From an uncultured delta proteobacterium (GTDB lineage: Bacteria > Desulfobacterota > Desulfobacteria > Desulfobacterales > SpSt-501), in assembly GCA_963716785.1 (NCBI GenBank), contig CAVQUW010000005.1, positions 1,699 to 65,698 of the forward strand: a stretch of DNA of 64,000 nucleotides, read 5' to 3'. The notes beneath the pieces are model-generated. The model had not been told where the DNA came from. It was given only the letters and a program-made list of their open reading frames with translations, and did no database searches. The position numbers and the translations under genes are program-made. Position 1 is the first letter of the stretch, and each line of letters starts with the position of its first letter. Below are positions 1 through 64,000 of the stretch, one piece after another.

Positions 1-874
1 CCATGTCCGCCAGTTTGAAGGCATTGGCCTGGAAGGTGGCGATGGGCCGGCCGAACTGCTCGCGCTGGTTGGCGTATTTGATGGTGTGGTCGAAGCACCC
101 CTGGGCGCCGCCGAGCCCCATGGCGGCGATGGAGAGCCGGCCGCCGTCGAGCGTCTGCATCATCTGGTGGAAACCGTGCCCGCGCGGCCCCAGCAGGTGG
201 TCCTTGGGCACCCGGCAATCCTCGAAATACAGCTCCGCGGTGTTCGAAGAGCGCCACATCATTTTGCCGTGCATGGGCCGCGCGGTGAAACCGGGGGTGC
301 CCGCCTCCACGACGATGCAGGAGAGTTCGGCCTTGCCGTCCTCCCTGGCCCCGGTGCGGGCCAGCACGGTCACACCGGAAGTGATGTCGGTGGCGGCGTT
401 GGTGATGAAGATCTTGCTGCCGTTGATCACCCACTCGTTGCCGTCGAGAACCGCGTTGGTCCTGGAGTTGGCGGCGTCCGATCCCGCGTTCGGCTCGGTC
501 AGCCCGAAGCCCCACAGCGCCTCGCCGCGGCACAGCTTCGGCAGGTATTTCTTTTTTTGTTCCTCACTTCCGAAATAGTAGAGCGGGCCGATGCCGAGGG
601 AGTTTTCGGCCGCCACGGTGGCGGCATGCGAGCCGTCCACCCGCGCGATCTCCTCCACCGCGATAATGTAGGAGAGGTAGTCCATGGCCTGACCGCCGTA
701 TTTCTCGGAGACGAAGACCCCGAAAAGCCCGAGCTCGGCCATTTTCCGCATCGTTTCGTAGGAAAACTCCTCTTTCTCGTCCAACTCCTTGGCAACCGGC
801 TGAATCTCGTTTTCGGCGAAGCTGCGGACCGAATCCTTAAGAATTTCATGTTCGGACGATAGGCTGAAATCCAT
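1..874 (-). CDS. Acyl-CoA dehydrogenase (5' part; the gene continues beyond the left edge)
   Basis: Not in the ORF track because it runs off the edge. The reverse complement from the ATG at 874-872 reads MDFSLSSEHEILKDSVRSFAENEIQPVAKELDEKEEF...LWGFGLTEPNAGSDAA...EWVINGSKIFITNA...GGRLSIAAMGLGGAQG. These are typical ACAD N-terminal and middle-domain motifs. Confidence 0.9.
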   Translation of the reverse strand, partial: MDFSLSSEHEILKDSVRSFAENEIQPVAKELDEKEEFSYETMRKMAELGLFGVFVSEKYGGQAMDYLSYIIAVEEIARVDGSHAATVAAENSLGIGPLYYFGSEEQKKKYLPKLCRGEALWGFGLTEPNAGSDAANSRTNAVLDGNEWVINGSKIFITNAATDITSGVTVLARTGAREDGKAELSCIVVEAGTPGFTARPMHGKMMWRSSNTAELYFEDCRVPKDHLLGPRGHGFHQMMQTLDGGRLSIAAMGLGGAQGCFDHTIKYANQREQFGRPIATFQANAFKLADM

Positions 875-984
875 GACCACTCCTTGTCGTTGACGGATTC
901 GTTGTGGGCGCTCGAGGCGGATGACAGGCACTTGGCACGCGGCAGCGGATCTGCTAAGAGTCCACCAACAGCGTACGCGTCTAT

Positions 985-1013
985 TTTATATTGGGAAGCA
1001 TGAATCTTGTCAA
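985..1013 (-). promoter_or_regulatory. Sigma-70-like promoter (TTGACA-17 nt-TATAAA) upstream of the acyl-CoA dehydrogenase
   Basis: The reverse complement of 985-1013 reads TTGACAagattcatgcttcccaaTATAAA. It lies about 100 nt upstream of the ATG at 874. Confidence 0.45.
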
Positions 1014-1152
1014 TAAGCCAGACGCCGGCCGAACACCCGGAACATCGCCGCCGCCAATGGCAAGCGGCAAGAAGGGGCCGGAAGAAAAAAGGGGTCAAGG
1101 GGTCGACGGTTCAAGTGAAAAGAATCGAAGAATGACTCCCGATCCTGGACCC

Positions 1153-1184
1153 CTCGAACCCTTGAACCCTTGAACCCTCGAACC
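1153..1184. repeat. Tandem octamer repeat (CTYGAACC x4) abutting the mutM start
   Basis: The sequence ctcgaacc cttgaacc cttgaacc ctcgaacc is read directly. It ends 11 nt before the ATG at 1196. Confidence 0.85.
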
Positions 1185-1195
1185 CTTTTCCCCCT

Positions 1196-2032
1196 ATGCC
1201 CGAGCTGCCGGAAGTCGAAACCATCGTCCGAGACCTGAACTCCGCCGGGGTGGTCGGAAAGACCGTGACCTGCGCCAGTGTCAGCTGGCCGCGCACGATT
1301 GCCGCGCCCTCCCCCGCGGAATTCTGCCGGTTGATGGAACACAGGACCATCGCCGCCGTCCGCCGGCGCGGGAAATTCCTGGTCTTCGATCTGGCCGACG
1401 GGCCGAGCCTGTTGATCCACCTGCGCATGTCCGGACGCCTCGATCTGGTGGCGGCCGGGACCGAGCGCCAGGTCCACGAGCACGTGGCCCTCACCTTCGC
1501 GGACGGCAGCGAGCTGCGCTTCCACGACACCCGCAAGTTCGGGCGGATCACCCTCACGGCGGACCCCGACAAGACCCTGGCGCGGCTGGGGCCCGAGCCG
1601 CTCGAGCCCGGCTTCACCGCGAACCGCCTGCATGCGATGCTGACGGCGCGCCGCCGCCTGTTGAAGCCGCTGCTGCTGGACCAGACCTTCGTGGCCGGCC
1701 TGGGCAACATCTACGTCGACGAGGCCCTGTGGGAATCGACGCTCCACCCCCTGCGGCTGTCGGATTCGCTCTCGGCCGTCGAGGCGCGCGCCCTGCACCG
1801 GGCCATCCGCGTGGTGCTGCGGCGCGGGCTGAAAAACCTCGGAACCTCGCTCGGCAGCGGCAAGGCCAACTTCTACTCCGTCGCCCGCCGCCGCGGGCGC
1901 AACCGCGATGAGCTGCGCGTCTTCCGCCGCACCGGGGAGGCCTGCCCGCGCTGCGCGGCGCCGATCGAGCGCCTCGTCGTCGGCCAGCGCAGCACGCACG
2001 TGTGCCCGAAATGTCAAAAGGGGCCGGCGTGA
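1196..2032 (+). CDS. mutM: Formamidopyrimidine-DNA glycosylase (Fpg/MutM)
   Basis: The N-terminus MPELPEVETI carries the catalytic Pro2/Glu3. There is an H2TH region and a C-terminal zinc finger, CPRC-x16-CPKC. Length is 278 aa. Confidence 0.95.
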   Translation: MPELPEVETIVRDLNSAGVVGKTVTCASVSWPRTIAAPSPAEFCRLMEHRTIAAVRRRGKFLVFDLADGPSLLIHLRMSGRLDLVAAGTERQVHEHVALTFADGSELRFHDTRKFGRITLTADPDKTLARLGPEPLEPGFTANRLHAMLTARRRLLKPLLLDQTFVAGLGNIYVDEALWESTLHPLRLSDSLSAVEARALHRAIRVVLRRGLKNLGTSLGSGKANFYSVARRRGRNRDELRVFRRTGEACPRCAAPIERLVVGQRSTHVCPKCQKGPA

Positions 2033-2076
2033 GGCGCAGGGTGAGCGGCACAAGGGAATAAAGATCGGAATTTTTC

Positions 2077-2140
2077 GGGAGCGGCTTGCCGCGGTGATCG
2101 ATTTCACTGAAACGATATCGCGGCTGGAAGCCGCTCCCAC
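2077..2140. repeat. REP-like palindromic intergenic element (copy A, hairpin form)
   Basis: gggagcggcttgccgcggtgatcg / loop atttcactgaaa / cgatatcgcggctggaagccgctccc. It shares the core cgcggctggaagccgctcccac with copies at 3253-3304 and 4531-4582. Confidence 0.8.
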
Positions 2141-2197
2141 AGTAAAAAAGAGATTTGAGATGCCTTGCGGAGGGGCTATGGCACAAGCCGCCCCTCA

Positions 2198-2213
2198 CTC
2201 GAACCCTTGAACC
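2198..2213. repeat. Second copy of the CTYGAACC octamer (x2), 11 nt upstream of a start codon
   Basis: ctcgaacc cttgaacc is followed by ctGGAGcgtttATG (ATG at 2225). Confidence 0.7.
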
Positions 2214-2224
2214 CTGGAGCGTTT

Positions 2225-3181
2225 ATGCCCACCGGCGCCTGCGGCGTGAACTGCGACGCGTGTCTACTGCGGCTGACGGGCGCATGCTCCACCTGCGGGC
2301 CGGGCGCGAGCCGGGAGGCCGGGCTCAAGATCGAGGCCCAGGGCCGCATCCTGGGCGCCCCCTGCCCGATCCTGGCCTGCGCCCGACTGAACCGCATTGC
2401 CTTCTGCCTGCGGGACTGCGCCGCGTTTCCCTGCGGGAACTTCAGCGCAGGCCCCTACCCCTTCAGCCGAGGATTTATCGCCATGCAGGAACGCCGCCGC
2501 CGCCAATTGCCGCCGGCCTATGCCCCCGACGGGTCGCATCTCAAGGTGGACGGATTTTTCTGGGACCGCCTGCAGAAGACGGACCTAAACCAGTTGTGCG
2601 CCCGCACCCAGTTCGCGCCGACCGCGGAGGGCGGGCTGGTCTTCCGCTTCCTGAACGAGGACGTGATGGTCGACCTGAACGACCGCTGCCTCAAACGGCT
2701 CGAAGGCGGAGGCTGGCAGCGGACCGAGGACCCTCTGCTCGAGCTGGCCACGGTGCTCTACCTGATTAACGTGCAGGACGTCTACCCCCTGGGGAGGGAC
2801 CTGGTCGGGCCCCGGGATCTGAAGGAGGGGCATTTTTTCCAGGGACCGCACGAACTGCGCACCGCGCCCCTGATCGAGCGCTACGGAAGGGACATCGAGG
2901 GCTTCAGGCAGGCCGCCGGGCGGCTGGACGGCGAGCCGGTGGAGATGGCCGACGCCGCCTGCCGGCTGAAGCCCTTTCCGCGCGTGCCTCTCTATTTCCT
3001 GCTGTGGGAGGGTGACGAGGAGTTCCCGGCGCGCATGAGCGTGCTCCTCGACCGCTCGGTCGAGGAGTTCCTGGCGGCCGACGCCATCTGGGGGCTCATC
3101 AACCGGGTGTCCACGGCGTTGCTGACCGGCGCGGCAGGCCCACGGCGCCCGGGGGTTCCGGAAGAGGCGCCTTTCAAGTAA
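2225..3181 (+). CDS. DUF3795-like Cys-rich domain plus DUF3786-family protein
   Basis: The likely start is ATG 2225, with a GGAG Shine-Dalgarno. The N-terminus CGVNCDAC...CSTCG...CPILAC...CLRDCAAFPC resembles DUF3795. The rest resembles DUF3786 proteins of anaerobes. Family names are from memory. Confidence 0.6.
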   Translation: MPTGACGVNCDACLLRLTGACSTCGPGASREAGLKIEAQGRILGAPCPILACARLNRIAFCLRDCAAFPCGNFSAGPYPFSRGFIAMQERRRRQLPPAYAPDGSHLKVDGFFWDRLQKTDLNQLCARTQFAPTAEGGLVFRFLNEDVMVDLNDRCLKRLEGGGWQRTEDPLLELATVLYLINVQDVYPLGRDLVGPRDLKEGHFFQGPHELRTAPLIERYGRDIEGFRQAAGRLDGEPVEMADAACRLKPFPRVPLYFLLWEGDEEFPARMSVLLDRSVEEFLAADAIWGLINRVSTALLTGAAGPRRPGVPEEAPFK

Positions 3182-3304
3182 GTTGGGCTTTTTCGTGGGC
3201 GCGGCATCTTGCCGCCAAATAATGCTCGCGGCGGGGGGATTCAATTTTTTCCGTGGGAGCGGCATCTTGCCGCGAAATGATCGCGGCGGGGACGCCGCTC
3301 CCAC
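3176..3304. repeat. Tandem pair of REP/MITE-like elements (copies B and C)
   Basis: It starts with caagtaagt, which overlaps the stop codon of the upstream gene. Copy B is cgtgggcgcggcatcttgccgccaaataatgctcgcggcgggggg. Copy C (3253-3304) has perfect 11-bp outer arms gtgggagcggc/gccgctcccac and an inner 7-bp palindrome gccgcga/tcgcggc. Confidence 0.85.
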
Positions 3305-3322
3305 AAACTGAACTGATTCCGG

Positions 3323-3357
3323 TAAAGTGGCGCAGCGCGCCATGACCCGCTTAGAAG
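3323..3357. repeat. Second repeat module (taaagtggcgcWgcgcgccatg...cgcYtagaag)
   Basis: Nearly identical to 4605-4639. It contains the palindrome tggcgc/gcgcca. Confidence 0.75.
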
Positions 3358-3431
3358 CGACGCGGCGCCGATCCCGCGGGCGGCGGCGGCAGGGGGAAGC
3401 ATCCGCGCCGCCACGGCCCCGGCATTCGGCA

Positions 3432-4412
3432 TCAGCGCCGAAACACCTCCGGGTTGACCGTGTGCCGCGGCCGCCGGCCGCCGGCGAGCTCGATGATCTG
3501 CTCGACGATGAAGACGCTCATGTTGTTCATGCCCTCGTAGGTGAAGGCGGCCGTGTGCGGGGTGAGCACCACGTTCTCGAGGGTCAGCAGAGGCGAGTCG
3601 ACCGGAGGCTCCTGCTCGAACACGTCCAGGCCGGCCCCGGCGATGACCCCGGCCTTGAGCGCCTGAAACAGGTCGGCCTCGTTGACGATGCCCCCGCGGG
3701 CGGCGTTGATCAGGAGCGCGGTCGGCTTCATCAGCCTCAGGGTGCGGGCGTCGATCAAGCCCCGGTTCTCATCGGTCAGCGGCGCGTGGATGCTGACGAC
3801 GTCGGCGCACTCGAGCAGGTCCTCGACCGTCATCCGTTCTATGCCCTGCTCCCGCGCAAACTCCTCCGGCCAAAACGGGTCGTGGGCCACGACCTTCATC
3901 TGGAAGCCCTTCGCCCGCAGGGCCACGCAGCGGCCGATGGCCCCCAGGCCGATCAGCCCCAGGGTCTTGTTCCAGATCTCGAGCCCCATGATCTTCGTGT
4001 GCTCCCAGCGCTTCTCCCGCAGGCTGCGGTCGCAGTAGAGCATCCGGCGCGCCAGGCACAGGATCATGGCGAACGTGTGATCGGCGACGGCCTGATTGTT
4101 GGCCCCCGGGGTGTGGAACACGGGGATCCCCCGGCGGGTGGCGGCGGCCACGTCGACCGTGTCCAGGCCGGCGCCCTGCTTGGCGATCGCTTTCACCCTC
4201 GGGGCCATGTCGAGCAGAGCGTCGTCCACGCGCAGGTCGTTGCCGCACAGGATGACGTCCGCCTTGGCCAGCGCCGCGTCAAAGCCCGCCTGCCCGACCC
4301 CTGAGCCGCGCATGTCGATCAATTCGAAGCCTGCCTGGCGGAGATCTTCCATGGGTTTTTTGTCGAAGGCGCAAAACGGCCGCGACTCGATCAGGACGGT
4401 GAACTGTGGCAT
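3432..4412 (-). CDS. D-isomer-specific 2-hydroxyacid dehydrogenase (phosphoglycerate dehydrogenase-like, no ACT domain)
   Basis: The start MPQFTVLIES is at 4412. It has the GLIGLGAIGRCVA Rossmann motif and the ...INAARGGIVNE...LDVFEQEP...LTPH catalytic region. The track's upstream extension to 4754 runs through the repeat element. Confidence 0.85.
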   Translation of the reverse strand: MPQFTVLIESRPFCAFDKKPMEDLRQAGFELIDMRGSGVGQAGFDAALAKADVILCGNDLRVDDALLDMAPRVKAIAKQGAGLDTVDVAAATRRGIPVFHTPGANNQAVADHTFAMILCLARRMLYCDRSLREKRWEHTKIMGLEIWNKTLGLIGLGAIGRCVALRAKGFQMKVVAHDPFWPEEFAREQGIERMTVEDLLECADVVSIHAPLTDENRGLIDARTLRLMKPTALLINAARGGIVNEADLFQALKAGVIAGAGLDVFEQEPPVDSPLLTLENVVLTPHTAAFTYEGMNNMSVFIVEQIIELAGGRRPRHTVNPEVFRR

Positions 4413-4513
4413 GCGGAGACCCCTCCATAATTGATGAATAGCTGCGAACCAAAAAAAATTCTCCGAACGGTCCGCACATCCCACACTGACGGAACGCTGC
4501 CGGCTTTTGCTTC

Positions 4514-4600
4514 CAAGTAAGTTTACCTTTTTGGATTGGGCATCTTGCCGCGAAATGATCGCGGCTGGAAGCCGCTCCCACAAAAGACAAGACTTACTTG
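4514..4600. repeat. MITE-like copy D of the REP-like element, with 9-bp terminal inverted repeats
   Basis: The ends are CAAGTAAGT (4514-4522) and ACTTACTTG (4592-4600). The core is ggcatcttgccgcgaaatgatcgcggctggaagccgctcccaca. Confidence 0.8.
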
Positions 4601-4604
4601 ATGA

Positions 4605-4639
4605 TAAAGTGGCGCTGCGCGCCATGCGTCGCCTAGAAG
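4605..4639. repeat. Second repeat module, copy 2 (overlaps the purB stop codon)
   Basis: taaagtggcgctgcgcgccatgcgtcgcctagaag. The cta at 4633-4635 is the purB TAG stop. Confidence 0.75.
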
Positions 4640-5985
4640 TCGATAATCCCGGTGTAGTTCTCGGGCGTGATCGCCAGCAGCTCGTCCTTGACCCCCCGCG
4701 ACACATCCAGGGCTTCGACGAATTCCGCGATGCACTGCCGGTCGATCTTCGCATGGGTGCGGGTCAGGCCCTTGAGCGCCTCATAGGGCCGGGGATAGCC
4801 TTCGCGGCGCAGCACGGTCTGGATCGCCTCGGCCACCACCGCCCAGTTGGCCTCGAGATCGGCACGGATCGCCTCGGTGTTGAGAATCAGCTTGTCCAGC
4901 CCCTTGCGAAGCGATTTGAGCGCGATGAGCATGTGCGCGAGCGGCACCCCGAGGTTGCGGGTCACGGTGGAGTCGGTCAGGTCGCGCTGCAGACGGGAGA
5001 TGGGCAATTTGGCGGCCAGGTGCTCGAACAGCGCGTTGGCGACCCCCAGATTTCCCTCCGAGTTCTCGAAATCGATCGGGTTGACCTTGTGCGGCATGGT
5101 GGATGACCCCACCTCGCCCGCCTTGATCTTCTGCTTGAAGTAGTCCAGGGCGATGTAGGTCCAGATGTCGCGGTTCAAGTCGACCAGGATCGTGCCGATG
5201 CGCCGCAGGGCATCGCAGAAGGCGGCCAGGTTGTCGTAGTGCTCGATCTGTGTGGTGGTGCGCGAGCGGTTCAGACCCAGGGTCCGGTTGACCAGGTCGT
5301 CGGCGAATGCGGGCCAGTCCACTCCCGGGTAGGCGACCCGGTGGGCGTTGAAATTGCCGGTGGCCCCGCCGAACTTGGCCGAGAAGGGCACGCGTTTGAG
5401 CTGCTCGGCCTGAGCTTCCAGGCGCTCGACGAACACGTGGATCTCCTTGCCGAGACCCGTGGGCGAAGCGGGCTGGCCGTGGGTCCGGGCGAGCATGGGG
5501 ACGGCACGCCACTCCTGCGCCCTGGCACGCAGACTCGCGAGGACCTCGTCCAGGGCGGGCTCCATCACCCTGAGCCAGGCCTCCTTCAGGCTGAGGGGCA
5601 GGGCCGTGTTGTTGATGTCCTGGGAGGTCAGCCCGAAGTGGATGAACTCGGCAAACGGCTGAAGCCCCAGGCGGTCGAACCCCTCCTTGAGAAAATACTC
5701 GACGGCCTTGACGTCGTGGTTGGTGGTCTTCTCGATCTCCTTGACCCGAGCGGCGTCCGCCGGACCGAATTTGCGGTAAAGATCCCGCAGCGCCTCGAAA
5801 TGACCGGGATCGACCCTCTTCAGCGGCGGCAGCGGCAGGCGGCACAGGGCGATGAAGTACTCCACCTCCACCCGCACGCGGTAATGGATGAGCGCCCCTT
5901 CGGAAAAAAAGGGGGCGAGGTCCGCTGTCTGGCGGCGATAGCGGCCGTCGACGGGGGAGATGGCTTCCAAGGGGGTCAGCTGCAT
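4633..5985 (-). CDS. purB: Adenylosuccinate lyase
   Basis: The start MQLTPLEAISPVDGRYRRQT is at 5985. Length is 450 aa. The fumarate-lyase signature region is ...GSSTMPHKVNP.... Confidence 0.95.
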   Translation of the reverse strand: MQLTPLEAISPVDGRYRRQTADLAPFFSEGALIHYRVRVEVEYFIALCRLPLPPLKRVDPGHFEALRDLYRKFGPADAARVKEIEKTTNHDVKAVEYFLKEGFDRLGLQPFAEFIHFGLTSQDINNTALPLSLKEAWLRVMEPALDEVLASLRARAQEWRAVPMLARTHGQPASPTGLGKEIHVFVERLEAQAEQLKRVPFSAKFGGATGNFNAHRVAYPGVDWPAFADDLVNRTLGLNRSRTTTQIEHYDNLAAFCDALRRIGTILVDLNRDIWTYIALDYFKQKIKAGEVGSSTMPHKVNPIDFENSEGNLGVANALFEHLAAKLPISRLQRDLTDSTVTRNLGVPLAHMLIALKSLRKGLDKLILNTEAIRADLEANWAVVAEAIQTVLRREGYPRPYEALKGLTRTHAKIDRQCIAEFVEALDVSRGVKDELLAITPENYTGIIDF

Positions 5986-6128
5986 GCGGTGGCGTCCCGG
6001 GTGTCGGGGTTTCAGGGTGTCACGGTGCACGGCGTGGTTGGGCTGCAACGAACGGGGGGCACTATAGGAAAATCCTGTCCGGCTGTCAAGCCGGCCGCCG
6101 GGCATGCCGCGGCCGGCTGCGCAGGCGG

Positions 6129-7163
6129 TCACACCAGCTCAGGCGGCGGCACGATGGCGAGCTCGTCGATCTTCTGGAGCAGGGTCTTGTAGCTGACCTT
6201 GAGGATCCGGGACGCCCGGCTGCGGTTCCACCCGGTCTTCTCCAGAACGTGCGCGATCAACTCCTTTTCGACCTCGTTCGCGGCCTGTTTGCGGATGCCC
6301 TTCAGGTCGATGGCCGTGAGATCGATGCCGGGCCCGTTTCGCGGCAGAAATGGGAACCGGCGGGGCGGGCTCATCGTCGCCGGGTCGGCATGGGCACTGT
6401 GGCGCTGGTTCTCCACAGCGACCAGCATGCTGTCGATGCTTTCCTCGTTTTCACCCAGGAGGATGATGCGCTTCAGCACGTTCTGCAGCTCGCGGATATT
6501 TCCGGGCCAGGCGTAGGCGGTCAGCTTCTCCATGGTGGAGCGGCTCAGCCCGCGTTCCGGCCTCCCGTTGAACTCCGCGGCGTAGCGCTCGAGAAAAAAA
6601 TCGATGAGGACGGGTATGTCCTCCGGCCGGCGGCGCAGCGGCTCGATGAAGATGCGAATACTGCTCAAGCGGAAGTACAGATCGTTTCTGAAGTTGCCCT
6701 TGCCGATCTCCTGCTCGAGGACGCGGTTGGTGGCGGCGATGATCCAGACATCGGTTTTCATCAGCTTTTCGGACCCCAGGGGGGTGAAGTCGCCGCCTTG
6801 CAGGACATGCAACAGCTTGGATTGGAGCGGCAGCGACATGTCGCCGATTTCATCGAGAAACAGCAGCCCGCCGTTGGCCTGCTCGAACTTCCCGCGGCGC
6901 GTGCGGTAGGCGCCGGTGAACGCCCCGCGCTCGTACCCGAACATCTCGCTCTCCAGCAGGGTGTCCGGCAGGGCGGCGCAATTGACCTTCACGAAAGGTT
7001 TGGCGACGCGGTCCGACTTGTGGAAGAGCTGATGGACGACCAGTTCCTTGCCCACCCCGGTTTCGCCCGAGACAATGACATTCAACCCGGTATCGGCCAC
7101 CTGATCGATCAGGTCCCGGATCCTTTGGACGTTCTGGCTCACTCCGATGATATCGTGTTCCAT
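6129..7163 (-). CDS. Sigma-54-dependent transcriptional activator: AAA+ plus C-terminal HTH only, no N-terminal sensor or receiver domain
   Basis: MEHDIIGVSQNV... runs straight into Walker A GETGVGKE. It has the GAFTGA loop (ERGAFTGA), Walker B LFLDEIG, and a Fis-type HTH (RSRASRILKVSYKTLLQKI). Length is 344 aa. Confidence 0.9.
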   Translation of the reverse strand: MEHDIIGVSQNVQRIRDLIDQVADTGLNVIVSGETGVGKELVVHQLFHKSDRVAKPFVKVNCAALPDTLLESEMFGYERGAFTGAYRTRRGKFEQANGGLLFLDEIGDMSLPLQSKLLHVLQGGDFTPLGSEKLMKTDVWIIAATNRVLEQEIGKGNFRNDLYFRLSSIRIFIEPLRRRPEDIPVLIDFFLERYAAEFNGRPERGLSRSTMEKLTAYAWPGNIRELQNVLKRIILLGENEESIDSMLVAVENQRHSAHADPATMSPPRRFPFLPRNGPGIDLTAIDLKGIRKQAANEVEKELIAHVLEKTGWNRSRASRILKVSYKTLLQKIDELAIVPPPELV

Positions 7164-7264
7164 TCCGGCGTTTTCCGACCCCTAAAGGAAATAAAGGACA
7201 GGGTTGCGGCGCGTTGAAAGCCGATGACTCCCGGGCGCCTTTCAAAGGTGATGCTCTGCCGCCC

Positions 7265-7453
7265 TCAGCGGTTCACCAGGTAAATGACAATCCCGTAAAG
7301 CAGCGGGAAGGCGGCTCCCCACGGCCGCCTGACCTTGAAGCCGACGATGGCCAGGATCAAGGCGAAGACGACGATGAACAGCAAACGCCACATGAAATCG
7401 AATGTCGGGGGTGAGCCGCTCGACCCGTACAGGTGGAAATAGTCAAAAAACAT
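7265..7453 (-). CDS. Small hypothetical membrane protein (62 aa, about 2 TM)
   Basis: ATG at 7453 is preceded by GGAGGAGG. The sequence is MFFDYFHLYG...WRLLFIVVFALILAIVGF...FPLLYGIVIYLV. I recognise no homology. Confidence 0.5.
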   Translation of the reverse strand: MFFDYFHLYGSSGSPPTFDFMWRLLFIVVFALILAIVGFKVRRPWGAAFPLLYGIVIYLVNR

Positions 7454-7517
7454 GACGACCTCCTCCGAGTTTGGGTTCCCCAATGGGTCTTTGGCCGCGT
7501 CGACACCGGCAGGCGCC

Positions 7518-8276
7518 TCATCGGCGTCTGCCCTCCCGTGACGCGTTCCGCTCCCGGCGCAGGAGGCTGCCGCCGGTCACGACCAACAACGCCGCCAAAA
7601 TGATTTCCAGCCTTGAAGGTGGCAGGGAATAAACCACCGAAATCGCCACCGCTGCCGCAACCAGCAGCAGCACTCCCGCCGGCAAGGCGGCGAACCCGCC
7701 GGCCGTGGCGAGCCCCTCGGACTGGACCATGGTGCCGGCAGCAGGGGCCGATACCTCGCCCGTCGCCCTCCGCGGGGAAATCACGGCCTGCGGTTGCGTC
7801 TCCAATCGCCGGTACTCGGCCTCGATCATCTCGTCCTTGGCGAGCAGCTCGTTCAGCTCCTTGAAGATGGCCGAACGCGTCCGCCGGTCGGAGATCCCCC
7901 CTGCCAGCTGGCGGATCTTCTGGATTTTGGAACTGTTCACGAGCAGATCGATGCGCCTCAACATCCGCCGCTTGCGTTCGGCGAGCATCGGCCGGAGATC
8001 GGACTCCGTCAGGTCGGGTCTTTCTTGAGACGGGTCCTGGGCAATCCACCCCACGGGGTCGGCGATGGCCTTTTCGATCTGGATCAGTCCCTCCCGCAGC
8101 TCCGCGAGTTCCTGCCGATCGATCTGACCGGGCCCGAATTTGGCACGTTCGAACAGGGGCTCGATGTTCCCGCTTGGCCCGGGAAGCGCTGAACGCGTCC
8201 GTGAGTCTTCCTTGTCGACAAGCATCCGCTGGAAATCGGTCCCGTTCCGTGTAATGGCGTCGTGAATCCTTCCCAT
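7518..8276 (-). CDS. Hypothetical protein: charged, helical N-terminal region with C-terminal TM segments
   Basis: The likely start is MGRIHDAI at 8276. A heptad-like charged region (ELAELREGLIQIEKAI..., KELNELLAKDEMIEAEYRRLE) is followed by hydrophobic stretches LPAGVLLLVAAAVAISVVY and IILAALLVVTGG. I recognise no family. Confidence 0.5.
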   Translation of the reverse strand: MGRIHDAITRNGTDFQRMLVDKEDSRTRSALPGPSGNIEPLFERAKFGPGQIDRQELAELREGLIQIEKAIADPVGWIAQDPSQERPDLTESDLRPMLAERKRRMLRRIDLLVNSSKIQKIRQLAGGISDRRTRSAIFKELNELLAKDEMIEAEYRRLETQPQAVISPRRATGEVSAPAAGTMVQSEGLATAGGFAALPAGVLLLVAAAVAISVVYSLPPSRLEIILAALLVVTGGSLLRRERNASREGRRR

Positions 8277-8575
8277 TGACCCTGTTCCTTTGCGTGCTCC
8301 CGTGGATCTGAGTTCCGGCTGCATTGCTTGAAATCGATACCCACCCGCGATCCAATCGGCCGGCGGCCTGATCGTGAGGATCGCCAACGTGACATGCATG
8401 ATTGTATGCAATTATCATGCACACTATAAAATAACTCCAAAAATAAATTTTTATACTTTTAATCCGGAGAGTTGGGCTTTCGGGAGGGATTCCCGGGCGG
8501 CGATGCGGGGGTGGGCATATTACCCCAACAAACTAGGAAAAGGATTCCACAACGGTGGCGGAACCGTCGCTGCGC

Positions 8576-10835
8576 TCAGGGGTCCCGCAACGACGGCCCG
8601 GGCGGCACGCAATGCCCTTTCCGGTCCGGCGGCCCGGAACCCATCGACTGCAGCCGTTCGGCCAGGCGCGACCAGCGGGGGTCCGAGCGCCCGCTGCGGA
8701 TGCCGATCGCCAGGGCACGACGGGTCCCCACCATCACCGCCAGGCGCCGCGCCCGGGTGACCGCGGTGTAGATCAAGTTGCGCTGCAGCAGGATGTAGTG
8801 CTGGGTGAGCACCGGGAACACCACGGCCGGGTACTCGGACCCCTGGGATTTGTGAACGGACACCGCGTAGGCGGGTGACAGCTCGTCGAGCTCGGTGAAG
8901 TCGTAGGTCACATCGCGGCCGTCGAAACGAACGTCCAACTCCCGCTCCGACTCCCTGAACCTCGGCGACCCGGCCGATGTCGCCGTTGAATACTTCCTTG
9001 TCGTAATTGTTGCGCACCTGCATGACCTTGTCGTTTTCCCGGAACAGACGGTCGCCGTAAGCCACCCCGCCCGCACCGGGGTTGAGCGCCTCCTGCAGCC
9101 GCCGGTTGAGGTTTTCGGCGCCGACAACCCCCTTGTGCATGGGGGTCAGGACCTGGATCTCCTCGACCGGGTCCAACCCGAAACGCCGCGGGATCCGGCT
9201 GACGACGAGTTCGATGATGATCTCAAGCACCCGTTCGGGGTCCTGCTGTTCGATGAAGAAGAAATCCTGATCGGGGTCGTGCCCGGAGGCGGGCCCGGTC
9301 GCCGGCATCCGGCCCGCATTGATCCCGTGGGCGTTGACGATGATCCGGCTTTGCCGCGCCTGGCGGAAAATTTCGGTCAGGCGCATCACCGGCACCGCCC
9401 CGGAGTCGATGATGTCGCCCAGGACGTTTCCGGGGCCGACCGAGGGCAGCTGGTTCACGTCGCCCACCAGGATCAGGGAGGCCTGTGCGGGCAGCGCCTT
9501 GAGCAGGTGGTGGGCCAGCACGAGGTCGATCATGGAGGCTTCGTCCACGATCAGCAGATCGCACTCCAGCGGCTGGTCCTCGTTGCGTTGGAAACCGCCG
9601 TTCTGGGCGCTGAATTCGAGCATCCGGTGGATGGTCCTGGCCTCGCGGCCGGTGGCCTCGGACAGCCGTTTGGCGGCGCGCCCGGTGGGGGCGGCCAGCA
9701 TCACGCGCGCCGCCGCGTGCTCGAAGATCTGCACGACGGCGTTGACGATCGTCGTTTTCCCGGTGCCGGGCCCGCCGGTGATGACAAAGGCCTTGTGGGT
9801 GACGGCGCCGCGCAGGGCGTCGCGCTGGCTGTCGGAAAGGGCCATGGCCATCCGGCCCTCGACCCAGGCGAGGGCGTCTTCGGCATCGATGGCACGTGAG
9901 GAACGCGGGACCTCGAGCAGCACCCGCAGCTTGCGGGCCACGGAAGTCTCGCACTGGTGGAGGAAGGCGAGATAGACCGCATCCTCGCCGCCCACCCCAT
10001 CCCGCAACCGGGTGTGCATCCCCTCGACCGTGATCCTGCGGGCGTTAGCCAGGGCCCCCACGGCCGCTTCGATCAAGGCGGTGTCCCCACCGTCTGCGCC
10101 GAGGAGGTCGCGGCAGCGCGAGGCCAGCAGCCGACGGGGAACCAGCACGTGGCCCTCGACGGCCGCCTGCTGGAGGGCAAACAGGACCCCGGCCTCCGCC
10201 CGCAGCGGGGAGTTGCGCGGGATCCCGATCTTCTCGGCAATACGATCCGCCGTGAGAAAGCCGACCCCGGCGATGTCGTCCGCCAGCCGGTAGGGGTTTT
10301 CGGTCACCACCGCGATCGCCCGGCTGCCGTAGTGCTTGAAGATCTTGGCCGCGAAGCCGGTGCTGACGCCATGGCCCTGCAGAAACAGCATGACGTTGCG
10401 AATCTCCCGCTGGGCCTGCCAGGCCTCGGCGACCAGGGCGATCCGCTTGGCGCCGATCCCCGGCACCTCGCCCAGGCGTTTGATGTCGCCTTCGATGACC
10501 TCGAGCGTGTCTTTGCCGAAGCGTTCGACGATGCGGCCGGCCATCACCGGCCCCAGCCCCTTGATCAGCCCCGAGCCGAGATACTTGCGAATGCCGTCGA
10601 TCGTGGCCGGCACCCGGCTGGTGAACTGCGCCACCTTGAACTGCTCGCCGAAGCGCGGGTGGGTGACCCACTCCCCGCTCATGTCGAGCACCTCGCCGAC
10701 CATCGGGGCCAGCAGCACCCCGACGACGGTGACCAAATCGCGGCGACCCGCCACCACGACCTTGGCGATGGTGAAGCCGTTCTCCTCGTTGGCGAAGGTG
10801 ATGTGCTCGATCTGACCGGAGATGCGGGTCGGCAT
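8576..10835 (-). pseudogene. recD2: RecD2-type SF1B DNA helicase; reading frame broken once near 8945-8966
   Basis: The N-terminal frame (10835 down to about 8960) reads MPTRISGQIEHITFANEENGFTIAKV..., has Walker A GGPGTGKTT, and ends ...VFNGDIGRVAE. The C-terminal motifs ELDVRFDGRDVTYDF...AYAVSVHKSQGSEYPAVV...LIYTAVTRAR lie in another frame (track ORF 8576..9127). The tail of the 791-aa track ORF is out-of-frame read-through. Confidence 0.9.
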
Positions 10836-10837
10836 CC

Positions 10838-11248
10838 TCACACCCAGCCCGGAGTGCGCACCTCTTCCCGGGGCGGATCGCCCGGGATAAAGCACTTGAT
10901 GTCGATCACCGGGGACCCGTCGCGGGCATCGATGGCGTCGATGCGGATGAGGGTGTCGTCGATGGATGCGACGCGGCAGCGTGTCAGCCCGATCAGGTTC
11001 GGCCGCCTGGGGGAATGCGTCGCGAAGACCCCGGTGAGCGGGTTGGCGGGGTCTTTGCGGGGGTGGACCCGAAGGGTGCGGCGGATCTGCGGGGTGTCGT
11101 TCTCGTGGAACCAGAAGAGCACCAGGATGTGGGAGAACCCCTCCAGCCCGAGCAGGGCGTCCCGGTACGCCTCGAAGATCTCGATCCAGACTTTATCATC
11201 CGTCTTCCGAACGACCCCGATGGGGACAATGGAAAATTCTCGCTCCAT
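10838..11248 (-). CDS. trmO: TsaA/TrmO-family tRNA methyltransferase (short form)
   Basis: Start MEREFSIVPIGVVRK at 11248. It contains GVFATHSPRRPNLIGLT and ...GSPVIDIK. Length is 136 aa. Confidence 0.8.
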   Translation of the reverse strand: MEREFSIVPIGVVRKTDDKVWIEIFEAYRDALLGLEGFSHILVLFWFHENDTPQIRRTLRVHPRKDPANPLTGVFATHSPRRPNLIGLTRCRVASIDDTLIRIDAIDARDGSPVIDIKCFIPGDPPREEVRTPGWV

Positions 11249-11429
11249 GTGGACTCCTTCCCGCACCCTGTGCAGATGAAGCGGCAGAATCGTTTCCAGA
11301 GTCTCGGATCGCGCCCGAGGACAAGGCGTCCCGCGGGTTGAAAGCGGAGCGTACACGTCGGTACGTGAGCATTTCAAGCCGTGGGACAACGCCGTAATCG
11401 GGCGTGAGACGGGGCTTTGGAAACGATTC

Positions 11430-13385
<1,956 letters not shown>

Positions 13386-13749
13386 GCTCTCCCTCCTCCT
13401 CTGGCCGGTGGTTGGCGTGTTGGGCCCCGGCGCCGTTCGCGCCGTTTATCGGGCCCAAGGAAATGAAAGCGCTTCAGTAATTTTATTACCTTTGTTGCCT
13501 TGGCCAGTCAAGCCACTAAATACCGGACCGCCCCTTGCCGGTCCGGCCCGGATCGGGTATGGATCGGGTGTCGACCGCGCGCCGGGGCCCGCTGGGGCGC
13601 GACACTGAAAGCCCGAAGGTCGAAGGGAAAGCAGTGGCGGGTCTGGGGCCGGTGAGGGGCAGCGTTTGCCGGGGAGCGCGGCGCCCCGCGGAGAGGCCCC
13701 GGCAATCCCGAATTTATCTCATATTCAAGCTCTTCAGGAGGAGAACCGC

Positions 13750-14793
13750 ATGCAGATCGTCGAACTGCGATCGGACACGATGACCCGGCCGACCCCGGCC
13801 ATGCGCAAGGCCATGGCGGGGGCGGAGGTCGGCGACGACGTCTTCGGGGAGGACCCCACGGTCAACCGCCTGGAGGCCATGGCGGCCGAGCGCCTCGGCA
13901 AAGAGGCGGCCCTGTTCGTCGCGAGCGGGACGATGGGGAACCTGGTGAGCCTCATGGCCCACTGCGGCCGGGGTGAGGAGATGATCCTCGGCAGCCTGTC
14001 GCACACGTTTTATTTCGAGCAGGGCGGCGCGTCGGCCGTGGCCGCCGTCCACCCGCGGACGGTGCCCAACCGGCCGGACGGCACCATCCCCCTCGACGAG
14101 CTCGAAGCCGCCATCCGCAGCGACAACCTCCACTTCCCGCGCACGCGGCTGATCGCGCTCGAAAACACCCACAACCTGTGCGGCGGTGCGCCGCTGGAAC
14201 CCGCCTACCTCCGGGCCGTGGCCGCCATCGCCCGCCGCCACGGGATCGGGGTCCACATCGACGGGGCGCGCCTGTTCAATGCCGCCGCCGCACTGGGGGT
14301 GCCGGTGCGGGAGCTCGCCGCCGACGCCGATTCGGTCAGTTTCTGCCTGAGCAAGGGGCTGGGGGCCCCGGCGGGTTCGGTGGTCTGCGGCACCCCGGAG
14401 TTCATCCACACCGCCCGCCGGGCCCGCAAGGTGCTGGGCGGCGGCATGCGCCAGGCCGGGGTGATCGCAGCGGCCGGGATCGTCGCCTTGACCGAGATGA
14501 CGGACCGCCTGGCCGAGGACCATGCCAACGCCCGCGCACTGGCCGAAGGGCTGGCGTCCATCGGGGGGCTCAGGATCGAGCCCGGGGGGGTCCGGACCAA
14601 CATCGCTTACTTCCAGGTCGACCGCCCGGGCCTGAGCGCGGCGGACCTGACCCGGGAGCTCGACCGGGAGGGGGTGCGCATGCTGCCGACAGGGCCGCAC
14701 ACCGTCCGGGCCGTAACCCACTACGAGGTGACCGCGGACGGCATCGATCGGGCCCTGGCGGCGGTCTCGAAAGCGATGCGTCAAGCGGGTTAG
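13750..14793 (+). CDS. ltaE: Low-specificity L-threonine aldolase
   Basis: ATG 13750 follows AGGAGGA. MQIVELRSDTMTRPTPAMRKAM...GDDVFGEDPTVNRLE...SGTMGN... is typical of the Beta_elim_lyase/LtaE family. Confidence 0.9.
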   Translation: MQIVELRSDTMTRPTPAMRKAMAGAEVGDDVFGEDPTVNRLEAMAAERLGKEAALFVASGTMGNLVSLMAHCGRGEEMILGSLSHTFYFEQGGASAVAAVHPRTVPNRPDGTIPLDELEAAIRSDNLHFPRTRLIALENTHNLCGGAPLEPAYLRAVAAIARRHGIGVHIDGARLFNAAAALGVPVRELAADADSVSFCLSKGLGAPAGSVVCGTPEFIHTARRARKVLGGGMRQAGVIAAAGIVALTEMTDRLAEDHANARALAEGLASIGGLRIEPGGVRTNIAYFQVDRPGLSAADLTRELDREGVRMLPTGPHTVRAVTHYEVTADGIDRALAAVSKAMRQAG

Positions 14794-14827
14794 GCACAAG
14801 GCCGGGGTGCTGAAAGAGGCTGCCGAT

Positions 14828-15568
14828 ATGGAACTGAAGGACGAATTCGTAAAGGCCGGCGGTTGGCTGTTCCGGTGGCGAAGCTATCTGCCGTTGATCA
14901 TGCTGGGGCTGTTCATCCTGGCCCTGCGCGACTTCGAGTACATCGGCCGCAGCGAGCGGCTGGACGTGGTGTGGGAAGCCGTCTGCCTCCTGGTCAGCCT
15001 TGCCGGCCTGGGCATTCGCGGGATTACGGTCGGGTTTACGCCACGGGGGACCTCCGGCAGGAACACCAAGCGGCAGAAGGCCGAAATCCTGAACACGACC
15101 GGGGTTTACTCCGTTGCGCGCAACCCCTTGTACATCGGCAATTTCTTCATGTGGCTCGGCATTGCGCTGTTTGCCCACTCGTGGTCGCTGACCCTGATCT
15201 ATGTCCTGGTTTTCTGCCTTTACTACGAGCGGATCATCTTCGCCGAAGAGGCGTTTCTGAAAGAGAAATTCGGCGACCGGTTTGCGGATTACGCGCGCCG
15301 GACCCCCGCCGTCATCCCGCGCTTCAGGAACTGGGAGCGGCCGGACCTGCCTTTTTCGATGCGCAATGTCCTGAGGCGGGAGTACAATGGGTTTTTCGCG
15401 GTGATCCTCACCCTGTTCGGGCTGGAAGCGATCAGCGAGTTGGTCGTCAAGGGCCGAGTCGAGTTAGAGCTGAGGTGGCTGGTCCTGGGCGCCTTCGGTC
15501 TGACGGTGTGGGGTGTCTTGAGAATAATAAAGCGGCACACCCGTCTGCTAGAGGTGAAGGGGAGGTAA
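14828..15568 (+). CDS. ICMT/PEMT-family membrane methyltransferase
   Basis: Multi-TM protein with TGVYSVARNPLYIGNFFMWLG...EE.FL..KFG..F..Y. The start is uncertain: ATG 14828, versus the track's non-ATG 14807. Confidence 0.7.
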   Translation: MELKDEFVKAGGWLFRWRSYLPLIMLGLFILALRDFEYIGRSERLDVVWEAVCLLVSLAGLGIRGITVGFTPRGTSGRNTKRQKAEILNTTGVYSVARNPLYIGNFFMWLGIALFAHSWSLTLIYVLVFCLYYERIIFAEEAFLKEKFGDRFADYARRTPAVIPRFRNWERPDLPFSMRNVLRREYNGFFAVILTLFGLEAISELVVKGRVELELRWLVLGAFGLTVWGVLRIIKRHTRLLEVKGR

Positions 15569-15631
15569 GGGGGTCTGACCCCCCACCCGGTATTTTACCG
15601 GTAATCTCCTGATATTTTTCTTTCTTGCGGT

Positions 15632-16883
15632 TCAATGCTTGAAGGAGCGCTGCCCCGTGAAGACCATGGCCACCCCGGCCTCGTTGCAGGCCTCGATCAC
15701 CTGGTAGTCGTTCTCCGAGCCGCCCGGCTGGACGACGGCGGTGATCCCCTCGCGGATGCCGACGTCCACCCCGTCGCGGAAAGGGAAGAAGGCGTCGCTG
15801 ACCATGGCGGCCCCGATCAGGCCGCCCTTCTCCTCGGCCACCCGGGCGTCGATTTCGGCCTTCTTGCCGGTGTCCCTCAGGTCGTTGTAGGCGGTGCCGT
15901 GGGCCTCGAAGCAGTAGCGGTCGGCCAGCTTGCGGTAGGCCTTGTCGCGCGCGATTTCCGCCACCCCCACCCGGTCCTGCTCGCCGGTGCCGATCCCCAC
16001 GGTCACCTGGTCCTTGACGTAGATCACCGAATTGGAGGTCACGCCGGCTTCGACAAACCACCCGAAGAGCAGGTCGTCGATCTCCCTGGCGCTGGGGGCG
16101 CGCGCGACCCGGTAGGGCTTGCCCTTGTGCTCGCACTCGGCCGGTCTGAGGTCCTCCTTGCCGCGGGTGACGGGCACGAAGGACCACTGCACGATCTGGC
16201 CGCCGTCGATCAGGCTCTTGAACTCGACGAACCGCTGGCCGACGAAGCCCTGCAGGCGCTCCATGTTCGGCGATGCGCATCACCCGCAGGTTCTTCTTGC
16301 GGGCGAACACCTCCATGACCCCCTCCTCGAACTCCGGCGCCACCACGACCTCCGCATACTGCTGCGCGATGGCCTCGGCCGTGGCCCGGTCGACGGCCCG
16401 GTTGCAGGCGATGCACCCGCCGAAGGCCGCCACCCGGTCCGCCATGTTGGCCTTGGAGTAGGCCTCGAGCAGGCTGTCCGCGCGGGCCACGCCGCAGGGG
16501 TTGTTGTGCTTGACGATCACCACCGTCGGCCGGTCGGTGAAATAGCGCAGGATGTTCAGGGCATTGTCGGCATCGGTGACGTTGGTCTTGCCGGGGTGCT
16601 TCCCGGACTGCAGCAGTTCCATGTCCGAGGCCAGGTAGCGGCCCGGCAGGATGTTCCGGACGTCGCCGAGGGCCAGGTTGCCGTTGACCAGCTTGTAGAG
16701 CGCGGCCTCCTGGCCGGGGTTTTCGCCGTAGCGCAGGCCCTTTTCGACGCCGTCGATCACCCAGGAGGCCTTCTCGTAGACCAGGGTCTGCCGCCTCTCC
16801 CCGTCCACGAAGCTGATCTCCATCCGCGGCGGGAAATGATCGTCCATGATGGTGCGGTACATTTTCTTGAGATCCGTGGTCAT
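15632..16883 (-). pseudogene. purH: AICAR transformylase (PurH C-terminal domain as a separate gene); frame broken near 16265-16280
   Basis: Frame 1 reads MTTDLKKMY...GENPGQEAALY...KHNNPCGVA...NLRVMRI. Frame 2 (track ORF 15632..16264) reads NMERLQGFVGQRFVEFKSLIDGGQIVQ...GIGTGEQDRV...VQPGGSENDYQVIEACNEAG.AMVFTGQRSFKH. Confidence 0.9.
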
Positions 16884-16911
16884 GGCGGGCTCCTTTCACA
16901 CAATGCCGCAA

Positions 16912-17607
16912 TCAGGTTTCCGAGGAAGTCTTCAGTGGATAGCAGCTCCCCGCCTCGGCGGCGGCAACGCCGCCAAGGTAATCGGCGATGGCGCGGTCGT
17001 ACTCGGCCGTGTGCGCAAAGGCCTTCTGCGCCAGGCGGAAGCGCCGGGAGAGCGACAGTTTGCCCCCGTTGGCGGCCAACGCGGCAAGGATCGCCGGGTA
17101 GTCCGCCGGGTCCACCACGCAGGCCACCCGGATGAAGTTCTTGGCCGCCGCCCGGATCATGCAGGGCCCGCCGATGTCGATGTTGCCCCGCGCCTGCTCG
17201 AGGGTGACCCCCTGGCGGGCGACGGTCTCCCGGAAAGGGTAGAGATTGACCACCACCAGGTCGATGGGGACCGCGCCGGTGCGAACCAGATCGGCCTGGT
17301 GGGCCTCGTTGTAGGTTTCCGTCAGCAACCCCAGGTAGATCTTGAAGTCGAGCGTCTTGACCAGACCGCCCTGGGTCTCGGGCTGGCCGGTGTAGTCCGA
17401 AACCTGGGTGAGGTGGCGGCCGGCATCCGGTCCCAGCATTTTCTCGAGGTGGGCATAAGTGCCGCCGGTTGAAAAAATTTGCAGCCCCGGGATGCGCTCC
17501 ACGAGCTCCGGGACGAACGGGTCCAGCCCCGTCTTGTCGGACACGCTCACCAGCATTCGCTTGACCGGCACCCGGTCATCAATCCGCTCGACAACATTGA
17601 TCGACAT
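16912..17607 (-). CDS. IMP cyclohydrolase (PurH N-terminal MGS-like domain as a separate gene)
   Basis: 231 aa. VKRMLVSVSDKTG...IFSTGGTYAHL...VVVNLYPF...NIDIGGPCMIRAAAKNF. Confidence 0.9.
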   Translation of the reverse strand: MSINVVERIDDRVPVKRMLVSVSDKTGLDPFVPELVERIPGLQIFSTGGTYAHLEKMLGPDAGRHLTQVSDYTGQPETQGGLVKTLDFKIYLGLLTETYNEAHQADLVRTGAVPIDLVVVNLYPFRETVARQGVTLEQARGNIDIGGPCMIRAAAKNFIRVACVVDPADYPAILAALAANGGKLSLSRRFRLAQKAFAHTAEYDRAIADYLGGVAAAEAGSCYPLKTSSET

Positions 17608-17835
17608 GATGTCCGCCTCCTTCCGTGTTCGATCGGCCCGGCCGCGGTTCGGTCAGCGGAGGCCCTCGTATTCTTCCATCGTGCTGATCTACCTCACTTC
17701 CGGCGGTGGTTTCAAGACTTGATTTGCCCCTCGACCCGGGCCGGCCGCTCAAGAATTCCGGCGCCGGGGCCGATATCCTATCACGGTGTTCCAAACCATG
17801 TCGAAACACGAGGTCAAAACAGGGTCGACGGCAAA

Positions 17836-18753
17836 GTGAAACCCAGCTCCCATATTCCGGTCCGCAGCTCCCAGCTCCAATACTACATTCGCGTGCCGCT
17901 GTATTCAGAGACGACGCGCGGGGTGTACCAGCTCTACAAACCGGCCGGGGTGGAGATCTCGGAGCTGCGCATCGAGACGGGCATGCACCCGCGTCTCTTC
18001 ATCCGTCAGCACGACCGGCTGGAGGCCCTCAAGGAGGCCCACAAGGGGTTCAATCTCGAGATCCTGCGCAGTATGGAAACCGGCGACGTCGCGAGCGTCA
18101 AGACCACCCTGTGCCGCCTGGTGGCTGAAACCCTGGCCGAGCCTCGGGCGGGAACCCTTCAGAGCCTGCCGGCGACGCTCGACATCCTGGTCACCGGCTA
18201 CTCCAAGCAACCCGCAGTTCTCAGAACCTTCGCCACCATCTCGAACAAGGACTACACGACCGTCATCCACTCGGTCAACGTGATGGCGCTCACCATGAGC
18301 TACTGTTTTTTCTCCGGCCTGGGCCTGCGGGCCACCAAGCGGCTCAGCCTCAGCGCCCTGCTGCACGACGTCGGCAAATCCGAAATCCCCGGGGGGATCC
18401 TCAGCGCACCGCGCAAGCTGACCGCGGAGGAGTTCACGGTCATGAAGACCCACCCCACCATCGGCATGAATCTGATCCGCAACATCAACCGGCTCGGGGA
18501 GGAGATCGCCCTGGGGGCCTTGGAGCATCACGAGAAACTCGACGGCAGCGGGTACCCCCACGGTACATGCCGCATCTCCTTCACCGGCCAACTGATCGGC
18601 ATCGTCGACTGCTACGAGGCCTTGACCAACGAGGACCGTCCCTACCGCCGCGCCAAGGACCCGCTGGAGACGTTGAAGATCCTCAAAGAGGATGTCGAAG
18701 CCGGCAAATTCGACCGCGCCATTTTTGAAAAATTCTGCTACAGTTTGATTTGA
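17836..18753 (+). CDS. HD-GYP domain protein (probable c-di-GMP phosphodiesterase)
   Basis: Contains LLHDVGK...HHEKLDGSGYPHG. The start is uncertain. GTG 17836 is given. A 13-codon ATG ORF (17799) ends at the overlapping TGA, so an N-terminal frame error is possible. Confidence 0.8.
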   Translation: MKPSSHIPVRSSQLQYYIRVPLYSETTRGVYQLYKPAGVEISELRIETGMHPRLFIRQHDRLEALKEAHKGFNLEILRSMETGDVASVKTTLCRLVAETLAEPRAGTLQSLPATLDILVTGYSKQPAVLRTFATISNKDYTTVIHSVNVMALTMSYCFFSGLGLRATKRLSLSALLHDVGKSEIPGGILSAPRKLTAEEFTVMKTHPTIGMNLIRNINRLGEEIALGALEHHEKLDGSGYPHGTCRISFTGQLIGIVDCYEALTNEDRPYRRAKDPLETLKILKEDVEAGKFDRAIFEKFCYSLI

Positions 18754-18784
18754 CCTGATAAGAACGCTCAACCCCCTCGAAGGC

Positions 18785-19900
18785 ATGCACCGATCCATGG
18801 GCCGTTTCACTTTCAGATACCGCCTTTTCTCCAGCATCCTCTTGTTGGCGCTCGCCGGGTGTCAGAGCATCGACTATTACGGACAGGCCGCCTGGGGACA
18901 GGCACGCATCCTCGCGGCCCGCAAGCCGATCGCGGAGCTGCTCGAAGACCCCGGGACCCCTCCGGCGGTCAAGGAACAGCTCGCCCACGTGCTGGCGGTG
19001 CGGCAGTTTGCGGAAACCGAACTGCTGCTCCCGGCCGGTGGCAGCTACCGGAGCTTCGCCCGGATCGACCGACCCTGGGCGGTCTGGAGCGTCTTCGCGG
19101 CCCCCGAGTTCTCCCTGACGTCTAAAACGTGGTGCTACCCGATCGTCGGCTGTGCGGCCTATCGCGGGTATTTCAGCGAGGCCGCGGCCCAGCGCTTTGC
19201 GGGCGAGCTCTCCCGCGACGGGTACGATGTGTTCGTGACCGGCGTGCCGGCCTATTCCACCCTGGGTTGGTTCGAGGACCCCGTGCTCAGCACGTTTCTG
19301 CGCCTGGACGGCTCGCAGATGGCCGCCCTGATATTCCACGAGCTGGCCCACCGCCTGCTGTTTTTACCGGGCGACACCGAGTTCAACGAAAGCTTCGCCA
19401 CGGCGGTGGAGGAGGAGGGTCTCCGGCGCTGGGCGACCGCGCGCGGAACCCCGGAGGTGCTGGATGCTTACCACCGCCGGCAGTCGTTGCGGAAATCCTA
19501 TCTGGGTCTCGTGGCGCTGCGCAGGGCCGAGCTTGAAGCGCTCTACGCCGGCAACCTCCCCATCGCGTTGAAACGGGCTCGCAAGGCCGAAATCCTGGCA
19601 GACCTCCACGGCGACTGGGAGCGGATGCGCCAATCCCGCCCCGGCCTCGATGCTTATGCGGACTGGTTTGCCGCAGGGCGCAACAACGCGGGGATTGCCG
19701 CCGTTTCGGCCTACCATGCCTATGTGCCCGCATTCCGCCACCTGCTGCGGCGCGCCAAGGGGGACCTGGGGGAGTTTTACCGCCAAAGCCGGGTGCTGGC
19801 CCGTTGTGCGGACGAGGAGCGCCGCCGCCGCCTGCAGCTGCTGCTCGCCCCCGGCCCGGCCGCCTCAGGCCCCGATGAAGCCGCAGCCGGCGCACGCTAG
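18785..19900 (+). CDS. Predicted aminopeptidase-family lipoprotein (zinc HExxH)
   Basis: Lipobox LLALAGC. The FHELAH motif and overall similarity suggest the COG4324 'putative aminopeptidase' family (from memory). Confidence 0.65.
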   Translation: MHRSMGRFTFRYRLFSSILLLALAGCQSIDYYGQAAWGQARILAARKPIAELLEDPGTPPAVKEQLAHVLAVRQFAETELLLPAGGSYRSFARIDRPWAVWSVFAAPEFSLTSKTWCYPIVGCAAYRGYFSEAAAQRFAGELSRDGYDVFVTGVPAYSTLGWFEDPVLSTFLRLDGSQMAALIFHELAHRLLFLPGDTEFNESFATAVEEEGLRRWATARGTPEVLDAYHRRQSLRKSYLGLVALRRAELEALYAGNLPIALKRARKAEILADLHGDWERMRQSRPGLDAYADWFAAGRNNAGIAAVSAYHAYVPAFRHLLRRAKGDLGEFYRQSRVLARCADEERRRRLQLLLAPGPAASGPDEAAAGAR

Positions 19901-19922
19901 CGGCCGCCGGCCGCGGCGGTGT

Positions 19923-19951
19923 CTTGACACGGCCGGCAAGTTCTCCTATAA
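19923..19951 (+). promoter_or_regulatory. Perfect-consensus sigma-70 promoter (TTGACA-17 nt-TATAAT)
   Basis: TTGACA is at 19923-19928 and TATAAT at 19946-19951, with an exactly 17-nt spacer. It lies about 120 nt upstream of the exeA ATG (20074). Confidence 0.6.
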
Positions 19952-20073
19952 TCTATTGATACTAATACGGTTTTTTTTGAAACCGCAGACTGAACCCCGC
20001 GCCCAGCCCAACGCCGGTCGCCCGCACGGTGTCGGCCCCACGCCGGCACCCCCGGTTCGAGGACCCCTGTTTC

Positions 20074-21850
20074 ATGTACAACGCCTATTTCGGATTCAGA
20101 GAAAAACCGTTCAAACTGGTTCCGAACCCCGAGTACCTGTTTCTGAGCAAAAGCCACGAAGAAGCGCTGGCGCACCTGAATTACGCCGTCTCGCAGGGGG
20201 ACGGCTTCGTGGAGATCACCGGGGAGGTGGGGACGGGCAAGACCACCCTGTGCCGCGCCTTTCTGGAGGGCCTGGACGAGCAGACGGTGGCGGCCTACAT
20301 CTTCAACCCCAAGCTGGGTCCGAAGCAGCTCATCAAGTCGATCAACGACGAATTCGGCATCGCCGGCGAGGCGGACAATACCAAGAACCTGATCGACAGG
20401 CTCAATGCCTTTCTGATGCAAAAAAAGGCGGAGCGCAAAAGGGTCATCGTGATTATCGACGAGGCCCAGAACCTGAGCAAGGTGGTTTTGGAGCAGCTGC
20501 GGCTGCTGTCGAACCTGGAAACCAACAAGGAGAAACTGCTCCAGATCATCCTCGTCGGGCAGCCGGAACTGGCGGAAATGCTCGAATCCTACGATCTGCG
20601 CCAGATCGGGCAGCGGATCTCCCTGCGCTACCAGATCAACCCGTTGAGCTTCAAGGAAGCCCAGGAGTACATCCAGTACCGGCTCAACATCGCCTCGCAG
20701 AAGCGCTCGGCCCTGTTCGAGCCGGCCGCTTACCGCCACATCTACAAGTACTCCCGCGGGATTCCGCGCCTGATCAACATCGCCTGCGACCGGTCGCTGC
20801 TCACCGCCTTCGGTCTCAACCAGCGCACCGTCAGCGGCTCCACCGCCAAAATCGCGGTGGCGGAAATGACCCACCGGGGTCATGCGAGCAGCATCGCGCT
20901 CATGGACGGCCGCAAGGCGCTCGCGCTCTTCCTGGTCCTGAGCGCCGTGATCGTCGCATTGCTCTACCACAAACCGTTGGTCGAAAAACTGTCCGGAATG
21001 GGCGCGCGTTCATCGCCGAAGGTCCAGCCGGCAGCCGCCGCGCACACCCCGGCCCTGCCGCCGGCGGCCGAGGAGGCCGCGGCACCTGAGGTCGCGAGGC
21101 CGGCCGAGCCGGTCGCCGCCGCACCGGTCCCGAGCCCGGCAACGAACCCCGTCACCACCGCCCCCGTCCCGGCACCGGCCGCACCCGCCAAGTCCGAGCC
21201 GAGCCTGGGTGAGCACTTGAAGAACCTTGGACAACAGGTCCTCGCGCTATTCGGCCCTGAAAAACGCCCTGACGGCCTGGGCCGCCACGCTCGAGCCCAA
21301 GCCTTACCTGGACCAGCTGGATGACGACCCCACCTTTTTCAGCCTTTACACCAAAACCAGCAACCTCCTGATTCATCGGTTCGAGGCTGAAGTCCAGACC
21401 CTGCGGAGCGTGAACATGCCCGCCATCCTGGAACTGCGCACGAGCCTCAAGACGCCCCCCCTTTATATGGCTCTGACGGCCTTCGAGGGCGACAAGCTCG
21501 TTCTGGCCACCGCGGAAGCGAACCGGACCCTGCGGGTCGACGCCAATGAGCTGTGGCAAAACTGGACCGGTGTGGCCTATGTCCCGTGGAAGAACTTTCT
21601 GAACCTGGCGGGCCTGATCCCCGGCACCGCACCACCGGACTCGGTGCTGGCGCTGAAGATGCTCCTGCAGGAAAACGGGTTCAGGGAGGTCCCCCTGAGC
21701 AAGGAGTACGATCAAACCACTCTGAAGGCCGTCGAAAAACTGCAGGCGAAGTACGGGGTGCCCGTCGACGGGATCGTGGGGCCCCTGACCAAGATCATCC
21801 TCTACCGGGAAAATCAAGGCCTGGACATCCCGCGTCTTGTCAAGAATTGA
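20074..21850 (+). pseudogene. exeA: ExeA/GspA-type AAA ATPase with TM segment and periplasmic peptidoglycan-binding domain; frame broken at about 21221-21260
   Basis: N-terminal part: MYNAYFGFREKPF...GEVGTGKTT...IIDEAQNL, then a TM (ALFLVLSAVIVALLY) and a Pro/Ala-rich linker. The C-terminal PG-binding domain (YDQTTLKAVEKLQAKYGVPVDGIVGPLT) is in another frame (track ORF 21227..21850), which has no signal peptide of its own. Confidence 0.8.
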
Positions 21851-22049
21851 TGAATTCGTATAGCCTTCATGTCCTTTTCAAGGACACCACGAAGCATCAA
21901 AATCAACCCGACCGCAGGGGCAGGGGGTGGCTGAGGGTTGGTCGGCTGGAGGTGAGCACCTGCGGCGGGCCGTCTTTTTTTGCCTGTGAGCCAATTGCCT
22001 TCAGCCTTCAACCTGATTTTCGTCTTGAGCCGCCCGGGGATGACACCCA

Positions 22050-22853
22050 TTGAGCTCGATTCTGAAAGCCCTTAAAAAAATCGAAGAGTCCGCATCGCCC
22101 GAACCGGTCCCCGTCCAGGCCGTGGCCGTTGAGCCGCAGTCGGTCTTCCGCACCCGGCTGCGCGAAAAGAAGAGCGCCGCACGGGGGCTGGTCTATGGGG
22201 CGGCGGCGGTCGGGGTCCTCCTCGCCGCCGTGCTGGTGGTCCGCTTTCTGCCGGAGACCCCCCCGCCGGCGGGCGCCCCCCCTTCACCCGCGACCCCCGA
22301 GTCGGCCGCAGGCGGCGTGAAGGAGATTCGCGGCAAAATGCCGCGCGCGGCGGGCAGCCCCTCCCCTTCCTCCCCCATGCCCCCTCCCGTGACGCGCCCC
22401 GGCCCGGCTCCTGGAAACAGTGCGGGGGGGGCAGATCCCGCTGCGGCCCGCCCACCGGCCCCGACGCCACCCGGCCAAAGAGCGGAGGTGAGCAAACCGA
22501 TGCGCGCCAGGAGCCGCGACACCGCCACGATGCCGGCCAAGGAAGAGAGGCCCTTCGTTGTGCGCAAAGAGGCCCCCGCCCCCCCCGCCGAAGGCCCGGG
22601 TGCGGCGCGTGCGGCGCCGGTCAAAACGGCCGAGGATGGCTTCGACCGGTTGGACGAGTCCAAGCTGAAGGTGATGGCCATCGCCTGGTCGCAGGACCCC
22701 AACCGCCGCATCGCGGTCGTCAACGGCCGGATCATCAAGGAGGGCGAATCGGTCGACGGTTACAGCGTCACCCGGATCCGAAAAGACGACATTCTCGTCA
22801 GCGACGGGAGCAAATCCTGGCGTGTCGTGTTCACCCTGAAAACCCAGCCCTGA
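22050..22853 (+). CDS. gspB: GspB/ExeB-like protein
   Basis: The apparent TTG start gives MSSILKALKKIEES, the GspB-type N-terminus. This is followed by a TM, a Pro-rich linker and a conserved C-terminal domain (KVMAIAWSQDPNRRIAVVNGRIIKEGESVDGYSV). Confidence 0.7.
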   Translation: MSSILKALKKIEESASPEPVPVQAVAVEPQSVFRTRLREKKSAARGLVYGAAAVGVLLAAVLVVRFLPETPPPAGAPPSPATPESAAGGVKEIRGKMPRAAGSPSPSSPMPPPVTRPGPAPGNSAGGADPAAARPPAPTPPGQRAEVSKPMRARSRDTATMPAKEERPFVVRKEAPAPPAEGPGAARAAPVKTAEDGFDRLDESKLKVMAIAWSQDPNRRIAVVNGRIIKEGESVDGYSVTRIRKDDILVSDGSKSWRVVFTLKTQP

Positions 22854-22857
22854 ACGG

Positions 22858-24448
22858 ATGCGACCCGTGGCCGAAAAACACAACATCCTGATGGTGGCGG
22901 CGGAAAATGGGGCCCTGGCCGGCGGCAAGGTCGGCGGGTTGGGGGACGTGATCCGCGAAGTGCCCCCCGTTCTGGCGAATCACCACTGTGCGGTGAGCGT
23001 CGTCACCCCCTCCTACGGGTTCCTTCACCGCCATGCGGATCCCCAGGCGACCGCCGTGCTCGAGTTCGACTTCGGCGGCGAGCGGCATCAAGCCGCCGTG
23101 CTCCAGGTCCAAAGCCGAACCCCGGCCGCCGGCGTCACCCACTTTGTCATCGACCACCCCGTGTTCGAATCGCGCGACCCCGTCACCGGCCGGCACCGCA
23201 TCTACACCCCCGACCCTTCCGACGCCCCGTTTGCCAGCGACGCCACAAAATTCGCCCTTTTCGGGACGGCGGTGGCGGAAGCCGTGAACACAGGGTGTTT
23301 TCGGCCGACTGACCTGCCTGCACCTGCACGACTGGCACGCGGCCTTCGTCCTGATCCTGCGGCGCTGCGACGAGGGCTACCGGGAGTTGCAAGCGACTCG
23401 CACGGCATTCTCGATCCACAACCTGGCGCTTCAGGGCGTGCGCCCCTTTCAGGGTCACCCTTCTTCTTTCAAGTCCTGGTTCCCGGGGCTGCAACCGGAC
23501 TGGCGGGATGTGATCGACCCCCGCTGGCCGGTGTGCATCAACCCCATGGCTGCCGCCATCCGCCTGGCGGACTCGGTCCACACGGTGTCGCCTTCCTATG
23601 CGGCGGAGATCCTGAGCCCGAGCGACCCTCCCCGCTATTTCGGGGGCGAAGGTCTCGAGACGGACCTGAGCCTCGCCGACGCCCAGGGGCGGCTGCACGG
23701 CATCCTGAACGGGTGCGCCTACCCGCCGGGGCGCGTCGCGCCGCGGCGCAGCCACCCGGAGCTCTCCGCCCTGCTGCGCTCGCAGCTCATCCGCTGGGCG
23801 GGGGCCCAGGATTTCGTTGCCTGCGCCCACTTCATCGCCCAGGCCCGGCTGGGGGCGCTGGCGGAAAGGGCCGCCCGCCCGCACATGCTCCTCACCGCCG
23901 TCACCCGCGCCGTCGAACAGAAGCTGCTGCTGATGAAGTCAGCCGGCACCCGCTGCCCCTCAGGCCTCGAGGGCATCCTCGAGACGCTCGGCGACCAGGG
24001 CGTCTTCATCCTGCTCGGAACCGGTGACCCGGCCTACGAGAAATTCCTGACCGAGACCAGCTCGCGTTTCGACAACTTCGTCTTTTTGAACGGGTACTCG
24101 GACGCGTGCGCCGAGGCGCTCTATGCGTGCGGGGACCTGTTCATGATGCCGAGCTCCTTCGAGCCGTGCGGGATCGGCCAAATGCTGGCCATGCGCGACG
24201 GCCAGCCCTGCCTCGCCCACCGCATCGGCGGCCTGAAGGACACCGTCGAAGACGGGGTCACTGGGTTCACTTTCGGCGGTGATTCGGTCGCGGCGCAGGT
24301 CGACGGCATGCTCCGCACCCTTGACCGGGCCATCGACTTGAAGAGCGAAGACCCCGCCGCCTGGGATAAAATTCGGCACAACGCGGCCGCCGCCACTTTC
24401 GACTGGGACGAGTCGGTCCGCCGCTACCTCGCCCAACTCTACACCTGA
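22858..24448 (+). pseudogene. glgA: Glycogen synthase (ADP-glucose type); frame broken between 23288 and 23308
   Basis: Frame 1: MRPVAEKHNILMVAAENGALAGGKVGGLGDV...AVAEAVNTG. Frame 2: (F)GRLTCLHLHDWHAAFVLIL...FEPCGIGQMLAMRDG.... Frame 2 has a TGA at 23285-23287, so the shift lies in the GGG/TTTT tract at 23293-23300. Confidence 0.9.
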
Positions 24449-24588
24449 GCCCCTCTCCGGGCACCCTCATCCTCACTCTTCACGCAACCGCGGATCGTTG
24501 TCTTCCCGGCCGCGGGCGTACGCCCACCTCAAGGCACCACGGGGAGCTTCTCCCTGCCCCAGGCCTGGATACCGCGGCGCATGTTGGA
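24288..24588. repeat. Left 301-bp direct repeat (glgA 3' end, intergenic spacer, rhodanese 3' end)
   Basis: Aligns base for base with 26763-27063 (offset 2475). I see 2 mismatches, at 24306/26781 and 24532/27007. Confidence 0.95.
24529..24588 (-). pseudogene. Orphan 3'-terminal fragment (19 codons plus stop) of the rhodanese gene
   Basis: Encodes SNMRRGIQAWGREKLPVVP*, identical to the C-terminus of the intact gene at 27004..27693. Homology stops at the repeat boundary. Confidence 0.85.
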
Positions 24589-24881
24589 CCCCCGAATAAG
24601 AATCGCAGCGGGTGACGACCAAGCGGAGGTCACGTGCACGGATTGAGACCGCGAGCGAACGGTTCCGATCATTGGCCCGAACTGAACTGCCCCCACTTTT
24701 TCCGGTAGAGCGGCATTTCCGCTCAAGAATACTGATCCCGTACCGATATATAAGTATTTACTACGTAATCAACAGCAGGCCGCAGCATGGTGCCGCATCT
24801 GGAAAAGAAATTGATTTAATTATAATTTGATTCTCGACAGACGCCTCGATTCATCCCCGGTGACAATTGGAGACCCCGGTC

Positions 24882-26762
24882 ATGCCGATACACCCCGTGT
24901 TGAGAGATACGGAAGGAAAAGAAATCAAACTTCCGACCCTGCCTGGGGTCGCGTTGAAAATCCTTGACGCCACGAATGGGCAGGCTTCCGGGGTCAATGA
25001 AATCGCAAAAATCATCGCATGCGATCCGCCGCTCAGCGCCAAGATTTTGAGCATCGCTAATTCTCCATTTTTTGGCCTTAAGACCCCGGTCTGCACCGTC
25101 CAACAGGCGCTGGCACTTCTCGGCCTCAATACCGCCGTCAACCTGGCCCTCAGTTTTTCGCTTCTCAACCGGTTTTCGAACAGGAATCGATCCTCCTTCG
25201 ATTACAGGCGGTTTTGGAAAGACTCCCTGGTGGGCGCCATGGCGGCCCAGACGATCGCCGAAGCAGTCCGGGCCCCATTCGCCGGCAGCACCTTTTTCAT
25301 CGGCCTGCTGCAGAACATCGGCAGCCTGATTCTGGCCGAATCCCTGCCCCGCGGCTACGCGCTGGTCGCTGCTGACATCAGTGGCGGCGATCTGCCCTTG
25401 CATTCTGCCGAGCGGCAGCACCTCGGCATCGATCACATGGAACTCGGAGAGCAGCTCTTTCGGGTTTGGGGGCTACCGGAATTATTCTCGGCCGGCATCA
25501 AGTATCATCATCACATCGAGGAACTGCCCACGCGTTCTGGGCCGGAGAAGGATCTCTCCGAGATCCTTCAGCTCTCCGCCTTGTTCATCGAGCTCTTCAG
25601 CGAGCCGGATTCACGGCCGGCGGCCGAGTCGATCAGGGCATTTCTCAAACGCCGCGCCTATCCCCACCCGGTCAGGGTGGAATCGATTGCCGAGGCGATC
25701 AGCGAAAAAATCAAGGTTGTGTTCCCGGTGTTCGAGATAGATGTGGATGAAAACGAGCTCATCCGCATCATCGAAGCCGCCAAAGAGTCACTGACGCAGC
25801 TATCCGGCAACCTTATCATGCAGCTTCATAGCCAGTCGAGACAGATGAAAACCATCAGCCGGATGGCGGAACGCGACGGGCTCACCGGGCTTTACCATCA
25901 AAAACGATTCCGCGAGCTCCTGGATCAGGAGAACAGCCGGGCCGTGCGTTACCGGACCGCTCTTTCGCTCGTCATGGTCGACATCGACCATTTCAAGTCG
26001 GTCAACGACTTCTATGGGCATCTGGCCGGCGACCTGGCTCTGAAAACCATTGCCGACCACCTCAAACGGGAGCTGCGCGAATCCGACCTTGTCGCGCGCT
26101 ACGGTGGGGAGGAATTTGCGCTGATTCTGCCTTCAACCGGGCTCGAAGATGCCGTGAGGGTCGTTGAAAAGCTCATGAAAACAATCAACGCCCTCACCAT
26201 TTCCCACAACGGCAAGTCCTTTTCATTGACGGCCAGCTACGGCATCGCCGCATTGACGGACTACCACCAACCGGCGTCGGAAGCTTTGCTGAGCATGGCC
26301 GACGAGGCATTGTACGAGGCGAAAAATGGGGGCAGAAACAGGTACTGCTGTTTCAAACCACCAGTGACCAGCAGCCAAAAGCCCATGGTCATGGTCGTCG
26401 ATGATGATGATTTCATCCAGGTAACGGTGCCCAAGATGCTCGAACGACTGGGTTGTTCGGTGGTGTCGGCCAAAGGAGGCCAGGAAGCAATCGACACCTT
26501 CCAAACACATGCCGAACGGATCGACATGGTCCTGCTTGATGTGGGCATGCCGGGACCCAGCACCGAGGAAATTATGTCGGATATCAAGAAAAAAAATCCC
26601 GACACGCGAGTCTTCATCTCCAGTGGCTTTGCCGTCGATGATATCGGGGAGAGTCTGATCACGATGGCGGAAGGCTTTCTTCAGAAACCCTATGGAATGG
26701 AGAAGCTGGCCCAAGCAATCGGCCCGGCGGCGAGGAAGCATTCACAGCCACGGGGTGTGTGA
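24882..26762 (+). CDS. HDOD-GGDEF-receiver three-domain protein (diguanylate cyclase with intact GGEEF)
   Basis: ATG 24882 lies 9 nt after GGAG. The N-terminus is HDOD-like (LPTLPGVALKILD...DPPLSAKILSIANSPFFG...). The GGDEF domain has DGLTGLYHQKRF...DIDHFKSVND..GH..GD...RYGGEEFALIL. The C-terminus is REC-like (MVMVVDDDDFI...MVLLDVGMPG...). The gene is visibly lower in GC and richer in A/T-ending codons than its neighbours. Confidence 0.9.
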   Translation: MPIHPVLRDTEGKEIKLPTLPGVALKILDATNGQASGVNEIAKIIACDPPLSAKILSIANSPFFGLKTPVCTVQQALALLGLNTAVNLALSFSLLNRFSNRNRSSFDYRRFWKDSLVGAMAAQTIAEAVRAPFAGSTFFIGLLQNIGSLILAESLPRGYALVAADISGGDLPLHSAERQHLGIDHMELGEQLFRVWGLPELFSAGIKYHHHIEELPTRSGPEKDLSEILQLSALFIELFSEPDSRPAAESIRAFLKRRAYPHPVRVESIAEAISEKIKVVFPVFEIDVDENELIRIIEAAKESLTQLSGNLIMQLHSQSRQMKTISRMAERDGLTGLYHQKRFRELLDQENSRAVRYRTALSLVMVDIDHFKSVNDFYGHLAGDLALKTIADHLKRELRESDLVARYGGEEFALILPSTGLEDAVRVVEKLMKTINALTISHNGKSFSLTASYGIAALTDYHQPASEALLSMADEALYEAKNGGRNRYCCFKPPVTSSQKPMVMVVDDDDFIQVTVPKMLERLGCSVVSAKGGQEAIDTFQTHAERIDMVLLDVGMPGPSTEEIMSDIKKKNPDTRVFISSGFAVDDIGESLITMAEGFLQKPYGMEKLAQAIGPAARKHSQPRGV

Positions 26763-26923
26763 TCGCGGCGCAGGTCGACGACATGCTCCGCACCCTTGAC
26801 CGGGCCATCGACTTGAAGAGCGAAGACCCCGCCGCCTGGGATAAAATTCGGCACAACGCGGCCGCCGCCACTTTCGACTGGGACGAGTCGGTCCGCCGCT
26901 ACCTCGCCCAACTCTACACCTGA
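26763..26923 (+). pseudogene. Orphan 3'-terminal fragment of glgA (161 nt including the stop)
   Basis: Copy of 24288-24448 with one G-to-D codon difference. No upstream glgA sequence is attached. Confidence 0.85.
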
Positions 26924-27063
26924 GCCCCTCTCCGGGCACCCTCATCCTCACTCTTCACGCAACCGCGGATCGTTGTCTTCCCGGCCGCGGGCGTACGCCC
27001 ACCTCACGGCACCACGGGGAGCTTCTCCCTGCCCCAGGCCTGGATACCGCGGCGCATGTTGGA
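26763..27063. repeat. Right 301-bp direct repeat
   Basis: See 24288-24588. It begins immediately after the TGA stop (26760-26762) of the GGDEF gene. Confidence 0.95.
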
Positions 27064-27693
27064 TACGCGCTTGAACCCGTTGTCGATCAGGATCTTGGAG
27101 GCGACCGTGCTGCGGTTGCCCGTGGCACAGTAGACCAGGATCTCCCTGTCCCTGTAGTCCGCGATCTCCCGCCACCGGCGCTGCAGTTCCTGCACCGGTA
27201 TCAGAACGGCGTTTTCCAGGCGCACCTGCCCGAACTCGGCCGGCGTGCGCACATCCAGAATCAGCGGACGGTGGCTGCGGATCAGATCGGCGGCCTCCTG
27301 CGACGAGACTTCCCGGTAGCTTTCCTGCCGGTACTCGACGACTGAAAGACGCCCCGAAGCCTCACCCAAGGTAAACGGGAACACCCCCGTCTGCTCCATT
27401 TTGAAAAAGGGGGCCTCGCCAAAGCCCGCGGGCAGGCGGCGTTCGATGGCCAATCCCGGGATCGACAGAGCCGCTTCGGTCGCCGCGCCGTCGAAATGGA
27501 ACTTGATGTAGTCGCCGCGATAGACGGTCAGTGCCAGGTTGCGGGCATGCGGCGGGACGGTCAGAACCCGGTAGCCGTCGACAATGCGGCCGGAGACCGG
27601 CTGAGGCGGAGCGGCCTCATCCCCGGCGGCGAGCCCAAGGGGCGCACCGATCAGCAGAAGCGTCAGGCAAACGCCTGCAAGCGTTTTGTTCAT
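27004..27693 (-). CDS. Exported rhodanese-domain protein with an N-terminal beta-rich domain
   Basis: Start MNKTLAGVCLTLLLIGAPLGLAAG (signal peptide) at 27693. The C-terminal rhodanese has active-site loop YCATGNRS. Confidence 0.85.
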   Translation of the reverse strand: MNKTLAGVCLTLLLIGAPLGLAAGDEAAPPQPVSGRIVDGYRVLTVPPHARNLALTVYRGDYIKFHFDGAATEAALSIPGLAIERRLPAGFGEAPFFKMEQTGVFPFTLGEASGRLSVVEYRQESYREVSSQEAADLIRSHRPLILDVRTPAEFGQVRLENAVLIPVQELQRRWREIADYRDREILVYCATGNRSTVASKILIDNGFKRVSNMRRGIQAWGREKLPVVP

Positions 27694-27874
27694 GCTCTTT
27701 TTTCCTTTCACACGAAGGCTGACACACGTGCGGAAGATCGGTCCAATCGATGGGTTTGTAAAGGGGGGCGGGGTGAGGACGAGTCGGCCAAGGCCGGAGG
27801 GGGCAGGATATAATCGTGACCGACCGGGGCGGCATGGCGCCCCGCGCAAAAGAAACCGCGCTCCCCGTAGCGTT

Positions 27875-28552
27875 TTACCGGGTGCACTCCGGCGGTGCAT
27901 CGGGAGCCGGTTTTTCGGAGGCCCTCTCGACCATGATCACCGGGTACGCAAGGGCCCTCAGTTCCTCGATCAGGGTTTCCGGGCCGCCGCCCTCGAGCGA
28001 GAGGTAGCACATGGCCCCGCCGTCCGGCTTCAGGTAGGTGAGCAGGGCCAGGATCCGGCAGCCGTGCCGGATGCAGAGCCGGGCATAGTCCGCTTTCGGG
28101 CCGCCCCGCCGGGCGGGCTCTTCGAAGAGGATGTTGACCCCGCTGCAGGAGTTGAGGACCCCGAAAAGCGCCTTGAACACATCCGACTCCGTGATGATGC
28201 CTTTCAGCTTCCCCTGGTGCAGGACCGGCACCCCGCCGATGCGGTGGCTGAGCATCAGCCGGGCGGCCGTCTCGAGATGATCGTTCAAACCCAGGGTCTT
28301 CACCGGGGCCGTCATGATGTGCCGCACCGCCAGGTCCATCCCGTCCACACCGGCCTGGGTGGACGCCTGGGCCGGGGTCCCGGGCAGAATCCGCAGCAGG
28401 TCCCGCTCGCTGACGATGCCGACCAGCTTTTCGCCGTCCACCACCGGGGCCCGTCGAACCCCGTGACGGGAGAGATCGAGCAGCGCCTCGTGGCAGGTGC
28501 GGCCCGGTGCGAGCGTGAGCACATCGGTGGTCATGAAATGTCGCACCAGCAT
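27875..28552 (-). CDS. CBS-pair protein with C-terminal ACT-like domain (AcuB-like)
   Basis: MLVRHFMTTDVLTL...GIVSERDLL...IMTAPV...GIITESDVF. Length is 225 aa. Confidence 0.8.
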   Translation of the reverse strand: MLVRHFMTTDVLTLAPGRTCHEALLDLSRHGVRRAPVVDGEKLVGIVSERDLLRILPGTPAQASTQAGVDGMDLAVRHIMTAPVKTLGLNDHLETAARLMLSHRIGGVPVLHQGKLKGIITESDVFKALFGVLNSCSGVNILFEEPARRGGPKADYARLCIRHGCRILALLTYLKPDGGAMCYLSLEGGGPETLIEELRALAYPVIMVERASEKPAPDAPPECTR

Positions 28553-28739
28553 GAAGGGGTTATCGGCCTTTGAGGCGATTGACTTTACCCCCGGGGTCGG
28601 TGCGGGTGCTGAGCCGAAAGGGCCGGCAGAATCGCCCCCGAGCGTTTTTCGAGCTCATCCGCCGGTCCTTGGCGAAGGCTCCGGGTCGCCGGGCCGGCGC
28701 CGCCCCCAGAGGGGCGCGGCACCGGCCGAGCGGCACGTT

Positions 28740-29915
28740 TCAGCTTTGGGTGGCTTTCTTGTATAGGGGGGAGATGCGGCGCAAAGTCGTGACCACGTTC
28801 TTGAGCGAAACGAGAAAGGTGTCGACATCCGCCGCGGTGTTGTCGATGCCGAAGGAGACCACCAGGGTCCCCTGGGCGTCGGCGTGGCTGAGCCCGAGGG
28901 AGAGCAGCACGTGTGAGGCACGCAGCGACCCCGTGGCGCAGGCCGAGCGGGTGGAGACCGCAATGTTGTCGTCGTCCAGCATCAGCATGACGCTCTCGCC
29001 CTCGATGTACTGGATGGACATGGAGACGAGGTGCGGCAGGCTGTGCTCGGGGTGCGTGTTGATGATGACCTCGTCGACGTACCGCGGCAGATCGCTCAAC
29101 AGCTTGTCCTTCAGCCCCTTGAGATGGGCGTAGCGCTCGTGGATGTCGCGCGCGGCGAGCTCGGCCGCCTTTCCCATGCCGATGATCCCGACCAGGTTCT
29201 CGGCCCCGGCGCGCTTGTTGCTCTCCTGGACGCCGCCGTCGAGCAGGGGGAACACTTTCGTCCCGCGCCGGATGTAGAGCCCGCCGACGCCCGTGGGGCC
29301 GTAGAAGGTGTTGGCGGCAAAGCTCACCAGATCGGCCCCGAGCTTTTTCACGTCGAGCGGCACGATCCCGATCGAGTCCACGGCGTCGGTGTGGAAGATG
29401 GTCTTCTTGTCGCGCGCGATCCGGCCGATCTCCTCGATCGGCTGGATGGTGCCGGTCTCGTTGTTGCTGTGCATGACGGAAATGAGTATGGTCTCATCGG
29501 TGACGGCCTCGGCCACATCCCGCGGGTTCACCCGCCCCTTTTCGTCCACCGACAGCGAGGTGACCGTGAACCCGTCCGACTTCAGGCGCCGCAGGCTGCG
29601 GATGACGGCGTTGTGCTCGATGTTGGTGGTGACGATGTGCTTGCCCTTGCCCGCGTTGGCCATGGCCACCCCCTTGATGGCATGGTTCACGGACTCGGTC
29701 CCCCCGGAGGTGAAAACGACCTCCTTGGGGTTCTCGGCGCCCAGCAGACCGGCCACCTGCTGCCGGGCTTCATCCAAGGCGGCGGCGGCTTCCTCGCCCG
29801 CCTTGTGCTGGCTGGCGGGGTTGTGGAGATCCCGGTTGATGGCATCGATCATCGCCTGCTTGACTTCCGGCAGCAGAGGATTGGATGAGATGTGGTCCAG
29901 GTTGATCGTGGTCAT
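28740..29915 (-). CDS. nifS: NifS/IscS-family class V aminotransferase-fold protein (the canonical PLP lysine is not present)
   Basis: Start MTTINLDHISSNP at 29915. Contains TSGGTESVNHAIKG, TTNIEHNAV, HTDAVDSIG and the active-site Cys loop STRSACATG. The usual SxSGHKxxGPKG motif reads SFAANTFYGPTG. Length is 391 aa. Confidence 0.85.
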   Translation of the reverse strand: MTTINLDHISSNPLLPEVKQAMIDAINRDLHNPASQHKAGEEAAAALDEARQQVAGLLGAENPKEVVFTSGGTESVNHAIKGVAMANAGKGKHIVTTNIEHNAVIRSLRRLKSDGFTVTSLSVDEKGRVNPRDVAEAVTDETILISVMHSNNETGTIQPIEEIGRIARDKKTIFHTDAVDSIGIVPLDVKKLGADLVSFAANTFYGPTGVGGLYIRRGTKVFPLLDGGVQESNKRAGAENLVGIIGMGKAAELAARDIHERYAHLKGLKDKLLSDLPRYVDEVIINTHPEHSLPHLVSMSIQYIEGESVMLMLDDDNIAVSTRSACATGSLRASHVLLSLGLSHADAQGTLVVSFGIDNTAADVDTFLVSLKNVVTTLRRISPLYKKATQS

Positions 29916-29943
29916 GGTCAGCCCCCTTGCCCGCCAGCGGCGA

Positions 29944-30459
29944 TCAGTGCTCTTCGTTGAGGTCGTGCTGGCACGCCTCGCAGAAGGAAGACTCGGTTTC
30001 GAGCTCGACGTCGCAATAGGGACAATAGCACTTGTCGCCGTGGGAATGTTCGTGCTCGTCCTTGCGCTTGGGCTCTGGCCGGGTGATTCCGGCTTTGCGG
30101 TCCTCGAAATCCTTGATGGCCAGCTGCAGGGCGTCGGCGCCGAGGTTGGAGCAGTGCAGCTTGTTCTTCGGCAGCCCCTCGAGCGCCTCGGCCACGTCCT
30201 TGTTGGTGATTTTTTTGGCCTCCGCCAGGGACTTTCCCCGGGCGATCTCCGTGAGCATGCTGGACACGGCGATGGCCGAACCGCAACCGAAGGTCTGGAA
30301 TTTGATGTCCTCGATGCGATCGTCATCGATTTTCAGATAAATCGTCATCATGTCCCCGCAGAGGGGATTGCCGACCTCGCCCACGCCGTCCGCGTCTTCG
30401 ATCACCCCCACGTTGCGGGGGTTCCGGAAGTGATCCATCACCACTTTGTTGTACATCAT
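29944..30459 (-). CDS. nifU: IscU/NifU-type Fe-S scaffold with a C-terminal Cys-rich (zinc-ribbon-like) tail
   Basis: Start MMYNKVVMDHFRNPRNVG at 30459. The three scaffold Cys sit in the contexts LCGD, GCGS and LHCS. The tail reads HEHSHGDKCYCPYCDVELETESSFCEACQ. Confidence 0.9.
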   Translation of the reverse strand: MMYNKVVMDHFRNPRNVGVIEDADGVGEVGNPLCGDMMTIYLKIDDDRIEDIKFQTFGCGSAIAVSSMLTEIARGKSLAEAKKITNKDVAEALEGLPKNKLHCSNLGADALQLAIKDFEDRKAGITRPEPKRKDEHEHSHGDKCYCPYCDVELETESSFCEACQHDLNEEH

Positions 30460-30856
30460 CCCAGCTAACCCTCCATCTTTTCGATTCTGCGCGGCCCTCG
30501 GTCCGTTGGCCTGCAGTGTTTGCGGGCAGACCGCCGGAAATATGCGCAGCAGCCCCGGAACCCGCTCAAGTGATGCCGTGTGACAGGCACCAGCTTGTAA
30601 TATAGCCACGGGGGGCCGGTCGGTAAAGAACCGGGGCCGCCGCCGAGGCCCGCCTAATGTAACCGGATCCGCCGGTTTCCGCAACCCCTTGCCGGCCTCA
30701 GGGGGGATCCCGGCGGGAGTGGTTTTGAAGCGACCTGCCGCAAGGGCATCGAATCGTCGGCCGGTTTGACTTATGGCCGACTTGCCCATAAGTTGAAACA
30801 CGGTCTGGTGCGGCCCGTTCCAGGGCCGCACGGGAAGAAAGGGCTTGAGCACTCCG

Positions 30857-33800
30857 ATGGAAAAACGTCCCCGCAAACGCCGATGGCCATGGGCGGCCGC
30901 AGCCGCGACCGCCGCGGTCCTGCTGGCCACCCTGGTCCTGACCGCCCCCATCCTGATCGACACCCCGGCGGTCAAGGACGCCATCCGGCAGCGTCTGGAG
31001 GAGGACCTCGGCGGCCGGCTGTCCTTCGAGCGCATCGAGCTGTCCCTGTTTCCGCGACCCTGCGCCGTGGTCCGCCGCGCCGATCTGCGGCTGCCGCGGC
31101 AGACCTCCCTGCGGGTGGCGGCACTGAACGTCTGCCCGCGGCTGCTGCCGCTGCTGCGAGGTCGGTTCGAACCCGACTCGGTGCGTCTTGAATCACCCGA
31201 TCTGGAATGGACGATGCCGCCGAGCGCATCCGCGCCCGATTTCTCCCCTCTTCGCCACCCGCGCGAGCTCCTGGCCTCCGCGGCGGCGGCGTTCCAAGGG
31301 CTTCCGGAAACGCTCATCACCGTCGAGGACGGAAGGCTGATGCTGACGGACGCGGACGGCGCCGGCCTGGAGATCCGTCACCTGAGGGGCAGCCTCGAAC
31401 GGCGCGGCAGCGGGCTCAAGGCCGTACTCGCCTGTGACTCCGACAGCTGGAAACGACTGGCTCTCGCGGGCGAGCTGGACCTCGACGCCGTCAAGGGGTC
31501 CGTCCGGCTCGACCTGGCCGAATTCGAACCGGCCAGGTTTCTCGCGCACGCACTTCCGGAGTCCGACTTCACCATTTTCGAGGGGCGTTCGCACTTCACG
31601 CTTCAGGTGGATTTCGACGGGGTTGAGAGGGTCGCGGCCGAATACCGCGCTGAAGTCTCCGCGGCGCGTCTGCGCCACCGCGAACGAGAAATGGACTTCG
31701 GCGCGGGGACCGTCGCCGGCACCTTGGCGCTCGCCGAAGACCGGGTGGCCTTCTCGGCGCGCGAAATCGATTTCAGCTCACCGAAACTCTCCGCCGCCCT
31801 CTCCTTCACCTACGACCCGGCCGCGGCGCCGCGGATCACCGCCGAAATCAACGGGTCCGATGTGGATGCGGATGCGGTGCGCCGCGCCGCGCTCTTTCTC
31901 ATGCCGGAGAACGAGGCGGTCAAAGACATCTTCAACGTGGTGCGCGGGGGCCGCGTCACCGCCATCACCGTGCGTGTGGCCGGAAACCGTCTCGCGGAGC
32001 TCTCCGACAGCGACCACCTGTTCATCCGCGGTCACTTGGAGCAGGGAAAGATTTTCGTACCGGGGGCCGCGGCCCTGGACCTGAAAGAGGTTCAGGGGGA
32101 TGCCGTCATTGCCGATGGGGTCCTGGAAGGCACCCAACTGCAGGCCCACTACCGCGGAACCCGCGGCACCAACGGCCGGCTGCGCATCGGCCTCACGCCG
32201 TCCGAGCCGGTTTTGGAACATTCCATTTTCGTCGTCGCCGATCTCGCCGAGCTGCCGGCGGTGCTGGAACGGTTGGTCGACCATGCCGGCTTTCGGGCGG
32301 AGCTCAAGAAAGTGCGGGATTTCCGTGGAACCGCGCAAGGCACCCTGCAACTCGCCGGAACACGTCAAGCACCCCGGGTGCGGGTCGAGGCCGCGGACGT
32401 CCGACTCGACGCGCACTACCCGCCGATCGGATTGCCGTTGGCCGTCCGGGGGGGCCGCGTCCTGTTCGAGGGGGCCGCCCTTGAGTTTGCCGGCCTCGAT
32501 CTGCGCATCGGAGGTTCGGTGTTCCCCAAGCTCGATGCCCGCCTAGCAACGGGTGAGCCGTTCGAGCTGAAAGCCCGGGCGTCGGCCGCCGATCTCGACC
32601 TCGCGGAGGCCTATCAGCTGGCGCAAGGGATCTGGCCCGAAGCGGTCCGGGACGCCAAGATCCGTTCCGTCGACGGCCGGGTGCGTCTGACCGGCTTCAC
32701 TCTCGAGGGGAAGACCCCTGCCTGGCACACCTGGAACATCAGTGCCGCCGGGACCGTCAGCGACCTGACGGTGAAATCGGACCATCTGCCGGCCGCCTGG
32801 AAAACAAACATGGGGCCCTTTCGCTGGGAGGGGCGGAAGCTGAGCGCGGCCCGGTGGGATGTCACATTGGGCACCACGGCGGTGAACGGGCTGTCGGGGC
32901 AGGCCGTTGGGGGGGCCGACGGCCTTCTGGAGCTGCACGCGGAATCGGCACGCATCGTGTGCGAAGACCTGTTCCCCTGGCTGGTCAAACTCACCGGGGC
33001 CGCCTCCATCCGCGACCACGTCGCCGAGATGCGCGGGATTCTGACCATCGCGGATCTGAGCGCTGGAGGCCCCCTCGGCCGACCGGGGGAATGGCGCCTC
33101 GGGGCGCGCGCGGAGATCGACGATCTCCTCATCCGAACGACCTTCATGGACGAACCCCTGAGGGTCGAAAGGGGCCGGGTGCGCATCGAAAACACCCCGA
33201 CCGGGGCGCCGGCACCCGTTCTGGTCGAGATGGACTCGATCCAGTTGAGCGCGGGGAGCACCAGCCTCGCCGGCGGGGGCCGGCTCACGGTGTCGCCGGC
33301 CGAAGTCGCCCTGGACTTCTCGGTCATGGCCGAACGCATCGACTGGAACGAGATCCGGAAGGTGTCCGACCGCTTCCCCGAGCGCACCCGGGGCAAGCAC
33401 CGGCCCGTGCGCGGACGGTTGGTGGTGCGCGCGGAGAGTTTCGCCTACGACAAGTGGCGGTTTCAACCGCTTTACGCCGAGGTGCGGATCGGCGCCGAGG
33501 ACACGCAGGTGACCCTCGATCGCGCCGAATTCTGCGGCATCCCGCTGGTCGGCCGCCTGGCTTTCAGCGACCACGGCGTGGACGCCTACATCGCCCCGAT
33601 CGCCGACGGCAAGGAGCTCGACGGGCTGGTCACCTGCCTGACCGACCAGAGCTCGTTCGCCACCGGCCGGTACAACCTCGACGGGGCGCTGAAGGCCCAA
33701 GGCCGCTCGCAGGACCTGCTGCAGTCCTTGACCGGCGAAATCCGATTCGTGGCCGAGAAGGGACGCATCCTGCGCTCGACCCTGCTCGCCAGGATTCTGG

Positions 33801-34276
33801 CCTTGGTGAACATCACGGAGATCCACAAAGGAAAGCTGCCCGATCTTTCCGGCGAGGGCGTAGGCTATGACCGCATGCAGATCATTGCCGAGGCGAAGGA
33901 CGGCAAGCTCCTGATCCACAGCTGGACGATCGACGGCCCCAGCCTCTGGATGGGCTCGCGCGGGGAAGTGGACATGGCCAGCAACCAGCTCGAACTGACG
34001 GTGCTGGTGTCGCCGTTCAAGACGGTCGACCGTATCATCAACCAGATTCCCGGCATCCGCTGGATTCTGGGCGGCCGCCTGGTGGCCATCCCCATCAAGG
34101 CCACCGGCGATGTATTCGACCCGCGGGTCACCCCGCTGCACCCGGCCGCCCTCGGCACGGGGCTGCTCGAGATGCTGCAGCGCACCCTCACGCTGCCGGT
34201 CACCATCATCCAGCCCCTGATCCCCGGCATGGACGGCCAGAACAACCTGGACAAGTCAACCATCCGCAAGGAGTGA
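30857..34276 (+). CDS. AsmA-family / YhdP-like large envelope protein
   Basis: About 1140 aa with an N-terminal TM anchor (WPWAAAAATAAVLLATLVLTAPILI). The conserved C-terminal region (YDRMQIIAEAKDGKLLIHSWTIDGPSLWMGSRGEVDMASNQLELTVLVSPFKTVD) is typical of AsmA-like C-terminal domains. Confidence 0.75.
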   Translation: MEKRPRKRRWPWAAAAATAAVLLATLVLTAPILIDTPAVKDAIRQRLEEDLGGRLSFERIELSLFPRPCAVVRRADLRLPRQTSLRVAALNVCPRLLPLLRGRFEPDSVRLESPDLEWTMPPSASAPDFSPLRHPRELLASAAAAFQGLPETLITVEDGRLMLTDADGAGLEIRHLRGSLERRGSGLKAVLACDSDSWKRLALAGELDLDAVKGSVRLDLAEFEPARFLAHALPESDFTIFEGRSHFTLQVDFDGVERVAAEYRAEVSAARLRHREREMDFGAGTVAGTLALAEDRVAFSAREIDFSSPKLSAALSFTYDPAAAPRITAEINGSDVDADAVRRAALFLMPENEAVKDIFNVVRGGRVTAITVRVAGNRLAELSDSDHLFIRGHLEQGKIFVPGAAALDLKEVQGDAVIADGVLEGTQLQAHYRGTRGTNGRLRIGLTPSEPVLEHSIFVVADLAELPAVLERLVDHAGFRAELKKVRDFRGTAQGTLQLAGTRQAPRVRVEAADVRLDAHYPPIGLPLAVRGGRVLFEGAALEFAGLDLRIGGSVFPKLDARLATGEPFELKARASAADLDLAEAYQLAQGIWPEAVRDAKIRSVDGRVRLTGFTLEGKTPAWHTWNISAAGTVSDLTVKSDHLPAAWKTNMGPFRWEGRKLSAARWDVTLGTTAVNGLSGQAVGGADGLLELHAESARIVCEDLFPWLVKLTGAASIRDHVAEMRGILTIADLSAGGPLGRPGEWRLGARAEIDDLLIRTTFMDEPLRVERGRVRIENTPTGAPAPVLVEMDSIQLSAGSTSLAGGGRLTVSPAEVALDFSVMAERIDWNEIRKVSDRFPERTRGKHRPVRGRLVVRAESFAYDKWRFQPLYAEVRIGAEDTQVTLDRAEFCGIPLVGRLAFSDHGVDAYIAPIADGKELDGLVTCLTDQSSFATGRYNLDGALKAQGRSQDLLQSLTGEIRFVAEKGRILRSTLLARILALVNITEIHKGKLPDLSGEGVGYDRMQIIAEAKDGKLLIHSWTIDGPSLWMGSRGEVDMASNQLELTVLVSPFKTVDRIINQIPGIRWILGGRLVAIPIKATGDVFDPRVTPLHPAALGTGLLEMLQRTLTLPVTIIQPLIPGMDGQNNLDKSTIRKE

Positions 34277-34463
34277 GTCCCGCCGACCGCTGCCACCGGC
34301 TTGACTTTTTCGTCATCGGCCTAATGTTGAAAGCACCTGTGATCAAAGGGCCTCGGACCGGCGACAGGTCGGGCTCGAGGGCAATCCCGATTGCAGCGAT
34401 GGGAGCGCGGAGCAGTGGTTCCGCTGCAAGTCATTTTCGAAATATCCCTAAAGGAGGGTGGTT

Positions 34464-34685
34464 ATGGCCTATACATGTAAGAGTTGCGGTGCCGTAGCAA
34501 AAGAGCCGGGGCATCTGTGCAACCCCTGCGGCGACAAAGCCAAGTGCAGTTTCTGCGGAGATCCCGGGGTCGACGCCAAACATGTGTGCAAGGACAAGCT
34601 GGCCGCCATGAAGTTCGTCTGCGGCGGTTGCGGGCGAGTGGCGATGGAAGCCGAACACCTGTGCAAGCCGGGTCCGATTGCATAA
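34464..34685 (+). CDS. Small Cys-rich protein (73 aa) with three internal CxxCG...HxC repeats
   Basis: A strong Shine-Dalgarno (AAAGGAGGG) lies 5 nt before ATG 34464. The repeats are TCKSCGAVAKEPGHLCNP / KCSFCGDPGVDAKHVCKD / VCGGCGRVAMEAEHLCKP. The protein has 10 Cys. Confidence 0.7.
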   Translation: MAYTCKSCGAVAKEPGHLCNPCGDKAKCSFCGDPGVDAKHVCKDKLAAMKFVCGGCGRVAMEAEHLCKPGPIA

Positions 34686-34697
34686 GGCAGATCCGTT

Positions 34698-34762
34698 CGA
34701 CCGGGCGGCAGACAGTCGCCCGGTCGACCCGGACCCCATCCGGGGGATCCGCTTTCACTTTT
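34698..34762 (+). terminator. Two stem-loops followed by a T-tract, downstream of the small Cys-rich gene
   Basis: Stem 1: cgaccgggcg/cgcccggtcg, 10 bp (34698-34726). Stem 2: cccgga/tccggg, 6 bp (34728-34744). Then ...ctttcacttttt. Confidence 0.45.
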
Positions 34763-34868
34763 TCCCGGCAGACCCCGAGAGCCCGCTGGGCAGGAACCCA
34801 AAACCGATACCGACCGACACGGACGCCAGCGCCGCGGCGGGTCTAAAATCCATTTCCAGGTTCGCCCG

Positions 34869-36029
34869 ATGACCACCGACCGCCTGCGATTTGAACAAGG
34901 ACCGATCCGGCCGCCCAACGAGGCCCGCAGCCTGCTCCTGCGGCTCACCCGCAACTGCCCGTGGAACCAGTGCCTTTTCTGCCCGGTGTATAAGGGGCGC
35001 AAATTCTCCCTGCGCAGCGTCGAGGAGATCAAGACCGACATCCGGACGGCCCGCGACACGGCCGACGACATCGCCGCCCTGTCCGTAAAGCTCGGCGAGG
35101 GCGGTGCGGTCACCGACGCCGTGGTCGGCCGCGTCTTCAACGACCCGTCGTACGGCAGCAGCTACCGGAGTGTGGCGGCCTGGATGTATTACGGCACCGA
35201 CGCCTGCTTCCTGCAGGACGCCGACAATCTCATCATGCGCACCGACGATCTCGTGGCGGTCCTCGAGTTCCTGCGCGAGAAGTTCCCCTCCATCCGCCGG
35301 GTGACGACCTATTCGCGCTCACGCACGGTCGTGCGCAAATCCGTCGAGTCGCTCAAGAAAATTCGTCACGCCGGTCTCGACCGGGTTCACATCGGTCTTG
35401 AAACCGGATACGATCCGCTGCTCAAGCTGATCAAAAAGGGGGTCAGCGCGGCCCAGCAGGTGGACGCCGGCCGCCGGTTGGTGGAGGCGGGCATGGAGGT
35501 TTCCGAATACGTCATGCCCGGTCTGGGCGGACAGGAAATGTGGCGCGAGCACGCGGTCGAGACCGCCCGGGTGCTCAACGCGATCAACCCGCATTTCATC
35601 CGCCTGCGCAGCCTGAGGGTCCCGCCGCGGGTGCCCCTGCACGCCAAGCTCGCGGAGGGCAGCTTCCAGATGCAGACGGACGACCGGATCGCCGAGGAGA
35701 TCCGGGTCTTCATCGAGCACCTGGAGGGCATCACCAGCACCGTCGCGAGCGACCACATCATGAACCTCCTGGAGGAAGTCTCGGGCCGGATGCCGCAGGA
35801 CAAGCAAAAGATGCTCGACGTCGTCGCCGCCTACCAGTCCCTGCCGGACCTGGAGCGCCTGATCTACCGGGTCGGGCGCCGCGGGGGGGCCTTCCGCTCC
35901 ACCCGGGACCTCGACCGCGACCCGGGCACCTACCGCAAGATCAAGCAGATGCTCGCGGAGGTGGAGCGCAAGGAGGGGGCGGATGCGGTCGAGCGGATGA
36001 TCACGGAGATGGTCGACCAGTACATTTAG
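34869..36029 (+). CDS. Radical SAM-like protein with CX4CX2C cluster spacing
   Basis: 386 aa. It contains RNCPWNQCLFCPVYKG (C-PWNQ-C-LF-C), followed by a TIM-barrel-like core (...GLDRVHIGLETG...). Confidence 0.7.
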   Translation: MTTDRLRFEQGPIRPPNEARSLLLRLTRNCPWNQCLFCPVYKGRKFSLRSVEEIKTDIRTARDTADDIAALSVKLGEGGAVTDAVVGRVFNDPSYGSSYRSVAAWMYYGTDACFLQDADNLIMRTDDLVAVLEFLREKFPSIRRVTTYSRSRTVVRKSVESLKKIRHAGLDRVHIGLETGYDPLLKLIKKGVSAAQQVDAGRRLVEAGMEVSEYVMPGLGGQEMWREHAVETARVLNAINPHFIRLRSLRVPPRVPLHAKLAEGSFQMQTDDRIAEEIRVFIEHLEGITSTVASDHIMNLLEEVSGRMPQDKQKMLDVVAAYQSLPDLERLIYRVGRRGGAFRSTRDLDRDPGTYRKIKQMLAEVERKEGADAVERMITEMVDQYI

Positions 36030-36087
36030 CCCGCCGTCCAAACGCCCGCTGCGCGCTCCCGCCGATACGCATCGAAAGACGAACCCC

Positions 36088-36633
36088 TCAAATCACGTAG
36101 GGGATGAACATTTTGGTCTTGCGCATGTAATCCGTGTACCTTTCCCCGAAATAGTCCGTGTTTTCTTTCTCTTCCATCAAGGCCGCGAGCATGCACGCGC
36201 CGGTCGCGAGCAGGGCCACCACAAGCAGGTCGGCCGCGACATTTCTCAGCAAAACGCCCCATGCCAGAAATAGAAGCGAGCCGTACATGGGGTGCCGGAC
36301 ATGCCCGAAGATCCCGGACTCCACCAACTCAGTGGTCTGCTCGAAACCGAAAAGAGTGCGATCCGCGCGCCGCGTGCCCGCCCTGCCCCTCTTGCGCATC
36401 ATGAATACCGCCGACAGGACATACACCAGCGAAGCGATCATGAGCACCGAGGAGATCACTTGCTGAAGGTCGAATTGGTCCACGATCAAATACCGGGAAT
36501 TTTGAACCGCCAGCCACAAGATGCACTCCCAGACCACGAACCGGTAGAGGCCATGGTTTTTCAGGCCGAACAGGGAGCGCCGGGAAAGCGCGAGCAGCGG
36601 AAGCGACAGAAGGCAGAAAACAAATACTTTCAT
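36088..36633 (-). CDS. ICMT/PEMT-family membrane methyltransferase (second paralogue)
   Basis: Start MKVFVFCLLSL at 36633. Contains SGIFGHVRHPMYGSLLFLAWG...EEKENTDYFGERYTDY. Confidence 0.7.
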   Translation of the reverse strand: MKVFVFCLLSLPLLALSRRSLFGLKNHGLYRFVVWECILWLAVQNSRYLIVDQFDLQQVISSVLMIASLVYVLSAVFMMRKRGRAGTRRADRTLFGFEQTTELVESGIFGHVRHPMYGSLLFLAWGVLLRNVAADLLVVALLATGACMLAALMEEKENTDYFGERYTDYMRKTKMFIPYVI

Positions 36634-36764
36634 TGCAGGTCCGTGGATATCGTTTGTCCGGACGCCCCTGCCCCGACAGCGGCGGTCAGGGCGCTCGCTG
36701 TGGGGCGTCAGGATGCGCGCCCGGGGACCCATACAGAGGGGGCCGTGCTCCCAGCCGCGGATTT

Positions 36765-39700
36765 TTATTCGGCTTGTCTCGTTTCAGGGTCGCCCACGAC
36801 GATAAAGGGCGCCCAGAAGAATGGGTGGGCGTAGCTGGCGACCACCCTCCCCTGCCCGTCGCGCATGCCGGGGCCCTGAATCAGCTCCAGCATGGCCGCC
36901 CGCAGGGCCGCGGCCTTGTCGAGACCCGGGTTCTCCTCCATGTGCCGAAACAGCGAGGTGGTCAGGCTCCTGGCCGAGCCCGTCTCCACCGGCCACATGC
37001 TGACCAGCACCGCCCTCGTCCCGGCGTAGAAAAAGGCCCGCCCCAGGCCGGACACCGCCTCCGCCCCGGCACCTTGGGCCGCGCCCGTGTTGCAGGCGGA
37101 CAGGACCACCCACTCGGCGTTGAGCTTCAAATCGAGAATTTCGGCCAGGGTCAGGAGCCCGTCATCCGGCTCGCCGGTGACGGAAGGCGCGGACAGTGCG
37201 ATGGCGGGCTGATCCAGGCCGTCCAGATCGTAGGGGACCAGGGCGTGCGAGGCGAAGGCCACTATCCTGCGGTTGGTGAGGTCCATGCTTTTTACCTGCC
37301 TTTCGGAAGCCTGTCGGCCGAGAAACACGTCTCGGGCCGGGTCGGCCCCAAGAGCCGCGGAGAGCGCCAGGATCTCATCGGCCGTGTCGGGCAGTCTCAC
37401 CAGTGACTCGATCTTACAGGAAACAATCGCTTTGTCGTCAAGGCTTCCCTCATCGGTCACCCGGATCCCTCGAACGTCCAGCACGGCGCCCTCCCCTCCT
37501 TCCCGCACGCCCAGCTTTTTTCCGCCTTCTTCCGCTTTGCCCATTTTCACTTTGCTGAAAAGCGGATCGCCGAAACCGGCAAAAGCCTCCTTGGCCGCGC
37601 GCATGCGCTGATGGGCTCGCAACGCCACGAACGCGCCGGCCGAGGGCACCGTGCTCGAGCTGACCCGGTGGATCAGCCACGGCGCCTTGCGGTAGCTTGA
37701 AAACAGGACCTCTTCCTCATTTTCGAGCTGAAAGGGACGGGTCGTCAGGATGGAGAACGGGATCCGCCCCAACGGCCCGGATTTCACGAAAATCAGGTGC
37801 CTGGAGCTCTTCCAGGCGTCTTCGAGCGGCTTCAGCAGCAAAGCGTACAACGCGTGCGCCTTTTCAAAGTCGTAAAGGGGCAGCCGGCCCAGAAAGGGGG
37901 TGGTCGGGGAGAGAGAGCTCTTGACCCCGGAAACAAGCTCTTCGAGCGTTGCTTTGGAGACCTCCAGCGCCACCATTTGAGGCGGACCGCTTGGGGGCAC
38001 GGCGAAGACACAGGTCCTCTTTTCGGTGCTGGAGATCGCAATCATTATCTCGTCAGGCCTGAGCCTGTCCTGGATCTCCTCGACCGAAGGCTGACGGGTG
38101 TCGACGAGACTCGCATAGTCGGGAAACCGCCTTTCGACTTCCGCGACGATGGTCGCCCTGGCCGCGTTCAATTTGTCCAGCTGGTCTTTGATGTTTCCGA
38201 CGGCCTGGTGGTCGATTTCGTCAAAAGGCTTGGCGAGCAGGCTTTGGATCAGGTTCTGGTAGGCCGTGATCCGCTGTTGGACGTCCTGCTCGGTGCGCAC
38301 GAGCTCCTTCAGCCCGGGGTCGTCGATGGACATGCGCGCGGCGCTTTCGAGTATGGCGGCCTGGACCGCGCGGTCGCCCAGCAGCATCGAGACCTCGAAG
38401 GCTTTGACGGGGGCCGAAAAGGCCAGGCGCTTTTCGGTCAGCGAGCCTCTGAGCGTCGACAAGAGGCTGAGATAGGATTCGAGGATGAGCTGAAACCGAT
38501 GGCCGGCCAATCGGTTCGCCACATAGGTCTTCGACCTCACGATCACGGGAATGGCCTCGGAGAAATCGAGGTAGGCCCTTTCATGCTGGCCGGTCGAGTT
38601 GTTCGCCATCCCGCGCAGGGCCAGCAATTCGGCGCTCTGCGAGTGGTCTTCCCCTAAAAGGTGCACCGATTTGCGGTGCGCCTCCGTGATGAGCGCCATG
38701 GCCTCTTCAAGCCGCCCGGTCATCACGAGTGTCAGCATCGCGTTCCTGTCGTTGGCGTAAAATGCATCGTAAATGTAAGGGTCCGACTCCTTCAATCGGC
38801 GGAAAAACTCGAACTGCGCGAGAGCGCCGACATAGTCCCCCTTGGCCACCAGGGTTTTGCAGAGGGTTTCGACGGAGCGCGACCACCAGCCGAAGGTGGG
38901 GGGCAGGTCCGTGCGTTCATAGCCCTGAAGCGCCGCCCGAGCGACCTTTTCGGCATCGTCGAACCTCCCCTGGGCCAGCAGGACCTCGGCAAAATTGGTG
39001 TTGGCCGCCAGCAGGTTGTGACTCTCCGCCCCCAAAAGCCTGATGGAATCCCGGATGGTGGCGCGCGCTTCGAGCTCGGCCTCGACCAGCCGGTTCTGAT
39101 CGATCAGGTTCCTGACCAGGCGAATCCTTTCGGTTTGCAGCAGCACCGGTTTCAACGGCCGGACCGCGGCGGCCGCGGCGATCGCTTGGCGCATGAAGGG
39201 TTCGGCCTCCTGGTACCTGGCCTGCATGTTGAGGACGTGGTAGTCGAGCCTGGCCTTGAAAATTTCTTCGTTGGCGTTCAATCTGGGGTTTCGTTCCCGA
39301 AAAACCGCCAGCGCTTCATTTCTGACCCTTTCCGCGTCCTCGAACTGCCCGGTGAGCGCATGGATATAAACCAGTTGAGCGTAGGGCATGAACTTCCTTT
39401 GGCCGCGATCCTTCAATATGTTGTAGAGGGTGATCGCCCGCCGGTAGTTCTGGAGGTTCAGCTCGCAGGCGGCCCAGATGCTGATGATGCGGGGGTCGAA
39501 TTTCTCCGGCATGGCCAGGTCATAGGCCGTTTTGATGTCCGCCGCGCACTGCCCGCAATGACCCAACTGCAGCACCGCGTCGGCCCGGTTGGTGTAAAAA
39601 GCGACCCGCTCCTGCCGTGACGCGTGCTCCGGCGGGGCCGCCTCCATGAGCCGGGTCCACTGGTTCGTGATCGAACCGTCTTGGCGGCTTGCCGGCTGGA

Positions 39701-39929
39701 TCACACCGAGAATGTCATCGATGCTTCGGGGAGGCGGGACGAACGCCTTGCCCCGCAATGACATCGTGGTCCGCACCGCCTCGTCGAGCGTCATTTTCTT
39801 CGGGCCGCAACCTCCGGAAAAAACCGCCAGGCCGAGGGCGGTCAAAAGGCAGCTCAACAGCAGGGCGGCCGGCACCGGGTGCCGGGCTTTTTCCGGGTGA
39901 ATCGGAGGAACCGTCCGACGGGTTTTCAT
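36765..39929 (-). CDS. TPR-repeat / CHAT-domain (caspase-like) lipoprotein
   Basis: Start MKTRRT at 39929. Lipobox AVFSGGC. A long TPR-like helical region is followed by a C-terminal CHAT domain with His (VAFASHALV) and Cys (VVLSACNTG) dyad motifs and FFYAGTRAVLVSMW. Confidence 0.85.
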   Translation of the reverse strand: MKTRRTVPPIHPEKARHPVPAALLLSCLLTALGLAVFSGGCGPKKMTLDEAVRTTMSLRGKAFVPPPRSIDDILGVIQPASRQDGSITNQWTRLMEAAPPEHASRQERVAFYTNRADAVLQLGHCGQCAADIKTAYDLAMPEKFDPRIISIWAACELNLQNYRRAITLYNILKDRGQRKFMPYAQLVYIHALTGQFEDAERVRNEALAVFRERNPRLNANEEIFKARLDYHVLNMQARYQEAEPFMRQAIAAAAAVRPLKPVLLQTERIRLVRNLIDQNRLVEAELEARATIRDSIRLLGAESHNLLAANTNFAEVLLAQGRFDDAEKVARAALQGYERTDLPPTFGWWSRSVETLCKTLVAKGDYVGALAQFEFFRRLKESDPYIYDAFYANDRNAMLTLVMTGRLEEAMALITEAHRKSVHLLGEDHSQSAELLALRGMANNSTGQHERAYLDFSEAIPVIVRSKTYVANRLAGHRFQLILESYLSLLSTLRGSLTEKRLAFSAPVKAFEVSMLLGDRAVQAAILESAARMSIDDPGLKELVRTEQDVQQRITAYQNLIQSLLAKPFDEIDHQAVGNIKDQLDKLNAARATIVAEVERRFPDYASLVDTRQPSVEEIQDRLRPDEIMIAISSTEKRTCVFAVPPSGPPQMVALEVSKATLEELVSGVKSSLSPTTPFLGRLPLYDFEKAHALYALLLKPLEDAWKSSRHLIFVKSGPLGRIPFSILTTRPFQLENEEEVLFSSYRKAPWLIHRVSSSTVPSAGAFVALRAHQRMRAAKEAFAGFGDPLFSKVKMGKAEEGGKKLGVREGGEGAVLDVRGIRVTDEGSLDDKAIVSCKIESLVRLPDTADEILALSAALGADPARDVFLGRQASERQVKSMDLTNRRIVAFASHALVPYDLDGLDQPAIALSAPSVTGEPDDGLLTLAEILDLKLNAEWVVLSACNTGAAQGAGAEAVSGLGRAFFYAGTRAVLVSMWPVETGSARSLTTSLFRHMEENPGLDKAAALRAAMLELIQGPGMRDGQGRVVASYAHPFFWAPFIVVGDPETRQAE

Positions 39930-40011
39930 GGCGTGCCTCCAGGCGCCTGGTGCCCGCATGCGCCCGCCTCGGGCGTGGGGGGGGCACGGTTGCCGACGCG
40001 ACCGCTTGCGG

Positions 40012-40701
40012 CTAATCGTGGACGAGAGTGATCGTCTTCAGGTAGCTGCCGCGCGTGGCGAGCGCCACCGCCGAGCTGAAGAGCTCCGGCGGTGCCGCCG
40101 CGCCGGCCTCGGCGCCGCCGCGCAGCTTGCCCGCGATCCTCAAGGGTTTTTCGGCCTGCCGATCCAGGCTGCCGCCGGCCACCGACCGGATTTCGGCCAG
40201 AATCGACCGGGACGCGCGCATCCGCGCGGCCTCCTCCGCCGGCGGGCGGAGATCGGCGCAGAGTTTCTCCAGCCGCACCCGCCGCGCCGCGGAAACCAGC
40301 AGGTGAAAGGTCTCCCGGCCCGGGTGGGGGTCGAGCTCGATCCAGCCGCCCCCCTCGGGGACAAAGACCGGCGTGCGGGCCTTGACTGCGGCCCTGCCCG
40401 GCTCCCTGGGGAACAAAAAGGTCAGCGTCCCGCGGGAGTCCTCGTGGAAAACGTAGAGATAGCCCTCCTGCTCGAACTCCGCATAGAATTTGACCAAATC
40501 GCCGGAGTGAAGCGTCATCCCGTCCTCAAGGGGAACAACCCGGGGCCGGCCGTCGCGGACCCCCTTGGTCACGGCGGAGAGGAGAAACCTGAAGTCCGCG
40601 TCCGCGGCGGGGGTTTGAGACCCCGCCGGCGACGGGATCTGGAGGGTGAAAGCGGCGGCAAGGGCGGTCAAAAGAAGCTTGAATGCAGAGACCGGCGGCA
40701 T
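40012..40701 (-). CDS. Secreted DUF4384-family protein
   Basis: It has a signal peptide. LHSGDLVKFYAEFEQEGYLYVFHEDSRGTLTFLFP is characteristic of DUF4384 (family name from memory). Confidence 0.65.
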   Translation of the reverse strand: MPPVSAFKLLLTALAAAFTLQIPSPAGSQTPAADADFRFLLSAVTKGVRDGRPRVVPLEDGMTLHSGDLVKFYAEFEQEGYLYVFHEDSRGTLTFLFPREPGRAAVKARTPVFVPEGGGWIELDPHPGRETFHLLVSAARRVRLEKLCADLRPPAEEAARMRASRSILAEIRSVAGGSLDRQAEKPLRIAGKLRGGAEAGAAAPPELFSSAVALATRGSYLKTITLVHD

Positions 40702-40761
40702 TCCGTCATCCTCTCCCGGGGCGGCGCAGCCGCCCCGTACCCGAATGGCAAGTCGATTTCT

Positions 40762-41211
40762 TCAGCGCCGCCTTGCTGACCGAAGCGTCCCGCGGCCGGC
40801 GCTTTCGATGAAGCAGCTGATGAAGACCGTCGCGCCGTCGTCGTTGTCCTCGCCGCACTCGACGACATCATCGTTCACGGTGATGCAGACGCGGTCGAAG
40901 AGGTCGCTTTCGGCGCCGGACCCCGAAATGGAGGTGGCCGCAAAGCGATAGGTGCTGCCCGCGGCCAGGCCGGTGACCCGGTAGTACGGGGCATCGGGAT
41001 CGTCGAGGTCCTCTACGCCGATCTCGTCGATCTTCGTGTAGGCGGAGTCCCCGATGCGCTGGTAGACGCCGTAGGCGCTGACGGACGGATCCGTGCTGGC
41101 GCTCCAGAAAAAAACGAAGTCGGCGGCCTCGAGGCGGGCGAACGACAGCACTCCGCACAGCGCGACCGGGAGGATCAGAGCGGGTTGGAGCCGTTTGAGA
41201 AGATGTCTCAT
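40762..41211 (-). CDS. Secreted fibronectin type III-like domain protein
   Basis: Start MRHLLKRLQPALILPVALCG at 41211. FN3-like region: FFWSASTDPSVSAYGVYQR...YRVTGLAAGSTYRFAATSISGSGAES. The C-terminal tail is acidic and Cys-containing. Confidence 0.6.
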   Translation of the reverse strand: MRHLLKRLQPALILPVALCGVLSFARLEAADFVFFWSASTDPSVSAYGVYQRIGDSAYTKIDEIGVEDLDDPDAPYYRVTGLAAGSTYRFAATSISGSGAESDLFDRVCITVNDDVVECGEDNDDGATVFISCFIESAGRGTLRSARRR

Positions 41212-41410
41212 GATCGTCGCGGCCTTGAGATCGGGTCTTGCGCCCGGCCGCGAAAAAACGCAGGCGACGCGGCCGTGGCGCTGCTTTGTGCAACTCTGCC
41301 ACAAATCCGCACCGGTTGCAAACCGGGACGAGACGGGTCATCATCGCGGATCGCACCCGCGCGGCGGACGGGGTGCAGACCCGTTGCGGGCGCATCGCGC
41401 CCTCTTTGTC

Positions 41411-42981
41411 TCATCCCCCGCCCTTCAGCTTCCGGAGGCGGCCGGCCAGCTCGGTGATCTCGCGGATCTTGAGCCCGAAGCCTGCCGCGAGCATCAGGCC
41501 GGCGAAGAGCGCGCCCACCAGGCTCGCCACGACCAGGCTCCCGAGCAGGCCGGTGGCATCCACCACGGACGTCAGCACCGACCGAAACCCGGCCAGTACC
41601 GGGCCGATGGCGAGGCTCAGAAGCCCGATCTTGAGAGTAAAAGCCGTAGACCTCGGCCTGGCCGGTGTTGCCGCTGCGCCGGTTCCAGAGCATGTAGAGG
41701 ACAAGGGCCTGCAGGATCCCCGAGACCGAGATGGCCAGCGCCACCCCCTTGATGCCCATGAACGCCAGCCCCAGCGGGTAGAGCGGGATGCTCGCCAGGA
41801 CCGCCGCCGAGCCGAAGAGCGCCGGGAAAAGGGTGTCGCGGGTGGCGAAATAGCCGCGCACCACCACCGTGTACGCCGCGAACGCAAAACTGCCGGCCAG
41901 GAGCCACACCAGGACCTCGGCCGTGAGCCGCGTGGCGGCCGGGTCGAAACGGCCGTGCTGGAAGAGGATGCGCACGACCTCGGGGCTCACCACCATGAGC
42001 AGCACGGCCACCGGGATGACCAGCGCCAGGTAGCGCAGGGTCCGGTTCAGCAGCCGGTTCAGCTCCGCCAGGTTGTTTTCGGCCGCCAGGCGGGCCATGA
42101 AGGGGAAGGAGGCCGTGCCCACGGCCTGGCCGAAGATCCCCACCAGGATGAACATCACGCGCAGGCTGAAGTTCAACACCGCGATGCCGCCGGCCGGCAG
42201 GTAGGAGCCGAAAAAGCGGAACAGGAACTCGGTCGAAAACGTCATCGTCAGGCCGACCATCAAGCGGGACGGTGCGGATGACGTATTCCTTCAGATCCGG
42301 GTGCCGCCACCTCCACAGGGGCTGAAACCGCATGCCCACGCGCCGTGCGCCGATCGCCTGCACGAGGAGGTTGCCGCCGAAGGCCCCCGCCAGGACACCC
42401 CAGGCAAAGCCCTCGATCCCCAGCCAGGGCCTGAGCAGGACCCCGCCGGCAATGATCCCCAGGTTGTAGAGGAGGGGGGCCAGGGCCGGCAGGAAGAATC
42501 GTTCGCGGGCGAATTGAACGGCCATGAGCATTCCCCCCGCGAAAAAAAAGATCTGCGCCGGCAGGATGATGCGGGTCATGCGCACGGCCGCGGCCAGCAC
42601 CCCGGGGTCCGACACCCCCGGGGCCGCCAAGGCCACCAGCTGCGGGGCGAATGCGATCGCAACCCCTACCGCCGCCAGCGCCAAGGCGCCGAAGACGCAC
42701 AGGATCACCGAAAATGCCTCCCAGGCGTCCTCCTCGCGGCCGGCCACGGAATGGCGGGTGAAAATCGGGATGAAGGTCACCGACAAAAACCCGCTGGCCA
42801 CCACGTGGTTCAGCACCTCGGGGATGATGAAGGCGATCTGGTAGGCGTCGACCTCGGCCCCGGCCCCGGCCACATAGGCGATGGTCATCTCCCGCAGAAG
42901 CCCGATCACCCGGCTCAGGAAGACCGAGGCCATCATGACGGCGGAGGCGATGCCGACTTTTCTGTAAACCGATTCAGGCAT
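41411..42981 (-). pseudogene. murJ: Lipid II flippase MurJ; frame broken twice (about 42264-42270 and about 41640-41700)
   Basis: Three consecutive frames carry MurJ sequence. They are MPESVYRKVGIASAVMMASVFLSRVIGLLRE...IRTVPL; then MVGLTMTFSTEFLFRFFGSYLPAGGIAVLNFSLRV...; then FTLKIGLLSLAIGPVLAGF.... Confidence 0.9.
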
Positions 42982-43053
42982 GGGGCATGGCGGGGCATAC
43001 GGCGCCCGGTCCGAGGCGCCGGCAGCCGTCGCAGGCGGCGGAAAGGGACCCGA

Positions 43054-43081
43054 CCCTGCGCCCTGCGCCCTGTGCCCTGCA
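43054..43081. repeat. Tandem heptamer repeat (CCCTGYR x4)
   Basis: ccctgcg ccctgcg ccctgtg ccctgca, in the murJ / phosphatidyltransferase divergent intergenic region. Confidence 0.8.
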
Positions 43082-43160
43082 CCTTTCCTCTGTGACCGTC
43101 ACTCTTATCCGAAACCGCTGTCCGCCGTCAACGAAGATCATCCCGGCCGATGGCTGCACC

Positions 43161-43189
43161 TTGACTTTGAACGCCTCTTTCCATATAAG
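43161..43189 (+). promoter_or_regulatory. Sigma-70-like promoter (TTGACT-17 nt-TATAAG)
   Basis: TTGACT is at 43161-43166 and TATAAG at 43184-43189. It lies about 170 nt upstream of ATG 43360. Confidence 0.45.
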
Positions 43190-43262
43190 TAAAGTAGTGT
43201 TCACAAGACCGCAACCCAAAGAGGAACGGAAGGCCCTGAAGCAGGCTGCAGCGGGTCTTCAA

Positions 43263-43286
43263 CCGCAGGGAATGCGGCTTTATTTT
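43263..43286 (+). terminator. Short hairpin plus T-tract in the leader (attenuator or sRNA-end candidate)
   Basis: ccgca-gggaa-tgcgg is followed by ctttatttt. The stem is only 5 bp. Confidence 0.3.
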
Positions 43287-43359
43287 AATGCGCTCGCCAA
43301 CCCTTCCGCCGGCGGCTGGGGGTGAGCTTGCTTTCAAGGTTCAGCCCGCGGTGGCTCAA

Positions 43360-44850
43360 ATGACCCCCAACGCTCGCCTCCCCCAGCAGATCACCGCCGT
43401 TCTGATTTACGGGCGCCTGCCGCTCGTCTTCGGCGGCATGCTCTGCGCGGTGGGCGTCATGTGGAATCAAAGCCCCGTTCTCTACCTGCTGGGGGTAGTC
43501 CTGCTCTTCGTCTCCATGACCTTCGACCTGGTCGACGGGTGGTTCGCGGCACGCTTCCACCCGCACCCCCAGATGGCCCAGCTGGCCGACCGCATCCTCG
43601 ACAAGCTCGTCTATTCGATCATCTTCCCGCTGGTGGCGGCCGGCGCCATGTGGCGGCTGCACTATGTCCTGCCCGACCCCCGCAAGACCGAGCTGCTGCA
43701 CGCGGTCCTGGTCCTCTTCCTGGCCGTGACGGTCCTGGTGCGTGACAATTTCGCCCACTTCATGCGCGGAGTGGCCCGCCGCTTCGACCAGGAGCTCGAG
43801 TACCGCGAACTGACCCGCCTGCGAACCATTGTGGCCGCGCCGGTGGGCGCCCTGCTCTATGCCTACACGTTTTACATCCCCGACGGCCCCGATTCCATCG
43901 TCTACGGCTGGGTCTCCCAGCTGGGCAACGCCCCGCTGCGCACGCTGTTTTTCATCGAAATCATCTTCCTGGTCATCAACTTCGCCTCGATCGCCGGTTA
44001 CATCCGCAAATACGGGGCCTTGTGCCTCGATGACCTCTGCCTCGGCAACGAGCGCCTGCGACGCCGGATCCTGGCCGTCTTCCCGAATGCCCTGACCGTG
44101 ATGAACGCCATGATGGGGCTTCTGGCGGTGTTCTTCGCCTACCAGGACCGCATCCGGGAGGCCTCGGTGCTGCTGATCGGGGCCGCCATCTTCGACAAGC
44201 TCGACGGCACCCTGGCCCGCAGGCTCGGGCTGACCGAACCGATCCCCGGCGAGCAACGGCGCGCGGGCGCGGTCAGCCTGGGCGGGCTGCTCGACGACAT
44301 CTCCGACGGCATCAGCTTCTGCATCGCCCCGGCCTGGATCTTCTACCTCCTGATGTCGGATGTCCCCAGCCCGGCGGTCCAGCAGCTTCCCTACGGCTGG
44401 GTGGCGACGGCATATGCCCTGGCCGGCATCGCCCGTCTGGTGTATTTCACCCTCGACAAATCGCCGATCCCCGGTTTTTTCAAGGGGATGCCCTCCCCCG
44501 CCGCCGCCCTGCTGGTCATGGGGCCGATGATCATCCTCAGCCAGGAGATCGGTGATCCTTCCGGGGGGGTTGGTTTTTGGGCCGTTTTCTCTTTTGTCCT
44601 GATGATCGCCACGGCCACCTTGATGAACATCTATCCCCTCCGCTACCTGCATGCCGGGCGGTTCATGAGCCGGCACCCCTGGTTCGCCCGGTCGACCCTG
44701 CTGATGCTCTGTTCGATCTTCACGCCCTTTTACGGGTACGTCTTTCTGCTGCTCATGCTGCTCTACACCCTCTCCCCGCTGGTCACGTGGCGGATCGATC
44801 CTGGAGATGCCGCCCGCGAGACCCGCGCCAAGCCCGCCGGCAGGCATTAG
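43360..44850 (+). CDS. Tandem (double) CDP-alcohol phosphatidyltransferase-family membrane protein
   Basis: There are two signature regions: DLVDGWFAAR...ADRILDK and DKLDGTLARR...GGLLDDISDG. The protein is polytopic. The start is taken as ATG 43360. Confidence 0.75.
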   Translation: MTPNARLPQQITAVLIYGRLPLVFGGMLCAVGVMWNQSPVLYLLGVVLLFVSMTFDLVDGWFAARFHPHPQMAQLADRILDKLVYSIIFPLVAAGAMWRLHYVLPDPRKTELLHAVLVLFLAVTVLVRDNFAHFMRGVARRFDQELEYRELTRLRTIVAAPVGALLYAYTFYIPDGPDSIVYGWVSQLGNAPLRTLFFIEIIFLVINFASIAGYIRKYGALCLDDLCLGNERLRRRILAVFPNALTVMNAMMGLLAVFFAYQDRIREASVLLIGAAIFDKLDGTLARRLGLTEPIPGEQRRAGAVSLGGLLDDISDGISFCIAPAWIFYLLMSDVPSPAVQQLPYGWVATAYALAGIARLVYFTLDKSPIPGFFKGMPSPAAALLVMGPMIILSQEIGDPSGGVGFWAVFSFVLMIATATLMNIYPLRYLHAGRFMSRHPWFARSTLLMLCSIFTPFYGYVFLLLMLLYTLSPLVTWRIDPGDAARETRAKPAGRH

Positions 44851-45037
44851 GTTCCGAGGCAAACCACGGCCCCGCAAAGTCCGCCCACGGTGCCGCAACC
44901 GCCCGCCTCTTGTCAGACCTTCCAAATTGCATTAAATATAGCGGTGCCGCGTGGTCGGCAGGGACAAGAGGTCCCGTTCACTGAATCCGCAATACCGCCA
45001 ACCGAAAAATCGATCTTGCCAGCCGGCGGAGGCTCAT

Positions 45038-48000
45038 ATGGAAGTGGTTCAAAAAGCGTTGGGGATCTGCCTGGGGGCGTCCACCGTCTCCCTGGTGGAA
45101 TTGGAGCGGGCCCGCACCGAAACCGGTCACGGGCGGCCCCGCATCGTCCGCCACGCGCTGCACGTCCACGAGGGGGACCCCAAGCGCACCCTCATCCGGG
45201 CCCTGAACGAGTGGGACATCGCCGCATTCGAGCGTATCGCCGCCACCGGCCGCAAGTTCCGGCGCTTCGTCAACCTGACCTCCATCCCGGAGCCGGAAGC
45301 GGTCGAGCACGCCTACCCCTTTCTGAAGCCCGCTGGGGTCGACTGCCCGGCGGTGGTCTCGGCCGGCGGGGAGACCTTCATGGTCTACGTTCTCGACCGC
45401 TCCGGGCGCATCGCCAACGTCGTCACGGGCAACAAGTGCGCCTCCGGGACCGGGGAGTTCTTTCTGCAGCAGCTGCGCCGCATGGACGTGAGCCTGGAGG
45501 AAGCCGCCCAGTGGGCGGCGGAGGAGCACCCGCACCACGTGTCCGGCCGCTGCTCCGTGTTCTGCAAGTCGGACTGCACGCACGCCACGAACAAGGGGGT
45601 CCCCCGCTCCCAGGTCTCCGCCGGCCTCTGCCGCATGATGGCCGGCAAGATCCTCGAACTGCTCAAGAAGGTCGAACGCCGCAACATCATGGTCGTGGGC
45701 GGCACGGCCCGCAACCGGACCATGGTCACCTACCTGCGCCGGGAGATCCCCGGGCTGCTGGTGCCCGCGGAGGCGCCCTTTTTCGAGGCCCTCGGCGCCG
45801 CCCTGTGGGCCTTCGAACACGAGACCGCCCCGTTCCCGGGATTCGACGCCCTCTTCGTGCCGGGCGCGGCCTCCTTCGACAGCCTGCCGCCGCTGTCGGA
45901 TTTCAGCCGGCCAGGTGGAGTTCAAGACCATCGAACGGGGTGCCGTGCGCGCCGGGGACGACTGCCTCCTCGGCCTCGATGTGGGCTCCACGACCACCAA
46001 GGCGGTCCTGATGCGCCGCGGGGACCACGCCCTGCTGGCCTCGGTCTACCTGCGCACCAACGGGGACCCGGTGGGCGCCTCGCGCCGCTGCTACCGGGAA
46101 ATCCTCGATCAGGTGCGCCGCGAGACGGACCCGGCCGGGATCCGGATCGCGGGGCTGGGGGTGTGCGGTTCGGGCCGCCAGATCGCCGGGCTGCACGCCT
46201 TGACCGACGGGGTCATCAACGAGATCATCGCCCACGCCACCGCGGCGGTGTACTTCGACCCCGAGGTGGACACCATCTTCGAAATCGGCGGCCAGGACGC
46301 CAAGTACACCTACATCACCAACGGCGTGCCCTCGGACTACGCCATGAACGAGGCCTGTTCGGCCGGCACCGGCTCGTTTCTGGAGGAATCGGCCTTCGAA
46401 ACCCTGGGCGTGCGCATGGAGGAGATCGCCGCGATCGCCCTCAAGGGGCGTCAGCCGCCCAACTTCAACGACCAGTGCGCGGCCTTCATCGCCTCGGACA
46501 TCAAGAACGCCATCCACGAGGGGGTGGCCCACGAGGACATCGTCGCCGGGCTGGTGTACTCGATCTGCATGAACTACGCGAACCGCGTCAAAGGCAACCG
46601 GCCGGTGGGGACGAAGGTCTTCATGCAGGGCGGGGTGTGCTACAACCGCGCCGTGCCCCTGGCCATGGCCTCCCTGGTCGGCAAGCCCATCATCGTCCCG
46701 CCGGAGCCCGGCCTGATGGGCGCCTTCGGCGTCGCCCTGGAGGTCCAGAAACGGATCGAGTCCGGCCTGATCGCCGAGCAGGCCTTCGATCTGGCGGCCC
46801 TGGCCGACCGCGAGGTGGTCACCGGCAAGTCCTTCACCTGCAAGGGCGGCAAGGAACGCTGCGACCGGCGCTGCCCGATCGCCGTGATCGAGGTGGAGGG
46901 GAAGAAATACCCGTTCGGCGGGGCCTGCAACCGCTACACCAACATCCGCCACAACACCCGGGTCGACGCCGGCCGGCTCGACCTGGTGCGGCTGCGCCAG
47001 AAGCTTGTCTTCGAAACCCACGGCGCGGCCCCGCGCGCCGGGAACGAGTCGGGTACAAGACCCCGGGTGGGGTTCAACCGCAGCTTTCTCGTCAACACCT
47101 ACTACCCGCTCTACTCCCGGTTTTTCGCCCAACTCGGGTTCGACCCGGTCCTGCCCGGAGCAGCCCTCCGCGGCGGGCATCGACCGGCGCGGCGCGCCGT
47201 TCTGCTACCCGGTCGAGCTGGCCCACGGGTTTTTCCACACCCTGCTCGAATCCGGGCACCCGCCCGAGTTCCTGTTCTTGCCCCATTTCAAGGCCGTCCC
47301 CAACATCGGGAACGGGACGAGCTCCCAGTCCCAGGTCTGCCCGCTGGTCCAGGGGGAGACCTTCTACCTGCGCAGCGCCTTCCGCCGGGAAATCGAGGCC
47401 CTCACCCGCCGCGGCACGCGCCTGCTGACCCCGCTGATCGATCTCACCGCCGGGATCGAGGCCGCCGAGGAGGCCCTGGTCAAGACGGCCCGGGACATGG
47501 GTCACCGCCGGCGGGACGCCCGCGAGGCCTTCGCGTACGCCCTGAAGCAGCAGCGCGACTGCATGGCCGACATGCGGCAGGCCGGACGCCGGCTGCTGGA
47601 GGAACTGGAGGCTGACCCCGCGAAGATCGCCGTGGTGATCTTCTCCCGGGCGTACAGCGGCCTGGTCCCCGAGGCCAACATGGGCATCCCCCACAAGTTC
47701 GCCTCGCGCGGCATCCCGGTGCTGCCGCTCGACTTCCTCGACCTCGACCCGGAACGCTCCAAGCGCCACATGTACTGGGGCACGGGGCAGCTGGTCATGA
47801 AAGCCGCCCGGCTGGTCGAGCGGCACCCCCAGCTGTTCGGCACCTTCATCACCAACTTCTCCTGCGGGCCGGACTCATTCGTCATCGGCTATTTCCGGGA
47901 CATCATGGGCCGCAAGCCGTCCCTGACGCTCGAGCTGGACAGCCACACGGCCGATGCCGGCCTCGAAACCCGCGTGGAGGCCTTTCTCGACATCGTCCAG

Positions 48001-49428
48001 GCCTACCGGCAGCTCGTGGCCCGGCGGCTGATCCCCCCCCGGCGCTCCGCCTTCACCCCGGCCCGCATGCTGATGACCAACAACAGCGCCCAGGTCGTCT
48101 CCTCCGCCGGCGAAACCCTGCCCTTGACCGACCCGCGGGTGACCGTGCTGATCCCCTCGATGGGGAAAGTCGGCACCGAGGCGTTCGCCGCCGTGCTGCG
48201 GGGCTATGGGTTGAACGCCCGGGCGCACCGTGAAAACGACGAGGCCATCCTCAAACTCGGGCGTGCCAACACCTCCTGCAAGGAGTGCCTGCCGCTGATC
48301 CTGACCACCGGCACCCTGCTCGGCTACATCAACAACGGCAAGCGGCCGGACGAGGTCCTGGTCTACTTCATGCCGACCGGCTCCGGGCCCTGCCGTTTCG
48401 GCCAGTACTACGTGTTCATGGAAGATCTGATCCGCCGCCTCGAGATCCCGAACGTGGCGCTGCTGGCCCTCTCCTCGGACAACTCCTACGTCGGCATGGA
48501 CAAGCACTTCGAGCGCCACGCCTGGTGGGCGGTGGTGGTCTCGGACGTCATGGAGGACATCCGCTCGATGCTCCTGGCGGCGGCCGTCGACCCGGGGGCC
48601 GCCATGCAGGCCTACGAGGAGGAGTGGCGCGGCATCCTGCTCGCCATGGAAAAGGGCGACTTCGACGTCCTGACGGCCCAGCTCGCGACCTGCGCCGAAC
48701 GCCTGCGCACCATCCCCCTGAAACGTGCGCCGCGGAGCGTTCCGACCGTCACCCTCTGCGGGGAGATCTTCGTGCGCCGCGACGCCCTCTCGCGCCAGTA
48801 CCTGACCGAACGGCTGGCCGAGAAGGGCTTCGCCAGCCTGTGCGCACCGGTGGCCGAGTGGGTCCACTACTGCAACTACATGGTCGACAAGGGGTACAAC
48901 CAGGAGAACGTGTCCACCGTCCAGCACCTGAAGCTCAAGCTGCGCAATTTCTTTCAGGCGCGCTACGAGCGGCGGATCAAGACCATCCTGGCGCGCTCGG
49001 GCCTGATCGAAGCCCACACGACCGAGGTGGGCGAGCTCATCCGCCACGCACGCCCGCACATCTCGCCCGATCTTCCCGGCGAGGCCGTCCTGACCGTGGG
49101 CGGGGCCATGGCCGAGATCGCCACCCGCTCCTGCGGGGTGATCGCCATCGGTCCCTTCGGCTGCATGCCGAACCGGCTCTCCGAGGCGCTCTTGAGCGAA
49201 GTCATGACGGCCCGCGAAAAGCTGGCGGCCAGCCCGGGGAGCGCTGCGCTGCGGTCGGTGCTGACCGACATCGACGAGCTGCCCTTTCTGGCGATCGAAA
49301 GCGACGGCTCGCCCTTCCCGCAGCTGATCCACGCCAAGCTCGAAACCTTCATGCTGCGGGCCGAGCGCATGCACCGACGCATGCAGAACCCCAGCAACCG
49401 CACACAGGTGAGCGCCGATGAGTCCTGA
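45038..49428 (+). pseudogene. Giant BadF/BadG/BcrA/BcrD-type double ATPase fused to 2-hydroxyacyl-CoA-dehydratase-like domains ('CoA-substrate-specific enzyme activase' type); frame broken twice (about 45880-45915 and 47154-47156)
   Basis: GGAGG precedes ATG 45038. ATPase 1: GICLGASTVSLV...GNKCASGTGEFF...VVGGTARN. ATPase 2 (next frame): LGLDVGSTTTKAV...EIGGQDAKY...NEACSAGTGSFLE...MQGGVCYN. The third frame carries the dehydratase-like part (...CYPVELAHGFF...NFSCGPDSF...GSGPCRFGQYY...IGPFGCMPN). Confidence 0.8.
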
Positions 49429-50752
49429 GAAAAAAGCCGTCTGGGGCTGGGCCCTCTACGACTGGGCCAACTCCGCTTTCGCCACCACCGTGATGGCCGG
49501 TTTCTTCCCGGTGTTTTTCAAGCAGTACTGGAGCTACGGCACGGACGTCAACCTGAGCACGGCCCAGCTCGGCTTCGGCAATTCCATCGCCAGCATGCTG
49601 ATGGCGCTGGTGGCGCCGGTGCTGGGCGCGATGGCCGACCGCGGCTCGCTGAAGAAGAAGTTTCTGATCGGCTTCGCCTACCTGGGCGCCCTGTCCACCG
49701 CCGGGCTGTTCCTGGTGGGAAAAGGGCAGTGGGCGCTGGCGATCTTCGTCTACGTCATGGGGCTGATCGGCTTCACCGGCGCGAACATCTTCTACGATGC
49801 CCTGCTGCCGCGAGTGGCGACGAAGGAGCGCATCGACACCGTCTCGAGCCTGGGCTATTCCATGGGGTATCTGGGCGGCGGGCTGCTCTTTTTGCTCAAC
49901 GTCGTCATGACGCTCTACCCCCAGGCATTCGGACTGTCGGACGCCGCCGCTGCGGTGCGGCTCTCATTCATCACGGTGGCGGTGTGGTGGGGCGGGTTCA
50001 CGCTCTTCACGATCGCGTGGGTCCCCGAGGAGAAACAGGCGGCCCCCGCCGTCGCCGGCGGCCTGATTGGGGCGGGGTTTCGCCAGCTGGCCGGGACCTT
50101 CCGGAAAATCCGCCACCTCAAGACGGTTTCCATCTTCCTGCTGGCCTACTGGTGCTACATCGACGGGGTCGACACCATCATCCGCATGGCGGTCGACTAC
50201 GGGTTGTCATTGGGGTTCGAGTCCACCGCGCTGATCGTGGCGCTGTTGATCGTGCAGTTCGTGGGCTTTCCGGCCGCCCTGGTGTTCGGCCGGCTCGGGC
50301 AGCGCTGGGGGGTGCGCAAGGCCATCTACCTCGCTATCGCGGTGTACATGGCCATCACCGTCTGGGGCAGCATGATGACCAGCCAGTCCGAGTTCTACAT
50401 CCTGGCCGTCGTCATCGGCTGCGTGCAGGGCGGGATCCAGGCCTCGAGCCGCTCCTACTACTCGCGGCTGATCCCCGCCGACAAACCGGCCGAGTTTTAC
50501 GGGTTCTACAACATGCTCGGCAAGTTCGCCGCGATCGTCGGCCCGGCCCTGATGGGGACCGTGGGGCTGGTGGTGCGCCGCAGCCTCATGCCCGCCGCGC
50601 CGAGCCCCGAGCAAGTGCTCCAGATCGGGCACCTCGCCTCCCGCTGGAGCATCGCCTCGATCCTCGTCCTCTTCCTCGCCGGGGCCGTCCTGTTCTATTT
50701 CGTGGATGAGGAGGAGGGCCGGCGGCAGGCCGCCAAGCTTTCCGGGGACTGA
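49418..50752 (+). CDS. MFS transporter, UMF1/Atg22-like family
   Basis: MSPEKKAVWGWALYDWANSAFATTVMAGFFPVFFK... with 12 predicted TM. It overlaps the upstream gene by 11 nt. Confidence 0.8.
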   Translation: MSPEKKAVWGWALYDWANSAFATTVMAGFFPVFFKQYWSYGTDVNLSTAQLGFGNSIASMLMALVAPVLGAMADRGSLKKKFLIGFAYLGALSTAGLFLVGKGQWALAIFVYVMGLIGFTGANIFYDALLPRVATKERIDTVSSLGYSMGYLGGGLLFLLNVVMTLYPQAFGLSDAAAAVRLSFITVAVWWGGFTLFTIAWVPEEKQAAPAVAGGLIGAGFRQLAGTFRKIRHLKTVSIFLLAYWCYIDGVDTIIRMAVDYGLSLGFESTALIVALLIVQFVGFPAALVFGRLGQRWGVRKAIYLAIAVYMAITVWGSMMTSQSEFYILAVVIGCVQGGIQASSRSYYSRLIPADKPAEFYGFYNMLGKFAAIVGPALMGTVGLVVRRSLMPAAPSPEQVLQIGHLASRWSIASILVLFLAGAVLFYFVDEEEGRRQAAKLSGD

Positions 50753-51543
50753 CACCGCCGGATCAGGGCCTGCAGCAGGGCGGCGTGGTTGGAGAAGATC
50801 CACTCGACCCCGCGATTCAGCTCGCGGAAGAGGCAGTTGCGCGAACGGGGGTAGCCGGTTCCGACCCGCTGCCCCGCCCGGTGGTGGCGTGCGATGGCCG
50901 CGGCGCCGACGAGGGTGTAATGACCGGCGACGCCGCCGTAGCCTTTCTTGAGCGCCAGACGGCTCAGATCACCGAAGTTCAGGCGGGCGACGGGGATGAA
51001 CACCGGTGCGGGGGCAAAACGGATCCGGGGGAAAACGGCGGGCTCCAGGCTGAGGAAGTGGTAATCCCGGCCGGGCTCCAGAGACGCGAACAGTTCGGCC
51101 AGGATGCGGTTCTGGCGCTCGGGCGCATGCCATGCCGACGCCTTGACTTCCACCATCAGGTGGACCCGGCCGCCGAAGCGCGCGATCACCTCCGCCAGCG
51201 TCGGCACCCGCGGGCACTGCCGCGCCAACTCGCCCGCAGCGGTTTCGGCCACCAGCGTCGGCAGACCGAAGACCCGGCTCAAACCCGGGTCGTGGATGAC
51301 GACCGGGCAGAGGTCCTTCGTCCAGCGGATGTCGAGCTCGATCCCCCAGACGCCGGAGGCGGCCGCCGCGTCGAAGGCGGCCATCGTGTTCTCGAAAACC
51401 CGGCGGTTGTCGTGCTCGCCCCGGTGGGAGATCAGCTTGCAGGCATCGAGCCGTCCGGCATCGGGAAGCGGCTGGGGGACCCGGGCGGAAACCGAGTCCA
51501 CCAGCGGCAGCAGCAGGTTTTCCAATCGATCGACGAGACTCAT
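50695..51543 (-). CDS. Glycerophosphodiester phosphodiesterase-family protein
   Basis: Contains ISHRGEHDNRRVFENTMAAF...GIELDIRWTKDLCPVVIHD. The 3' end overlaps the MFS gene convergently by 58 nt, so the C-terminus is uncertain. Confidence 0.75.
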   Translation of the reverse strand: MSLVDRLENLLLPLVDSVSARVPQPLPDAGRLDACKLISHRGEHDNRRVFENTMAAFDAAAASGVWGIELDIRWTKDLCPVVIHDPGLSRVFGLPTLVAETAAGELARQCPRVPTLAEVIARFGGRVHLMVEVKASAWHAPERQNRILAELFASLEPGRDYHFLSLEPAVFPRIRFAPAPVFIPVARLNFGDLSRLALKKGYGGVAGHYTLVGAAAIARHHRAGQRVGTGYPRSRNCLFRELNRGVEWIFSNHAALLQALIRRCQSPESLAACRRPSSSSTK

Positions 51544-51683
51544 GCCGGCCTTTTAAACCACCCCCGGCCCGCTTTCAAGTGGTAATTCGCGACCGCCGCG
51601 GTGTCTGTGTTGACGGATCCGGCGCGGGAGCATATATAGGCAGCCACCGCCGACTTCACCACCAGCCGGGAGCGACACAGCCC

Positions 51684-52473
51684 ATGATCGATCTGAAGCG
51701 CCGCGTCCAAGTCAATGTCCCCTTCACCATGCTCTGGGACACGTATCTGCCGCACTGCACCCGCAACCTGCTGAACCCGGAAATCGGCATCGACGCCGAG
51801 GCGCTCGACCGCTTTAGCCTCGAGGACTTCAGCGCCGTCGCCGCAACGCTCAAAGGCCACGCCCTGACCGTCACGTTCCACGCCCCGTTCGTCGGCCTCT
51901 GCCCCGGCTCCACCGACCCGGCCGTGCGGGCCGTGGCGCGGCGGCGCTTCGAGCAGATGCTGCGCCTGGTGCCGATCTTCAAACCGGTCACCGTCGTCGC
52001 GCATGCCGGCTACGACTGGCGGCGCCACGAGTACTTCCGCAAGGCCTGGGTCGACAACAGCCTCGAGTTCTGGTCCTGGGTGGCCGATGCTCTGGACGCG
52101 CGAGGGGGCGCGTCTGATGCTGGAGAACGTGTACGAGGAGCACCCTTCCGAAATGCAGGTGCTCTTCGAACGGCTGCGCCCACAGCGGGTCGGGCTGTGC
52201 CTGGACTGCGGGCATCTGACGGCCTTCGGCCGCGCGCCGCTCTCCGCGTGGCTCGAGACCCTGGGCGGCTTCATCGGCCACCTTCACCTGCACGACAACC
52301 AGGGCCGCAAGGACGACCACCTCGCGCTCGGCAAGGGCCGGATCGATTTCGCGCAGCTGTTTGCCTTCCTCGGGTCTCAGCGCGCGACACCGCCGGTCCT
52401 CACCCTGGAAATCCATCAGGCCGAGGACCTGGAGCCCAGCCTGGCGCACCTCGAGCGTCTCTGGCCCTGGTAG
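51684..52473 (+). pseudogene. Sugar-phosphate isomerase/epimerase (xylose-isomerase-like TIM barrel); frame broken in the G5 run 52103-52107
   Basis: Frame 1: MIDLKRRVQVNVPF...TFHAPF...VVAHAGY...WVADALDARG. Frame 2: ARLMLENVYEE...LCLDCGHL...HLHLHDNQGRKDDHLALGKGRIDF. Confidence 0.75.
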
Positions 52474-52544
52474 GGAATCCCGGAGCGCCCGCATGCACCT
52501 GCCATTTTGAAGACCGCTGCCGGCCGGCGAATCGCATTGAAGGC

Positions 52545-52706
52545 TCAGTCATCGTAGAGGTGGTAATCCGGGTAGTGCTTTTTGGCGCACTCGGGACAGA
52601 TGCCGTGGCTGAACTCGGCCTCGGAATGAGCCCTGATGCAGGACTCGATCCGGCTCCAGTAGCCCTGGTCGTCGCGCACATTCTTGCAGACGACTTCGCT
52701 TCCCAT
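52545..52706 (-). CDS. Small Cys/His protein (53 aa) with a ...RDDQGYW...HSEAEFSHGICPEC... motif
   Basis: ATG 52706 lies 2 nt after the TGA of the upstream radical SAM gene (TGAGCATG). As I recall, the motif is found at the C-terminus of many signalling proteins in sulfate reducers. Confidence 0.55.
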   Translation of the reverse strand: MGSEVVCKNVRDDQGYWSRIESCIRAHSEAEFSHGICPECAKKHYPDYHLYDD

Positions 52707-52708
52707 GC

Positions 52709-54398
52709 TCAGCTCCCTCCGATCGCCCGGCGGCACGCCTGCGCCAGCTGCTCCGCCTGCGGCTCACCGGCGCAGCCGCGCAGGAGGTCCAGGGCCTTGC
52801 CGTGGCGCCCCAGGTTCATGTGGCTGACCGCGCTGCACAGATTTAGGGGACGTTCGTGCGGAAAGTGCTCGACTCCCTCGGCCAGGATTTGGATCGACTC
52901 CTCGAACCGCCCGGCGGCCTGCCGGAGCAGGCCGAGCCCCAGGTAGGCGCGGGCATGGGGGTGATGGCGCAGCGCCCGGCGGTAGAGCCCCTCGGCCAAT
53001 TGGATCTTGTCCGCGATGGCCTCGACCCGCGCGTAGTCGCCCTGGTGCAAGGTCATGGCCAGCCGCGAGAAGAAGTCCGCGTGCAGGGGCTGGAATTCCG
53101 GCGCCTCGATCGGCTCCAGGGCCGCGATGAAGCGTCCGAGGTTCGCGTAAAAGCTTTGCCTCAAAGTCCGGCCGAACTCCAGGATCATCTCAGCCGTGAG
53201 GCTCGGGTCGGTCTGAAAGTACATGATGTCCTCGACCCGCTCGAGCCAGATGTCGTCGTTGAGGTTGAGGCGTCGTTGCATGTCGGCGTACAATTTTGTA
53301 CCGGGAAAAAGGTCCAGAATGTAGAAAACGGCGCCGAGCGGCTTAATGGCCAGCATCAGGTCGACCGTTTCGCGGATGGTGGCGTGGCTCTCCCCGGGAC
53401 AGCCGTAGATGAAATAGGCGCGGGCCATGATCCCGTAACGCTGGGTCAGGGCAAAGGCCCGCCGGATCTGCTTCGTCCGTAATCCCCTTGTTCAGCCGCC
53501 GGCGGATTTCCGCCGAGCCGCTCTCCACCCCGTAGCTGATCTGGATGCATCCGGCCCGGCGCATCCACGAAAGCACCTCCTCGTCGACGGCGTCCACCCT
53601 CGAGATGGCGGTCCAGGAGACGTCGTCGAGCTTTTGGTCGACGATCCTCCGGCAGACCTCGACCGCGCGGCCCCGGTTAAGCGTGAAGGTGTCGTCGCTC
53701 ACGTGCACGAAGCGGCGGCCGCGGCGGCGCAGCGCCGCCAGCTGCGCCACGAAATAGCCGGCCGAGTGGCTCCGCACCCGCCGGCCCCAGAGGGCCGGGG
53801 AGCCGCAGAAGGCGCAGTCCGACACGCAGCCGCGGGTGAGCGCGAGGTGGTTCAGGTCGAAATGGCGGGCGGGCATGGGCAGCGCGTCCAGATCCGGGAT
53901 GAGACGCGGCGCGTCGGTTCTGACCGGCCGGCCGCCGCGGCGATGAGCGATGCCGGCGATGGTCTCGATCCCGGCACGGTCATCGGCCTCGATGCAGACG
54001 CTGAGATCCGCAAAGACGGTCTCGCCCTCCCCGAGGACGACATAGTCGATTTCCGGGAAGTGACCGAGCAGGTGGGACCACAGATGGGCCGCGCCGACCC
54101 CGCCGAACACCGTGGTGACCGCCGGGTCGACCCGCTTGGCGATCCGCGCAATGTCGATCCCGCCCCAGCGGTTGGCGTGCACGATGGAGAGCCCGACGAT
54201 CCGCGGCCGCGCGGCGCGCAGCTCGGACTCGATCGCCTCGGCGCCGTCCCGCCGGTCGTGCCAGTTGCAGACCGTGACCGCGTGCCCGCGCTCTTTGAGC
54301 GTCGCGGCGATGTAATAAAGACCGATCGGCGGGCTCTGGATGTCCTCAGCGTCCGGGCGCGGGTCGAGAAAATAGGGGTAGACGAGATAAATGCGCAT
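52709..54398 (-). pseudogene. B12-binding-domain radical SAM protein with C-terminal TPR-like region; frame broken at about 53474-53480
   Basis: GGAGG precedes ATG 54398. N-terminus: MRIYLVYPYF...PPIGLYYIAATLKERGH (B12-binding-like). The canonical cluster is RGCVSDCAFCG. After ...RRRLNKGIT the frame switches to TKQIRRAFALTQRYGIMARAYFIYGCPGES..., followed by TPR-like helices. Confidence 0.8.
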
Positions 54399-54729
54399 TG
54401 AGCCTCCGCCCCCCGGCCGGATGGAAGCAAGGGGCCCGCCGGTTGAAGGCACTGCCTCCCTCCAGGGGCCAAGGGCCCGAGGGGTCAAGGGTTAATGAAC
54501 ACCACTTCAGCTTATTTTCGATCCCTTGAACCGTTTCGGGAGCAAACCCGAACTGATGTCCGCGCCTGGAAGGCGAGGGGGTTTTCAGCCACACCCGAAA
54601 AGTGGGGCGATGACACGGCTTGAGAACTATATCCGTGGGGGGGGGCATTGTCAAAGAAGCCCCCTGGATTCGACCGGCCGGATTGACAGGGGCGCGGGAT
54701 TTGCGATTTAGACGGGACAGGTGATTGCG

Positions 54730-56354
54730 ATGATGAAAAACCCCAAAGCCTTCCGCGTCGAGCACGTCCTCTTCCATCTGGAAGGATCCTTGCTGGATTG
54801 CGACGAGGATGGGTTGAAGGCGGCGCTCGCCTGCCCGCCGGACAAACCCTTGTCCGCGTACATCCGGGGTCTGAGGGACCCCGCACGCCGCCACCGGGTG
54901 CTGACGACGCTGGACCATCTCGAGCGCCGGGCGGCCGGGGGCTGGCCGCCGCGCCCCGGCGCGAAAAACGCCCTGGCCGTCAGCCGGGCCCACCGCCTCG
55001 GCGTCGTCGTGTTCAGCCGGCACGGACGGGCGGCGGTGCTGCGGGCGTTGCGGCGGGCGCTGGGCTTGCGGACGCGGGACTTCGATCTGGTGTTGTGCCG
55101 GGAGGAGCTGCCGCGCCCGGCTCAGATGCGCCACCCGGTGCGGGCGGCGGCGCGGATTCTCGGCTGCCCGGCCGAGGCCATCCTCGCCGTCAGCTCCGAC
55201 GCCGGACTGATCGCCGCGGCGCGGGCCGACGGCGCCGTCACCGTCGCGGGTCGCACCGGGACCGGTCCCGGAGGCCCCGGTGGATTTCACCATCGGCGAC
55301 CTGCGGCGGCTCGACGCCATCCTCCGGGAGGGGACCCCGCTGCCCGCCGGAAAGATCCCCAACGGCATCCTAAAGGAATTGCTGGCCGACTTCGATTTCC
55401 AAGACCCTTCGCTGCTGATCACCCCGCGGGTCGGCGAGGACATTGCCGCGGTGGACGTCGCCTCCGAGGAGGTGCTGGTGCTCAAGTCCGACCCCATCAC
55501 CTTTGCCACCGACGCCATCGGCCAATACGCCGTCCTGGTCAATGCCAACGACATTGTCACTGCGGGCGCGCGGCCGCGATGGCTGCTGACCACCCTTCTC
55601 TTCCCCGTCGGCAGCACGGCCTCCATGGTGCGCCGCGTGATCGGGGAGCTCGACGCGTTTTGCCGCAAGTGGCGCATCACCCTGTGCGGCGGGCACACCG
55701 AGATCACCGACGCCGTCACGCGGCCGGTGGTCTGCGGGATGATGGCCGGCACGGTCCGCCGGTCGGAGCTGATCGACAAGGGCAACATGCGCACCGGGGA
55801 CCGCGTGTGGCTCACCAAGGCGGCGGCCGTCGAAGGGACCGCGATCATTGCCCGGGAGCTCGCCGACCGGCTCGTCGCCCGCGGGATGAGCACCGATGAA
55901 GTCGAAGCCTGCCGGCGGTTTCTAGACCGCATCAGCATCATACCGGAGGCGACCGTCGCGGCGCAATCAGGCGGAACCAGCGCCATGCACGACGTCACCG
56001 AGGGCGGCGTCGCCACGGCGCTGGAGGAGTTGGGTGCCGCCGGCGGGTTTGTGATCACCGTCCACTTGGACAAGATCCCCGTCTTTCCCGAAACGCGCCG
56101 GATCTGCCGTCTCCTGGGGGTTCACCCGCTCGGGCTGATCGGCTCGGGCAGCCTGCTGATCTGCTGCCGCAAGCCCGAATCGGACAAGCTTGAGGCCGCG
56201 TTGCAAAAGGCGGGGATCACGGCGACGTGCATCGGGGAGGTGGCGGAAAAGGGCTCCGGGGTCCGGGCGTTTCGCAAAGGGCACCCGGCCCGGTGGACTT
56301 CCTTTGTGGTCGATGAGACTCGCCCGGCTTTTTTCCCGTGGCCCGACCGATTGA
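54730..56354 (+). pseudogene. HAD-like domain fused to an AIR-synthase-related (PurM/HypE/ThiL superfamily) domain; about 2 frame breaks (about 55250-55282 and about 56318-56330)
   Basis: HAD-like part: VLFHLEGSLLD (degenerate DxDGTL)...VVVFSRH.... Its typical C-terminal end VDFTIGDLRRLDAIL is in the next frame and runs on into GKIPNGILKELL...GEDIAAVDV...ANDIVTAGARP...CGGHTE. The probable true end, DELARLFSRGPTD*, is at 56354 in a third frame. The end and fusion status are uncertain. Confidence 0.6.
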
Positions 56355-56389
56355 TCGGCCGGGCCGCGTGCCTGGTTCCGGCCGAGGGG

Positions 56390-57022
56390 TCACTTCACCT
56401 TCAGGCCGCGGAGGAACAGGTCAAAAGCCACCGCCAGGGTTTCCTTGAGATAGTCCTTGTCCTCGTTGATCAATTTTTTGCTGGTCAACCACAGGATGAC
56501 GCCGGAGAAGGTGCCCCAGAAGGTGTCCGCCAGCGCCACCGGGTGGTGATCGATGAAAATGCCTTCGTCGACGCCGGCCTTGAAGATCCGGGAGATCGAA
56601 TTCATGGATTTGCGTGACAGGTCCTTGATTTCAGCGAGCAGCTCCGGTGTCAGGTTTTTCAAGGTGTCGCTCGACTGCAGATGAAACATGTTGATGATGA
56701 TCAGCGGGTCGAATTCGTACACATCGTACATGGCCTCCATGAGGGCTTTGAGCCGCGCCTCGGGGTCCTGGTCCTTCACGTTGTTGACGTGTTCGATGCG
56801 CAGCAGCAGGTACTGGAGGATTCTCAGGGAAAGGGAAGCGTACAGCTCCTCCTTGTTCTTGAAATAGAGATAAAGGGTTCCGGGACTGAGCTCGGCCTCC
56901 TGGGCAATATCCTCCATGGTGGCCTTGTTGAACCCCTTTTCGGAAAAAACCCTTTTGGCGGCAACCATGATCTGCTGCCGTCGACGCTCTTTTTCCCTTT
57001 CCTTTCGCTCTTGGATGCCCAT
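56390..57022 (-). CDS. TetR/AcrR-family transcriptional regulator
   Basis: The start is taken as MGIQERKEREK at 57022. HTH: FSEKGFNKATMEDIAQEAELSPGTLYLYFKNKEELY. GC is lower than the surroundings. Confidence 0.9.
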   Translation of the reverse strand: MGIQERKEREKERRRQQIMVAAKRVFSEKGFNKATMEDIAQEAELSPGTLYLYFKNKEELYASLSLRILQYLLLRIEHVNNVKDQDPEARLKALMEAMYDVYEFDPLIIINMFHLQSSDTLKNLTPELLAEIKDLSRKSMNSISRIFKAGVDEGIFIDHHPVALADTFWGTFSGVILWLTSKKLINEDKDYLKETLAVAFDLFLRGLKVK

Positions 57023-57229
57023 CGACTGCTCCTGAATGACATTTAATTTCAAACTTCTTTTTAGTTACTATTTGTTGTTTGGTCAAGTAAAAGTCGAGAC
57101 CAGCGCCTGATCGACAATCGGGCCCGGCCCACCAAGATACTTTCTGAATCGGACATGTCAACCGGCATGCGGTTCGCGGAAGGGGCCCAACGGGGAGTGA
57201 CACCGCTTTTTCCACAGCAGAGGAGGAGC

Positions 57230-57724
57230 ATGCAGACCGAAAACGCCAAGAGGGCGCTGAGCCCGAGCGCCGCGAGAGTCCAGGCGGCGCTGACCCGCCT
57301 GGGGGTGGGATCCGAAGTCAAGGAAACGGCACGAACGACCCGCAGCGCCCGCGAGGCCGCGGAGGCCGTGGGGTGCGTGGTGGGTCAAATCGCCAAATCG
57401 CTGGTGTTCCGCACCGCAGGCACCGGCCGGCCGGTGCTGGTGATCGCCAGCGGGGCCAACCGCGTCAACGAGAAGGCCCTGAGCGGCCTGGTCGGGGAAC
57501 CCGTTGCCATGGCGGGGGCCGAATTCGTCCGCGAGGTCACGGGCTTTGCGATCGGCGGCGTCCCGCCCCTGGGCCACGCGCAACGGCTCGAGGTGTTCAT
57601 CGACGAAGACCTTTTTCTGTACCCGGAGATCTGGGCGGCCGCCGGCACCCCGCAAGCGGTGTTCCGCATCGCACCGCAGGAGCTGCAGCGCATCACGAAC
57701 GGCCGGGTGGTCCCGGTCGGGTGA
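57230..57724 (+). CDS. YbaK/EbsC-type aminoacyl-tRNA editing (deacylase) domain protein
   Basis: AGGAGGAG precedes ATG 57230. Contains ...IAKSLVF...VLVIASGANRVNEKAL...FAIGGVPPLGH.... Confidence 0.8.
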   Translation: MQTENAKRALSPSAARVQAALTRLGVGSEVKETARTTRSAREAAEAVGCVVGQIAKSLVFRTAGTGRPVLVIASGANRVNEKALSGLVGEPVAMAGAEFVREVTGFAIGGVPPLGHAQRLEVFIDEDLFLYPEIWAAAGTPQAVFRIAPQELQRITNGRVVPVG

Positions 57725-57732
57725 ACACCCGG

Positions 57733-59730
57733 CTACCCGAGGCCGAGCAGGACCAGGTCCTTGCGCGCGTCGACCTTTTGGATGACGACCTGGATCATGT
57801 CGTCGGGCCTGATTTCGAGGAAGCCCGTCATCGGCAGGTCGCACTCCAGCATGTACTCCGTCAACAGGACCTGGTAGCTTTTCCGCCGCCGCACGAGAAC
57901 GATGGCCTCTTCCTTCTGGCCGATCCGCTGCTCGAGATGTTTCAGCAGCCAATAACGCTGGCGGCCCGCCTGGAGCCTGGACACCTGGCTCATGGGCGGC
58001 TCCAGCACCTTCAACAGCCGGTCGATTTCCTCGGCCGGGTAAGGCTCCTCCAAACCGAGGATGGCCCGCACCTGCCGCTGGGTGACCAGGTCGAAGTATT
58101 TTCGGATCGGCGAGGTCGCGGTGACATAAGCTTCCAGCCCAAGGCCGGCGTGCTTGGCCGGGGAGTGGCCCAGGGCAAAGCGGTTCAGCAGCCGCCGCTG
58201 CATCCAGTGCTGGAACAGCGTGCCTTCCTCGCCCCGGTAGAGCCGCTCCCGCGGCTCGGGCTGTGAGCGAAAAACCGCCGGCATGGCGTTCTCGGTCAGA
58301 AACCGCGCGGTCAGCCAGTTGGCCAGGATCATGAGCTCAGACACCAGCATCCTGCCGGGGCTCTCGCGGTTGACCTTGTTCAGGTTGATGTCGCCGTTTT
58401 CGCTGACCCAGACGTTGATTTCGGGAACCGAGATGTGGACCGCACCGGCCCCCAGACGCGCGTCGCGGAATTTCTGGGCGATGCGGCGCAGGATCATTAT
58501 CTCTTCATTCTGGTCCGCGCTGAGATTGACGTCGAAATAGGTCAGCTGTTCCTTGACGCGCACGATGCTCGCAACGATGCGGTAGCAGATGACATTCAAA
58601 TCGGGGCTGAGATCCACCAGCGTGCTGATGGCCGGCCGAACCGCACCGACCTTGAGGCTGCAAAGGCCTTCGGCCAGCTCCGGGGGCAGCATCGGGATCT
58701 TGCGATCGGCCATGTAAATGGAACTGCCGCGGCGGCGTGCCTCCAGGTCGATCGGGTCCTCCTTGCGGACGACCTCGGCCACATCGACGATGTGGATCCC
58801 GAGACGAAACCCCTCGGGGATGCGCTCGAGGCTCAAAGCGTCGTCGAAATCCAGGGTCGATTGACCGTCGATGGTCACCAGACGCAGATCGGTCAGGTCC
58901 TTCCGGCGAGGGTCCCCGCCGCTGTCCGGCCGGGTTTGGATGGCTTTCGCGGCGTGTCGATGGACCTCCGGGGGGAACTCGACCCGGGTGCCGAACCGCA
59001 GCAGCTCGACGTTCTCGTCCGCGTCGAAAACACCGAGCGCGACGAGGACGGGAAAAAGGTCCTGCTGCCCGTCCAGACCCGCAAGCTCCAGCATGCCCTG
59101 GGCCAGGGAGTGGTCGGGGCTCTCCTTGTCGAAAAGGAAGTTGGATTTCAGTACCTCCAGAACCTCGCGGCGGCGGCCGTCGTCTTCATCGACCGCCGTC
59201 AGGCCGTTTTGGGCCTGAAACCGCCGCAGCCAGTGGCCGCCCCACTCGACGACCCTCTGCCGGCGGGCCTCCTCGTCCCGTTGGGCCTCCAGCCCCGCCA
59301 CCTGCTCTTCCGAGTTGGGGAAAAACCGGTCCGGGTTGAACCTGAAGTAGAGGCGGTCCTCGAAAAAGGCCCGAATGACCGCCGCCTCATGATCACCGTT
59401 GGCGTGATGCGGGAAACAGAAGCCGGTCATCGTTTTCAGGTCGATCCACTCCTGCTCGGTGTTCAGCACCTCCCAAAGCTCCCGGATGCAGACCTGCTCG
59501 ATGAGCGCCTTGCGTTTGGCAACCACCTCCTTGAGCAGATCGACCGTGCGCGACCGGCCCAGGGCCAGGTCCAGGCGCGAATGATCCCGGTGCAGCAATC
59601 GGCTGGAGCTGAGGCTCACCTCTTTGTTGTTTTCGGTGAGCAGCCGCAAGCGCTGATTCCCGACCTCGAGGACCACGGCGCACAAGATGCGCTGGCGGTC
59701 GATATATTCAACAATATTCCCAACTTCCAT
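57733..59730 (-). CDS. RNase II/R-family exoribonuclease (RNB domain)
   Basis: 665 aa. Contains LVTIDGQSTLDFDDALSLE...GIHIVDV...SSIYMADRKIPMLP...TSPIRKYFDLVTQRQ. Confidence 0.85.
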   Translation of the reverse strand: MEVGNIVEYIDRQRILCAVVLEVGNQRLRLLTENNKEVSLSSSRLLHRDHSRLDLALGRSRTVDLLKEVVAKRKALIEQVCIRELWEVLNTEQEWIDLKTMTGFCFPHHANGDHEAAVIRAFFEDRLYFRFNPDRFFPNSEEQVAGLEAQRDEEARRQRVVEWGGHWLRRFQAQNGLTAVDEDDGRRREVLEVLKSNFLFDKESPDHSLAQGMLELAGLDGQQDLFPVLVALGVFDADENVELLRFGTRVEFPPEVHRHAAKAIQTRPDSGGDPRRKDLTDLRLVTIDGQSTLDFDDALSLERIPEGFRLGIHIVDVAEVVRKEDPIDLEARRRGSSIYMADRKIPMLPPELAEGLCSLKVGAVRPAISTLVDLSPDLNVICYRIVASIVRVKEQLTYFDVNLSADQNEEIMILRRIAQKFRDARLGAGAVHISVPEINVWVSENGDINLNKVNRESPGRMLVSELMILANWLTARFLTENAMPAVFRSQPEPRERLYRGEEGTLFQHWMQRRLLNRFALGHSPAKHAGLGLEAYVTATSPIRKYFDLVTQRQVRAILGLEEPYPAEEIDRLLKVLEPPMSQVSRLQAGRQRYWLLKHLEQRIGQKEEAIVLVRRRKSYQVLLTEYMLECDLPMTGFLEIRPDDMIQVVIQKVDARKDLVLLGLG

Positions 59731-60026
59731 TCGGATACCATAGCAACGCGCTCGGCCAAAGTCAACGACTCATATCGGGCCCCGCCCCCCCCCCGTGGGC
59801 CGCCGGTCGGCGGAGGGGAAAAAGCGGGCGGCGGCCCCGGAGGCCCGCAAGACGGCAGCGTTGACCATCCCCCATTGCCCGCAGTGGGATCCTGTGTTAA
59901 CCAGTCACAAGGCTCGCGGCATGATGCCGCCCCCACGGCAAACAAACGCACGGGCGACAGGTTTCCCCGGAAGCCGGTTGTCGGCAACGCGTTTTTTTTG
60001 AATTCGAAATCGGCGGTCCGACCCCT

Positions 60027-61786
60027 ATGTCCCCCATCGCCCTCGTCATCCCCTATTTCAAGGAAAACCGGCCGAAAATCATCGCCGGCGTGTTCAGCCT
60101 GATCGTGGTGGACCTGCTGCAGCTCATCATCCCGCGTTTCATCAAACGGGCCGTGGACGACTTGACCACCCAGGGGGCCGCCGCCGAAAGCCTGGCGCTT
60201 TATGCGTGGGCCATCATCGGCCTGGCGGTGCTCATCGGCGGCTTCCGATATGTCTGGAGGCTTTGCCTCCTGGGGACTTCCCGTCGCGTCGAGGAGGGTC
60301 TTCGCGACCGCCTGTTCGCGCACCTCCAAAACCTCTCCGCCGCCTATTTCGACCGCACCCGCACCGGGGACCTCATGGCCCACGCCACCAACGACATTCA
60401 GCAGATCCGCATGGCCACCGGCATGGGCCTGGTGGCCCTGAACGACGCCGTGGTGATGGGGGCGGCCGCCATCGGGTTTATGGTCTACATCAACCTCACC
60501 CTGACCTTGCTGGTGCTCATCCCCATGCCGTTGATCGTTTTGGGGACCCGGTTTTTCAGCCGCAAGATGCACCACCGCTACCAGGCGGTCCAGGCGTCTT
60601 TCGCCGACCTCACCGAATCGGTGCGGGAGCGCATGGCCGGGATCCGGCTGATCAAGGCCCACAACCGCAAGACGGCCGAGGCGGCGCGCGTCGCGGCGGC
60701 GTCACGGGCCTACGTCGCGCGAAAACCTGAAGCTGGTGAAGATCACGGGGGTGTTCTTCCCGATGATGATGCTGTTCACCAACCTCAGCCTGGCCATCGT
60801 GCTCTTTTTCGGCGGCCGCCAGACCATCCTGATGACCATCACCCCGGGCGACTTCGCCGCCTTCATCAGCTACCTGGGTCTCTTGACCTGGCCGATGATG
60901 GCGCTCGGCTGGGTCACCAACCTGATCCAGCGCGGGCGGGCGTCGCTCGAGCGGGTCCGGACGATCCTGGCCACCCTTCCGGAGATCGGCAGCGCCCCGG
61001 ACGCCCTCAGACCGGCCGGAGTAAAGGGCGAGGTCCGCTTCGAGGGCGTCCGCTTCGCCTACCGGGCCGGGGAGACCGAGGAGGGAGCGGCGGCGTTGGA
61101 CGGAAATCGATCTGACGATCGCGCCGGGAACCGTGCTCGGCATCGTCGGCCCCCCGGGCAGCGGCAAGACCACCCTGATCAGCCTCATCCCCCGGCTCTA
61201 CGACCCCACGACCGGCCGTATCCTGCTGGACGGAACAGAGACCCGCCGCCTCGACCTGGAGTGGCTGCGATCGTCGATCGCCTTCACCCCCCAGGAACCG
61301 TTCCTGTTCGCCGGGACCATCCGGGACAACATCAGCTTCGGCGACCCCGCCGTAGACGATCAGCGCCTGGCCGCGGCCGCCGAGGCGGCCGCCCTGCACG
61401 ACACCGTGGCCGCCTTTCCGCACGGCTTCGATACGGTGGTGGGCGAAAAAGGGGTGATGCTCTCGGGCGGGCAGAAGCAGCGTGTGGCCCTGGCTCGCTG
61501 TTTACTCGTGAACGCCCCCCTGGTGATCCTGGACGACCCCATCAGCCAGGTGGACTTCGATACCGGCGCGCAGATCACACGGACCCTGCAGCGCCTGGCG
61601 CAGGACCGGACGATGATCATCGCCTCCCACCGCCTGTCGGCGCTCAGGTTCGCCGACCGCATCATCGTTCTCGACCGCGGCCGGGTGGCCGAATCCGGCC
61701 GGCACGCAGACCTGCTGGCCTCAGGCGGATACTACAGCCGGACGTATCGTCTGCAGGAGCTCGAAGAGGGGGTGCATGCGATCTGA
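60027..61786 (+). pseudogene. ABC exporter, fused permease and ATPase (MsbA/MdlB-like half-transporter 1); frame broken twice (60715-60721 and the A3 run 61104-61106)
   Basis: The TMD runs over frames 1 and 2 (...SRAYVA | RENLKLVKITGVFFPMMM...). The NBD is in frame 3 (IDLTIAPGTVLGIVGPPGSGKTT...LSGGQKQRVALAR...LILDDP). Confidence 0.85.
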
Positions 61787-63752
61787 CTACGGCTACGGCG
61801 AAGACACCCGCCAGGGAAAACCCTACGACCTCAAGCTGCTGCGGCGGCTTTACCCCTTTGCGCGGCCGCACCGCAAACTGGTGGGGTGGTCCGTCGCGCT
61901 GGTCCTTTTCATCACGCTCCTGGAGCTCGCCCTGCCGTACGCCACCAAGATCGCCATCGACCGCTACATCGTGCCGACGGGCAGCGCGGCGGCCGGCGCC
62001 CCCGGGGCGACGGTCGCGGGCCGACACCTGGAAGTGGATCTCTCCGATCCGAAGGCCGCCGCCGTCATCGAGCAACGGGGACTGCCGACGGTCGTCGCGG
62101 GCCGCACGGCGCAGGTGCCCTACGCAGGGCTCTCGAGGCTTGAACCGCAGGAGCTGGCCGCACTGCGTGCCAAGGACCTGGCGGGTCTCGCGGCCCTGAC
62201 CGCGCTCTTTCTGGTCTTGGTGTTGGCCGACTTCGGGCTGAACCTGGCCCAGGCCGTGGTCATGGAGACCACGGGCCAGCGGATCATGCACGACCTGCGC
62301 ACCCGGCTCTTCGACCACGTCCAGGGTCTGTCGATGGAATATTTCACCCGCCAGCCCGTCGGCCGTCTGGTGACCCGCATGACCAGCGACGTGCAGAACA
62401 TGTACGAGCTGTTCACCTCCTTCGTCTCCTTTGTGTTCAAGGACCTGGCCCTGCTGGCCGGCATCGCCGGGGTGATGCTGGCCCTCGACTGGAGGCTCGC
62501 GCTGGTGACCTTCGGCGTGCTGCCGGCGGTGGTGGCCGCCTCCATCGTGTTTTCGCGGCGCGCCCGCGACATATTCCGCATCCTGCGCGTCCAGGTGGCC
62601 GAGATCAACACCCGCTTCGCCGAAACCGTCGGCGGCATGCGCGTCCTCCAACTCTTCCGCCGGGAGCGGGCCAACCACCTCCGGTTTTCCGCGCTCAACC
62701 ACGACAACTTTCTCGTCGGCATGCGCCAGATCCGGGTGCTGGCGGTGTTCATGCCGCTGATCGAGGTCCTGGCCTTCGCCGCCGTCGCCGTCATCATCTG
62801 GTACGGGGGCGGGCGGGTGCTCGATGAAGCGCTCAGTCTCGGGGCGCTGGTGGCGTTCATCGCCTACATCCGCATGTTCTTCCGGCCCCTGCGGGACCTG
62901 GCCGAGAAATACAACATCCTTCAGAACGCCATGGCATCGGCCGAACGGATCTTCATGGTCCTCGACGATACCACCGTGCTGCCGCAGCCGACGCGCGACC
63001 CCTCCGCCCCGCCCCCGGACCTGGTCGCCATCGAGCAGCTGCGCTTCGAGCAGGTCGATTTCAGCTATGTGCCCGGGGAACCGGTCCTGGAAGGCGTCTG
63101 TTTCGAGATCCGCAAAGGCGAGGCCGTGGCGGTGGTGGGACCCACGGGGGCGGGCAAGACGTCACTGATCAACCTGATCCCCCGGCTTTACGACCCCACG
63201 GCCGGGCGGGTGACGATCAACGGCCGGGACCTCAGGGAGTACCCGAGCGCGGTGTTCCGCGACCGCATGGCCCTGGTCATGCAGGACCCCCTGCTGTTTG
63301 CGGGCACCATCGGCGACAACATCTTCTCCGGTGAGGCGCCCGCGGGAAAGCGGCAAATCGAGGAGGTCATCGCCGCCGCCGACCTGCGGCCGCTGTTGAG
63401 CAGACTCCCGCGGGGCCTGGACACCGTCCTCGGCGAAGGCGGCGGGTCGATTTCGAGCGGCGAGCGCCAGCTCATCGCCATTGCCCGGGCATTTGCCCGC
63501 AACCCGCAGCTGATCCTGTTCGACGAGGCCACCTCCTACATCGACTCCCAGACGGAAATGCGGGTCCAGCGGGCCTTGGAGCGCCTGCTGCGGCAGCGCA
63601 CCGCGCTGATCGTCGCCCATCGCCTGTCGACCATCCGCGGCGCCGATCGCATCCTGGTCCTCAACCGGGGACGGGTGGTCGAGTCCGGCACCCATGCGGC
63701 CCTCATGCAGCGCCGCGGCCTTTACTACCGTCTCCACCAGCTGCAGGCTTAG
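61776..63752 (+). CDS. ABC exporter, fused permease and ATPase (half-transporter 2)
   Basis: 658 aa, intact. Walker [10 protein letters not shown], signature [13 protein letters not shown], Walker [10 protein letters not shown]. It overlaps gene 1 by 11 nt. There is a long insert after TM1. Confidence 0.9.
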
Positions 63753-63778
63753 CCCGCACGGCCTCGGCAATAATTTGC

Positions 63779-63807
63779 TTGCCAAACCGGGGTGCGGATG
63801 GTATGAG
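63779..63807 (+). promoter_or_regulatory. Sigma-70-like promoter (TTGCCA-17 nt-TATGAG) upstream of fhs
   Basis: Read directly from the sequence. It is followed by an AT-rich leader and a strong Shine-Dalgarno, AAGGAGG (63864-63870). Confidence 0.35.
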
Positions 63808-63879
63808 TTTTTTTTAAAATTTTATCAACAAATTGAGCTGGTTTTTCAACCAATACAAACCAAAAGGAGGATTGGACCG

Positions 63880-64000
63880 ATGCCGTACGATGCGACTAAG
63901 ATGGCCGACTGGCAGATTTCGGAAGCCGCCGAGAAGAACATGCCGACGCCCGAGCAGTTCCGGGAAAAACTGGGGTTGCAGCCGGATGAGATCCTGCCGA
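63880..64000 (+). CDS. fhs: Formate-tetrahydrofolate ligase (first 40 codons; continues beyond the right edge)
   Basis: [40 protein letters not shown] matches the Fhs N-terminal pattern (DxxIxxxAxxxPIxxxAxxLGxxxDEL). Confidence 0.7.

Follow-up and report, generated by a model that had tools for sequence, protein, structure and literature searches.

[quoted passage not shown] It constitutes a described class that is mechanistically unexplained and that almost only concerns restriction systems (PMC2853133). In this class, a short gene unit without transposase or integrase, and often of atypical GC, is found in one genome but missing from a relative. Its flanking direct repeats measure tens to ~420 bp, each can be aligned with the single-copy target, and they can overlap the 3′ ends of genes (Furuta, Abe & Kobayashi 2010, PMC2853133). 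A single-gene case is provided by an mcrA homologue of Burkholderia sp. 383, whose repeats match at 384/412 positions (PMC2853133, PMC2993543). DNA breakage by the nuclease of the cargo has been suggested as the driver of the class (PMC2853133); the class has been called upon for "other DNAs" as well (PMC3457768).

Here, we analyzed a window of 64 kb (the whole stretch of DNA under study) that holds a comparable insert. With respect to the features by which the class was delimited in PMC2853133, the insert is absent in relatives with alignable flanks, both of its repeats align to the single-copy empty site, the duplication (301 bp now, and at least 313 bp originally) exceeds 30 bp, and the 2174-bp insert is below 20 kb, carries no mobility genes, and is flanked by a repeat that is neither a tRNA nor an att sequence. 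By contrast, the cargo is not a restriction or restriction–modification system as in that survey but an HDOD-GGDEF-REC protein with no nuclease domain; restriction cargo is, however, a criterion of restriction–modification surveys and not necessarily part of the definition of the class. The earlier note on this DNA had called such an acquisition unusual, a judgment to be moderated, as the footprint is that of a described class, albeit one almost confined to restriction systems.

The footprint is also identical to that of Campbell integration, as in suicide-plasmid or episome co-integrates, where the homologous segment is duplicated around the insert and where neither interrupted gene need be damaged as long as this segment covers the ends of both; both arrangements are reversible by recombination between the repeats. 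Here, in contrast, there is no known replicon, vector-like content, or donor circle, and the arrangement is ancient and found in two lineages.

Concerted evolution by gene conversion is a known feature of duplicated bacterial sequences, such as tufA/tufB or the rRNA operons. Likewise, the within-genome copies of the repeat studied here are far more alike than orthologues and have lineage-specific substitutions in common, but they are just 301 bp long, in direct orientation, 2.2 kb apart, and half non-functional, and recombination between them can equally remove the gene in between. An insertion shown to be old, with a duplication kept by concerted evolution in two lineages, is unreported in the published accounts of the class (PMC2853133, PMC3457768, PMC2993543).

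Results

Anatomy of the Locus

The insert is bracketed by two direct repeats of 301 bp (24288–24588 and 26763–27063), which differ at 2 sites according to a repeat search and a MAFFT alignment, and of which there are exactly two copies within the 64-kb window; at 99.3% identity, such a repeat cannot have arisen by chance. One mismatch (24306 G vs. 26781 A) changes GGC (Gly) to GAC (Asp) in an orphan tail of glgA, and the other (24532 A vs. 27007 C) is synonymous (CCT/CCG, Pro) in the last codon of a rhodanese gene. The repeat unit runs from the final 161 nt of glgA through an 80-nt spacer into the terminal 60 nt of the rhodanese gene (minus strand). The left copy, which aligns with the single-copy junction of the related contigs L047 and L050, comprises the functional 3′ end of glgA (24288–24448, with the stop codon at 24446–24448), the spacer (24449–24528), and an orphan rhodanese tail (24529–24588, minus strand), and the right copy comprises an orphan glgA tail (26763–26923), the spacer (26924–27003), and the functional 3′ end of the rhodanese gene (27004–27063, minus strand). 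The earlier note had proposed the repeat pair with its two mismatches, their coding effects, and the origin of the repeat in the convergent glgA/rhodanese junction; the first is confirmed by the repeat search and the alignment, and the other two can be read directly. Its description of the sequence is borne out in full.

Both resident genes are reconstituted, with the duplicated segment in direct orientation around the insert, as in Campbell-type integration. On the left, glgA (22858–24448, plus strand) encodes a glycogen/starch synthase, with Pfam Glyco_transf_5 and Glycos_transf_1 matched on both halves; in the window, it consists of two reading frames split by one extra base at 23287, an A that is missing from L050 and L047. 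On the right, the 229-aa rhodanese-domain gene (27004–27693, minus strand) is identified by Pfam Rhodanese, by its 229-aa orthologues P0241 and P0242, and by synteny.

The insert itself (24589–26762) has a GC of 0.56, against 0.653 for the window and 0.64–0.68 for the flanking genes, and its gene has a GC3 of 0.705 in both carriers (the window and the second lineage presented below), against 0.81–0.91 in neighboring genes. The composition of the cassette is atypical in both carriers, and the AT-richer insert with one gene that had been announced is indeed there. The gene is preceded by a non-coding 5′ leader (24589–24881, plus strand; GC 0.51), which is 73% identical to that of contig L001 of the second carrier, with conserved islands, and which presents one sigma-70-like match (24643–24672) and a GGAG Shine–Dalgarno motif 8 nt ahead of the ATG. 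We presume that this leader carries the cassette gene's own promoter or regulatory region. It shows no homology with the body of the rhodanese gene, its small ORFs have no match in Pfam or PHROG, and the tRNA and Rfam search gave no match, with no tRNA in 15000–36000.

Pfam and PHROG yielded no mobility gene in the insert, in agreement with the claimed absence of integrase and transposase; no rep gene was found in the insert either, no terminal inverted repeats pair its ends, no plasmid or phage matches the cassette, and there was no sign of a replicon, a circle, or a donor context. An IS or transposon, already discounted in the earlier note, is rejected here for the lack of transposase and of terminal inverted repeats and for a duplication of 301 bp instead of the expected 2–14 bp. 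An integrase-driven island or prophage is rejected as well, with no recombinase in the insert, no tRNA in 15000–36000, no phage match, and 20 kb of collinearity with L047. The locus could still be what is left of a larger island, inserted by an integrase at an att site formed by the gene-end junction and later stripped of this integrase and of its other genes: integrative elements do rebuild the 3′ end of the gene that they target and generate direct repeats, and there are known restriction–modification units that have an integrase and sit at tRNA genes (PMC2853133). This scenario is nonetheless very unlikely, because the insert retains no fragment of an integrase, tRNA, or other gene, both carriers show the same minimal one-gene content, the repeat is 10 times longer than a usual att core and is host sequence throughout, and the surroundings are collinear with L047.

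The Cargo Gene

The cassette gene (24882–26762, plus strand) encodes a 626-aa protein with the Pfam domains HDOD (E-value 1.5e-52), GGDEF (2.3e-45), and Response_reg (3.8e-17), and its TGA (26760–26762) directly adjoins the right repeat; Pfam and coordinates here concur with the three-domain HDOD-GGDEF(GGEEF)-REC gene initially described. An alignment with 8 homologues shows conservation of RYGGEEF, of the RESD (RxxD I-site) that precedes it by five residues, and of VVDDDD, LLDVGMPG, and QKP; the features of a diguanylate cyclase response regulator are present, namely the GG[DE]EF site and the acidic pocket, phospho-acceptor Asp, and Lys of the receiver. The cargo is predicted to be a diguanylate cyclase with a C-terminal receiver domain and, judging from its domains, it may synthesize c-di-GMP under the control of receiver-domain phosphorylation, with product feedback via the RxxD I-site. 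The gene is intact and conserved, and its dN/dS of 0.29 between the window and L001 suggests purifying selection since insertion.

The biology of this cargo is ordinary. HDOD-GGDEF-REC homologues exist by the thousands, nearly all of the best 120 carry all three domains, and such proteins from Desulfobacterota-type metagenomes have the same architecture and length (618–640 aa) as the cargo. Beyond the two carriers, the closest homologue is just 48% identical, and two distant homologues, compared for their gene neighborhoods, lie in ordinary chromosomal contexts by a ferredoxin-type gene, where no gene for mobility was called.

Comparison with Related Genomes

Four lineages were compared, all of them metagenome assemblies: the window, L050, L001/L049, and L047. 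The collinear L047/L048 (81% aa identity in glgA) and L050 lack the 2174 bp and have the 301-bp segment just once, at an empty site; each repeat copy of the window can be aligned in full (301 bp) with this lone junction, at 82% for L050 and 73% for L047. Since these empty sites lie in syntenic relatives, the repeats represent a target duplication and the gene an acquisition; the comparison with relatives is hence positive for the earlier claim that the cassette was acquired and that the 301 bp duplicate a resident junction. The same end product would be reached if ~313 bp of the junction had first been duplicated in tandem and foreign DNA had been captured between the copies or recombined in later, an alternative discussed for rRNA genes (PMC3457768), but this order of events is quite unlikely, as it requires two rare events at one exact point and as no relative displays a bare tandem duplication (L047, L048, and L050 are single copy).

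A second carrier, GCA_975971425.1 (L001 and L049, hereafter lineage 2), is ~12% diverged in the flanks and has the cassette at the identical position with identical junctions. L001 begins inside the orphan rhodanese tail and ends inside the orphan glgA tail, and it overlaps L049, which bears the real rhodanese gene, by 32 identical nt; the real glgA end of lineage 2 is unrecovered, and its left repeat copy is visible for just 72 nt. With metagenome assemblies as sole data and a window contig that runs through a repeat exceeding the usual k-mer length, one may think of a mis-join or of a repeat that was collapsed or duplicated during assembly. Such an artefact is extremely improbable, however, given that both inner junctions are seen in two independent assemblies, that L001 breaks inside both repeats, as a real near-identical repeat predicts, and overlaps L049 perfectly, that the copies differ at 2 sites and one edge is decayed, and that the cassette gene is intact and conserved.

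Flank identities (0.933, 0.881, 0.879, and ~0.835) give the tree (((window, L050), L001/L049), L047), in which the closest relative of the window, L050, has an empty site. Between the window and L001, dS is 0.23 for the cassette and 0.28–0.32 for three flank genes. Among four lineages, one gain plus one loss is inseparable from one gain plus the import of an allele by homologous recombination.

The window and L050 are 14% diverged over ~24220–27155 (the repeat plus 70–90 nt on each side), against 3.4% in the body of glgA, so that the alleles coalesce deeper at this site than in the flanks. Vertical descent followed by a recent pop-out does not predict this divergence peak, and a strain-chimeric contig could mimic it.

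Age and Homogenization of the Repeats

Because a relative diverged by ~12% has the same junctions while its cassette keeps a low GC, the insertion is real but old, and neither recent nor a native arrangement. The earlier note had considered that relatives with the same architecture and a flank-like composition would indicate an ancient fixed arrangement: such an architecture does exist in a relative, but with a cassette that is not flank-like. The recency implied in that note is at odds with lineage 2, and the near-identity of the repeats does not testify to youth either. Indeed, orthologous repeats of the window and lineage 2 differ at 45–47 of 301 sites, against 2/301 between the copies of the window and 1/72 between those of lineage 2 (the probability of at most 2 differences for a mean of 45 being 3e-17), and 16 window-specific bases are common to both window copies, as are 8 lineage-2-specific bases to both copies of lineage 2. 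Since copies are alike within a genome and share lineage-specific bases when orthologous repeats are diverged, their near-identity points to concerted evolution by gene conversion.

Just inside the left copy (24589–24597), comparison with L001, L049, and L050 reveals the decayed remnant of ~12 further nt of duplicated rhodanese: L001 reads AACGCGTTCAAA, the real rhodanese gene reads AACGCGCTTGAA (L049) or AACGCGTTTGAA (L050), and the window reads CCCCCG---AA. Lineage 2 retains ~12 nt more of rhodanese homology, lost in the window, which shows that the original duplication spanned at least 313 bp and that the inner left edge of the window has decayed.

A recent Campbell-type integration in this strain, by single crossover of a circle with the cassette and 301 bp of homology, would exactly match the footprint, with nearly identical repeats and, on either side, one intact gene next to one orphan tail, and it would be in line with the empty site of L050. 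The single-crossover footprint claimed in the earlier note is thus present, but a recent event is contradicted by the shared, diverged cassette of L001/L049: the same architecture is found at 12% flank divergence, the cassette itself has diverged (dS 0.23), and a decayed edge beside a 99.3% identical core does not befit a young duplication. Moreover, no replicon, plasmid or phage match, or second cassette context was found, and a circle with such homology presupposes an earlier copy of the arrangement, which makes this scenario decidedly improbable.

Alternatively, the copies of the window and lineage 2 may be separate integrations of a recurrent cassette, guided by homology, whose excised circle (cassette plus one repeat) transfers and re-integrates at the junction. 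Identical junctions would be expected at every integration, the occupied/empty pattern departs from the flank tree, the window/L050 divergence peak is centered on the repeat, and the dS of the cassette is a little below that of the flanks; besides, Kobayashi's group proposed a "virus-like" cycle for restriction–modification units with long repeats, without evidence of release or re-entry (PMC2853133). However, if a donor circle entered a recipient that had diverged from it, hybrid, non-identical repeats should result, whereas the observed copies are 99.3% identical with shared lineage-specific bases, such that conversion would be needed anyway. Furthermore, the cassette is known from one site and two carriers only, dS is comparable in magnitude between cassette and flanks, and the divergence peak extends ~70–90 nt beyond the repeat. 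Separate integrations are therefore unlikely, and we are equally doubtful that the cassette and one 301-bp repeat form a self-propagating, enzyme-free mobile element, popping out as a circle by host recombination, transferring between related cells, and re-entering by homology at the glgA/rhodanese junction. If this were true, enzyme-free cycling would sustain an occupied/empty polymorphism across diverged lineages, populations could turn a c-di-GMP signaling gene on or off, or multiply it by tandem amplification, and units with long target duplications would be shown to cycle without a cargo-encoded nuclease.

Discussion

Overall, the locus is probably an old insertion with long target duplication, with a proposed founding event and later conversion of the repeats. 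In the ancestor of the window and GCA_975971425.1 lineages, a foreign fragment of ~2.2 kb, with one HDOD-GGDEF-REC gene and its own leader of ~290 bp, would have entered the convergent glgA/rhodanese junction. At least 313 bp of target would have been duplicated at this founding insertion, so that each resident gene kept an intact 3′ end and the spacer, and each repeat came to bear the orphan tail of the other gene. The comparison of lineages further suggests that the cassette gene was later held by purifying selection, that RecA-type gene conversion between the repeat copies homogenized each lineage while the left inner edge eroded, and that occupied and empty alleles both persisted among close relatives. 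As the repeats would permit scarless pop-out, and flanking homology the swapping in of either allele, the empty site of L050, the closest relative of the window, may result from one or the other.

Candidate routes for the founding event are the fill-in of a ~313-nt staggered break around captured foreign DNA, template switching, or the Campbell integration of a circle; the last of these would leave the same footprint as an insertion with long target duplication, and the sequence fits either.

A clean case with a signaling gene as sole cargo argues that a cargo nuclease is not required for this type of insertion, and the four-lineage comparison indicates that duplications of this length can survive while lineages diverge to a dS of about 0.2–0.3. 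Because gene conversion homogenizes the repeats, their identity is unusable for dating such insertions, which serves as a warning for annotation: near-identical flanking repeats do not amount to a recent event. Long duplications leave a scarless, reversible presence/absence polymorphism.

Results

The direct repeat of the window was delimited by repeat search and alignment to positions 24288-24588 and 26763-27063, two copies of 301 bp that differ at two sites, and it is the sole long direct repeat of the window, with no further copies elsewhere in its 64 kb. Read directly from the sequence, the repeat is made of the last 161 nt of glgA (TGA included), a spacer of 80 nt and the last 60 nt of the rhodanese-domain gene on the minus strand (stop included). 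The left copy completes glgA and adds an orphan rhodanese tail; the right copy does the converse, supplying the 3' end of the rhodanese gene (27004-27693) and an orphan tail of glgA. Orphan or noncoding sequence amounts to about half of each copy. Each repeat also supplies a copy of the intergenic spacer, so that one follows glgA and another the cassette gene; no terminator-like match or structure was detected in this spacer (fold z-score -1.0). The first mismatch (24306 G / 26781 A) turns Gly into Asp in the orphan glgA tail, and the second (24532 A / 27007 C) is synonymous in a Pro codon. What the earlier note had stated from the sequence about the repeat, the gene tails, the mismatches and the insert all holds on direct reading.

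Two neighboring genes deserve a mention. First, glgA (22858-24448, plus strand) carries one extra A at 23287 that breaks it into two reading frames (GTGAACAC vs GTG-ACCC in L050 and L047, two contigs of relatives), the public glgA protein of the window contig (P0121) being a truncated 353-aa product; the remainder of the gene shares 96.2% identity with its intact L050 counterpart, and the extra A either marks a genuine pseudogene or a variant within the population, or stems from an error of assembly. Second, the class-V aminotransferase (28740-30326, minus strand) has a mechanical ORF of 528 aa vs 391-aa orthologs in L047, L049 and L050; from this comparison, its true start most likely lies at 29915, and a NifU-like gene would precede it, as it does in the relatives.

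The insert between the repeats spans 2174 bp (24589-26762) and has a GC content of 0.56 vs 0.653 window-wide, which bears out the AT-richness that had been claimed for it. Its 5' part is a 293-bp leader (GC 0.51) with islands conserved between the window and the carrier of lineage 2 (see below), whose two small ORFs had no matches. The rest is the cassette gene (24882-26762), with HDOD, GGDEF and Response_reg domains (Pfam), a GC3 of 0.705 vs 0.81-0.91 in four neighboring genes, and a TGA that touches the right repeat. Aligned with homologs of 618-640 aa, the protein is full length; its RYGGEEF site is intact, an RxxD motif (RESD) lies five residues upstream, and the receiver domain retains the acidic pair, the phospho-acceptor Asp and the conserved Lys. 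On the basis of these domains, we predict a diguanylate cyclase controlled by phosphorylation and inhibited by its product, with HDOD as its N-terminal regulatory domain; the cassette gene has no kinase gene next to it. The C-terminal tail that follows the receiver differs between carriers through a 6-nt repeat expansion (SQPQPQ... vs SQPRGV; L001 ~2215-2250 vs window 26735-26762), and this tail varies in all homologs aligned. A GTG start overlaps the TGA of the cassette gene (GTGA) and opens a 54-aa ORF that is the orphan GlgA C-terminus (26759-26923); the overlap is kept in both carriers, with a gene called there in L001 (2247-2375), and possibly reflects translational coupling or a mere by-product of the junction.

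A search of the protein collection with the cassette protein gave 48% identity for the next-best homolog, so that no donor of the cassette can be named; two distant homologs lie in ordinary chromosomal contexts. For the cassette protein, the glgA C-terminal half and the rhodanese together, the best-named distant homologs come from Desulfobacterales or Thermodesulfobacteriota metagenome-assembled genomes, which suggests a Desulfobacterota-like taxon. In two distant homologs (44-48% identity), the HDOD-GGDEF-REC gene stands just upstream of a gene of ~360 aa with multiple ferredoxin domains (3334-4398 in contig L051; 7876-8976 in contig L053), and L047 harbors a similar 363-aa Fer4 gene (21159-21587) ~9 kb from its rhodanese gene, hinting that the association with a ferredoxin-type gene is possibly conserved.

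Relatives were traced by protein searches (cassette protein, glgA C-terminal half, rhodanese) and contig look-ups, which yielded three other lineages. The earlier note had proposed looking for the empty site in related genomes, and it was found, with one junction copy, in two of them: L047/L048 (JGI 3300037046 and Logan SRR11844785), where a glgA 81% identical in amino acids is followed by 85 nt and the rhodanese gene, and L050 (Logan SRR22388213), with an intact 529-aa glgA and an 81-nt spacer. The site is occupied in lineage 2, represented by two contigs of GCA_975971425.1. One of these, L001 (2377 bp), carries the cassette gene (86% in amino acids); its first bases belong to the orphan rhodanese tail and its last to the orphan glgA tail. 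The other, L049, runs from the real rhodanese gene through the spacer into the glgA tail and shares an identical 32-base overlap with the end of L001. For lineage 2, the end of the real glgA is absent from the data, a contig search with the glgA C-terminal half returning nothing closer than 54%. The right junction (TGA/TCGC) is identical in both carriers and the left junction is homologous. Because two independent assemblies agree on both inner junctions, it is very unlikely that the arrangement of repeats and cassette is an assembly artifact. Together, the empty relatives and the shared junctions imply that the 301 bp are a duplicated single-copy target and that the cassette is an insertion, which upholds the acquisition put forward in the earlier note. 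The window and L047 are collinear from 15.6 to 36 kb, with the cassette as the sole large insertion in the window; neither the window nor the relatives' loci yielded another copy of the cassette or any further copy of the repeat. L047 has for its part a 210-aa HD-domain gene (3998-4630, minus strand) with no counterpart in the window, at a further indel that interrupts the collinearity of these 20 kb (window ~17673-17676; L047 4021-4711).

Over 3.3 kb of right flank, nucleotide identity is 0.933 between the window and L050, 0.881 between the window and L049, 0.879 between L049 and L050, and ~0.835 between L047 and each of these three, which gives the tree (((window, L050), lineage 2), L047), along which the site is successively occupied, empty, occupied and empty. 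Between the window and L001, the cassette gene has a dS of 0.23 and a dN/dS of 0.29, when three flank genes of the same genome pair have a dS of 0.28-0.32 and a dN/dS of 0.10-0.17. The cassette is therefore about as old as the lineage split, and the recency of its acquisition is not borne out; judging from these rates, the cassette gene appears to be under purifying selection. The same architecture in a relative, combined with flank-like composition, had been held to indicate an ancient fixed arrangement; lineage 2 has the architecture, but the composition of the cassette stays atypical in both carriers.

A duplication of the same age as the cassette should have copies that are no more alike than the two carriers' orthologous repeats. 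These orthologous repeats differ at 45-47 of 301 sites between the window and lineage 2, whereas the two window copies differ at 2 of 301 (P(<=2 | mean 45) = 3e-17) and the two lineage-2 copies at 1 of the 72 sites that can be compared. A window-specific base is present in both window copies at 16 positions, a lineage-2-specific base in both lineage-2 copies at 8 positions, and at 10 positions the genomes show fixed differences although the copies agree within each genome. Such a pattern is the signature of copies homogenized by repeated gene conversion within each lineage. At the inner edge of the left copy, moreover, lineage 2 keeps ~12 extra nt of rhodanese homology (AACGCGTTCAAA vs AACGCGCTTGAA or AACGCGTTTGAA), where the window reads CCCCCG---AA; the original duplication was therefore at least 313 bp, and the homogenized core of the window shrank there. 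A decayed edge beside a core that is 99.3% identical supports conversion and is not expected of a young duplication. We also considered the leader as a decayed rhodanese copy left by a far longer original duplication, but it has no collinear similarity to the rhodanese gene, and the duplication was therefore never gene-sized; the 22 nt before the right repeat, taken as decayed glgA, match at 10 of 22 positions, which is indistinguishable from chance.

Neither a transposase, an integrase nor a replication gene was found in the insert (Pfam, PHROG), nor inverted repeats at its ends. No Rfam family reached its gathering score anywhere in the window (1-64000), and no tRNA was found in 15000-36000; plasmid and phage collections gave either no match or one confined to the conserved GGDEF core (about 70% identity). 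The earlier note had proposed a Campbell-type integration of a circle carrying the junction, and such an event, which leaves the same footprint as that observed, may have founded the arrangement, although it presupposes a molecule that already carried the glgA/rhodanese junction. A recent event of this kind in the window strain is refuted by the age of the cassette, shared with lineage 2, and by the concerted evolution of the repeats.

Discussion

With regard to the alternation of occupied and empty sites, recombination between the repeats would remove the cassette without a scar, and flanking homology would permit either allele to be swapped for the other, so that the simplest history is one gain, followed by loss or allele exchange. 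This history does not fully explain the divergence between the window and L050. From about 24220 to 27155, a span that takes in the repeat and 70-90 nt to either side of it (window ~24220-24588 and 27064-27155), 14% of sites differ, when the figure is 3.4% for the glgA body and about 5% for the remaining rhodanese gene. Window-specific and L050-specific changes are both raised in this repeat-centered peak. Low constraint is not its cause, because against L047 the glgA tail has diverged no faster than the glgA body; the alleles at the repeat site therefore coalesce deeper than the flanks. The peak suggests import of an allele by recombination into the window or the L050 lineage, or else a strain-chimeric contig; regarding the direction of import, the site patterns are 7:3:4 informative sites in the repeat, too few to favor either lineage.

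The arrangement can be compared with insertions with long target duplication, a class whose criteria were set by Nobusato et al. (2000) and used by Furuta, Abe and Kobayashi (PMC2853133): an insertion/deletion that distinguishes related genomes, repeats that both align to a single-copy target, a duplication above 30 bp (with examples up to 417/423 bp), an insert below 20 kb and no other mobile element (PMC2853133). A homolog of mcrA is a single-gene example. Furuta, Abe and Kobayashi suggested DNA breakage by the cargo as the driver (PMC2853133), and the same group proposed, without evidence, that such units re-enter genomes by Campbell integration (PMC2853133); a further paper invokes the class for "other DNAs" as well, and sets beside it a rival model in which a tandem duplication comes first and recombination follows (PMC3457768). 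Upkeep of the duplication by concerted evolution and exchange of alleles among lineages are not reported in this cited literature (PMC2853133, PMC3457768). The cassette agrees with the class in the points listed above and departs from it in its cargo, which is not a restriction system as in almost all published cases; it is a member of the class of insertions with long target duplication whose cargo is not a nuclease.
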